From positions 10,850,001 through 10,914,000 of the forward strand of contig OX597822.1 of the NCBI GenBank assembly GCA_951406725.2: a stretch of 64,000 bases of DNA, read 5' to 3'. Shown one piece after another: positions 1 through 64,000 of this stretch. Numbering within the stretch: position 1 is the first letter of the stretch; each line of letters starts with the position of its first letter. The notes under the pieces were generated by a model. That model was not told the origin of the DNA. It was given only the letters and a program-made list of their open reading frames with translations, and did no database searches. The translations under genes were made by a program, and so were the position numbers. The stretch comes from Octopus vulgaris. Lineage: Eukaryota.

Positions 1-62
1 CTGATATAATCGACCAGTCCTCTCCCCACAAAATCCCAGGCCTTGTGCTTTTAGTAGACAGG

Positions 63-130
<68 letters not shown>

Positions 131-140
131 CATTATTATT

Positions 141-486
141 CAGTAGTTTTATTTTTATAGCGTGCTTTCACTTCACTACCGAGCGCAGCTCTGTGTGCCT
201 TAGGTATGTGCTGTGATTTGTTGTGATGCTCTGATGGTTATTGTATGGAAAGTGTTCTGCGTAGGATGTGTGCAGTGCCTAGTAGTGCAATTTTCTGTAT
301 GTTATATGTGTTTTTGTTATGTATTTGTCTGAATATTTTTTTATCATGCCTAATGCACCTACTATGATAGGAATTGTTTCTGTTTTCAGATTCCACATTC
401 TAGTTACCTCTATTTCCAGGTCTTTGTATTTTGAGAGTTTCTCCATTTCTTTTAGAGACACGTTGTCATCTGCCGGTATTGATACA

Positions 487-489
<3 letters not shown>
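141..489 (-). mobile_element. R4/Dong-like non-LTR retrotransposon, short 3' fragment (RLE C-terminus + 3' UTR)
   Basis: Nearly identical to 823-1189 apart from an ~18-bp deletion and a few small changes. Encodes ...KLSKYKDLEIEVTRMWNLKTETIPIIVGALG. Flanked on both sides by (TAA)n. Confidence 0.9.
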
Positions 490-562
<73 letters not shown>

Positions 563-566
563 CATT

Positions 567-765
567 GGCGAGCTGGCAGAATTGTTTGCACGTTTGATGA
601 AATGCTTAGCAGTAATTTGTCTGTCTGAGTTCAAATTCCAACAAGGTCGACTTTGCCTTTCATCCTTTCGGGGTCGATAAACTAAGTACAAGTGAAATAC
701 TGGGGTCCATATAATCGACTAGTCAACTACCCCAAATTTCAGGACTTATGTCTATTGTAGATTTG
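567..765 (+). mobile_element. tRNA-derived SINE, family B, (ATT)n-tailed variant
   Basis: Head GGCGAGCTGGCAGAA, B box GAGTTCAAATTCC, core GTCGACTTTGCCTTTCATCCTTTCGGGGTCGATAAA. Further fragments at 1-62, 2651-2706, ~8800-8915, 9615-9890 and 21680-21780. Confidence 0.85.
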
Positions 766-767
766 TA

Positions 768-822
<55 letters not shown>

Positions 823-825
<3 letters not shown>

Positions 826-2588
826 TAGTTTTATTTTTATAGCGTGCTGCTTTCACTTCACTACCGAGCGCAGCTCTGTGTGCCTTGGGTATGTGCTGTG
901 ATTTGTTGTGATGCTCTGATGGTTATTGTATGGAAAGTGTTCTGCGTAGGATGTGTGCAGTGCCTAGTAGTGCAATTTTCTGTATGTTATATGTGTTTGT
1001 AAGTCCTGGTGTTTTTGTTATGTATTTGTCTGAATATTTTTTTATCATGCCTAATGCACCTACTATGATAGGAATTGTTTCTGTTTTCAGATTCCACATT
1101 CTAGTTACCTCTATTTCCAGGTCTTTGTATTTTGAGAGTTTCTCCATTTCTTTTAGAGACACGTTGTCATCTGCCGGTATTGATACATCAATTAGAAAGC
1201 ATTTTTTTCTTCATGATCTCTGACAACTATATCTGGTCTGTTGGCCTTAATTTCTCTATCTGTGTGTATCGGCATATCCCAGAGTATGGTTGCTTTCTCG
1301 TTTTCTGTGACCTTTTCTGGTGTGTGCCTATACCATCTTTTTTCTGTTGTTATTCCATAATGTTGGCATAGCTTCCAATGTATGTAGGTTCCAACTCTGT
1401 CATGTCTGTGAATATATTCCTTCTTAGCCAGGACTGGGCAGCTAGAGATAATATGATTTATTGTTTCTTGTCCATCTCCACATATTCTGCAGTTACTTGT
1501 AATATTTCTTTTCATTACATGATTTTGGTAATTTCTGGTGGGGAGGCTTTGGTCTTGTGCTGCAATTAAAAATCCCTCTGTTTCTGCTTTGAGTCCTGAG
1601 CTTCTCAACCATTGCTGGGATTTTTCTTTGTCTATTTCTTTTGCGTTTAGTTTAGTGCAGTATTTACCATGAAGGGGCTTTTCTTGCCATCGTTTTATCA
1701 TAGTTCGTTGCTGTTCTATTTTTAGTTTGGATTTCATTTGTTTTATAGCTTTTGTTGTTTCTTCATCATCTTCTTCTTCTTTGTGTTTATTAGGTGGTAT
1801 GATTTCTTGTTTGTATTTGTCAGCTTCCTTAGATACTGAGAACAGTTTTTTGTTTTGCTCGTGTTTTGCTGCTATCTGGATCAGTTTTCCTTCCTTCTGA
1901 AGTAGGTATTTTTGCAGTCCTATGGTGGTTATTTTATAGTAGTTTTCCAGCTGTATAAGGCCTCTACCACCTTCTATACGTTGTATATATAGTCTTTCTA
2001 TGTCAGATTTTGGGTGATGCATCCTAGATCCTGTCATTATTTTTCTTGTTTTCCTATCTATTTTGGTCAGTTCATTTCGTGTCCAGTTAAGGATATTGTA
2101 GCTGTAACTTATAACTGGGACAGCTAAAGTGTTGATACCTATTATCTTGTTTTTAGCATTGAGCTCTGTTTTTAGTATTGATCTAACTCGTCTATAATAT
2201 TCTTCTTTTATTTTCTCTTTCATTTGTGTGTGTTGTGTCTTATCTAGTTCATGGATTTCTAAGTATTTGTAAGTTTGGCTTTGGTCTAATTCTTTTATTT
2301 CATTGGTTTTATCTAGTGTGATGTTGTTACTCTTAACTAGTTTTCCTCTTTTCAGGGTTACTTTGGCGCATTTTTCTAATCCAAATTTCATATCTATTTC
2401 TTTGGTAAATCCATGAACTGTCATTAATAGTGTTTCCAGCTGTTTGTCATTTGCAGCGTATAGTTTTAGGTCATCCATATATAAAAGGTGGCTGATCGTT
2501 TTGCCGTAACATTTATATCCGCATCCAGTTCTATTTAGCATATCAGATAGAGGTGACAGTGCCAAGCAGAAAAGGAGTGGAGAGAGCG

Positions 2589-2591
<3 letters not shown>
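823..2591 (-). mobile_element. R4/Dong-like non-LTR retrotransposon, 5'-truncated (RT + CCHC + restriction-like endonuclease)
   Basis: RT motifs TLSPLLF, HLLYMDDLKLY, FGLEKC, GGRGL; zinc knuckle CRICGDGQETINHIISSC; RHD and RPDIV..ID endonuclease motifs. One frameshift in a homopolymer near 1202-1208 joins ORFs 1192-2682 and 923-1162. The 3' end AATAAAACTACTG runs into (AAT)n. The MQSR..poly-N start of the listed ORF is microsatellite/SINE, not element. Confidence 0.92.
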
Positions 2592-2653
<62 letters not shown>

Positions 2654-2785
2654 TTCAAATTCCACCGAAGTCGACTTTGCATGTCATCCTTCAGAGGTCG
2701 ATAAAATAATTATTGTTACTATTATTATGATAATCTACTTGTATTGTTAATAGTAGTATGATCTAGTAATATTGCCGTAGCAGCG

Positions 2786-2882
<97 letters not shown>

Positions 2883-3759
2883 ATGGCAATAAAATCAAGA
2901 CTGGAGAAAGAAGAGAAAATCACAATTTATACAGTTTATACTTTACCGAACTTCTGTCGCCGAATTACGTCGTTCGTCACTCAAAATGCTATCCGTGATT
3001 CTTTCCCTGCTATTGTTATTGTTATCGTTGTTATTTTGTTGTTGTTGTTGTTGCTGCTGCTGTTGCTGCTGTCTCTGTTTATTTGTGGAGGTGGAGGTGG
3101 TGGTGATTGTTGTGGTGGTGTAGCTGTCAGTGGTGTTATGGCCGTCGCTGCTGGCGTGTCGTCACCCGAGAGCAACAAACGGATTTAACTAAAGGATGCA
3201 CGCCACTTGCATCGCGGTCTTAACAATAACTGTTACAGTAAAATAGTGATTAATTCAACAATAATCCTATTAAGATATGTCGTCGTTCATTAAAACAAGA
3301 GAACAGAGTTAAATGGGTTCAAATGACGAGAGGTGTCCCGTAGGCACCCGACACACAATAGCACCATCTCTAACCCCTACCACTGACACCGCCAGTAATG
3401 CTATTATCCTGCTCACCACCACTAACACTCACCTTTAACATCCATCACAATTAACATCACTATTACCGCCACTTTCACACTCTCTCATTGCCATTATCTC
3501 CAGCATAGCCAACGTAGCCACCACCACTAATCCTCAAAACTACTATATCCACCACTTACATGCCCTCCCACTACCATTGCATCTAAGAGAGTTAGTATAG
3601 CCACCACCACTAGCACTCACCTTTAACATTCACCACCCTTAAAATTACTATTATCACCACTTACAATCCCTTTCGTTGCCATTACCTCTCACATCACCAA
3701 TGTAGATATACTGTCACTAACACCCACAATATTTACAGCTATGGGGAAATTTGTAAATG

Positions 3760-3950
3760 GTCACTCGATCTGCTAGATATAACACCCCAAATCTTTCTCA
3801 AACCTCATCCTACAGTTTTAAATGAGATAGAGTACATTGGAGAATGTAGTCTTAAATATACCGTATCTGGAATAAGAAGACGAGATGGTCATATCCTGAA
3901 GCACATTTGATAATTGGTCAGCTCATTCGATGAACAACTGAGTCTAAAAT
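3760..3950. repeat. Old dispersed repeat family (degenerate)
   Basis: The motif CTGCTAGAAATARCAGCCAAAT and its downstream sequence recur in decayed form near 4200-4340, 6000-6170, 18170-18320, 29870, 31150, 54700 and 62745-62905. Confidence 0.5.
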
Positions 3951-4994
3951 GTCGACGACACCAAAAGCCATCATTAACGCCTGTAACAGTACAACTGCCA
4001 CCAACACGGTATCAGTGTGAACTTTCCTGTAAACAATCCTAATTGTCACTAATAAAAACACAACTCATACCACCACCTACACCACTAATGGCAAAACTAC
4101 TAATACTATCAATCCAGATATCAGAAACACAAGAATGTTAACACTCGCTAAAACCACAATATTAAAACTTGCCATTAAGATGCCAGCGAGGACACTTCTA
4201 CGCAGCTGTTTGACTTGCAAAAAATTTTACCTAAGTTTTCTTTTTATATCCGTCTATCTTTCTCAAAACTGTGAAATATACAGAATTTTCAAATACTGAA
4301 TATGATACACTAGAAATAAAGAAGACAAGAGGATCACGGCTTCAATGCCGACCAATGATGATATTTTTGACAATGATATTTTCTTCTCCAAAAGGTGCAC
4401 AACAACTGCTAGTGAATGATAGATGACACAAATATGCTGGAAGTGGGCTTAAGATACTTATGAAATTAAGTGTCCCTTATCTAGTCTGCAAAACACTAGA
4501 AGTGAAAACTATGTACTAATACTCCTGAAAATACACTTTTTAATCCGAGGAGAGGCAATGGGAACAGCAACCAAAAAAACACTACAAAATCCACAGAAAG
4601 ATCAAACACATACATATATTTATATATTCATTTATATCTACAGAACAGATATAAAACCCGACGTTTAAAAATATAGTAATATATAAATATATAAACATCA
4701 TATAAAAATATATAAATATATAAGAGAATCAATGTTGCATATATAATATTCCAGTCTGTTATATATTTTGAGTGTTGTTGCCACTAGCGATCTCGAGATA
4801 TAACTTTATATTTTGTACTCCTGAAAATATACACATTACGGAAATAAATTCATCAACGATAAAGGGAGAAAATTGTTAGCTCCCTTCCTACTTTATTCTG
4901 ATCGACATAGAATCTATTTGAAAAGCACACATCACACCTGAAACAAAAATAACAAATATTCTAACAAAAATTGAAAAAAAAAAAATACTATATA

Positions 4995-5388
4995 GGCGCA
5001 GGAGTGGCTGTGTTGTAAGTAGCTTGCTATCCAACCACATGGTTCCGGGTTCAGTCTTCAAGTGTCTTCTACTATAGCCTCTGGCCGACCAATGCCTTGT
5101 GAGTGGATTTGGTAGACGGAAACTGAAAGAAGCCTGTCGTATATATGTATATATATATATGTGTGCGTGTGTATGTTTGTGTGTTTGTGTTTGTCCCCCT
5201 AGCATTGCTTGACAACCGATGCTGGTGTGATTACGTCCCCGTCACTTAGCGGTTCGGCAAAAGAGACCGATAGAATAAGTACTGGGCTTACAAAGAATAA
5301 GTCCCGGGGTCGATTTGCTCGACTAAAGGCGGTGCTCCAGCATGGCCGCAGTCAAATGACTGAAACAAGTAAAAGAAAAGAAAAAGAA
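4995..5388 (+). mobile_element. tRNA-derived SINE, family A
   Basis: A box TGGCTGTG(T)TG, B box GGTTCAGTC, internal (TA)n(TG)n, tail GACTGAAACAAGTAAAAGA. Small internal deletion after the B box. Confidence 0.9.
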
Positions 5389-5474
5389 TATACCATATAT
5401 GGCATCAGAAACAGCAAAATCTACGATCGTACAGAAGTGGAATGGACCACGGAGAGAGTGAAAAATAGAGAAAA

Positions 5475-5988
5475 CTAGCAGTATCGCCCGGCGTTGCTTG
5501 GGTTTGTAAGGGAAATAACCATATAAGCATTTTTAGAGAGTTACTTCCTTTATAGATGCCAATTCGGGCTTCCTTAGCCATTTCTGTTTTAGTGTCTTCA
5601 AGCCATGAAGTCGTTGTTCTAAAAGAACTCTGGTCTCCTTGACAACGCATTACGACGTTGATTTCCTTAAACTCCCTTCCCCACAGCTTCACGAGGGAGG
5701 GAAGAAGGGGAGAAGCAAACAGGTGCAGGTGTTTTAGCGTGGACGCCAACTCCGCCGCCATCGACACACGAAAAATTATGCATTAAAATGGAATAAAAAA
5801 TGATGTTGAATTATTTTTAAAATCCTAGACTCATCGTAGACGCGCGCTAATAGCCAGACGGGCTCGATATTAATCACGACTATAAGATACCCGAATTTGG
5901 TTAAACTGCACCGCAAAATGTGGGAGGAGTTAGGAATCTAAATCGTAGGAGACAGACACTCACACAACTACAGTTTTATATATATAGA
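5475..5988 (-). mobile_element. Non-autonomous Helitron
   Basis: The minus strand starts A|TCTATATATATAAAA and ends CCCAAGCAACGCCGGG hairpin...CTAG|T. These are canonical TC/CTAG termini at an A^T target with no TSD. Confidence 0.85.
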
Positions 5989-6993
5989 TGTAATACTGCT
6001 TTTCATGGTTATTTAAGGCCTGTCAGAAAAAAAGAAGGACGGTTGTTGGATAGATGGAGGCAAGGTAGAGACGAGAAGAAAATTCGAGAGAGGTACCACG
6101 TTGATTGACCTATTACTGTCATATTAAAGGAGCGTTCGATTAGGGCTAGTTTGGGGCTACAACAATAACAGCAACACAAACATCACATTTGGTAATGATC
6201 TAAGTCCAGCGGTTTCTACAATTGCTCAGTTACAATTTGAACCGAGGTCACAGGTTAAAACCGTTACAAAGGATTTGTATATAAAACAAACAAGTAAAAA
6301 GTCCCGGGGATGAAGTCAATGAATAGGTGGTGTGGGGGCCGTTTATGTCCTTCAGCATCTTAACATTATAACATGCATGGTGGGGGGGGTGAAGGAATCC
6401 ACGGGGTTGTGGTTAAGGGGAGGCAACTAATACTGGTAATTCAGCGATTCAATTAAAGCTACTAGGAACTGAAAGTGGGCTTAACCTCGTATATAGCAAA
6501 TTGTGGTCATAATTAGATATATACAGGTACGCAAGAAAAACACATCTTACAGGTACACTACAATGCACAAATAACAAGGTACTTACAATTAGGTGGATAA
6601 TAGTTAAGGCCAAATCACACGTTGCAATAGTATCAAATAATGAAACTCCCTAGTTGTCACAGTGTATTGAATATGCTTAATAGCCATTACATAGTCATTA
6701 AATTTATATTCGAGTTCCTATTATTATAAAACAATTTAAAATAATATAATGGCCCTATATGGGTACAATTAATGCCGGGTCCTCAGGCAGATTAGTACTA
6801 TGAAAAAAGTTACTTTTAATTTGAATGCCATATGAAGAACTTTATTCTCGCATTTATTTATGAACAGCATTGTTTATCGTGTTGTTACCTGCAATCAACG
6901 TGCAAGGTGTGTCTGCACACCAATGCCCGGGGATAATACGGATATTTTATCCCTAAGTCGGTTATTATAACCGCTAACTCTGTTTACACTATC

Positions 6994-7050
<57 letters not shown>

Positions 7051-7052
<2 letters not shown>

Positions 7053-7248
7053 GTAAAATAATATGTGACAATTATTCAATACCCAAGATAAAACTCCGAG
7101 TTTCGAATGCTGAGGTGGAAATCCACAACACCATCTCTTCGGTTATCTGGCCAGATAACCGAAGAGATGGTGTTGTGGATTTCCACTTCGGCATCTGAAA
7201 CTCAGAGTTTTATCTTGACTATTGAGTAATTGTAACATATTATTTTAC

Positions 7249-7250
<2 letters not shown>
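7051..7250. mobile_element. 200-bp foldback element in (TA)n; each arm is a hammerhead-like motif
   Basis: Symmetric about 7150/7151 (TCTGG|CCAGA). Plus arm: AGATAA-CCGAAGA-GATG...CATC-TGAAA-CTCAGAGTT-TTATCT. Confidence 0.75.
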
Positions 7251-7312
<62 letters not shown>

Positions 7313-7351
7313 GTATGTATAGACTGTTTGAGGTGGTGTACAGATATTGTA

Positions 7352-7521
7352 TCTTGAGAAAAAGGAGGTAGTCAGAATTTCGGATAATTCTTTATTAGCG
7401 CTTTCGTTCGTTTTTCGAACTCATGACAAAAACCAAAATTGATTGTCTTGACGAGTTCCATACACGAACTAAAGCGCTAGTAAAGAGTTATCCAAAATTC
7501 TGACTGCCTCCTTTTTTTCAA

Positions 7522-7523
<2 letters not shown>
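7352..7523. mobile_element. Imperfect foldback with two degenerate hammerhead-like arms
   Basis: Arms of ~60-70 bp are reverse complements. Plus arm TTGACGA-GTTC..GAAC-TAAA-GCGCTA; minus arm ..ATGA-GTTCG..CGAAC-GAAA-GCGCTA. Confidence 0.65.
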
Positions 7524-7578
<55 letters not shown>

Positions 7579-8334
7579 GAAAATATTTGTGTATATTTAT
7601 TTATAAGCATCTAAATACATTTATATAAATTACAAATACATATATATGAAAATATATACATATAAAACAGTTACATTCAATGTGTGTACGTGTGAATGGG
7701 TGTGTGTGTGTTAGTCTTATGCTTCGTTGCTCCAGTCATCAACTGCTTCATTGTTGAAATAAAAATAACAATGAAGACCAACAAAAATAGAAGAAATCTA
7801 AACAAAACAAATTCAAGATGAATTACACAAAAGAAAAAAGGAAGAATAAGAAAATGGAATGAGGAAAGCGCAAAAATATAATGAACAGCAAAATGGCCAC
7901 CAGAAGAAGGTGTATAAATCTTTTCTTGAGTAATTGCTTTCGGCGATAGTATAAGATAATAAACGACTTTGAAACGTTAGCAGACGTAACAACAGCTGCA
8001 ACAACAGGGAAGAAGAGCAGTAGAAGCAGCAGGCGCAGGAGAGCAAAGGAGAGGAAGGAGAAATGACGAAGAGGAATACTATTAATAAGAACAACATCAT
8101 CAACGACTTTAACAAGAATAGCAACATCAAAATTTAGTAATAATGTCCATAGAGACGAATAAAAAATCAGAAACAAAAAAAAGCATTACCGATACTGAGG
8201 TAGTGAAAGGAGAAACGAAAGAGAGAGAAAGAGAGAGGTACATCAAGAGAAAACTAAAATTAATGAGGGCGAGGATGACGTTGTGGATGAGGAGGCGAAA
8301 GTAGAGAGTGACTATTGCGATATTGATGACGATT

Positions 8335-8438
8335 ATATATATATATACATACATAGATAAATAGTTAGATAGATAGATAGACAGATAGATAGGTAGGTAG
8401 ATAGATAGATAGATAGATAGGTAGATAGATATATATAT

Positions 8439-8491
<53 letters not shown>

Positions 8492-8552
8492 AAGATATAT
8501 ATATATATATATATATAGATAGATAGATAGATATATATATATATATATATAT

Positions 8553-8586
<34 letters not shown>

Positions 8587-8589
8587 GTA

Positions 8590-8624
<35 letters not shown>

Positions 8625-8648
8625 GATATATATATGTGTGTGTGTATG

Positions 8649-8698
<50 letters not shown>

Positions 8699-8722
8699 TA
8701 CACACACACACATATATATATA
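8335..8722. repeat. Compound (GATA)n/(TA)n/(TG)n microsatellite
   Basis: Direct reading. Confidence 0.95.
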
Positions 8723-9239
8723 GACCACTATGATTAATTTTATGATTTATTCAGTAGATCGCAAATGAAAGGTAAACTAAGTGATAAAGAAATCTATTAA
8801 ATCACATCTCCCGGTATTTACTAGTAATTATTTTATCACCCCAGGAAGAAGTAAAGACACATTGACCCGCTGGTACTTGAACTGTAAAAACACATAAGTA
8901 AATACTGCAAGGCGTTCCCCCCACCCCAATACTATAAGTATGCTACTAAGTCAGTGATCGCGACATAGGTTACTAACATTAGTATAACGTAGCGTAATTT
9001 CAGAGGCGGCTATATACTTCATTATATCAACTCTTGTACAAGACTTAATTTCATCTAGTACGCTAATGTTGACTTTGTTTAAGATTTAAACTCAGAAAAT
9101 ACACACACACACACACAAACACACGCACAAATGTGTTGTGTGTGTGTGAGTTTGTGTATGCTTATGTGTGTGTTTATGAGTGTATGTATATACTTGTATT
9201 AAAGCTGCAAAATTTTCACAAAACTGTGGCTCAGTTTCA

Positions 9240-9389
<150 letters not shown>

Positions 9390-9527
9390 CTAGTATATTT
9401 GCATACTGTGCAAGAGCAAATTTTGTCCATTTCTCGTCCCTAAGAGAATGAGATGCAATGCGGGATACCATATGAACTTCGTAATCTCATGGCTGCATTA
9501 GTCTAGAATGGATTATTATTATTAATG

Positions 9528-9608
<81 letters not shown>

Positions 9609-10226
9609 GTGCGATGGCAAGCTGGTAGAATCGGTAGCAAGCCGGACAAAATGCTCACAAGCATTTCGTCTTTCTTTACGTTCGGAGTAGAAAAATGTTA
9701 GCCTCTGTGCCTATCGTAGAAAGGATTACTTCGATTATGAAAGATGTAGTGGATTGGCAGACAATTTGGAGGGTAAGATTAAATGCCTTCCGATGTCTAA
9801 TAAAATGTGTTTACGTTCTGAGATCAAATCCCTTTCGAAGTCACCTTTGTCTCTCATTGTTCCGGGGTCAGAATTGTTCCGGGGTCAGATAAACTGGCCA
9901 TTTCCATCCACGAAAGAATCTACGGTTTTCTATCTGAGTCGTAAGTCATTATTATGGTAATTATATTTCAACATACATTGCTTCAGTATACCAGAGTGCC
10001 ATACTGTTTACAGTATGAAGATTTCGTGAACAGAATCCTGTGTATAATTATTCGCTAACACGCATCTGCGCATATGCAAGCACGTGTGCACATGTGCAGG
10101 TTTACTGCACTCACGTGCCAGCCACTGACAGCTAACACGCGTTCATATACACACATATATGAACCTAAACGCAGTATTGCAGTCAGCTTTATAGTTTTAT
10201 GTATACGTGGGCATATATATATATGC

Positions 10227-10331
<105 letters not shown>

Positions 10332-12128
10332 CATACATACATACATACATACATACATACATACATAATCACACATGTTCATGTGACCGTGCATGTGTGG
10401 ATGTGTCTATAGATACTTTTACAAATGTGTATTGTGTGTATATACGTTTCTGCAAACATACGGAGTGACATGTGCGTACATATACACTTAAATATTCGAG
10501 AGCATGTTGATGCAAATGCAAACGCACACGCAAGGACATGTGTTTGAATGCGCTGACACGGGAATACTCGTGCATGAAAGAATACAGTTTTCCATTTCCT
10601 TTCAGTACACAAGCAGCCTGTCTCTGTCGTAAAAATCTCCACTTTCATACACATGTATGTATATTTGAATACACATAGCACACAAAATGTCAGGCGCTGG
10701 TGTTGACGGCTTTACAATATCAGCTGAAGTATTGACAGCGTCACCTTTTCTGCTGTAATGTCGATGTCTTCGTATCTTCAAAACTAATTCTAAGACACCC
10801 GACTCACAATTTCAGGAGTAGACTTCACAGCTTCAGTGCTTTGGGTTCAAATATACCAAAAGGTGACTCTGCTGCTTAATTTTCGTCAAAGAAATTTCAA
10901 CCGTTAATGAAATAAAAATGAACTCTTCGACTTAACGCAGAGTAATTGCGAAAATGTTAACATGCCGGAGCTCAACGTAATACAGAATAAAACAGAAGAG
11001 CAACATTTTTGGAGTAACGCAGAACTGAAAATTAGAGACTGCCTTTGAATGCCAAATCATATCCCATGGACAACATATTTTAACCACCTAATGCCGAAGT
11101 GTACCCCTTGACCAAGTTTGCATACATGAGGCGGATAACATCATGAGATGTTAAATATCACATACTTTAGAATACTTAAAATATTACATTGTTTGGAATA
11201 ATAGAAAACTAATATCCAAGTCTTCCGAGATAATGTAGAATTTATTTATGAATTCTACAAATTTCTGAATAACATAGATATATGAATAACGTAAAACGAA
11301 ATTCTTTTAGTTTTAAATCTCTGAGTGACAGATATACACTAACAGTACCGAATGATAAAGTTTATTTGCCAACAGAATAAAAGACGATGTTACTATCATT
11401 TTAGCCTTAGGAAAACATATTTTCCGGCTAGCTATCGACAGAGAATTTGTGTCCGTATAGTATTAGCAAGGAAGGTTATCGCTCCCGTCTCCAGCCTTCG
11501 TGATACTCACAGACCTTGGTTTCTGGATTCTCTCCCGTCGTCGGCTTTTATAGGACTGCCACTTTCTGTTGGCAAATATACTTTACTATAAAATTATTTG
11601 ACGCTCTCAAATTCTGAAACAAGAGAGAATACATATCCCTTGAACACTACAAAATTTCCAATAACATTTTCTTAAGTGTGAAAATAAATGACATACGTAT
11701 TTTAAATTGTTTCTTTTCTTTTCTTTTTTATTTACTACTTAAGAGTTTGCCATTGCTTGTAGAATAGCACAACATTCAAAGATTAGGATATTTAGTTTCT
11801 GTATTTTTTACCTAAGATTCTTTATGTGATATTGCGTAGTATAATATTACTGCAAGTTCGTCGGGTGATTTTGCCAATAAAATAAAAAGTACTGGTTATA
11901 TTTTGCGTTTCTTCCATAGTTCTCGGTGAACTTGATTACAAATCAATAAGCTGTTTGATCAATCAGTCAATTGGTTGGTTGGTTGGTTGGTTGTTTGGGT
12001 GATCAAAGCCCTTTCGTTACCGTCTGCGACGTTATCGATTACAGGAATGGACTAAGGGCTCTGAAGAACAACTTAATTGAATTGAGCAAGGAAGAGAGGT
12101 GGGTAGGAGTGAAGAGAGGAAGTAGGTG

Positions 12129-13894
12129 TCAGATAAAGAGAGGATGGAAGTTGAGCCCATGTGGAGCAAAAGAGCGAAGAGAGAAGATTAATTCCTGTTC
12201 ACAGCGAAGACGGGAGTCCGGATGGCCCCTGTGCAAAGACAATCCGAATATAGACAGGTGTTGTAGTGAATGACCGGTAGAGCAGAAATGGCGCGAGATC
12301 GGGGTGTCATTGCCGAGTCTGATGCCTCGGATGTGCTTTGCGAACCGGTCAGCCAAGCGACGTCCCTTTTCACTGATGTAAAGAGAAGGGCAGAAAGAGC
12401 AGGAGTTGCAGTAAAGGACGATGCTAGAAGTGCAGATAAGGAGTAGGTGATATGCTAGGGAGAATGATGGATGTCTGTGAGGAGGTAGTGATGGAGAGGT
12501 AGGAGCAAGTGTGACAGCGTGGCTAGGATCAAGGAAATGAGCCAGGCAAGGAGGTGGAGTTAGGGAAGAAACTGCGGACTAGGAGGTCACGCAGGTTGTA
12601 AGCTCGTTTGAAGGAGAGAGGTTGTAGATTGGGGAAGAAGGCTCGGAGAATGCCGGGACAGGGAGGAGGGATGTTAGATGAGGGGAAACGGGAGACGGGC
12701 AATGGCGGGGCGGGTGCGGAGAGAGAGAGCAGACGCACGGTCCACAGAACGTGCCTTGGGAAGGGCTGTGTAGATAGTGGTGACAGGATATCCACGAGGG
12801 ATGAAGTGGCGAACCATGAGCTGAGACTCAATCTGAAAGTCATAGTTGTTAATGCGCAGACGGAGGAATTGGGAATGGGGAATGGGAGGAGAGGAAGGTA
12901 AGGTAGGAGTGTGAGTCGGGGAGTTTGTAGTTGATGGGGGCAGTGAGAGCTGAGTGGTGTACGTTGACAGAAATGTCGAGAAATGCGACGGAAGTTTTGG
13001 AAATAGTGCAGGAAAATTTGAGGGCAAGATGGAGGGAATAAGAAGGAGTCTAGTTGTTCGCGGGAGAGTGAGGTCGTACTCATATAGTCATCAATATAGT
13101 CATCAATATAGTTATCAATATAGTTCGAGAGTGAAACCAGTGAACCATGAGAATATTTGGGTCTCAACGTAGCCAACGAACGGGTTCCCATAGTTGGGAC
13201 CCATTCTCATTCCCATGGCTATTCTCGAAAATTTTGAGTAAAAATCCCCCGCGAACGAGAAGCAGTTGAGGGCGAGAACAAGTTCGACAAGAGGAAGAAG
13301 TGTGGAAGTGTCAAGTTGGGGGTTGGGTCGAAGGTCCAGAAAGTGCTTAAGTGCAAGAAGTCCCTCGTTGTGTGGGATCACCGTATATAGACTCTTGATA
13401 TCATGAATGAAGTTTAGAGGGGCTAGAAGGGAAGAAAAATGAGTTAAAGAGACGGAGAGCATGGTTAGTGTCGTGGATGTGGGAAAGGATGAAAGCCACT
13501 AGGGGATCAAGGACACGGTCGAGGTATTTAGAGATCAATTCCGTGGGGCATTTGCAGGTTGTTGGTCTTGTGGATTTGGGGAAGGAAGTAAATGGTGGTG
13601 GTGCGTGGAGTGTGGACAATGAGGTTGGAGGTAGACGAGAGGAGGAGATGTGGTCATGAATAGTAGAGGATACAGACTATTGGTAGTTAAACGTGGGGTT
13701 GGGGACAGAGAGCAATAGAAGGAGGTGACTTGAAGTTCACGGAGAGCTTCAACCTGGTAGAGGTCTGCGCCTCACACCACCACGGCTCCACTCTTGTCAG
13801 CCGATTTTATGATGACGTGTTTTGCGGCATCGGAGACATCGAAAGGCTGAGAGTGCTGCTGGGGAGATGTTAAAATGTCGGGGACGTCTGCGAA

Positions 13895-13895
<1 letters not shown>
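12129..13895 (-). pseudogene. Penelope-like element remnant (RT + GIY-YIG), multiple frameshifts
   Basis: Fragments NISPAALSAFRCLR, DIKSLYTVIPH, AMGMRMGPNYGNPFVGYVE, YIDD, KRAYNLRDLLVRS, and the GIY-YIG end RLADRFAKH..PISRHF..EQELIFSLRSFAPHGLN. The 5' side abuts (TA)n. Confidence 0.9.
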
Positions 13896-13951
<56 letters not shown>

Positions 13952-13953
<2 letters not shown>

Positions 13954-14064
13954 GTGATCACGTGACAGACCAGACCATCAGATGTTGCTACACATCGCTG
14001 GTCACAATGCGTTCGCATTGTTTTAGCCTTCGTATGACGCCACTCCGCTGGCTAAGCGAGCAGG

Positions 14065-14067
<3 letters not shown>
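13952..14067 (-). mobile_element. Solo 3' tail of SINE family C2 within (TA)n
   Basis: Aligns to 56203-56320 (CGTGATCACGTGAC...GCTGGCTAAGCGAGCAGGCCAA). Confidence 0.85.
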
Positions 14068-14100
<33 letters not shown>

Positions 14101-14579
14101 AAAAGGAAAGAATGTAAATATTTTGATTTCCATTACTGATGAAAATTTGTTAAAAAATGGTTTATTCTTTATGCTTAAAGTCTATGCGTTCAACTGACGA
14201 GAACGGTTTCATTCAAACTGATGTAATGTCTTCATTAATCAATTAAATGGGGCTGCTTAAAATGGCCGTAATGAATTGATACCTGTATATCTTTGTTATT
14301 ATATTCTGTTCACCTAACTTGGGATATGCACTTCGAAAATACTATAGAAAGTTCCTTTATGAAAAGTACATATCTGAATTAGCAAGAGCGAATATTTTCA
14401 CTTAGCTGGGTTGCGTTGTCTACACACACGACAAGAATATTGGGTACAGATGCATCTACACGGTGTCTAGATTATTCAATATTCAAATAATATTGTTGTG
14501 GTGTGAAAATCATACCGAACTAGTAAGGTGCCTCAATATAAGTACCTAATTCAACTGAGTCTTAATTATATTTTATATA

Positions 14580-16284
14580 TATAAAGTAAGGAACAAAATC
14601 CGTCAAAGGGATGTTAAACATCCAGGTTCGCCAGTTCAATCCAAGCAAAGTCTATATAAAAAAGTATATATTTAATATTGGCATAAACAATAAGGTATTA
14701 GGAAAGGAAAAAACATAAGCGTAGACGATTTTTTAATACAAAGTTGGTAAAAATCCAATAAAGATTATAAAAGTTGTTTCCAAGCCTAATTAATTCTAAA
14801 ACAAAACGAAAAAAATAATCCTTTTGAAATCACAAATCAGGTTTTTCTTTGGAAACTCATTATTGGAATGAATGTGTTCGACCAACAAAAATATAAAGAC
14901 CTCTAATAGCCCAGAAAAGGAACAAACAATTAAATTATGATAGAAAGACATTACCCAGAGACCAAACCCATCAAAACCAGAATATATATATATACATATA
15001 TATATCCAAATAAGCAACAAGAATAACTTCGGTAATTTGGTACGATCGTTTCGCACTACATCATTTTATTAAATGTTGTAAGTATTACAACAGTTTTAAA
15101 ATGCTGAGCACTCATCAGCCATTAATAGAGGTTTTCCATTAATACATAATTTTCATATCAAGTGATAACATTATAGAGAAAGTAGATATATAGACAAAGA
15201 TGTGGATTTAAATTTTAAGAACATTTAAGGTAGTAGAGTTTATCAACTGACTGAATAATATTCAGTTGCTATGAACTGTTAGAAGGTTCTGAGAAGAATG
15301 GACAAATGAAAGGAGACAACAAAGATTTTCTATTTATAGAAATAGGGGCGAAGTAGTTGTCAAAGTTCCATATAAAGAAATTTAGGTAGATAGAAAAAGG
15401 TTTGTCACATTACAATGCCATTTACTACTACTTGGTAAACAGATTTAGCATTAGGAAAACTAGGTTAATAACAAATGGTTATAATGACACTCATAGAGAA
15501 TGCAGAGATTTTTATAAAACTAATATACTTCAACATTATAATTAGCTGATAGGTTCTGAGTATTTTGTTACGTTGGATTAAAGGAAAAATTATAGATCTG
15601 AAATGTATTCAATTTAGAGAAAAATCTATCACTTATTATGAGTAGGCATAAAACTTATTAATTAGGGATAAAAGTCTTATTAATCAAGTGAATATATTAG
15701 GGGTCAAAACTATATAATAGGAAAAGTGGAAGAGGGGAAACCAAAGAAGAAAGGAATTTGTAGGTTTAGTAGAAAGTGATTTAATAATGTGAAGAGAGGT
15801 AATTTAGAAGAGTAAATTATTCAGATTTCATAGATAGTGAGTTGGTATTAATGAATAAAAATATAGAATCTGTTGGAAATAATATTTACTACCCGCGGAG
15901 AAAGGTTAATTAGTTAGGTAAAAATATCTTAGGTTAATTATATATTAAGAAATGGAAGTAAGATAATCAAGGTGAACCGAATAGTTTCCTTAGGGACATA
16001 TACTATTTAGTATCGGAGAATATTAAAAAAAAAGAAGAATTTAATTCTAAGTTTGCAATGAAGATTTTTAGTAATCTTTGTATGTTGAATTAAGGACCAG
16101 TATGGTATATTCGTTCTTATTTGGCTATAAATAATTAAAATTTGAAAAATTTAGGAATATTCACAATATTATTATTTAGAATATTTAAACGTACGGGTTG
16201 TGCGATGTAAGCAAGATCCTCCTAGCTCCGAACGGTTATTTAACAGATTTGTATTACTCTGATGTTTTAAAATTTCATATGTTT

Positions 16285-16287
<3 letters not shown>
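14580..16287 (-). mobile_element. PLE remnant: GIY-YIG C-terminus, long 3' UTR, hammerhead, terminal-repeat segment
   Basis: 16172-16285 minus translates ETYEILKHQSNTNLLNNRSELGGSCLHR..., matching the LLN.RSEL..C.H ending of marine-invertebrate PLE endonucleases. HHR at 15034-15125. Bounded by (TA)-rich tracts. Confidence 0.7.
15034..15125 (-). ncRNA. Type I hammerhead ribozyme with extended stem II
   Basis: UGG-CUGAUGA-GUGC...GUGC-GAAA-CGAUCG-UA-CCA: intact core, palindromic stem III ACGAUCGU, GUA cleavage triplet. Confidence 0.8.
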
Positions 16288-16334
<47 letters not shown>

Positions 16335-16336
<2 letters not shown>

Positions 16337-17634
16337 ACTTCAGCGTTGATTAAAATAACAATTCACAATAAGACATTTGCCGTTACTGTCTAAACATAAA
16401 GGATATAGACAAGCAATCTACAGGTAAGTTATTGAGACAAATAATCTATTAACTACTAAGAATTAAATACTTCACTAATTAAATGATTAAAAAATTAAAA
16501 ACAATACATTATCCACTAAAACCTAATTAATACCGTAATTCAAAGTCAATAATATGATGATTTCAAACGAAAATAAAAAGAAATTATTTATTTATAATAT
16601 AAATAATTAAATAAATAAATCAAAAGAGTGAAAAATAAATGCAAAGATCCTTCTGCCTCACGATATCAGATAAACCTAAATTAAACCTCTAAAAATATAA
16701 AATTTGAAACAAAATAAAAGCCTATTTTTAAAGAAAGAACTTATCTTACATTACATTACAAATTAAACCAAACTAAGAAGTAAATATATACATATAATAT
16801 ACATATACATACATACATACATATACACATACATATAAATATCTATATTTACAAATATATATATATATATACCCACCCACAAAAACATATACATATGCAT
16901 ACTTACATACACACCCACAAACATAAACAAATATATATATATAAATTTACAACATATATATATATATATTTTTTTAAAACAATTTTATAAAAATTTTTAT
17001 AAGAAAAATTTTTATACAATTAAAAAACATTTTAAGCTATAGATTATGTAAATCATAGGATTAAGAAATAAATTAAGAATTTATTATCTAATGAATACAT
17101 ATTTTGTTTACTAAACTATAATAAATATATCCCAATCTAAAAAAAATAACGCTGGAAAGAATTCCCTAAAAAGCCATAGCAAAATATAATGGCCAATGAC
17201 GAAAACCAAAAACAAAAAAAATCCAAATGAGAAAGGAACCTAAATAGCAAAGGGTGAAACCGTGATTATTAGACTCTCTTTAACCGGTTAATCAAAATAA
17301 AAAAAAATAAAACATCTATAATAGAAGTACTTATTTAAAATTTTAAAACACATATTTATTCCTATGAACACGGAAAAAGAAACCTCTTTCATATTTCGAA
17401 TTTAACAGCTTTCCTGTAGAAATTAAAATCAAAAATAACTCCTCAGAAAACAGAGAACAGAACCTAATACCAATCTTATAAGCCGGAACTGTCGCTAAAA
17501 TGTTCCATTCAATAAAGAACGTTTTATTACTTGTAATTAATTAGGCTTGGGAAGAACTTGTAGAATCTTTATTAGATTTGTACCAACTTTGTATTAAAAG
17601 ATCGTCTACGCTAATGCTTTTCCTTTCCTGATAC

Positions 17635-17637
<3 letters not shown>
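16335..17637 (-). mobile_element. Second related PLE remnant with an inverted terminal segment
   Basis: 17343-17519 minus translates FFIEWNILATVPAYKIGIRFCSLFSEELFLILISTGKLLNSKYERGFFFRVHRNKYVF* (GIY-YIG C-terminus). 17534-17637 is an inverted homolog of 14693-14795. Confidence 0.7.
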
Positions 17638-17663
<26 letters not shown>

Positions 17664-17665
<2 letters not shown>

Positions 17666-18038
17666 GGTTCCGGGTTCAGTCCCACTGCGTGGCACCTTGG
17701 GCAAGTGTCTTCTGTTATAGCCCCGGGCCGACCAATGCCTTGTGAGTGGATTTGTTAGACGGAAACTAAAAGAAGCCTGTCGTATATATGTATATATATA
17801 TGTATATGTATGTGTGTGTATGTGTTTGTGTGTTTGTGTTTGTCTCCCTAGCATTGCTTGACAACCGATGCTGGTGTGTTTACGTCCCCGTCACTTAGCG
17901 GTTCGGCAAAAGAGACCGATAGAATAAGTACTGGGCTTACAAAGAATAAGTCCCGGGATCGATTTGCTCGACTAAAGGCGGTGCTCCAGCATGGCCGCAG
18001 TCAAATGACTGAAACAAGTAAAAGAGAAAAGAAAGAGA
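17664..18038 (+). mobile_element. SINE family A, 5'-truncated
   Basis: Matches the other copies from the B box to the AAAAGAG tail. Confidence 0.9.
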
Positions 18039-18539
18039 TATATATTCTCAGGTCTTGGAATTTTTTCAACTCAGTATATTACAAATCCAGTACTCCACTA
18101 TGTATTTAGGTAGCAGAACATGGACCTGACGTATTTTTCTTCAGTCATATTTTTTATATTGTTAATATTGTTGTTGTTTAACCGCAGGTTAGTCTTGATT
18201 ACTTGGACCCATTCGCCACCATTTCATTTGGTAGTTTCGAGAAATCTAATAAAAATAATAAAAATATACATCTTTTAAAGGTCTAAGAGGAGATTTGGTT
18301 GTCATTTCTAGAAGGAAGAACTAGAAGGCAAAAAGTCATTTGTTGACAGCAATCATCGATGATGATGATGATGATGATGATGATGATATGAAGAAGGAGG
18401 AGCAAGAGTGTAATGAAGGGGATAATGAAGGAGATAATTGGCTGTCAAGACACTGGTAACGTACAACGCGATGACGTCATCGCTTGCAGGCACCTTTTCA
18501 TATTTGACCCTCATTTGTCAAACAACATCAGTGAAAAAA

Positions 18540-18897
18540 TAATGACGATAACCCGAAAGGTTGAAAGTCAAAGTTAGCCACGGTGGAATTTGAACTGTAA
18601 AGACGAACGAAATGCCGCTAAGCATTTTACGTGACGTGCTAACGATTCTGCCTACACGCTTACTTAATGATAACAATAATCCTTTCTACTAAAGGCACAA
18701 GTCCTCGAATCTGGGAGAGGGATTAAGTCGATTACAGCGACCCCAGTGCGTAACTTGTACTTATTTAATCGACCCCGAACCGAAAGGATGAAAGGCAAAG
18801 TCGACCCCAGCGGAATTTGAACTCAGAACGTAAAGACGGACGAAATGCCGCGAAGCATTTTGCCCGGAGTTCATAACGATTCTGCCAGCTCGCAGCC
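18540..18897 (-). mobile_element. Two adjacent SINE family B copies
   Basis: The core CCCGAAAGGATGAAAGGCAAAGTCGAC and the head TTCTGCCAGCTCGC each occur twice; the first copy is degenerate. Confidence 0.85.
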
Positions 18898-19388
18898 TCA
18901 ATAAATGATTGGTTTATATATGTAGTTATATCTGAGACATAGTAACCGCCGGCAATGGTAGTCATAGTAGTAGTGATGGTAGTAGATGTGATAGTTATGA
19001 TGTAAACCTTAATAGCTGTGATGGTGTTTGGGCTGTTGTTAATGGTGTTAGCGGGGTGACAGCGATGATAGTAGTTGGGAATGCTTTGGTGATGTTTGTG
19101 TTAAAGTTAGAAGTGTGCTGGTTGAGGTTATGATCTTTTCAACGATTAGGCTACATATGTATCGAAATTATCTCCCTTTAGCAACGTTGCTCTCACAAAC
19201 TGACAGCTTTGGGAGTGAAAAATAGACCTGACCGGGCCAACTGTTATGTGGAGGACATCTTTCATAGGCTTTGGTCAAATGACTGGAAAGCCATAAAACT
19301 GAAGATTCACAGTTGTAAGGCTAATAGCGGCAATGTTATCAATGTAATTGAGAAGAGAACGAAAGAAAGAAGGGACATGACAGACAGA

Positions 19389-19428
<40 letters not shown>

Positions 19429-20225
19429 GACAGAGACAGAGAGAGAGAGAGAGAGAAGGGGGAGATTGGAGACCAATACGAGATAAAATATATAACAAAC
19501 AAGAAAACATGGTGGATATGACGATGATGGAAACGATGTGAGGGAAGAAGAGAATAAAAAGTAAACGAAACGAAAGCAATATTAATAACAACAGAAAAAG
19601 AGAGATATATCAGAAATGTAATACGAAATATGTTAAAGGAGAGGGAAAAGAAGGGAAGGTGAGTTAATGTAAGGAAAATAAGTGAGGTGGAGTTGAAGAG
19701 TGCGAAATTCTGATATTTGCGGCATATGGTATCATATGATAAACATCTTCACCCTTGTTCTTTGATTCTTGCATTAAGGCGATGAGGGAAGCATCAAAGT
19801 GAGAGAAAGATGCACACATAGAATGCATGAATACATAAATACTGCATGCACGATACTGACAAACGCACATGTATGTACACACACACACACACACACACAC
19901 ATACACACACACATACACACACACATACTACCAACATACGAAGAAGCAGTGATTGCAATGAAAACCCAAGAGGGAGAGGTTGAGAAAAGGGAGAGAGAGA
20001 GAGAATCACTTGAAGAGGACGAGAAGAGCAAGGCAAAAGCGAGAGATTTTAGATCCACCAAAATATTTAGACAATTAGACGTCTCAAGCTCACAATGAAA
20101 CATGGAGGTCGATTAAGTCAAACTGTTTAGACAACATTTATGTCGGACGAGAATTTATAGGGCATTATGGCTTCCTATGTAATACACTTGTGCGTGTATG
20201 TATATATATATATATATATATATAA

Positions 20226-20259
<34 letters not shown>

Positions 20260-20273
20260 ATTTATATATATAA

Positions 20274-20364
<91 letters not shown>

Positions 20365-20541
20365 TCAGTAAAAGCAATTAAGGCTTTTTTATATAAGCTT
20401 TTTAAAGCCTGTTATAAGACTGTGCATCATCAGAGAACTTTGGAAGTCTGCTTACCATCTAAATTTGCTTTTTATAGAATTATCTTCGATACTTCATGAG
20501 TGTAGCCTCACCCACTAGGATGCTAGGAGAACTCATATGTG

Positions 20542-20633
20542 TTTTGGCTGATGAGTACGGGACACTTGTATTTGCTGCAATATTTGCAGCTTTTAATAAA
20601 ACTGGTCTTCGTATGAAACAATTGTACTGAAAA
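20542..20633 (+). ncRNA. Type I hammerhead ribozyme with extended stem II, inside a ~300-bp module (20362-20661) between (TA)n tracts
   Basis: UUUUGG-CUGAUGA-GUACG...CGUAU-GAAA-CAAUUG-UA-CUGAAAA: intact core, palindromic stem III, GUA triplet, 6-bp stem I. Confidence 0.88.
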
Positions 20634-20658
20634 ACTAATCCATTCTTGTTGCTTTTTT

Positions 20659-20709
<51 letters not shown>

Positions 20710-20742
20710 TCTCTTTGTTTCTCTCCTTGCTTTTCTGTGTCC

Positions 20743-20778
20743 CTTTCTATAGAAGAGCGTAGGCTCGAAACGTAAAAG
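20743..20778 (+). ncRNA. Minimal hammerhead-like motif with variant core, inside a ~165-bp module (20707-20869) between (TA)n tracts
   Basis: CUUU-CUAUAGA-A-GAGC-GUAG-GCUC-GAAA-CGUA-AAAG. All three stems are present, but CUGANGA is replaced by CUAUAGA. Confidence 0.65.
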
Positions 20779-20865
20779 ACTTTTTCTATTCCTGAGCGTT
20801 ATACTAATACATCTGTTTGTTTTGTACACCACCTGTCTTCGTCTTTTGCTTTTTTCGTAAACTCT

Positions 20866-20943
<78 letters not shown>

Positions 20944-21550
20944 CGTTTTGGTATCCAAAAGACCCAAAATGGCGGGTAAGACTACGTAAGTGCTACGGAA
21001 GGACCGTAGTTAGACTTCCGGTTCGATAATAGTATGAGTGAGGGGTCATATATATGTATGTATATATATATATATATATTTATTCTTCTTACACATTGTC
21101 CAAAACTTCGCTGTCACTGTCAACAACATTCTTGTGTAAGAATAATAAACTTGTACTCTACAAAATTAGAGTTACCCACCAGGTTAATGTAAAGTTGTAT
21201 TTATTATAACTGAACATAAAAACGAACTTTAATAATTTTTATACACACACATAGACACACGCACACACGCACACACTCACACACACACATACACAAAAAA
21301 TATATATACATATATGTATAACTATATATTTCTATGCGTATGTATATATACAGATATATATATATATCGATACATATATAAATATATATATATATATATT
21401 GCGTGTGTGTTTTGTGTGAGTGTGTTATATATACATATATATATACGTTTTGCAAGACTCCTGATATGCTGGAATTGTGTGTTGAAACAGATATTCTTAT
21501 ACTTGGGGATGATCATACTTTAACAATTAAACACACGTCTTCTCTTCAAC

Positions 21551-21602
<52 letters not shown>

Positions 21603-21603
21603 G

Positions 21604-21670
<67 letters not shown>

Positions 21671-21801
21671 CAAAGCGTTGAGCCAGCGGTATTTCGTCCG
21701 TCGCTACGTTCTGCGGTCGTTATAATCGACTAGTCCTCTCCCGCAAAACTCCAGACCTTGTGCCGATAATAGAAACGATTATTATTATTATTATTATTAT
21801 T

Positions 21802-21837
21802 TAGTTTCTTTCGTCACACATCCTGTGACCTCATCAG
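21802..21837 (-). ncRNA. Hammerhead core lacking stem I
   Basis: CUGAUGA-G-GUCACA-GGAUG-UGUGAC-GAAA-GAAAC-UA, followed directly by (AAU)n. Confidence 0.55.
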
Positions 21838-22349
21838 CGACTCTCTATCTCACATGTCTGCTCTTATTCTGCTTATTCCGTTGGAAAAAGAGAAAAATAA
21901 AGACACCTGGCTGAGAGGCAACGGTTTACTAAAACGAGCCATCTTCAACTTCTAACATGCCTTCAGGACGAAATCGGAAACAGATACAGGCGTGTATGCG
22001 TTCGTCACTGTGACCCTGCGAAGTAGAAACGCCAGAATATTAGTCTAAATCTATCATATTATTTAACATACTACTCCTTCGTTTTCTCAGATTAAATCTC
22101 TGTATCTCCGTCTCCTCTCCCTTTTTCTTTCTATCTCTCTCCCTCTCTTTTACTCCCCTCTCCCTTACTCTCTCCCTCCTCTCCCTAGCACGTTCCGTAT
22201 TGTCTCTTCTCTACATTTTTCATTCCATTAATCCCTCTCTTAATTAATATCTTTTATTTTACTATCTCTCTCAATCTCTTCTTCCATATCCAATAAAAAT
22301 AGATACCAGTAATACAACAAAGTTAAATGGTATCACATTATAAATGTTA

Positions 22350-22750
22350 GGCGCAGGAGTGGCTGTGTGGTAAGTAGCTTGTTTACCAGCCACATGGTTC
22401 CGGGTTCAGTCCCACTGCGTGGCACCTTGGGCAAGTGTTTTCTACTATAGCCTCGGGCCGACCAAAGCCTTGTGAGTGGATTTGGTAGACGAAAACTGAA
22501 AGAAGCCCGTCGTATATATGTGTATATATATATATGCGTGTGTGTGTTTGTCCCCCTAGCATTGCTTGACAACCGATGCTAGTGTGTTTACGTCCCCGTT
22601 ACTTAGCGGTTCGGCAAGAGACCGATAGAATAAGTACTGGGCTTACAAAAGAATAAGTCCCGGGGTCGATTTGCTCGATTAAAGGCGGTGCTCCAGCATG
22701 GCTGCAGTCAAATGACTGAAACAAGTAAAAGAATAAAAGAATAAAAGAAT
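22350..22750 (+). mobile_element. SINE family A, full length
   Basis: GGCGCAGGAGTGGCTGTGTGG head, CORE-like CACCTTGGGCAAGTG, (AAAAGAAT)n tail. Confidence 0.93.
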
Positions 22751-22773
22751 ATACCGGTAATTTTATCTAGTGC

Positions 22774-22993
22774 TCTCTTTTACTCTTTTACTTGTTTCAG
22801 TCATTTGACTGCGGCCATGCTGGAGCACCGCCTTTAGTCGAACAAATCGACCCCGGGACTTATTCTTTGTAAGCCCAGTACTTATTCTATCGGTCTCTTT
22901 TGCCGAACCGCTAAGTGACGGGGACGTAAACACACCAGCATCGGTTGTCAAGCAATGCTAGGGGGACAAACACAGACACACACAAACACACAC

Positions 22994-23032
<39 letters not shown>

Positions 23033-23192
23033 GACAGGCTTCTTTTAGTTTCTGTCTACCAAATCCACTCACAAGGCATTGGTCGGCCCGGGGCTATAGC
23101 AGAAGACACTTGCCCAAGGTGCCACGCAGTGGGACTGAACCCGGAACCATGAGGTTGGTTAGCAAGCTACTTACCACACAGCCACTCCTGTG
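22774..23192 (-). mobile_element. SINE family A, full length, tail-to-tail with the previous copy
   Basis: Reverse complement of the family A consensus, ~24 bp from 22350-22750. Confidence 0.93.
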
Positions 23193-23655
23193 CTGTTTCA
23201 TGTAAGTATATTAAATTAATTCTAGCCTGGGTAACCTTTGTACAAACTAGTAAACATTTGTTTATCAATTTTTATACCCGAACGAGCCTTTTCGGCTGAG
23301 CTAAGAGTATTCCTCATTGAAGAGAGCAAAGCCGAAACACTGCGTCAGGCGATCTGTCGACGTTCTTCGTCTTAACACAACAAATCTCGCTTAGACTGTA
23401 CTGTGTTCAATGCTTCGCTGGAGAGGATTGTTGCTGGATGGCCATCCATATGGCAGCAGGATTCTTGGGCTCCTTGTCATTTATATATATTCAAATAATC
23501 TCAGCATCTACAACACTATATAACCATCATCTCCATGCACGGCATATTCATCAAAATCATCTTCGGTCTATCATTACACATCAGTTTTCTCCCTTTTTCT
23601 CATCCATCTGTATATCCACCCCCTGACCACTATCACCACTACCAGCCCGTACTGC

Positions 23656-23689
<34 letters not shown>

Positions 23690-24375
23690 TATCATCATCA
23701 CCACTACCACCATCACAAGCAACAGCAGCACCACCACCACCAGTAGTAGCAGCTTGTATAACTGTAACATTAATACTTTGGTGGTTGATAGATGTGTAAA
23801 GTAGATAAAGAAGGAGAGCGTAATTGTTAGTTATAGAAGCAGATTGACAGAGAAAGACAAAAAGATCGACCGAGTTTGTGAGTAGGGAAAGGGAGAGGAG
23901 AGAAGGGGAGAGACAAAGAGATAGTAAAAGACTCAAACAACGATGTTTCGTTGTAGATAGAGAGATAGAGATATGACCAGACAGCAAGTGATGAAGCTAA
24001 AATGCAAAGACGTAGAGGGGAGAGAAAGAGAGTGTCATGAATGTAGAGAGCTTTAAAGACAAAACTGGACGATATAGAGAAGGGTTATAGTGAGGGTGAG
24101 AGAAATTAATAGCAAGATTGATAGAAAAATGGTGCCTAAGACAGTAGTGACGTCGCGGTAGAAAGACAGTGAGATAATGAGTCAGATATTACAGAAGTAT
24201 CAGTAAGATACATAGAAAGAGAAAGAGAAAGTTAACAGACAGACAGGTACGTACAGAAAGACAGCGGAAGAAAGTCACAGAGAGTTATTAAGCCAAACAT
24301 AGTGAGTGAGAGAGAGGGAGGGAGAGTAAGAGAGAGAAGAGAGAGAGATGGAAAGAGACTACAAGCATATGTATA

Positions 24376-24612
24376 TGTTTCTTTACTACCCACATGGGGC
24401 TAAACATAGAGGGGACAAACAAGGACAGACAAAGGGATTAATTCGATTACATCGACACCAGTGCGAAACTGGTACTTAATTTATCGACCCCGAAAGGATG
24501 AAAGGCAAAGTCGACCTCGGCGGAATTTGAACTCAGAACATAACGACAGATGAAATACCGCTTAAGCATTTCGCCCGGCGCGCTAACGTTTCTGCCAGCT
24601 CGCCGCCTTAAA
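24376..24612 (-). mobile_element. SINE family B (GTAAAGAAA-tailed variant) with 16-bp TSD
   Basis: TACAAGCATATGTATA at 24360-24375 and 24613-24628. Confidence 0.93.
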
Positions 24613-24957
24613 TACAAGCATATGTATAACCTAGCGATGTTCGTCTAGCGGTGAGTGATGGTTTAAAGTCTCATTTTGAGTATTATTCATGATTGTAGTG
24701 AGCTTAAATGTATATCATGTATATCTCACAATATTCCACAATTTCTGTCCGTAGTTCCCATCAATGAAGATCTGAGGTCAAATAGCAACAGCAGCAGGTG
24801 ACCTATCACCAGCTTTTCATTTTTCTATCATGTACAATGTTGCTTTGTTGGGTTGAAAGACGTAAATCTTTGCTAATATTTTACATGCATATATGCATAC
24901 ATACATGCAGAGAATCATACAAACATAGATACATAGAATAGTGTATTCAAATAAGCG

Positions 24958-25010
<53 letters not shown>

Positions 25011-25102
25011 CTAAGATTTGCATATTAACCTGCATGTATATGCGTTTCTGCGTATATATATATATATTTATATTTTAATATATAATACATATATATATTA
25101 AT

Positions 25103-25301
25103 CTCTTTTACTCTTTTACTTGTTTCAGTCATTTGACTATGGCCATGCTGGAGCACCGCCTTTAGTCGAGCAAATCGACCCCAGGACTTATTCTTTGTAA
25201 GCCCAGTACTTATTCGAAGCGCTAAGTTACGGGGACGTAAACATACCAGCATCGGTTGTCAACTGATGTTGGGGGGACAAAACACAGATACACTAACATA
25301 C

Positions 25302-25393
<92 letters not shown>

Positions 25394-25535
25394 AACGGGC
25401 TCATTTTAGTTTCCGTCTACCAAATCCACTCACAAGGCTTTGGTCGGCCCGAGGCTATAGTAGAAGACACTTGCCCAAGGTGCTACGCAGTGGGACTGAA
25501 CCCAGAATTATGTGGTTCGTAAGCAAGCCTCTCCT
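25103..25535 (-). mobile_element. SINE family A
   Basis: Family match, with an internal deletion and expanded (CA)n(TA)n. Confidence 0.9.
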
Positions 25536-25543
25536 TAATACGT

Positions 25544-25589
<46 letters not shown>

Positions 25590-26009
25590 GAGGAAATGCA
25601 TATGCAAGCATGTTAATATGCAAATCTTACGCTTACATATGTGTGTGTGTGCGTGTGCGTCTATGTGTGAGTGCACGCCTGCACGTGTTTATGTGATGTT
25701 TGGTGATTAGAATAAGAATGTAAATACTCAATATTAGGAGACACGAAGAGGATGTCATTGGTCTTACAAATACGCACAACACATGCGCGCGCGCAAAACA
25801 CGTGGACACACATAGATTTTAAGTATTGGAGACAACTAAGTTGAATATGCCTTAACTTTGTAGACAAATAACAAATAGTGCAAGTAACGGACATATTTCA
25901 GCCTTTTTAGTACTCCACAGCGAAATATATTCCCATGCAATTGGTTGGACTTAAACTGGCTAGTATATATCTCCACATTAGTCAGAGTTAAGCAGAGTAT
26001 AAAATATCT

Positions 26010-26290
26010 CGGTGAAGGTGCATGGCTGAGTGGATGGAGAATCGGGCTCAGAATCATGTGGTAGTGAGTTCGGTTCGATTTCTGGATTGGGCTGTGTTGT
26101 GTTCTTGAGCAAGACACTTTATTTCATGTTCCTCCAGCTCACTTGACTGTAGAAATGAGTTGCCAAGCTGGTATGCATGGGCGACTACTGATCTTTCATA
26201 AAAACCCTTGCCCAGACTTGTGCATAGGAAGGTAACTTTCTAGGTGCAGTCCCATAGTCATTCCTGACCGAAGAGATTCTTCTACTCTTT
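26010..26290 (+). mobile_element. tRNA-derived CORE-like SINE, family D
   Basis: A box TGGCTGAGTGG, B box GGTTCGATT, then GTGTTCTTGAGCAAGACACTTTATTTCA..CTCCAG.TCACT. Related copies on the minus strand at ~43600-43800 and ~44850-45065. Confidence 0.75.
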
Positions 26291-28726
26291 ATAAATTACC
26301 TCGAAGGTATTTCTACCCTCTATCCGTTGTCCATGATTTATAGAAATGTAGAAATAGAAGATGGACCCGGCATACCGTGGTTGTTGATGCGCAGAAGCAC
26401 ACTGAGGCTGCACCACTCACAGATTACATGAAACAATGAACGTTTGTAATACACAATTAGGTACGCCTACGTGTATCCACAGCTGATGAAGCTGTAGCCC
26501 TGAGTCATGAAAATATCTGAGTTTGAGCGCCTGACATCAGGATGTGTCATGTTCCCGTCATCCTTTACCAATCAGTCCCACACTGCTGTCAGTTAGAGCT
26601 TCCCTTCAGCAATATATAGAAAAAATAGTGATGAGTAAGAGCGGCGATTCTCTCGACAAGACTCTTGGCAAAAAATGAGGATGAAGTAGGTGGTTTGTTC
26701 TTGAGGACTTTCGGCCCGAGGTCTACTATGAATAAATCCTTAGCATCGAATTGCTTTTGACGGCCACTACTGGTTTGAGACAAAGCCTACAGACCCAGAA
26801 TTGTAACTAGGTGAGTGTGTTTGATGTGCGTGCTGATTGGTGAACCCATACTTTCATGAAGGTTCCGCGCATTACTATTTGTGGAGTTACGCACAGCAAT
26901 TCTTTCCTGGAGCAGGGCAGGGTTAGAAACAGAGTGGGTATCACCCTACAGTCCCTTGTTAATAGAGCAGTGCTAGCAGTTTTGCTCTATGGTAGAAGAG
27001 GTGGTGAGGTGGACAAGGCTGAAATGATTGTGTGCAGACAACTACCTCTTCGGTCAAGCCTTCAACGATTTATCAATTTTCACTTGGAAAGGTGAAGGTG
27101 GAGAGGAAAGCATTCTTCCCGAGGAAATTTGTCACCAACCATTGTGGCAAAAGTTGGTTTGCGTGAACGGACCTATAATAAGTATGCCTTCACAGATTGG
27201 AGAACAATAGCGGAGTGAGAGTTCGTGTCTTTGGCGATCAGATGCTGGATTTGTGGGGACTCTTGAATAGCCCTAGAGAAAGGCTCTCCTACAGCAGGAA
27301 GACTGCCTCGTCCATATTTTGCACACAATGTATTCGTTTTATTTCTATTTCTTCCTTCATCTCTTCATGTAAGCCCCACACAAACATCGTACTCGATCCT
27401 TGCAAGGTTTGCCTCAGTGGATGCGTTGAAGCAAATAAAAGTAATCATAATTATCAGCATCGTAATCATCTTTGTCGTCGTCGTCGTCGTCGTCGTAGCC
27501 GTCATTGTCGTTGTCATTGCCCTTGAGGTCATCACCATCACCATCATCGTCATCATCATCATCATCTTTATTATCATTATTATTGTTGCTGTTGTTGTTG
27601 TTACGAACAAATGGAAGAAGAAGAAGAGGAAGAGGAGGAGGAGGGAGACAACAATGGTTGGTGACGTACTTTGTCATTTTATGTGATGTCGTCAGTACAA
27701 GAACACTTAAATGCATGAAGTGATGACGGGAAGAGCAGGAATAACCGATGGTAAATTGCATACGTCTACAAGCAAAGGAAGCGAAGGAAGAGGAGGAGGA
27801 GGAGGCGAGGAAAGAGGGGGAGGAGGAGGAAGAGGAGGCGAGGTGTACTTAGAATATCAGCTTTGGTGAAAAGGGTTAAATGGTTAAATTCTCTTGCTTC
27901 GGTCCAGCTGGTTGACCTCGGTCAAAGGTCAGCGCTCAACTCTAACCCGAACCCGAACCCGGACTCTGCCTTATCTTGTTGGCAAGCAAGTATCCACAGA
28001 TCACTAACGTATAAGAACGATGAAAATCAGGCAAAGCTGAGTGGTGTGTGTGTGTGTGGCGTGAACAGGGCGATGTAAGTGGAACACGGGAAAGATCATC
28101 GTAAGAGAAGGCTTGTATGACACAGATGTTTTCTATGTGTTTCAGTGCGTGTGTGTGTGTGTGTGTGTGTGCGTGCGTGTGTGTGTGTTTGCGTGTCTGC
28201 GATGATGTCATTCATTGGCGAGTGCAGCGGTTAGTGGCAAGATGGAGGAGTTGAGTGAGTGTACGGTTGTGTTTGTAGTAGTGGTTGAATTATCGGAATG
28301 CAGAAGGAACATGGTGCAAAAGAATTGGTTGTAGGTGATGGCCGCAAGCAGGTAAGAGAGAAACAGTCTAAGCAAGTCTGTGTCCGTCGTGGTGGAATCA
28401 GTAGGTGGAGTATGGCGGTATAGGCTGTGCAATGTGGGATGATGAACGCGGCGGCCATTTTGCTTTGCTGTTTTCTTTGCATTCCGGTCTCATTTCTTGG
28501 CTCATTGATGCGATTAATGGTTGTTATTGTTTGCGTTGTTCATGACATCATGGCTACATTGTCTGAGAATCAAAACCACAAAACCATTCCGACAACAGTG
28601 GTGACGACGACGACGAGGACCACGATGACAACGACGACGATGATGGTTAAGCCGGCGGAGGTGACGATTGTGATTATGAAAATGTTCATGCTGAGAAGGA
28701 GGAAGGTCAAGTTGTTCACTTGGGCT

Positions 28727-29530
<804 letters not shown>

Positions 29531-30019
29531 GCAAATTACTGGAGAAGTAAACATTTACAATTTTTCTTGCTATTCTTGATGATTACTGAGAGGGCCTCTC
29601 CGTTCGAGGAAAACCATGACATAAGCTGTTACAGCCATGACCACCATTTCTTATTGTCAAATATAGAATACCATTATCTCATGTACGAAAAATCTAGATA
29701 TCATTTTTGCAATGTGGGGTTTTTGCTTAGCAAAACCTTCATCTTTTTGGTCCCGATTTGGTTCCAGCCTTGGTTAAAAAATCATTGTTTTAGGTAGCAT
29801 ATCACAAAACGAAAAAAAAAGGATGAAATGTAAGCGTTTACAAGACTGTAGATTATTATTTTAAGAAGATCTGGTTGCCATTTCTAGCAGTGCGAGTAAC
29901 AACACCGAGACACATTTAACAACTCATATTCAAAGCTCAAATAACAACTGTATATATCACAGCAAAAGGTTATATTGATGATGAAGGTGATAGCTAGATA
30001 AATGAAATTATGGAACCAC

Positions 30020-30413
<394 letters not shown>

Positions 30414-30589
30414 GGTAGCTGCCCCCTCGTTATCGAGTATGGCCATTGCACGAAGCTTAATCAATGTTTTTATCGTACAATGCCTGTGCAAGAAGAATAT
30501 TTTATAGTGAGAAAAGGCTGTGCACTGAGTGAATCCCACTCACTAAGCAACAGCAGCCATAATACGAAAAGAAGAACAAGTCAACATCA

Positions 30590-30950
30590 TCGGTAACCAC
30601 TGAGCCGCAGGTTTTTTTTCGGAGTTATCCCAGTTACCTGAGTTGCCTTCTCCTAGAAGGATGCCCTAACAAAGGCTAGGAGTCCTTCACTCCCAATGGT
30701 TTAACCGCGCGATCGGGTATTCAATCCGATTATTTCTATATCCCCGCGCATGATACATCCTTATGGCCGTTGACTCCCAAGAGTTCCTCCGCCCTTTGAC
30801 GGGATTTGTTTTTCATCCCGCAGGGTGTCCAATAAATACCCTCTTCACCAAGCAAGCTTGGTGGGGTTGCTGGTTTAGTCACCGACGACCCGACTATGCA
30901 ACAGGTTGTACTGGGTTACATGTTACCAGTAGCACTCGAAAGTGACCTGA
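30590..30950 (-). mobile_element. Probable RTE-clade 5' UTR fragment
   Basis: GC-rich island whose minus strand has CCTAGCCTTTGTTAGGGCATCCTTCTAGGAGAAGGCAACTC, resembling the motif I recall upstream of RTE-clade ORFs. It abuts (TACA)n. No ORF is retained. Confidence 0.55.
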
Positions 30951-31362
30951 CATACATACATACATACATACATGTATATATAATATAAAAATTTGCGAAG
31001 ACATCAGTTACTCTGTTATTATCTCGTGTAACAATTTAAAAATGACAACAGAATCAATAATATAGGCGATTATAGCCCCCCCCCCACCGCCCCAAAAGAA
31101 AATATAGCTCAAGGATTAAAATTAATCAAAGGACAATCCGAAGTATGTCTACCTGCTGGAAATAACAGTCAAAACTCTTGTTTAAATCGCCAAAAATACA
31201 CTGATAAATATTATACACACACACACACATATATATATATATGTATATATATGTATGTATATACCCTATTTTGCATTATATAGATAATACCATACTAAAT
31301 TCTGGTGCCTTAAACTTAAGTACCATGTTCAACTGAATCTAAATTTTACTGAACTTATAATA

Positions 31363-31397
<35 letters not shown>

Positions 31398-31768
31398 TAC
31401 GCAGACACACACAGTCACACACTTATATATACTGTGTGTGTTTATTTATAATTATTTATTTTGTTATTTTCTTTATCCGCTTTCCTCCTCCATCTTAAAG
31501 AAATCGTCTACCTTCCCCCTTTTACAGTTTTACGATGTAACCCTCCCACAGGTCATTAGGCTTTACTGCCGACCACTTACCTAATGTGTCATAAGACCAA
31601 CTGATATCTGGGCACAACAATGGCAACAAAGACAGCAGCGGACAAAAGAAACGTTAAGATAAGGCGCACACAATTGACCTTTAATAGTTTCACTCCCAGA
31701 CGACGCGCTGTGCCGCTAGTTTCGATAGCATGTAGATTTCTTTATATTTGATTGTATTTCGTTTTTGG

Positions 31769-31896
31769 AATTGTTGTTGTTGTTGTTGTTGCTGTTGCTG
31801 TTGTTGTTATTATTATTATTATTATCATTATTATTGTTATTGTTGTTATTATTATTATTATTATTAATATTATTATCATTATTATTGTTATTGTTG

Positions 31897-31948
<52 letters not shown>

Positions 31949-31996
31949 CATCATCATTATTATTATTATTATAATCATCATCAGCAGCAGCAGCAG

Positions 31997-32057
<61 letters not shown>

Positions 32058-32128
32058 ATTATTATTATTTATTGTTGTTTTTATTATCATCATCATTATC
32101 ATTATCATTCTTCTTCTTCTTCTTCTTC

Positions 32129-32186
<58 letters not shown>

Positions 32187-32260
32187 CATCATCATCATCA
32201 TCATCATCATTATTAGCAGTAGTAGTAGTTGTATTGTTGTTGTTATTGTTATTGCTATTT
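31769..32260. repeat. Compound (GTT)/(ATT)/(CAT)/(CTT) microsatellite
   Basis: Direct reading. Confidence 0.95.
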
Positions 32261-32601
32261 TCAGGAGCATTTGTAATGTTTTATTGCTTCAGGTTTGTGT
32301 TTTTGTTGTGTTTATCTTTGTTTCCACAAATGGATGCTAGTATTTAGCGATTTGATTGACATATTATACAGATAACAGAGAACTTATCACTTTTCTTTAT
32401 CGTTGGGCCCTTGCTCTTATATTAGCATTCTAATTAGCACATGCGAAGACCAACCGGCGAACCAAAATATACGCTCAAGCACACGTACGAACATACAAAC
32501 CTGCACAGATGCACACCAATACACACACTCACACAAGCACGCACTCATATACACATGCATATATATATATATATACATGTACATTATGTATGCTTATATA
32601 C

Positions 32602-32654
<53 letters not shown>

Positions 32655-32670
32655 TGTAGACATATAAATA

Positions 32671-32772
<102 letters not shown>

Positions 32773-33219
32773 ATGTATTAGGTATGCGTGTATATATAGA
32801 TATATACAGTCGCAATCTCACACAAACGCATACTTGCTTACACATACACATATGGCAACAGAGAAAATGAGGGAGTTGGTGTATGAATGGAAGATAAGAG
32901 AAGGACATAGAGCAACAATGAATATAGAGGCGCAATAAAACAATAAAATTCAATGTAAATCTGAAATTACGAATCAAACATACACATAAATACACCCACA
33001 CACACACACTCAATCACAGAATTACATACATACACACACACACACACACACCCAATCATTCGTACACACACGGTATACAGAGATACACTCATTTATTAAA
33101 GTATACACACCAAGATACTCGCAAATAAACATACACACGCACACAAATATATTTATGCATGCCTATATAAATAAATATATATACAAAACAAGTGCACAAT
33201 CACAAAGAAAAGCAGACGA

Positions 33220-34215
<996 letters not shown>

Positions 34216-34680
34216 AGTGGATGAATGAGAAGTGAAAAAAAGAAAGAAGAAGAGATAGTGGGAAGGATTGAAATCTCTGGAGAATTTATCTGTAGAATTC
34301 GAATCATATTGAATGCTTTAGTAATTAGTCTGTGTTTCACTTATATTTCGTTTGGCTTGTTTTGTTATTAATGTTGTTGTTTCGGATTGGGAAGGGAGTA
34401 GTGGGGGTGTTAGTGCTCTTGTTTATTTTTGTTTATTCCTATGTTTTGTTTTTGTGTTTTTGTTTTTGCGTTTTTCAAGAACATTGAAGAAAGTGCTATC
34501 GTTTTCACCGATATTGTTGTCGGTTTTATGGCAGCTGTTATTGTTGTTTTCATTGTTGTTCATGCTGTTGTGGTGGTTACTGCTGCTTAGACACATCAAG
34601 TGGATGGATTCGTGTCAAAAAGTGCTCCTTCTGTGGCCATCCCTCCTTTTTATAGCTAAGGTTACATTTACCAGAATACC

Positions 34681-34915
34681 TATTTCTTTACTACCCACAA
34701 GGGGCTAAACACAGAAAGGACAAACAAGGACAGACAGACGGATTAAGCCGATTATGTCGACCCCAGTGTGTAACTGGTACTTAATTTATCGACCCCGAAA
34801 GAATGAAAGGCAAAGTCGACCTTGGCGGAATTTGAACTCAGGACGTAACGGCAGACGAAATACCGCTAAAGCATTTCGCCCGACGTGCTAACGTTTCTGC
34901 CAGCTCGCTCGCCTA
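34681..34915 (-). mobile_element. SINE family B with 19-bp TSD
   Basis: TTACATTTACCAGAATACC at 34662-34680 and 34916-34934. Confidence 0.93.
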
Positions 34916-35249
34916 TTACATTTACCAGAATACCGTTTCACTAAGCGGTGTGTGTACGTGTTTGCACGCGAGCGCGCGTGTGTATGTGTGTTATGCGAGA
35001 GGAATTTGGCTGCCATTTTTTGCAAGCTCCTTCGCTGGATTGCGTAGTTGGTAATGTAGCTCTGTTCCAACCCAAGTCGTGGTCTTCGTATTGGTGTCAG
35101 TGTTGTTGATGGTGCTGTTGATGGTGTTATCGACGTTGTTATTGGTGATGGCCACGGTGATTAAGACATCGGTGTTGGTAGTAATGTTAATAAGGGTAGT
35201 GGTGCTGGAGGTGGCGTAGATGCTTGTGGCAGTGAATTGGTATTGATAT

Positions 35250-35322
<73 letters not shown>

Positions 35323-35389
35323 TATAGTGGTGGTAGTGGCGTCGGTGATCGTAGACAAAAGTATTGACATTGATGTTAATATTGTTTCC

Positions 35390-35787
35390 AATTTTTGGCT
35401 CAGGGCCAGCGATTTTGGGAGAGTAGATATGTCGATTACATCGACCCCAGTGCTCTACTGGTACTTATTTTGTCGTCCCCCAAAGGGCGAAAGGTAAAGT
35501 CAACCTCGGCGGAATTTAAACTCAGAACGAAATACATCTAAGGATTTTCCCCGACGCGGTAAAAATCCTGCCAGCTCGCCGCCTTTCTGTAGAGTTATGT
35601 TGTTTTGGGGAGGAGATAAGTCGATAACATCGACCCCAGTGCTGAACTGTTATTTATTTTATCAACCACCGAAAGGATGAAAAGCAAAGTCAACCACGAC
35701 GGAATTTGAACTCAGAGCGTTAAGACGGATGAAATGCCACTAACCATTTTACCAGCCTTGCTAACGATTACTACAGCTCACCGCCTT
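35390..35787 (-). mobile_element. Two tandem degenerate SINE family B copies
   Basis: CATCGACCCCAGTGC...GGAATTT.AACTCAGA...GCTC.CCGCCTT occurs twice. Confidence 0.8.
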
Positions 35788-36353
35788 GCATATTGCTGTC
35801 GACATTGATATGATGTGGATATTGTTAACGTTTAGACCTAGAACATGACTGAGTAGAACTGTTATTAAAGGTATTTCAACAGTGAGCAGATTTTCCTTTT
35901 AAAGATACGTCTAAAACTACAAAATTCAGATGTATCGTTACCGCACGGATAAATTCCCAGGAGATTGAGATCGATTTGCTCTCAAAATCAGTCGCAGGAA
36001 GAACCAAGTAATAAAACAAGGTGTTCTACCATTTTCTTACATTAATATTTCAAAGAGAATCTTACTCAAGCGATAGAACTCGAGAAGCACAACGGCAAAA
36101 CAACTTATACTCTCTTAAGACTTACCAGCAATATATGAAGGAGCAAATGGTTCGGAATATCTTTCTATATCGATGTATAAACGTTTCCATTTCGTTGCAC
36201 AATTCTGCATGGAAGCGAGTTGTGGACAACATAATTTGTACAAGAAAAGCCAACCTCATGAGTTTCGTACTATGTCTGCACGGACTCCTTGTACTCAATG
36301 GGAGGGCAAAATTTTACATTCGATGGATATTTGTCCTTATCTTGTTTGTTGTT

Positions 36354-36399
36354 AACACAATGTTTCGGCTGATATAACCTCCAGCCTTCATCAGGTGTC
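36354..36399 (-). ncRNA. Minimal type I hammerhead ribozyme in a PLE terminus
   Basis: GACAC-CUGAUGA-A-GGCUG-(loop)-CAGCC-GAAA-CAUU-GUGUU. Stem III is probably decayed from palindromic AACGUU. Confidence 0.85.
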
Positions 36400-36458
36400 T
36401 TGGGGAAATTTCGATCCTGGGTTCTCATTCCTAAGGTATTCTTCTTCTTCTTCTTCTC

Positions 36459-36491
<33 letters not shown>

Positions 36492-36495
<4 letters not shown>

Positions 36496-36566
36496 TCACT
36501 GTCTGGAATCGAACTCGGAATCTCGGGGTTAGTAGCCCGCACACTTAACCACTACGCCATATGCTC
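36492..36566 (-). promoter_or_regulatory. tRNA-like Pol III internal promoter module
   Basis: A box TGGCGTAGTGG (36549-36559), anticodon-like arm GGG-CTACTAA-CCC, B box GAGTTCGATTCC (36505-36516). There is no acceptor stem, so it is not a tRNA gene. Confidence 0.8.
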
Positions 36567-36625
36567 GTGGGCAATTATAGAGTGAATTTTGGGGCTTATA
36601 AGTCTAGTATTTTCCTATATTTCCT

Positions 36626-38685
36626 TAAACCGGTTCCCATATGCTATTCATATTTGCACTCGTTCTGCTCAGGCGGTTGTTATGCCCAAGCATATATACT
36701 GCTTCTTTCAGTTTTTGTATTTTCCACTGGTGTTCTCTGTCTATTATTTTAACTTCATCCCACAGGGGGAGATGGTCTCCATTTTTCCATACATGATCAG
36801 CTATACCCGATTTATCAATATCTCTTCATGTCACAGCTTTGCGATGTTCGTCTACCGTTATTTTGAGGGGGCGATATGTTTCACCTTTGTATAACCTACC
36901 ACAACTGCAAGTGATGGAGTACACGCTGTTTTTGGTCATATTCTCTTCTATTGGTGGTTTTAATCGCAGATATTTGCAAAGTGTTGTATTACTCTTGAAT
37001 ACTGTCCTGATGTCATATGGGCCGCATATCTTTTGTATCTTTCCGGAGATCTTCCACATAGGGTAGACAGACTGTGGACAGTTTATTGGTTTCTTTTCTT
37101 CATAATTGGGATGGATAGTCTGTTTTTGGGGGTAGTTGTTGCTTAATAGATTGTTACTGAGCTTGATCATTTCTTCGCGATGGGTATCACGATCGCTACT
37201 TATATTCTTTGCTCGATGTTTAGGCACTGAGCAATCCATCTCTTTACACTGTATGGATGGTGGGAATTAAAGTTGACGTATCGTCCAGTGAAGGTCGGTT
37301 TCCTGAATCCATGCTTGGTGCGTGTTATTAATGCATCCAGGAATACTAGCTGATTGTCTTTCTCCTTTTCCGTTGTGAACTTTATAGATGGTTTTATTGA
37401 GTTCATATGATCTAACAGCACTTGGACATCTTCCTGGTGGGGCCAGAGTATAAAGGTGTCATCAACATATCGTAGCCATAGGGTTGGTTTTAGTGGTGTT
37501 GATCCTAAAGCCAAATTTTCAAAGTATTCCATATATATATATATATTGGCTATTATCGGTAATAATGACGAACCCATAGCTAAACCCTCTTCTTGTCGAT
37601 ATATATCAGTGTCCATACTGAAGTTGGTAGTTTCTACGCAGAAGGTCATCATTTCCATCAAGTTTCTTATTGGTATACTCGTGCGTTCTTTTTAGATGGG
37701 TGTCTGTCTGGGACTTTGGTGAAGAGACTTATCACATCTAGACTCACCATCTGGTTGGTTTCAATGGGGGAATCCTTGATCAATTCTGTGAAGTGGATGG
37801 AATTTTTCACGTACAATGTTAACTTTCCTGCTAATGGACTGATTATGTCCACAAGGAAGCGGCTCAGTGGATGACATGCTGAACCTCTACAGCTCACTAT
37901 AGGTCTTAATGGAATACCATCCTTGCGAATCTTAGGGAGACCTTACATGTGTGGTACTTTACAGTAGGGTTGAGTCAGTTGTCTGTACTTCATTGGTGTA
38001 AAGTGATCCTTGTTCTTAATTAAGACCTGTGACAACTTCCACTCTTTTTTCAGAGTTGGGTCTTTCTTTTCTTTGCTGTAGCTACCTTCACTTATCAGAC
38101 TTGCCAATTTTTCCGAGTAGTCAGACTTGTTCATCACCACTGTAGCATTTCCCTTGTCCGCTGGAAGTATTATGATGGCATTGTCACTCTGTAGTCTTTT
38201 GATAGCGAACGTTTCTTCCTTAGTGATGTTTGGTTTGGGAAGTTTTGCTTTTTCTAGTACCTGTTTCACTTTCCACCTTAGTTCATCTCCCTCAGCTTTT
38301 GGTATCTTTATGGCTATCTCTTCAATAGGGGCTATCATGTCCAAGTATGGAATGCGCTTGATGGTTGTCGCAAAGCTGAGACCTTTGTTTAGTACTGCTT
38401 TTTCAGAGCTTTCTGGATGTCGGCTACTTACATTAATTACTGCTTTCACAGGCGAGTGACGGACTTCAGTCTTCATTCTCTAAACTTTCAGTTTCATAAA
38501 CTTCTTAATCTGGCGGATCTTCACCATTTCATATTCTTTCGTGTATGACTTTTCTAGATCTTGTTGGATTCTCTTTCTATCATCATCTCTGGTCATTTTC
38601 CTAAGTAATGAATATAACCTCTCTTTGATTTCGTTATTTAGTTAATGTTTTTTCCAACGGTTGTAATGGATCATCTCACGGAAAT
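36626..38685 (-). pseudogene. Penelope/Poseidon-type PLE ORF (RT + GIY-YIG), disrupted
   Basis: VLNKGLSF, PKPNITKEE, IIILPADKGNATVVM, LDVISLFTKVP, GLAMGS, WLRYVDDTF, FLDALI, VYSITCSCGRLYKGET. The frame continues past an in-frame TGA as SGIADHVW..KLKEA..IWEPV*. Confidence 0.93.
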
Positions 38686-38994
38686 AATGTAAAATGACAA
38701 GAGTTATTTCTCCTGGTTATCGTTTATGCCTATGTAACAAAGGAAAGAAAAAACATTTTGTTTCACCCGTCCCCCAGTTTTAAAGATAATCAAACCAAAA
38801 TTTAATGAGTTCCAGCCACTTAGCCAAGAAGTATATCTGCCACATTTCGTGAAAATCCGTTTAGCCGTTTTCCAGTAATTTTGCAAACACTCTGACGAAC
38901 GGACCAAGATGAGTGACTACAATACAATGCGCGCGTAAGCAAAAGCAGAGTATTGTAGGAGAAAAAAATATTTGTTAAGGTTTGGGTTACCTTT

Positions 38995-39192
38995 TGCTTT
39001 TTACTTGTTTCAGTGATTATACCGTGGCCATGCTGGGGCACAAACTTGAATAATTTTAGCCAAATGAATCGACCTCAATACTTATTTTTTTAAAACCTGG
39101 TACGTATTCTGTCCGATCCTTTTGCCGAATTTCTAAGTTATGGGAGGAAAAACACACCAACAGCGCATGTCAAACGCCAGAGCGGAGACAGA

Positions 39193-39234
<42 letters not shown>

Positions 39235-39429
39235 ACACGCAAACATATATATTTAAACACACACACACACATACACACACACACACACACATATATATAT
39301 ATCAGCCGAAATTTGCTATGATGATCCGGTTTCTGACTGAAGATTAAAGGCTTCGAATGACCCGTCTGTTTTCTGTGTTCGTCCCTTTGTGTATTTCACG
39401 TTCTTGTTTCTTTATATATAATTTTTATT

Positions 39430-39472
<43 letters not shown>

Positions 39473-39610
39473 CAGGCTTCTTTCAGTTTCCATCTAGGAA
39501 ATCCACTCTCTAGGCATTGATCAGCTATAATAACACTTACCAAAAGTATTACACAGTGAGATTGAACCCGGGCCGTGTAGTCGGAAAGCAAAGGTTTTGC
39601 CACACAGCTA
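38995..39610 (-). mobile_element. Degenerate SINE family A, interrupted by a ~110-bp module (39300-39410)
   Basis: Tail TTTACTTGTTTCAGT; head remnants at 39470-39610. Confidence 0.7.
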
Positions 39611-39797
39611 CAGAAATGTGTAAGAGTCGTTTCGGTAATAGAGATTAAAATACTGAGCGTTTGGCGGTAGAAAGTTCTTAGAGAGAGTTCGATGTTTGAA
39701 ATGAATTAGAAAGGATTTGACGGAGAATATTATTAGAAAAGTATTGGCGATTGAATTGTAGAATTGCGTTTGAGAGAGTATTCTTTTATTCTATTGT

Positions 39798-40206
39798 TCT
39801 TTTACTTGTTTCAGTCATTTGACTGCGGCCATGCTGGAGCACCGCCTTTAGTCGAGCAAATCGAGCCCAGGACTTATTCTTCGTTAGCCTAGTACTTATT
39901 CTATCGGTCTCTTTTGCTGAACCGCTCAGTTACGTGGACGTAAACACACCAGCATCGGTTGTCAATATATACACACACATAAATACAAGGATACATAAAT
40001 AAATAAATAGTAATAACTAGTTATAGAATTGATAAAGTAAGACATGCAGAGATGTGTAGTTTCCGTCAACCAAATTGACTCACAACGCTTTGGTTGACCC
40101 GAGGCTATAGTAGAAGACACTTGACCAAGATGCCACGCTGTGGGACTGAACCCGGAACCATGTTGTTTGTAAGCAAGCTACTTACCATATAGCCGCACCT
40201 GCGCCT
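39798..40206 (-). mobile_element. SINE family A with a foreign 52-bp insert
   Basis: Family match. 40008-40059 copies 40680-40731. Confidence 0.88.
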
Positions 40207-41449
40207 AGCGGACATTGATTAAAGAGCATTTTGTTGAGTGATTTTTCAGTGATGTATTGATGGTAGAATTATATTAAAATGTGTTTGATAACTGATGAAT
40301 GCTTGGTAGACATGTGCTTAAATGGTTTTTTGTGGTAGCAAGTTGTTGTAAAGAGTTTATTGGTAGAGTTTGTTAGAAGAGTTTTGATGGGAGAAATATG
40401 TTAGAGAGGATTTAGAGACAGAAGCACACGGGACAATAAAAGCCAAGGTAATAACAGAGAAATAGAAGCAGGGGGAAGTAAGAATATGAATATGGAGAAG
40501 AGAGTTTATTAATAACGAGTCGGCTGTAAGAGCGAAGACTTAAATAGATGAGGAACAAAGACGGAAGTTCCTAAGAGAAACCGGACACAGTAAGTTACAT
40601 CTCATTAAAGGCCTATTTATGGTAAAATAGAGGCAACTTGGTTGTTATAGAGAGAAGGGAGAAGTTGATTGTGAGAAAGTAGTAATAACTAGTTATGGAA
40701 TTGATAAAGTAAGACATGGCGAGATGTGTAGAGAGATTATAAGAACAGAGAACGAGAGATGGCTAAAATGTCTGAAGCAGGTTGGTTTAATTATCAAACA
40801 GTCCAGAAGAGAAAGGTGAGCTAACAAAATAAGAGAGAGGGAGAGAGAGAGAGTGAGGTAGAGAGAGGGAGAGAGAGAGAGGGAGGTAGAGAGAGGGAGA
40901 GAGAGAGTGAGGTAGAGAGAGGGAGAGACAGAGACAGACAGATAGACAGAGTGGAACTTGGTTATGCGTGTGAGGAAATTGATAAAAGAGATAGTATGAG
41001 AGAATGAAAAAGTGAGACAGACAGACAGACAGACATACAGATGGTAACAAACAGAGAGAGAAAAAGGGAGATTGGAAGAAAGAAAAGAATTTGATAGTAT
41101 ACATGACATTGATTGATAGAATGTGGGAGATAAACTGATAGGATAGATGCAGGGAGTAAGAGACAGAGCGAGAGAAAAAGACGGAGAGAGAGAGGGGGGA
41201 GGAAAAAGGGGATAATTGACAGGGAGAGAAAGATTGAAACTTGGAGGTTGAGGAAAACAGCAGCGAAAGAGAGTGAGGGAGGATGAGAATTCGACAAGAA
41301 GGGAAACGGTGGAAGATAAAGACCTCAATCTTTATGAGAAATAGACAGAGATCAAGAAAGGTAGGCAGCGAGACAGAGACGGTGATAGAGAGACATAGAT
41401 AGGAAAAGAAGAGTGACAGAACGTGGGAGAGATAGAGACGGAGAAAGAA

Positions 41450-41493
<44 letters not shown>

Positions 41494-42241
41494 CGGGAAC
41501 AGAGAGAGAGAGAGAGAAAGAAAGAGAGAGAACGTGTATTACAAAAGTACGTGAGATATAGAAAGATAGAGAAGGATATGTGTGTGTGTGTGTACAGAAG
41601 GAAAGAGAGGGGAAGAGCAGGGAAAGAGAAAGAGGGAGAGCAGGGGAAGAGAGAGAGAGAGAGAGAGCTGGAGACAGGCTGGAAGACACTGTGACAAACA
41701 CACTAGATATAAGAAAGTGGAACGGTGAGTTAGCAATAAGATAATATCGCATTGCCATCCCAATGGCTTTTATTCATAAAGCAAAATCCAATTTATTTCT
41801 CCGACCCCACACTTCCATCTATCCAACACCACCAACACCACCAGCACCGCAACCACCACAACCGCCAACACCACCAACATCATTGCCTTCTTGTTCTTCT
41901 TCAATTTCGTTCTATTTCTTAGATGGAATCTAATCGGAAGAACTCTCAGAACGGTGGACCCGAAATTGCCTTAGGAGAAACGCGATCAAGATACTTCCCG
42001 GATACCTCGACATAAAAGATGTGTTTTAAACATTCCATTTCATTCGGCTCTTCCTTATTCATATTGTTGCTGTAATTAATGTTGTGGGTTGTTATAGTGT
42101 TGTTGTTGTTGTTGTTGTTAATGATAGTATTGGTGGTGGTAGTTGTGGTAGAGATGTAGATTTCGTTACTGTTATTGCTGTGGGTACGGATAGTACGAAT
42201 ATGGTGGTGGTGGTGGTGGTGGTCGCAGCAGCAGAGACAAC

Positions 42242-42283
<42 letters not shown>

Positions 42284-42511
42284 TGTAGTAGTTGTTGTTG
42301 TTGTTGTTGTTGTTGTTGTTGCTGCTGCTGCTGCTTTTGTTGTTGTGATCATTGTGTTGACGTCATCGTTGTTGCTATTTCTTTTGATGATCTATTAATT
42401 ACTAATATTTCTACCGTGTAATAGGAATGAGAAATCATAGGAACAGAGTTGTCACCCTGTTATATTACTGGTTCATAAAGCCAATACCAGTAAACTAATA
42501 GGATTGCTAAC

Positions 42512-42653
42512 TTGCTAACTAACCACATGGTTCCAGGTTCAGTCCCACTGCGTGGCATCTTGGGCAAGTGTCTTCTACTATAGCCTCAGGTCAACCAAAG
42601 CGTTGTCAGTGGATTTGTTAGACGGAAACTGAAAGAAGCCCGTCGTATATATG

Positions 42654-42722
<69 letters not shown>

Positions 42723-42792
42723 GTTTGTTTGTCTGTGTTTGTCCCCCCAACATCACTTAACAACCGATGCTGGTGTGTTTACGTCCCCGTAA
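42512..42792 (+). mobile_element. Partial SINE family A
   Basis: Truncated at both ends. Shares private variants with 44116-44527. Confidence 0.88.
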
Positions 42793-43004
42793 ACACACCA
42801 TCTCACCTATTTTATTAACTCCAGTCTTATACTAATGTGAGAAATCAATATTTCAATAGATTGACTTTTAGGAAGACTCCTCAGCTGAGAAAGCAGTCGT
42901 CTTTCAGATTCTCATTTCAATTACATCGTTATTTTGTTTAAATTCCTCGTTCATTTAGCTGCCATCTTGCTTTAAGTCCCTCATTTCACCTATGCCACCC
43001 ACCA

Positions 43005-43160
43005 TGTGGCGTGACTGTGTGGTAACAAGCTTGCTTCCCATCCACATGGTTCTGGGCCCAGTTCTTCTGCGTGCCTTGGGCAAGTGTGTTCTACTATAAG
43101 CTCGGGCCGACCAAAGCCTTGTGAATGGATTTGGTAGACGGAAACTGAAAGAAGCACTTC

Positions 43161-43218
<58 letters not shown>

Positions 43219-43450
43219 ATGAGTGTGCGTCATTGTGTCTGTGTTTGACCCAGACCCCTTCACCACTGGAGAACCGGTGTTGGTGTGTTTATTTCCCCAT
43301 AACTTAGCGGTTAGGCAAAAAAAGACCGATAGAATAAATACTAGACTTTAAACAACCGTAATTCCTGGGGTTGATTTGTTCAACTAAAACCCTTCAAAGC
43401 GGCGCCCCAGCGTGGCCACAATCAGATTACTGAAACAAGTAAAAGAATAA
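43005..43450 (+). mobile_element. SINE family A, diverged
   Basis: Head, (TG)n and GAAACAAGTAAAAGA tail are present. Confidence 0.85.
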
Positions 43451-44115
43451 AACCCTATGCTTTAGGATCCACATTCTCCTCACACCGCTTCCTTGTTTAG
43501 ATTCTACACTTTATTTACGCTGCTGGGGGTCATTTACACCTTCCTGAGATGCAGAGCTTTATTCCTTGTATAAAGTAAGTACTGTCTCCAGTCCCAGAAC
43601 TCATCGGGCCGGTTGCACGGTTTCCAAATCGCAACATCACCTCGGAACGGAACGTCAGTCCGTCACAGCTGAGTGAACTGGAGAAACGTCAAATGTAGTG
43701 TTTTGGACATGAACACAAACCGCTACCTGGTTCAAAAATCGAAACTACCGCCTTGTGATCGTAAGTACAACCCCCTAACTACTAGGCCACGCACCTTCAC
43801 ATTTCTTGTATAAAATTTTACATTCTGTTGTTGACACAAAATATCGATTTCATCTGCTTAAGTATAAAGTCTGCATCGGAAGAGCAGGAACTGATTATTC
43901 CTCCAGCTACGTAATTCACTTGTTAGCGTACCAATGACATATTGCTGTCCTTGAAAAGTGGCAGGCGTCATTGACTACAATATGGTAGTAACTCTGAATG
44001 ATTCCATTCTGAAGTCTTTAAAATTACACTTATATTACACTTACACTGCAATGATATCAATAACACATCTTTAAAAATATGTTTTAGTTAATTAAATGTA
44101 ATTTATTTTACAATA

Positions 44116-44527
44116 GGCGTAGGAGTGGCTGTGTGGTGAGTAGCTTGCTAACTAACCACATGGTTCCGGGTTCAATCCCACTGCGTGGCATCTTGGGCAA
44201 GTGTTTTCTACTATAGCCTCAGGTTAACCAAAGCGTTGTGAGTGGATTTGTTAGACGGAAACTGAAAGAAGCCCGTCGTATATATGTATATATATATATG
44301 TGTGTGTGTGTAGATGTTTGTTTGTCTGTGTTTGTCTCCCCAACATCACTTAACAACCGATGCTGGTGTGTTTACGTCCCCGTAAATTAGTGGTTCGGCA
44401 AAAGAGACTGATAAAATATGTACTAGGCTTACAAAGAATAAGTCCTGGGATCGATTTGCTCGACTAAAGGCGGTGCTCCAGCATGGCCACAGTCAAATGA
44501 CTGAAACAAGTAAAAGAGTAAAAGAGT
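44116..44527 (+). mobile_element. SINE family A, full length
   Basis: Complete head to AAAAGAGTAAAAGAG tail. Confidence 0.92.
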
Positions 44528-45222
44528 AATACGTTTCCTACCTCACGGTAGGAAACACAAATGAGGGCAGCAGAATCAAGCTCCTTCACTCACCAAATAC
44601 CACATATCAGATGAGGTTTCAAATACCGTAGGTGTAGCAAAGCCAAATATGGTTCCCCGGCACAAGTTGAAACTAGTTAAGGAATTTAAGGAATACGATC
44701 AAAACCTTTTTTATTGACGAATAACAATAATTAACGAAACTGTCTTCCTGTTTGTCACGTATAGAGATATATAAAATTGCATTTCCAAACATAGTTTCTA
44801 ACCCTTAAACTTATAGACGTTAGATGTTTTCTTCTTGAACCATGCCAGGCCGATGAGGGCCGGTTTCCCGGATTCAATGGCGTATAAATTCCTCACCTGG
44901 ACACAAGACACTGGTCCGTCGCAGGATTACACATTTTTGCCAGCTGAGTGAACTGGAGCAACGGGAAATGAAGTGTTTTGCTCAAGAACACAACGCGTCG
45001 CCCGGTCCATGAATCGAGATCACAATCTTACCATCATAGGTCCAACACCATAACCACAAAGCCACTAAAATATCAGAAGTGTACTTAATAACAAGAATGT
45101 GCCATATGCACACCAAAAATTCTTTCTCAAATTCCAAAACAAAATCATAAATATTCTTCGTGAATATAAACTAGTCCCAGTGAGATATTTTTCTGGGTTT
45201 TTTTACATAGCTATGCATCAAA

Positions 45223-45450
45223 TCTCTATATATAAAACTCAACTTGTGTGTCTGTGTGTGTATCTGCGTGTGTGTCTGTGTGTTTAACTTCCCGGCACAT
45301 CTCCTCCTAGCCAACAAATCGTAGAACCACCAAAAATGGGTCACTTAAAGTTTAGGCGAATGAAAATTGAACTGCGCCATTTCTGTTCCGAGATTCATCT
45401 CGCAAGTGCAAAAATCGATAATGTGTTTGTTTAGGCCTTATCCCATGCAT
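45223..45450 (+). mobile_element. Helitron-like 5' end (partial)
   Basis: TCTCTATATATAAAAC..TTGTGTGTCTG matches the 5' end of the 5475-5988 element. No clear 3' end was found. Confidence 0.55.
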
Positions 45451-46013
45451 TGAATAGTGAACTTTACTCAGTCAGCTGTTTGACGTGAACTGTGTTCACC
45501 ACGCGTGCAAGCATGCGTAAATTGTATGAAAAATAAAAAATCAAGATATAAAAACGAATCGCCGTAAACATTGTAGAAATTCGGCAAAGAAATGAATTTT
45601 CGGGATGTAGCATACGGGTGAAGAAAATCATTCAGCATACCAATATAACATCCTTTCCTGTATTTGGACTCACGTGGACCAGTTTCTGGACTGGCATTAT
45701 AGCCACACTTTAATCCGTATGCTCGCAGATGGTTCATTTTTGTAGTCATTATCAGTGTTATTTTTGCGGCGGTTTTATTAAGTGATTTGACTGTTATTTC
45801 TAGCAGGTATACATACTCGGTATGTCCTTTGATTAATAAATGAATATAAATTTAATTCTTCTGCTATTCAATGCGTTTTGGGGCCTACAATCGCCTATAT
45901 TATTAATTCTGTTATCAATTTAATTATTTTATCCTAGATAATAAGATAGTTGATGTTATCTTCGCAAATATTTCTGCTGAATTATTTACTCCGTATTGAT
46001 ACACTTTTAGTCT

Positions 46014-46061
<48 letters not shown>

Positions 46062-46064
<3 letters not shown>

Positions 46065-46390
46065 TTTTATACATGTTTCAGTCATTTGACTGCAGCCATA
46101 CTGAAGTACCGCCTTGTACTTATTCCATATGTCTGTTTGTCGAATCACGAAGTTACGGGAACGTAAACACACCAACATCGGTTGTCAAACGATTTGGGAG
46201 TGACAAACACAAACTTACGGACAAATACACAGACATACATACACTCACACATTTATACCGGGCTTCTTTCTGTTTCCGCCTACGAAATCGACTCACAAAA
46301 CTTTGGTCGGCCTTAGTCTATAGTAGCAATGGACTGAACCTGGAAGCACGTGGTTGGGAAGCAAGCCTCTTACCACACGGCCACGCTGTT
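46062..46390 (-). mobile_element. SINE family A, degenerate
   Basis: Family match with deletions. Further degenerate pieces at 49938-50130, 54790-55040 and 55832-55970. Confidence 0.8.
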
Positions 46391-46503
46391 CCTATGTGTG
46401 TGTGTGTTTGTATGTATGTGTGTGTTCGTATGCATATATATACATATGTATAAATATGCGTATGTTTATATATATATACATATATACATATATATGTGTA
46501 TAC

Positions 46504-46549
<46 letters not shown>

Positions 46550-46941
46550 AGTATATATCTGTGTGAGTGTAAGTGTGTGTGCGTGCGCCCGTGATTACCT
46601 TACCCCGCGAGATTGAATAAATTGAAATCGTGATTCAAATCGTTTCTCACAGGCCTCTGCTATTCGCGATGTATATGAGATGTGAGGGTCGACTTTCACT
46701 ATACAGAGGAAAGGGTCACACCCGAAACCATAAACCTCTCATCTGCCTTCGCACCCACTCACTCATCCTCCTACCACCGCCATCAGCTCATGAAGCATCA
46801 CTCCCAAGCCGTCCACCCCTCGGGCAACACTTAGATCACAGTGTGTGATAAGCGCGGTGAGGCTTTTCTATCTTAATTGTGCGGTTTATCATGACGTGAT
46901 TTATGAGTGAAATTTACTAATGATATATAATATATACATAA

Positions 46942-46978
<37 letters not shown>

Positions 46979-47016
46979 TGTATATATATATACATCTGTG
47001 TGTGAGTGTGTGCGTG

Positions 47017-47052
<36 letters not shown>

Positions 47053-47145
47053 AAAATACATTCCCAAGTGTGCATTCATACAGCTATGCAGACAGAAGAA
47101 TATCAACGTAGAATTATACGTTATATATTATTATCATTATTATCA

Positions 47146-47236
<91 letters not shown>

Positions 47237-47346
47237 CATATTATCATCATCATCATCATCATCATCATTATTATTAGTATTATTAGTAGTAGTAGTAGTA
47301 GTATTAGTCATCATCAGTAGTAGTAGTCAGTAGTATCATCATCATC

Positions 47347-47383
<37 letters not shown>

Positions 47384-47860
47384 ATATACCACAGAATTAT
47401 TCATGCACTGTTACACAAATATATTCAATTTATAGATTTATACATACATAAATATATACATAATACATAATACATACATACATACATACACACATACATA
47501 CATACATACATACATACATACACACATTATGTATGAATATATAATATATATATATATATATATATGAATTCCAGTATAAATTATTAATTAATTTTAGTTC
47601 ATATAATTTAAAATGAGATGGTTGGTGCACTGCATGTTACTAGATTCGTTAACTAAATGAGAGAATCGCAAAGGTTTTGTGTGAAGACGAAAATTCAGAG
47701 GCTAAGTAGCACAGTAGTCTCAGACGAAAGCTCATTGAAATGTAGTTTCAACCAACACTTTCTCGCCATGGAATTATTCGCCATCTTTGCCCGGTCTAAA
47801 CGTAGATTTAGACCTTCTCTTATACGATTTCCTCTCCACCATGATGCCTTAACTGTGGAT

Positions 47861-48217
47861 GGAAGCACTCCGTCGGTTACGACGACGAGGGTTCCGGTTG
47901 ATCCGATCAACGGAACAGCCTGCTCGTGGAATTAACGTGTAAGTGGCTGAGGACTCCACAGACACGTGTACCCTTAATGCAGTTCTCGGGGATATTCAGC
48001 GTGACACAGAGAGTGACAAGGCCGGCCCTTTGAAATACAGGTACAACAGAAACAGGAAGTAAGAGTGAGAGAAGGTTGTGGTGAAAGAGTACAGCAGGGA
48101 TCACCACCATCCCCTGCTGTAGCCTCGTGGAGCTTTAGGTGTTTTCGCTCAATAAACACTCACAACGCCCGGTCTGGGAATCGAAACCGCTGCCCTAACC
48201 ACTGGCCCATGCGCCTC
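47861..48217 (-). mobile_element. tRNA-derived SINE, family C1
   Basis: Head GAGGCGCATGGGCCAGTGGTTAGGGCAGCG..GTTTCGATTCCC shared with 56201-56510, but a different 3' half. Confidence 0.85.
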
Positions 48218-48769
48218 TGCGCCTTAACTGTACCTCACATACAAACAAACATATTCTTACTGAAGTTGCTCACTTCGTTTACATTTGTGAACACACGTAA
48301 TGCAATCTGCCCAACACTTCAATGTACACACAGAACATGGTCATATATATTTCAATACATCCCCAACACTATCAATCTTGTTTTCTTCATTTCGCTTACA
48401 TCAGTCATTATGTGGCATGCCATCATTCCACTACCAACTTCTGTCATGCTATTATCAGCATCACATTTTTTTAACGTCTCGCGACTAACTTTTCCTCTTT
48501 TGCGTTCATCGTTCTTTTCTTGACAAAGGACCACTTTCCGAAGCGTTGAAATTTTCTTTTTCTTTTTCCACACAATGTTATAGCGATTCGTAATGTTTGC
48601 TTTTCCGAGATGATTTAGATTTTCTTTTTCTTTTTCAGTTATTCTCCCGATTTCCTTTGGATACATACATAGACACACAAGTCCACGCATTCACACACAC
48701 ACATGCACACATAGATACATACAGACATGCATACATACACACTTACATACATATATATATATATGTATA

Positions 48770-49158
<389 letters not shown>

Positions 49159-49267
49159 GAAACAGGTAAATCTAACTCACAGTCAAACCTTTCACATAGA
49201 AATTTGATTCTGCAGTTGAAATGAGAAAATTGCTGACAGTTTATTTACCAATTAAGAACACTAACAA

Positions 49268-49299
<32 letters not shown>

Positions 49300-49871
49300 T
49301 ATATATATTTTAGTGTAAGGATACTCACGCATCTTTACATAAACACATGTAAATTGACCTTCTGCTGTATAATAAAACGAAATTCCGCAAAAAATAAGAC
49401 TACAGCAAAAACTACTCGCAAAGATAAAATAAGAAGAAAATGAAGAGGAAAATAATAATCACCATAAATCAATGAAATTCACATTTCTCAGACAAAAATT
49501 TGTATTCAGATATAGAAAATTGAAAGTAAATTCTAGCGCACGTAGTTTAATAATGGATTATAAATAAGTGAATTATTGAGCGATTTTGAATATCCTGGTT
49601 AATGGTTTGCGAATACGCCAGCTGGATTGAGTATGTCATGGAATAGACCGGTTAAATGTTGCTTGGACTGGATTGGTTCGTATTGGTTTGGCATGGGTGT
49701 ATCTGCGAGTGTTACCTGTCATTTAGAGTTTTCTTTAAAAAAAAATCCATCGCCATCATTATGATTATAATCATTATTATCAGCATCATCATAATCATCA
49801 TTAGATAACATCAACAACAATACTTCTTGTTACAACAGACAATTACTACTACTGCTGCTGCTGCTGCTACA

Positions 49872-49929
<58 letters not shown>

Positions 49930-50799
49930 AACTTGTATCTTTTACTCGGATCCGTCATTGGAGTGCGGACATATTGGGGCTATGTCTTGAAGGATTTTTC
50001 TTGAAGAATCGACCCCAGTACTTATTCCTGGTCTCTTTCGCCGAAATCCTAAGTTACGTGGTCATAAATGAAACAACACCAGTTGTGAAACAGTAGTGGA
50101 ATGAAAGATTACACGCAGAAAGACACACATACATACATACATACATACATACATACATACTCTCATACATACACACAAACACATACACACATATATATAT
50201 ACATATATAGAGATACAAACAAACAAATATATATATATATATAGACATATATAATTATCTAAGGAAAGCATTATCAATACATAGAGGTTTATATAACAAA
50301 CTTTAAACGTTATTTATTCACACATTACACTTTACAAATCCAGATGCCGACCATACTTAATTAATCTACAAAACTGTAAGAACAAGGCAAACAAAAAGAA
50401 GAAAAGGGATGATATAGTGAACAACTAATATAAAGTTAAAGTGACTGGAAGTCAATTTTTACATGTATCATATTTTTCAAGAACTAATCCAAGAAATGGT
50501 AAACAGAAAAGTTATCTATCTCTGTTTACGAAATGACGGAATTGGCCAAAATATTTCGCACATCCAGTTATAAACAATCATTCACGGACATATCCGCAGA
50601 AATTCTCTCCTTTGATATGCGCAACATTTATGGCACTGTCTGCTGTTCCTTCAGAACTGAAGAGTCTATTAAAACACAAGCTGGGTTTTATGAACACACA
50701 AAAAAGAAAAAAGTGGGGAGTAAAGCAGCAGAAGATGGGGAGGGAGGGGACGATGGACAATACACCCCCAGAAAAAATAGTGTGTTAAGCCGCGTCCCG

Positions 50800-51350
50800 A
50801 GGTTATGGCTGCAATGACGTTGCTGTAGAGAATTTCCAGCAACACTCGCTGCAGTGGTCACTCCACCTCGTGGGGATCATTTCTCAGATGGATCGCCATT
50901 ATCCTGATTCTGCGGAAGAAATCGGTAGTACAGGATCCAAGAAAACCTGATGTCTCGACAGCGACTGGCACAAACTGACAGTAGCTGGTCAGGCCCCTGT
51001 GTTTATTGATTTTTCTCTCCTCTGCATTACGGTCTACGATAGCTGGATTTGCAGCCAGTGCAGCAAAGTTGGAGCCGGAGAAATTGCCAGCGCACCATGC
51101 GTCCAAGACTAGGGATCTGCTTCCTTCGTATGGTAACGGGGTTATTATTTTGGGGTGCTTACTGTCTCCGCAGTCGAGACTTACTTGTTCCACTTGAGAG
51201 GAGAAGTCAGCTGCGTCGAGGACTCTTCTAATTATATCATTCAGAGCGGAGTGTCTGGTGAGTCGCTCCTCGCTAAGACTGTTGGATTGTCTGACATATC
51301 TCTGAGTATACATCTCATCCCTAGAGCACGGGTCAAAGAAATACAAGAGT
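50800..51350 (-). pseudogene. CRE-clade-like non-LTR retrotransposon, restriction-like endonuclease fragment
   Basis: RHSALNDIIRRVL, GDSKHP (decayed DGKRPD), SLVLDAWC, AEERKINKH, FVPVAVETSG, followed by LQRV. Confidence 0.85.
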
Positions 51351-51960
51351 GACGATAAGAGGTGTCGCTAATGACGTAGATTGGTGACTGGTCATCACTT
51401 TTGAATTATAGTACGAAAGATTTTCAAAGCCGAGCTAAAGAATGAAAATATGTGTTCAAGAGAAGTCAAAAATAGTTTCGTAAGACCTAATGGCATCTGC
51501 AGGTCACGACACAAAGACAAAGGGTATACAATTAAATCATGACAGAAGAAAGAAAAAGTCAGACTGAAAGATGGTGCAGATGAAAAGAGCGAGGGCAGAT
51601 AAACGGGAACAATTTCTTCAAAATGTCAATATCACTTCTTAAAAAAAATTATAACGAAGAACTAAAGATAACGAATCGAACAAAGATTTTGTGATATTCG
51701 AAAGCATGCATACAGCTAACAGCCTGGTGCCACTGACCTTCTGAAGAAGCTATAGTGACACAGAAGCAGCTACATTCATAAGGTAAACATTATGCAAAAA
51801 ATAAACTATTAAAATAAAACTACGGCATTACACCGAAAATAGAAAAGAATTGCTTACTAGGATACTTGGTTGCACCCGGACAGAATTTGAGAAATAATTA
51901 AAAAGAAACTATATCTTAATTGAATTATTGTATGTTCTATTGTCTATATAAATATATACT

Positions 51961-52340
51961 TTTATTCTTTTATTTGTTTCAGTCATTTGACTGCGGCTAT
52001 GCTGGAGCACCGCCTTAAGTCGAACAATTCGACCCCAGGACTTATTCTTTGTAAGCCTAGTACTTATTCCATCGGTCTCTTTAGACTAACCACTAAGTTA
52101 CGGGGACGTAACACACCAGCATCGGTTGTCGAGCGATGGTGGGGAACAAACACTGACACACACACATGTATATATATATATATACGATGGGCTTCTTTCA
52201 GTTTCCGTCTACCAAATCCACTCACAAGACTTTGGTCGGCTTGAGGCTATAGTAGAAGACACTTGCTCAAGGTGCTACGCAGTGGGACTGAACCCGGATC
52301 TATGTGGTTGGTAAGCAAATTACTTACCACACAGCCACTG
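51961..52340 (-). mobile_element. SINE family A
   Basis: Family match. The head abuts the MITE. Confidence 0.9.
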
Positions 52341-52346
52341 CATATA

Positions 52347-52536
52347 CAGTGTCTGCCCCCAAAAAGTAAATACACTTTAGGAAAGGAGACATCTGTATAA
52401 ATATTTTAATTCAGTGTTATCACAATTTGATAAAACACTGAAGATGTTTATATCTATAGAGGTACCTATACAAGTTAAATATTTATACAGATCTTTCGTT
52501 TTCTGAAGTTTGCATACGTTGTTTTGGCGGACTCTG
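52347..52536. mobile_element. Tc1/mariner-type MITE
   Basis: TA|CAGTGTCTGCC...ATCTGTATAAATATTT and AAATATTTATACAGAT...GGCGGACTCTG|TA form imperfect TIRs of ~60 bp with TA flanks. Confidence 0.75.
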
Positions 52537-52756
52537 TATATACGTATATACCGCTTTATTTTACCCTCATTTGTCGTTCACGACAATAAAGAGAAAAAGA
52601 GAGAAAGAAAGAGAAGTAGACAGACAGACAGAAGAATAAATGAATAAGACAATAAATGAATGAATTAATGAATGAAAAACTGAATATGAAGGAAAAACTG
52701 GAGAAACTGAACATGTGGTAGAAAGAAAGACAGACAGAAATAAAGAAAGAATGAAT

Positions 52757-53012
<256 letters not shown>

Positions 53013-53656
53013 GAATGAAAAAGGGAATAAAGAGAAACAAAGTCGGAAAGAAATACAGAATATAGGACAGAAAGAATATGATGAAAGAACGACCGAAAAA
53101 AAGGAGAGAAAGAATGAAAGAAAAATTAGAAATTGAAGGAGCAGAAAAAAGAGAGAAGGAAAAAGTGTTATAAAAAGTCAAAACAAAATGTAAAATATCA
53201 GTAAATATCAAGATATTGGGGTGGGGTGGGGAACGAAATAATCCGTTAAATAAGAAAAGAACCCAAAGATGTGGAGAACAACAACATAAGGGAAAACCAA
53301 ACAACAAAAAACTAAACAAACATACATAAAAACAAAGTGAGACATAGGAACAACAGATAAAAATGAAAGAATATATAAAGAAATAAAAAAAAAGTAAATA
53401 AATAAGGATTGAAAACTGATGTAGGAAATGAGAATAAAAGTAAGGAATTTGGACAGACATATCAAGGAAAATAATAGCAAAATGGCTGTTTCCTTTTTAC
53501 TCCCGACTATTATCGTTGCCAACGAGAATATCGTGGAAGATTGACGAGAAAATGAAAAGGCGGGAACAATGGAATACATGGAAGGGAAATAATCAGTAAA
53601 GATCATTGACAGTTGCATGCATTTGGGCCCAGAATCATCTGGCGATATATGTGCAG

Positions 53657-53795
53657 ATGTATGCATGTATGTATGTATGTATGTATGTATGTATGTATGT
53701 ATGTATGTATGTATGTATGTATGTATGTATGTATGTATGTATGTATGTATGTATGCATGTATGTATGTATGTACGTATGTACGCATGTATGTATG

Positions 53796-53827
<32 letters not shown>

Positions 53828-54025
53828 TGTATGTATGTATGCATGTATGTATGTATGTACGTATGTATGCATGTATGTATGTATATATGTATGTATGTAT
53901 GTATGTATGTACGTATGTACGTATGTATGCATGTATGTATGTATGTATGTATGTATGTATGTACGTATGTACGTACGTATGTATGTATGTATGTATGTAT
54001 GTATATATGAATGCATGTATGTACG

Positions 54026-54060
<35 letters not shown>

Positions 54061-54107
54061 GTGTGTATATATCTACGCACAAGCACATAGGGGTTTATAT
54101 GAGGTTG

Positions 54108-54163
<56 letters not shown>
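53657..54163. repeat. (TATG)n and (TA)n microsatellites
   Basis: Direct reading. Confidence 0.97.
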
Positions 54164-54171
<8 letters not shown>

Positions 54172-55087
54172 GAAGGCAAGTTGTCTGTGTGTTGTGTGAA
54201 CCACTTCTACTCCTACAATTTTCAACCGAATATCACCAAATTTGACAGGTGTGCTCTCTTTCTTATAATTTTTTCCTCGAAATTTCGCGCCACCAACATA
54301 AACAGACAACTCACAATTCGCCTGGAATTTGAACCCACCACGTCTATGCAACGGTACACGTACAATTTTCGGTGCTTCTTTAGAAACGCACCTCTCCAAG
54401 AAAATGACGCCTAATTTCTAAAAAAAAAAAAATATGAAAATGGGAAATGTATCCAAGATAGATGAAAACCCTATTTTTAAATATTTTATACTAAAAAATA
54501 AAACACGGAAAACGAGCACTAATGAATATAAGCAAACATGTCGGACGATACAAAGGGCGGTAACTTGTATCAGATATTATTAATGATACGAGGGGCCCGA
54601 CAATAACTTTTGCAAATTCTTTGATTGTTTTTAATCAGATATTTTACTGCGCACACGTAACAGCTATTCGCAAATACCTGTTCAGTGGTAGTAGGACGTG
54701 CTAGAAATACCAGCCAAATCGGTTAATGTCTACAAGTACATTGAACGTCAACCCCCACTACCACCACTTTTCTTTCCTGTATATATACATTATAGCTTGT
54801 GGCCCACCAAAGCCTTGTGAGTGGATTTCGTACACGGAAACTGAAAGAACACTGTCGTATATATGTGTAATTAGTGTGTGTGCGTGTGTATGTTTGTACT
54901 CCCACCATTGCTTTCCAACCGATGTTGATGTGTCTACATACCCATAACTTAGCGGCTCGGCAAAAGCCTCTGATAGAATAATTAGTAGGCGGTGGTCCAG
55001 CATGGCCGCAGTCACATACCTGAAAAAAGTAAAACAATAAAAACCTATGCCATGTTAATCTCGAGCAAGGCCGGGTATCTCTGTTAG
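54161..55087 (+). mobile_element. Non-autonomous Helitron with a nested degenerate SINE A
   Basis: Starts from (TA)n ATAATATTAGAAGGCAAGTTGTCTGTGTG. Ends CTCGAGCAAGGCCGGG-TATCTCTG-TTAG|T, homologous to the 3' hairpin/CTAG of 5475-5988. That both ends belong to one insertion is inferred. Confidence 0.65.
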
Positions 55088-55161
55088 TTACACATATAAT
55101 ATGGACTCTGTTTTAGAAATGATTATATAATGCCCGGATTCTCCACATGATAATATTTTAT

Positions 55162-55326
55162 AGGCGCAGGAGTGGCTGTGTGGTAAGTAGCTTGCTAACC
55201 AACCACATGGTTCCGGGTTCAGTCCACTGCGTGGCATCTTGGGCAAGTGTCTTCTGCTATAGCCCCGGGCCGACCAATGCCTTGTGAGTGGATTTGGTAG
55301 ACGGAAACTGAAAGAAGCCTGTCGTA

Positions 55327-55389
<63 letters not shown>

Positions 55390-55600
55390 TTGTGTGTCTG
55401 TGTTTGTCCCCCTAGCATTGCTTGACAACCGATGCTGGTGTATTTACGTCCCCCGTCACTTAGCGGTTCGGCAAAAGAGACCGATAGAATAAGTACTGGG
55501 CTTACAAAGAATAAGTCCCGGGGTCGATTTGCTCGACTAAAGGCGGTGCTCCAGCATGGCCGCAGTCAAATGACTGAAAACAAGTAAAAGAGTAAAAGAG
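55162..55600 (+). mobile_element. SINE family A, full length, near consensus
   Basis: Complete head, core, microsatellite and tail. Confidence 0.93.
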
Positions 55601-56200
55601 AAACGAGAGTAATGCATGCGTGCATGAATTACAAAATGTATAATCTATTATTATTCTATATATATATATGTGTATGTGTGTGCGTGTGTGTGTGTATGAA
55701 TGTATGCATGTATATGAGCGTACGGATATACATACATATGTGGTGTGTGTGTATGTGTGTCTATGTGTGTGTGTGTGTGCGTGTGTGTGTGGGGCACTCT
55801 AGCTTTTAATAGACATGTAATATTCTGTATACTCTTTTACTTGTTTCAGTCATTTGACTGCGGCCTTGCTGGAGCACCGCCTTTTAATCGAGCAAATCGA
55901 CCCCATGGTCTTATTCTTTGTAAGCCTAGTACTTATTCTATCGGTCTCGTTTGCCGGGCCGCTAGTTTACGGATAATTTGAATTAGAGAAATAGATGAAA
56001 TTAGAATACCTTACTGCTGGCCCTTAGCTTTTGATAAGTAGGGATCTTTCTTGTACGGTTCCTTTGTTCCCCTGCAGGTATGTGTCTAATTTTAATATTG
56101 AGACCTCGTGAATATCATCGAATAGCGTAACTAGAAAGAGAACGACATCCACCGTTCATTGAGGAAGGCAGAATAGCATAATCTACTTAGCATCTCTATA

Positions 56201-56510
56201 ACACGTGATCACGTGACCGACCAGGCTATCAGCTGTTGCTACAAATCGCTGGTCACAATGCGCTTCGCATTGTTTTAGCCTTCAACTGACGCCACCCCGC
56301 TGGCTAAGCGAGCAGGCCAACAGAAAAAAGAGTGAGAGAAAGTTGTGGCGAAAGAGTACAACAGGGAGCTGCCACCCCCTGCCGGAGGCTCGTGGAGCTT
56401 TAAGTGTTTTCGCTCACAACAAAAACACTCACAACGCCCGGTCTGGGAATCGAAACCGCGACCCTACGACCGCGTGTCCGCTGCCCTAACCACTGGGCCA
56501 TTGCGCCTCC
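56201..56510 (-). mobile_element. tRNA-derived SINE, family C2
   Basis: A box TGGCCCAGTGG, B box GTTTCGATTCCC. Imperfect 13-bp TSD: TAGCATCTCTATA / TAGTATCTCTGTA. Confidence 0.87.
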
Positions 56511-57146
56511 ATAGTATCTCTGTATTGATCTATATTCATCACAGTATCTCTATATTCGTGTATAAAAGTAGAGGTGAACCATTAAACCCTACAGCTATAA
56601 CAAACTGAAAACAAAAAGTCAGGTGTCTAATATAGGCGATAAAAAACTACCTCCTAGAACTTCCATTGGTTCTAATTCCGATTACATAGCTGCACCACAG
56701 ATGGCAATAATATGAAAACTTATCAAAATTAGATGCTTTCAAGTATGAATAACTCTATGGAAACCAGGAAATGAAGATAACCTGGTCTAATGCCTCTTAT
56801 ACGAAAAGCTAGAGGACTAACATACCCTGAGTCTTCAATATATGAAACCAAATTTTCTTCTTAGGCACAAATACTATAGTATCTTCGGCAAATATTCTGT
56901 TAATTCTCATTCTTTACAGCACAAAGCCTAGCAGGTAACATCGACTACTCAAAGATCGAGGCGTCAAATTTTGAGCTTGTGCGGTAGCAATCTAACATAT
57001 CAGAAAAGAAGCAGTATGACTTCACAAATCCAGGTGGCAGCTGGCTGTTCCAACAGCCAATACAATACTAATTTCCCACTACTGTTCATTACAGACACTG
57101 TAAGGGCAACAATAGTAATGTTTATAACAACAATAACAACACTGAC

Positions 57147-58160
57147 AAAAACAACACAAATGAAAAGATATGCGGGAGAAACACTAGCACCACCACCACT
57201 ACAACCACCTCTACCACCACCACTACAACCACCTCTACAACCACTACTACAACCACCTCTACCAGCACCACTACAACCACCTCTACCAGCATCACTACAA
57301 CCACCTCTACCACCACCACTACAACCACCTCTACCACCACCACTACAACCACCTCTACCAGCACCACTACAACCACCTCTACCACCACCACTACAACCAC
57401 CTCTACCAACATCACTACAACCACCTCTACAACCACCACTACAACCACCTCTACCAGCACCACTACAACCACCTCTACCAGCATCACTACAACCACCTCT
57501 ACCAGCACCACTACAACCACCTCTACCAGCACCACTACAACCACCTCTACCACCACCACTACAACCACCTCTACCAGCATCACTACAACCACCTCTACCA
57601 CCACCACTACAACCACCTCTACCAGCATCACTACAACCACCTCTACCACCACCACTACAACCACCTCTACCACCACCACTACAACCACCTCTACCAGCAT
57701 CCCTACAAACCACCTCTACAACCACCACTACAACCACCTCTACCACCACCACTACAACCACCTCTACCAGCATCACTACAAACCACCTCTACAACCACCA
57801 CTACATCCACCTCTACCACCACCACTACAACCACCTCTACCACCACCACTACAACCACCTCTACCACCACCACTACAACCACCTCTACCAGCACCACTAC
57901 AACCACCTCTACCAGCATCACTACAACCACCTCTACCACCACCCACACCCACCTCTACCACCACCACTACAACCACCTCTACCAGCACCACTACAACCAC
58001 CTCTACCACCACCACTACAACCACCTCTCTAAAAACAACACAAATGAAAAGATATGCGGGAGAAACACTAGCACCACCACCACTACAACCACCTCTACCA
58101 CCACCACTACAACCACCTCTACAACCACTACTACAACCACCTCTACCAGCATCGCTACAA
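57147..58160. repeat. 24-bp minisatellite (CCACCTCTACCASCACCACTACAA)n with a duplicated unique head
   Basis: About 35 units. 57147-57267 is repeated at 58031-58151. Confidence 0.95.
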
Positions 58161-58499
58161 ACCATGCCGATCAAAACAACCGCAAAACTAAAAACAATAT
58201 GCATGAGAAACAGAAAGAGGAAAAGTCAAATTGTCTTTCCAACTCAACTGAAATTTCTTCCTTCGCCACCTTCACCACCACCACCACCACCACCACCACC
58301 ACCACCACCACCTTCACCACCACCACCACAACTAGTAACAGCAACACATAAACATGAATATATCGCAGTTAACAACGCCAAAGTTGCCGGGTTCGCAAAG
58401 CCGAGCGATCAGAGAAAAGAATTAAATTAATGACTCAAGAAATAAAAAGTGCAATAAACTTCCTTACGACGTCTAGCCGAAACAAATGTAGACATTCAC

Positions 58500-61400
58500 A
58501 AATCCATCCAACAAGAAATCAATATGGAAAAGCGTAACTTATATATTGATAGCAATAAAAAGCCGAAAAATAGAACGAGCCACACAGCAAAAAATAGAAA
58601 AACATCTAAGACTGACTCGGGGAACGAAAATATACGTGGGTAGATAGAAAGATATTGCATGGTAGAGATAAGTTCCCCGAGAAAGAATGAGCCCATGTTG
58701 CACTCCACAATACTAAGAAGTGACGAACTGGTCTTCATACCAATTTAATTTGACTACAGAGCTGTATGGATAAACATAGTTGATAAGTTGTGGCGAAAGA
58801 GTACAACAGGGAGCCGTTTTTGCACACATCTTTTCTGCCAACTAGTTACAGTCGACCCAAACGTGTACCGAAGATAGTGTTCCATTCACTAACTAACACT
58901 AAAAAACAGGACAGTCCTATGAGAACCACCAGACACCTGAAGTAATCCGGCCGTTATGTTAGAGCAAATTGATAGTGAGGTCTTCGACATAGAAAACAAG
59001 ACTAATATTTTGCAGGTCCAGTGGCTGCACAACTAAAATTAGCCAGGCTAATAGATGGAGATATTGATTCAAACAAATCAAGAAAACATAGAATCCATCC
59101 AGTGCCAGATCAGTGTGCTAGGCGGCACAAAGCTGCGTCTGGACGTTGAGGAGAGAAAGCCAAGTTGTCATTAGAGAAATGACACAAACCACCACAAGGC
59201 TTTCTGTCCACAGCAAAGGAGAGCAAAAAGGTCCACAGCGTCAACAACGCCAAAAGCATAAACAACAGTATCGAAAGCAGAGAGCAGCTGCAACACTAAA
59301 ACCAGCAACTGCAAAAATGATGGAGTAACAGCAGCAGAAACAGAAGCAATAGCAGCAGCAGCAACAATAACAACAACAAAAACAACACAGAAACTGGTAA
59401 CACAAACAATAAAAACATCAAAAGAAACACTGCCTTCAAGGCCCACCACATCACCAACAAAAGCAGTAACTGAAAGTCCTTAAGTAACAACAAAACAAAA
59501 GATAATGACTTATCCAAAACATGCCCCGCCCCGGCTGGAACCACTTAGACATCTCGTGTGGTGAAGATAACGGACAAGAAAACAAATGGCAAATAATATA
59601 CAAGAAAAGAGAAAAGTTAAAGTATCACAAGAGCAGGAAAAAAAAACTAGGATGTGCAAACGGAGGCACGAAACTCATTCCTTAACCATTAAACCAACAC
59701 CCGCTCCAGCCACAATAGCAGCACCATTTTCGCTATGACCATTAACACCATTAAATTCACCAACAGCGCTCAAGACAATCATAATCACAAACGCCAGAAA
59801 ACCTTATTTTACACCTAAACCCAGGATAGCCACTGAGAAACATTATCAGGTGTACTGCCATAAATAGAAATAATATGGAATTAATGAAACACATCGACAT
59901 GCAGACGTTACTCAGAATGATTCTATCACACCAGCAAATATCAAAAGGATACTCATAAAATCACTCAAGCCATTAAAAACATATACAACGTCAACAAAAA
60001 TAAAAATATCCCAACAGAGGAGGAAATTTCAGAGGCAACATCAATAAAAGATTTTATAAGGAATATCCAACCCAGTCAGAGGGACCAACTACCTGTCCCT
60101 CCGCATGAATAGAGTAAATGGTCCTTTCTAATCTTCCTCTTTCTTTCGAACGTAGTATTACTCAGAACAGACAGTTTAAATTAACGTAGCCCGTGGTCAT
60201 CTTGAAAACAGAACCGCTTGGCCAACGAGCTCAGGTCACGAGATATAGATGAGAATGCCAGCTGACGGGCCAAAGCTTCCGATCCACAAGGATTACTGGC
60301 CCTCTTCAGCGGATATGGGATGAACTTATCTCCAAGTATCCCGAGAATAGGAGATAAACTTCCGTACTATGTTGAAAGGACCTCGATCTTACGATATGGA
60401 CAAGCTTCTGGAATCCAAATAGTAATCTGATGCTATATGCGTAAATAATAGTTTAAGGATGCCTTCAGAAAAGTAGCTTATGCTCTAAAATAACGGCTGG
60501 ATTACTTCAGGTGTCTGGTAGTTCTCATAGGACTGTCCTGTTTTTTAGTGCTAGTTAGTGAATGGAACACTATCTTCGGTGCACGTTTGGGTTGACTGTA
60601 ACTAGTTGGTAGAAAAGATGTGTGCAAAAACGTCACAAACCGGTTCAGATATTTCCTTTCCAGCAGTATTCAGCCACATCGGAACTGTGCCCAGTAGAAT
60701 ACGCCGTGACAAACAGAACAAAATTAATGATACAGAGCAGAAAGCCTAGTAGCTAATTTTGTCATAGTAAATACACTTCAGCACCTAAAGCCATGCTGAA
60801 TTAGAAACACTAAGCAGCGAAAATTCCAAACGGAAATTATGATCAGTCACAAGAGCAGAAGCGAAACAGAAAAAAATATTTTCCAGGCTCCCATCACCAA
60901 AAGCTCTGGGACTATCAAAAGAAATCCTTTTATGTAGTTTTATGTAGAGTATTAAAAATATATTAAAAACCATCGCGTTCTCAAAATATGCCAACAAATT
61001 GGACCATGCCATCATTACGCAATAATGACGAAATTTTAAAGGCGAATGAATACCTACTAACTATCGGTAGAAGCAAGAAAGGATAAACAATGGAAAAACG
61101 TCTCAAAGAAAGGTAATTCGAGACTCAACAAAAAGCAACCAAAGCAAGTGGGAAGGAAGTATTTCATGAAAATATCAATGGTACTTCTCCTCGAACAAAT
61201 TATTAAGGAAAATGAAGACAAAGAAGAATTGAGATTCGCCGTCCCTCGAAAATCAAATAAACAAATGCTAAATAGAATTACGTATCTGTGATGCCAAGGA
61301 CTTTCTAAAGACGTTAGAATGGTACGAAAACAATTAGGTTTAGAATGTAAACAACATGCAAAAGATAGATTATTAGTAAAATTTAAACTAAGACGTTCCA

Positions 61401-61560
61401 CAGAAATTTTTTAAAATATGCTCCGAAGACGTTTAAGTTCATCAACACCAAATGCTTCAAAAATGCTTACTGGGGCATGCGATTGCACTCGTACACTATT
61501 TGAGAAATGGTCAGACGAACTGGATCGTGAAGTTTCCTTACTCAATGTAACCAGTGATCT
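58500..61560 (+). pseudogene. Heavily decayed L1/Tx1-like LINE (ORF1 + endonuclease region of ORF2)
   Basis: ~59075-59215 reads LRLDVEERKPSCH*RNDTNHHKAFCP (decayed CCHC knuckle). ~60545 reads LVLVSEWNTIFGARL (decayed GD[W/F]N AP-endonuclease motif). A-rich sense strand. Boundaries are approximate. Confidence 0.6.
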
Positions 61561-61985
61561 TTCCTGTTATTTCCTTTAATTATATATTATTTTAATTATT
61601 ATGTATTCTACTGTACAGGCTTTTTTTTTATTTATTGCCGTGTTTATACATGTATGTATACGTGTTTCACATATACTATATCATCACTATAAGCAAATGC
61701 ATTCAAATTGTTTACAATTTAACTTTGAAAAACAGTTCTGTTCCCAGTATTCTTCAACCGAGAAGATATTTTACATATTTTATTTTAAATGCAGCAGAGT
61801 TTGGTCATCAGTATTCTGTTGGATTTTAAAATAAGCCTTTTTAAAGTCCAACCATCTAAAGATTAGTTATCGTCTTGTTTAGTGAGTTTTCCCATCTTAG
61901 AATATACGGCGACGTATGAGCAGCGTGGATAAAGCAGATGACAAATGCCTCACCCTATTCCTTTTAATTCTATTAACTTTGACAA

Positions 61986-62395
61986 GACGGCGAGCTGGCA
62001 GAAACGTTAGCACGCCGGGCGAAATGCTTACAGGTATTCGTCCGCCGCTACGTTCTGAGTTCAAATTCTGCCGAGGTCGACTTTGCCTTTCATCCTTTCG
62101 GGGTCGATTAAATAAGTACCAGTTACGCACTGGGGTCGATATAATCGTCTTAATCCGTTTGACTGTCCTTGTTTGTCCTCTCTGTGTTTAGCCCCTTGTG
62201 GGTAGTAAAGAAATACGTATTTCGTCTGCCGTTACATTCTGAGTTCAAATTCCGCCGAGGTCGACTTTGTCTTTCATCTTTCGGGGTCGATAAATCAAGT
62301 ACCAGTTACGCACTGGAAGGGCGATGTAATCGACTTAATCCCTTTGTCTGTCCTTGTTTGTCCTCTTTGTGCTTAGCCCCTTCTGGGTAGTAAAG
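61986..62395 (+). mobile_element. SINE family B tandem dimer (full copy + 5'-truncated copy)
   Basis: Core and GGGTAGTAAAGA tail occur twice, with the junction near 62215. Confidence 0.92.
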
Positions 62396-63926
62396 ATTAT
62401 ATTTAGTGATGTTATTTCACAGAGATGGAATTATAAACGTAAAGGATGCGCATCTAAAAGAATAAATCGGTTAAAAGCTTGTTAATAATCTTAGTAGATT
62501 ACTCCTGATATTTGATTATTTGGCGATTTCACAACTAAAGCCTGAACACGAAGTAACACTGGCCTTCATTACCCCAACAAGGGAGCGTACCAAGTTCATG
62601 GGTGCTGCTACTTGTTCTCGGCTAATTAATTAGTGGAAAACTAAAATATTTAACACTTCATAATTTATACAAAAGTTTAATCGGATAACTACATTTACAT
62701 TCAAACTACACCATCCCCCAAAACAAAGATGGAGTGTCTACAACCTGCAAGAAATGACAGCCAAATGTGCATCACATCATAAACAGTTATTTTTTAAAAT
62801 GGAGATTACATTCGATAATGTTAGCCAGGAAACTATACACCCGAAGAGAACAGATTGATGGCCATGACTAAATTTGTTATGGATAATAGGTATACTTGAT
62901 CAGGATTCTTCGTTTTACATCGTACGGTCTTTTTACAAACGTTATACTTGAATACTTGGAATGTTATACGATACTACACTACGACTTGTTTATAAAATAA
63001 AATTGACTCTACACTCTGCTATACCGCACCACAAAAGTATTACCATACCTCATGTTTGTCTGACTTCATTATTTCAACTAACTCTATGATTCCATAAATC
63101 TGACTATAATATGAACCAAGACAACAACCACATTAACAAGAACAACGATAACAGCAGCAACGACAACGACGCCGGCGGCGATGATGACAACAACAACAAC
63201 AACATTAATAATAAATAGCGAAATCCAAGTCCGAGAACTTGAAGTTTTGTCAAGAAAAATGGTTTCGTCACTGCCAGCCAAACGATATATTTTCTCAATT
63301 CCGTACAGCTTTCATCCATTTTATCATGTCACAGCTAGCCAAGATGGAGGTGGGTCGAAAATGAGAGAAAGAGAGAAACAGACAAAGACAGAGTATGAGT
63401 GAGGAGAAAAAGAGTGAAAGAAAGAGAGGAAGGAGGACAAATGCAATTGGACAGATTCGAAAATTTTCACGAGGCTCATTTATTTCCAATAATCTCCATT
63501 AATCCTTCTTGATAGCTTATCTCGTTCGGTATGGTTACTATGCCACAATACGTATTCCTTCCATTCGTCTCACGTTTAAATTCGTTCTCCCGCGCCAGAA
63601 TTCTAATACGACAAGGGTCATTTGATGCCATATTGTAACTGCTTTATAAATCTATCTTCTTTTATATATGTGTGTGCGCGCGCGTGTGTGTGTATGTGTG
63701 TGTGTGTGCATGCGCATGTGTGTGTGTGCGTGTGTATGTGTGTGTGTGTGTGCTTTATTTGTGTGTATGGTGTTTTTGTTGCATTTCTTTTTATTTAGGT
63801 ATTTGCGTGTTTTTGTTTTATTAGTCGTTTTCTTTATCGAATTGGGCGCAAGACTATGGAAGACTACATGGGGCCATTTTGAAAGATTGTATTTTTTTAT
63901 AGTTTGTTTTTATATTTTTGTTCAGG

Positions 63927-64000
63927 TAGAAGAAGAAGAAGAAGAAGAAGAAGAAGAAGAAGAAGAAGAAGAAGAAGAAGAAGAAGGAGAAGAAGAAGAA
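63927..64000. repeat. (AGA)n microsatellite running off the window
   Basis: Direct reading. Confidence 0.97.

What the first reader, a model, noticed from the sequence alone, without database searches (positions are those of the whole stretch)
15034..20633. Two divergent hammerheads share a long stem II with covariation and an embedded AATAAA
Seen: HHRs at 15034-15125 (-) and 20542-20633 (+) both have intact CUGAUGA/GAAA cores, 8-nt palindromic stem III (ACGAUCGU vs ACAAUUGU) and GUA sites. Both also have a ~60-nt stem II whose apical hairpin differs by compensatory changes (GUUGUAA-UAC-UUACAAC vs GCUGCAA-UAU-UUGCAGC), followed by UUUAAUAAAA. Established: PLE hammerheads usually have short stem II. 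Inference: this is a conserved structural subclass in which a poly(A) signal ~30 nt upstream of the cleavage site is sequestered in the ribozyme, possibly coupling cleavage and 3' end formation.
Basis: partly seen in the sequence, partly recalled or inferred. Interest (0 to 1): 0.72.

Follow-up and report, generated by a model that had tools for sequence, protein, structure and literature searches.

The report
Long-armed retrotransposon hammerhead with poly(A) hexamer
Both motifs are tail ends of two related jumping-gene families whose hammerhead RNA motif has a 60-base arm; long arms are common in this genome, but this lineage also keeps an A(A/T)TAAA that likely acts as a leaky polyadenylation signal competing with, not coupled to, the predicted self-cut.

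Summary
Both hammerheads (HHRs) are 3' fragments of two sister families of Penelope-like retrotransposons with Hydra-clade motifs (about 2,000 search candidates each), so they are homologues, not independent inventions. A long stem II is ordinary in this genome (15,456 pattern matches against 213 control; 27 families) though longer than published Hydra HHRs and missed by Rfam. Only 3 of 27 families carry AATAAA/ATTAAA 10-35 nt before the cut (2.1 expected), so it does not define the class. Within this lineage it is constrained: 9 of 9 subfamilies (46-90% identical) keep it 22-26 nt before the cut, switching only between AATAAA and ATTAAA, each with an upstream UGUA. Hairpin covariation is modest (3 of 7 pairs). 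Genomic copies end about 35 or 150 nt beyond the cut in (TA)n, none at the cut, so the copied RNA is uncut and reads through; the same ribozyme also sits 210 nt before the start codon. Best reading: a leaky, partly masked poly(A) signal competing with read-through. RNA data gave no verdict. The scan noted this lineage before elsewhere in this genome (e1-9965396) and long-armed HHRs in other genomes.

The parts
15006..16285 (-). Copy A: 5'-truncated 3' end of a Hydra-type PLE (end of the GIY-YIG ORF, about 1.05 kb 3' UTR, HHR, 35-nt end) flanked by TA-rich repeats
   Evidence: (2,327 candidates; 40 scored; best non-self 93%)
16172..16285 (-). Last 38 codons of the endonuclease (approximate bounds)
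   Evidence: 60.5% identity to residues 917-954 of the L126 ORF, 1056 nt upstream of the HHR core
15038..15121 (-). HHR A, type I minimal; core starts 15118; predicted cut between 15041 and 15040
15053..15111 (-). Stem II arm A, 59 nt
15075..15091 (-). Apical hairpin A (7 bp, contains UGUA)
15065..15070 (-). AATAAA, 24 nt before the predicted cut; last four bases predicted paired, first two mostly free
15012..15023 (-). Conserved U/GU-rich block, +18 to +29
20395..20661 (+). Copy B: about 270-nt 3' fragment of the sister family, between (TA)n runs
   Evidence: 2,060 candidates; 40 scored; 94-97% over query 30-295
20542..20632 (+). HHR B; core starts 20548; predicted cut between 20626 and 20627
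20555..20614 (+). Stem II arm B, 60 nt
20574..20590 (+). Apical hairpin B (7 bp)
20595..20600 (+). AATAAA, 26 nt before the predicted cut
20643..20654 (+). Conserved U/GU-rich block, +17 to +28
14189..14275 (+).

Best explanation
The two motifs are the terminal-repeat hammerheads of two sister Penelope-like retrotransposon families with Hydra-clade motifs, left as truncated 3' fragments, and the A(A/U)UAAA in their long arm likely works as a leaky, partly masked poly(A) signal that competes with read-through instead of being coupled to the predicted self-cut. Shown: identity, position at both ends of full-length elements (cut site 210 nt before the ATG, and 1.0-1.6 kb after the stop), copy ends at about +35 and +150, lineage-level constraint on hairpin, hexamer and U/GU block. 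Inferred: the ribozyme cuts slowly, as a dimer through the palindromic stem III or with help from the element's protein; RNA that neither cuts nor is polyadenylated reaches the two UAUA-containing end sites and is copied by priming from nicked (TA)n DNA; a fraction is cut by the host 3'-end machinery near the ribozyme site to give mRNA. A ribozyme cut would part the hexamer from the downstream U/GU block and leave a cyclic phosphate, so the two cuts would be alternatives.
For: Identity: ORF of 954 aa in L126 with RWK, DKT, YRDD, CxCX5C and CxxC/CxH motifs matching the Hydra description (PMC8557442 section 11; alignment passages); A/B endonuclease 58% identical. Direct upstream HHR 282-286 nt before the anchor in 14 of 30 ORF-start loci (a 15th at 1,236 nt), first open ATG at +209/+210 in most. 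Ends: of 158 copies 131 reach a TA-type repeat within 260 nt, 68 at +30-49 and 51 at +110-169, 0 within 10 nt, 1 with an A10 run; both ends fall on internal TATA-like letters. Same logic as Poseidon, where uncut RNA is the template and cleavage needs protein (PMC11167929). Hexamer: 125 of 136 lineage copies and 9 of 9 subfamilies, found with patterns that did not ask for it; simulation at the mean stem II rate keeps it in all tips in 0, 4 and 7 of 1,500 runs; only AATAAA and ATTAAA occur, by two different substitutions; spacing 22-26 nt; UGUA upstream in 9 of 9, at differing places, against 6 of 25 other families; its pairing varies while its sequence does not.
Against: One lineage is one evolutionary observation, and the hexamer was picked from two of its members. 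3 of 27 families have it against 2.07 expected (P=0.34). The U-rich downstream block is as strong in families without the hexamer (median 0.63 against 0.64-0.80) and may simply be the priming end. The 3' UTRs hold 2, 6 and 6 other AATAAA/ATTAAA further upstream. An active signal in the upstream repeat would stop transcription before the ORF unless suppressed or unless transcription starts downstream (start site unknown). The apical TGYAA..TTNCA and the U/GU block are about as conserved, so a protein- or DNA-binding role explains the block equally. No poly(A)-ended family copy was found in the genome. Majority rows use 96 of 136 copies; 40 in clusters under 3 were left out.
Confidence: 0.42

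Rival explanations
1. The long arm is a folding or docking platform for the element's own RT-EN protein (or for stem I-stem II contact); the hexamer is just the A-rich 3' strand of an A-U helix or part of the protein footprint and has no poly(A) role.
For: 24 of 27 long-armed families lack the hexamer at this place; protein-assisted cleavage is shown for a Poseidon HHR (PMC11167929); basal stem and apical hairpin keep pairing (91% of cells, 10 of 20 pairs with two-sided change); the hexamer's last bases are predicted paired in most subfamilies.
Against: Arms of different families share no obvious sequence; the hexamer's partner strand and register change while it stays within the two strongest poly(A) hexamers; in subfamily F28 it is mostly unpaired.
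Confidence: 0.33
2. The conserved block acts as DNA: TGYAA-N3-TTRCA is a palindromic transcription-factor site and the A-rich hexamer a TATA-like element of the promoter in the upstream terminal repeat.
For: The block lies about 235-260 nt before the ATG in full-length copies; Penelope's promoter lies in its terminal repeat (PMC6765202 passages; PMC2377424 passages); 4 of 7 hairpin pairs never show a two-sided change and C.A or U.U mismatches are fixed in several subfamilies.
Against: G.U wobbles at hairpin pairs 33-49, 36-46 and 37-45 (3 rows each) fit RNA pairing; the motif is nested in a larger RNA stem.
Confidence: 0.12
3. One reading: the ribozyme cut itself makes the 3' end that is then polyadenylated under control of the sequestered hexamer.
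For: The hexamer-to-cut distance (22-26 nt) is that of a normal poly(A) site.
Against: No genomic copy ends at the cut (0 of 158); no poly(A) copies; a hammerhead leaves a 2',3'-cyclic phosphate that needs healing before tailing and removes the downstream element (established knowledge, recalled); no read ends were seen at the cut of a Poseidon HHR (PMC11167929).
Confidence: 0.08

Closest known systems
Hydra-clade PLE hammerheads (Craig et al. 2021, PMC8557442: passages, section 11, supplement parts 1, 2, 24 and a search; includes Hydra-1_Obim)
   Same: C-terminal GIY-YIG, CxCX5C linker, RWK and DKT motifs, (TA)n targets, sense-strand type I HHR near the 3' end, tail extension, inverted truncated partner copies.
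   Different: Published Hydra HHRs in File S2 have 3-7 bp stems with 3-10 nt loops (about 11-27 nt between the cores); here 56-60 nt. Elements here are about 4-4.7 kb, against under 3 kb. Tail about 115 nt, against 30-40.
Minimal HHRs of metazoan PLEs (Cervera and de la Pena 2014, PMC4209133, parts 1-2 of 4 read; supplements not read)
   Same: Short stem I, palindromic stem III predicted to need a dimer, many divergent families per genome with compensatory changes.
   Different: Helix II there is 7-8 bp; no embedded poly(A) hexamer is mentioned in the parts read.
PLE-X1 hammerheads of Selaginella (PMC8557442 File S2)
   Same: PLE HHRs with about 50 nt between the cores, so a long loop 2 has a precedent.
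   Different: EN-minus, rDNA-targeted plant elements; unrelated arm.
Poseidon PAc element (Frangieh et al. 2024, PMC11167929, parts 1-2 of 4 read)
   Same: Two reverse-transcription start sites downstream of an uncut HHR explain the tail; cleavage is protein-assisted.
   Different: Its ORF starts in stem II; here the ATG is 210 nt after the cut.
HIV-1 polyA hairpin (PMC2645353, abstract only)
   Same: AAUAAA inside a structure present at both ends of a terminally repeated RNA, repressed at the 5' copy; works-like analogy only.
   Different: No ribozyme; function there is shown, here inferred.
Split Clec2 hammerhead (review PMC6765202, passages)
   Same: Hammerhead with a large insertion, acting next to a poly(A) signal in a 3' UTR.
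   Different: There the cut lies upstream of the signal and removes it; here the hexamer lies inside the ribozyme, upstream of the cut.

Membership tests
Type I hammerhead ribozyme | Core CUGANGA, GAAA, NUH joined by helices I-III | tested here: met
   (stems I, II base and III 89-100% paired over 16 sequences)
Type I hammerhead ribozyme | G10.1-C11.1 closing pair | tested here: inconclusive
   G-C in A, G.U in B; 8 G-C and 8 G.U in 16 rows
Type I hammerhead ribozyme | Self-cleavage | not testable with these tools
   only contigs of RNA-like runs were available
Type I hammerhead ribozyme | Stem I-loop 2 tertiary contact | not tested
   no search for it was run
Minimal PLE hammerhead | Short palindromic stem III able to pair between two copies | tested here: met
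   8-bp homoduplex -10.0 and -6.4 kcal/mol; two-sided change at pair 79-82
Minimal PLE hammerhead | Lies in the terminal repeat at both ends of the ORF | tested here: met
   B lineage: direct upstream HHR in 14 of 30 ORF-start loci at 282-286 nt; downstream HHR in L126, L127, L128. Upstream copy not examined for family A
Minimal PLE hammerhead | Helix II of about 4-8 bp with a short loop (typical, not defining for catalysis) | tested here: not met
   59-60 nt arm; this is the variant feature
Hydra clade of PLEs | RT followed by C-terminal GIY-YIG-type endonuclease in one ORF | tested here: met
   by motif in the 954-aa ORF of L126; Pfam gave no hit
Hydra clade of PLEs | RWK, DKT, CxCX5C, and CxxC/CxH around the conserved E and N | tested here: met
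   read by eye
Hydra clade of PLEs | Insertion into (TA)n | tested here: met
   131 of 158 copies reach a TA-type repeat within 260 nt
Hydra clade of PLEs | Placement inside the clade on an RT tree | not tested
   the published sequences could be read but not handed to the alignment tools
Hydra clade of PLEs | Generally shorter than 3 kb (descriptive) | tested here: not met
   ORF about 2.9 kb plus 1.0-1.6 kb 3' UTR
Naiad clade of PLEs | N-terminal endonuclease | tested here: not met
   endonuclease is C-terminal
Non-LTR retrozyme | Non-coding tandem units each with an HHR | tested here: not met
   families A and B carry a coding ORF
Metazoan poly(A) signal | AAUAAA/AUUAAA with upstream UGUA and downstream U/GU-rich element | tested here: met
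   9 of 9 subfamilies; the U-rich block is not specific to them. The signal's layout is recalled, not from a call
Metazoan poly(A) signal | Poly(A) added 10-30 nt downstream in RNA | tested here: inconclusive
   contigs only, tables cut

The most novel reading that the evidence does not exclude
This lineage has built a complete poly(A) signal (UGUA, AWUAAA, GU-rich element) into its hammerhead so that one 130-nt RNA module chooses between three fates at the same spot: self-cleavage, host cleavage and polyadenylation to give mRNA, or read-through to give the transposition template, with the fold or the element's protein masking the signal in the upstream repeat. That would give a testable job to PLE hammerheads, whose role is still open.
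Probability: 0.22. Interest if true: 0.78.

Novelty: new variant of a known kind. Interest (0 to 1): 0.46.

Why it matters
The role of PLE hammerheads is called unknown in the papers read (PMC7761336, PMC8557442). More than 15,000 long-armed matches in this genome escape Rfam and short-stem descriptors, so HHR counts in such genomes are underestimated. This lineage offers young, near-identical copies with open ORFs and natural AATAAA/ATTAAA variants, which makes the competition between self-cleavage, polyadenylation and read-through directly testable. If the hexamer has no poly(A) role, the finding is an enlarged but otherwise ordinary PLE ribozyme.

Tried and rejected
Rfam: no hammerhead family at E up to 1 (window) or 10 (each motif). 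One search used a 5-nt stem III spacer by mistake and so excluded A and B; it was kept because it revealed other families (144 matches, 5 control). I first took the elements for Naiads; rejected. RNA: no holder on record as RNA was listed; 7 distinct runs were laid, all as contigs; no poly(A) loose end appears among the rows shown, but 7 and 24 rows were hidden and contigs cannot show ends, so no verdict. Poly(A)-ended genomic copies: 5 matches against 10 control and 7 against 2 control, none read as a family member. An intron spanning the upstream HHR was considered (donor-like GTGAGT 230-340 nt upstream in B subfamilies, acceptor-like CAG about +165); no spliced copy among the 23 rows printed, and no donor-like site in A; not supported. 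The idea that the Naiad 'half cores' of PMC8557442 are long-armed HHRs was checked by eye on the Octopus Naiad consensus ends: the GAAA half lies upstream of the CUGAUGA half, so they are not of this kind. RNAalifold recovers only the apical hairpin because the middle helix is out of register in the alignment; the middle helix was therefore not scored for covariation. Pfam gave no hit for the ORF. Not found in print with searches; Lunse et al. 2017 (PMC5785218) and Arkhipova et al. 2017 (PMC5850863) were not held, and the supplements of PMC4209133 and of the bioRxiv preprint were not seen; any of them may show long-stem-II PLE HHRs.
Full report
Observation. A scan of both strands finds exactly two intact hammerhead patterns in the window, at 15118 (-) and 20548 (+), with 59 and 60 nt between the core halves. 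The arms fold better than shuffles. Rfam does not see them. A third, decayed member with a broken GAAA and ATTAAA lies at 14194-14270.

What they are. The window is G000:C9:10850001-10914000 of a 2.8-Gb genome. Each motif belongs to an interspersed family: 2,060 and 2,327 first-look candidates, 40 scored each. Copy A continues upstream into about 1.05 kb of UTR and the last 38 codons of an endonuclease. Relatives carry an RT followed by a C-terminal GIY-YIG-type domain; locus L126 has a 954-aa open frame with RWK, DKT, YRDD, CxCX5C and CxxC/CxH motifs, the features given for the Hydra clade (PMC8557442 section 11). I did not place it on a tree with published sequences. A and B are sister families: 58% identity over 157 endonuclease-region residues; in two of three A-versus-B comparisons only the coding end and the HHR block align (67-71%), the third adds one weak 135-nt match.

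Anatomy of the element. In 14 of 30 loci holding the ORF start, a direct copy of the same ribozyme lies 282-286 nt before the anchor, with the first open ATG mostly 209-210 nt after the predicted cut. So the module sits at both ends. Of 158 lineage copies, 131 run into a TA-type repeat within 260 nt: 68 at +30-49, 51 at +110-169, none within 10 nt of the cut; one has an A10 run. Both ends coincide with TATA-like letters inside the element, which suggests priming by nicked (TA)n DNA (inference). The copied RNA is therefore uncut and unpolyadenylated at this site, as shown biochemically for Poseidon (PMC11167929).

Is the long arm special? Exact patterns give 4,061 (control 14) and 11,395 (control 199) long-armed matches, against 10,129 (control 699) for spacers of 7-30 nt with a looser core. 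Of 208 distinct hits in fetched loci, 169 had stem I of 3 bp or more and fell into 27 families with arms of 41-65 nt; A and B form one cluster. Published Hydra HHRs have about 11-27 nt between the cores, and two Selaginella PLE-X HHRs about 50 (File S2). The premise holds for the literature I could read, not for this genome.

Covariation. On 16 sequences, stems I, III, the base of stem II and the apical hairpin are 91% paired with 10 of 20 pairs changing on both sides. The hairpin alone is 88% paired, 3 of 7 pairs with two-sided change; covariation score 0.287 against 0.184 shuffled, but the pair-count measures are not above shuffles (127 and 255 of 500), one slid control reaches 0.225, and C.A and U.U mismatches are fixed in several subfamilies. 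The hairpin is real but is conserved as much in sequence (TGYAA..TTNCA) as in pairing. The sequences are related, so these are not probabilities.

The hexamer. Across families it is at chance level: 3 of 27 against 2.07 expected, P=0.34; several other families instead have one just downstream of the cut. Within the lineage it is constrained: 125 of 136 copies and 9 of 9 subfamilies (46-90% identical over the block; 40 copies in clusters under 3 left out) keep AATAAA or ATTAAA, including subfamilies found by patterns that did not require it (209 and 3,731 matches). Simulated at the mean stem II rate, all nine tips keep it in 0, 4 and 7 of 1,500 runs. The spacing to the cut is 22-26 nt, UGUA lies upstream in 9 of 9 at differing positions (6 of 25 other families), and a U/GU-rich block follows. 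Predicted pairing of the hexamer varies from mostly free to fully paired, so masking is partial. Against a poly(A) role: U-rich blocks follow the cut in families without the hexamer too; the UTRs contain 2, 6 and 6 further hexamers 670-1,220 nt upstream; no poly(A)-ended family copy exists among exact matches; an unsuppressed signal in the upstream repeat would truncate the ORF transcript.

Mechanism. I commit to a leaky poly(A) signal competing with read-through (0.42), ahead of a protein-docking or folding arm with an incidental hexamer (0.33), a DNA promoter element (0.12) and direct coupling of the ribozyme cut to tailing (0.08). The identity as a Hydra-type PLE hammerhead is about 0.95. 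Slow, dimer- or protein-dependent cleavage is inferred from the palindromes, from the active fold lying 3-4 kcal/mol above the MFE and from PMC4209133 and PMC11167929. RNA data were contigs only and gave no verdict.

Known and new. The ribozyme type and its place are known. The 60-nt arm and the embedded hexamer were not found in print with searches; two relevant papers were not held and some supplements were not seen. Papers seen: PMC4209133 and PMC11167929 parts 1-2 of 4; bioRxiv 10.64898/2026.07.22.740005 parts 1-3 of 5; PMC8557442 passages, section 11, supplement parts 1, 2, 24 and a search; passages of PMC6765202, PMC2377424, PMC7761336; abstract of PMC2645353. Earlier notes of this scan describe long-armed Hydra HHRs in this and other genomes and the same hexamer lineage in this genome; they are not independent support. 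Verdict: new variant of a known kind, interest 0.46.

Noticed in passing
window 14189-14275 (+), element about 14100-14560: Third long-armed HHR of the same lineage (subfamily C) with a broken GAAA core and ATTAAA.
   Followed up: yes
G000 genome-wide: At least 27 HHR families with 41-65 nt stem II arms of unrelated sequence; arm length forms a continuum from about 8 to 65 nt.
   Followed up: partly
L153-L155, L198 (G000:C1:5011305-5012441; 16526555-16529083): Tandem units of about 535 bp, each with a 50-nt-armed HHR: retrozyme-like arrays.
   Followed up: no
L262, +37 and about +150 after the cut: Both element ends fall on TATA-like letters inside the element, suggesting primer-template pairing with the (TA)n target.
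   Followed up: partly
L262, L280, L286 upstream repeat: Donor-like GTGAGT/GTGGGT 230-340 nt before the HHR and acceptor-like CAG about 165 nt after the cut; a possible intron enclosing the upstream ribozyme, absent from A.
   Followed up: partly
window 20748-20777 (+): Common short repeat resembling a short-stem hammerhead with a damaged first core half.
   Followed up: no
window 14690-14800 and 17535-17635 (+): Two diverged copies of another repeat end flank copy A in the same orientation.
   Followed up: no
window 1192-2709 (-): 505-aa open frame of a LINE-type reverse transcriptase (YMDD motif), a different retrotransposon.
   Followed up: no
L067, L070, L085, L127: The RT-endonuclease linker of these families is expanded by long asparagine microsatellites.
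   Followed up: no
clusters 1, 5, 9, 17, 22: In these families AATAAA/ATTAAA lies 1-60 nt downstream of the cut in most copies examined.
   Followed up: partly
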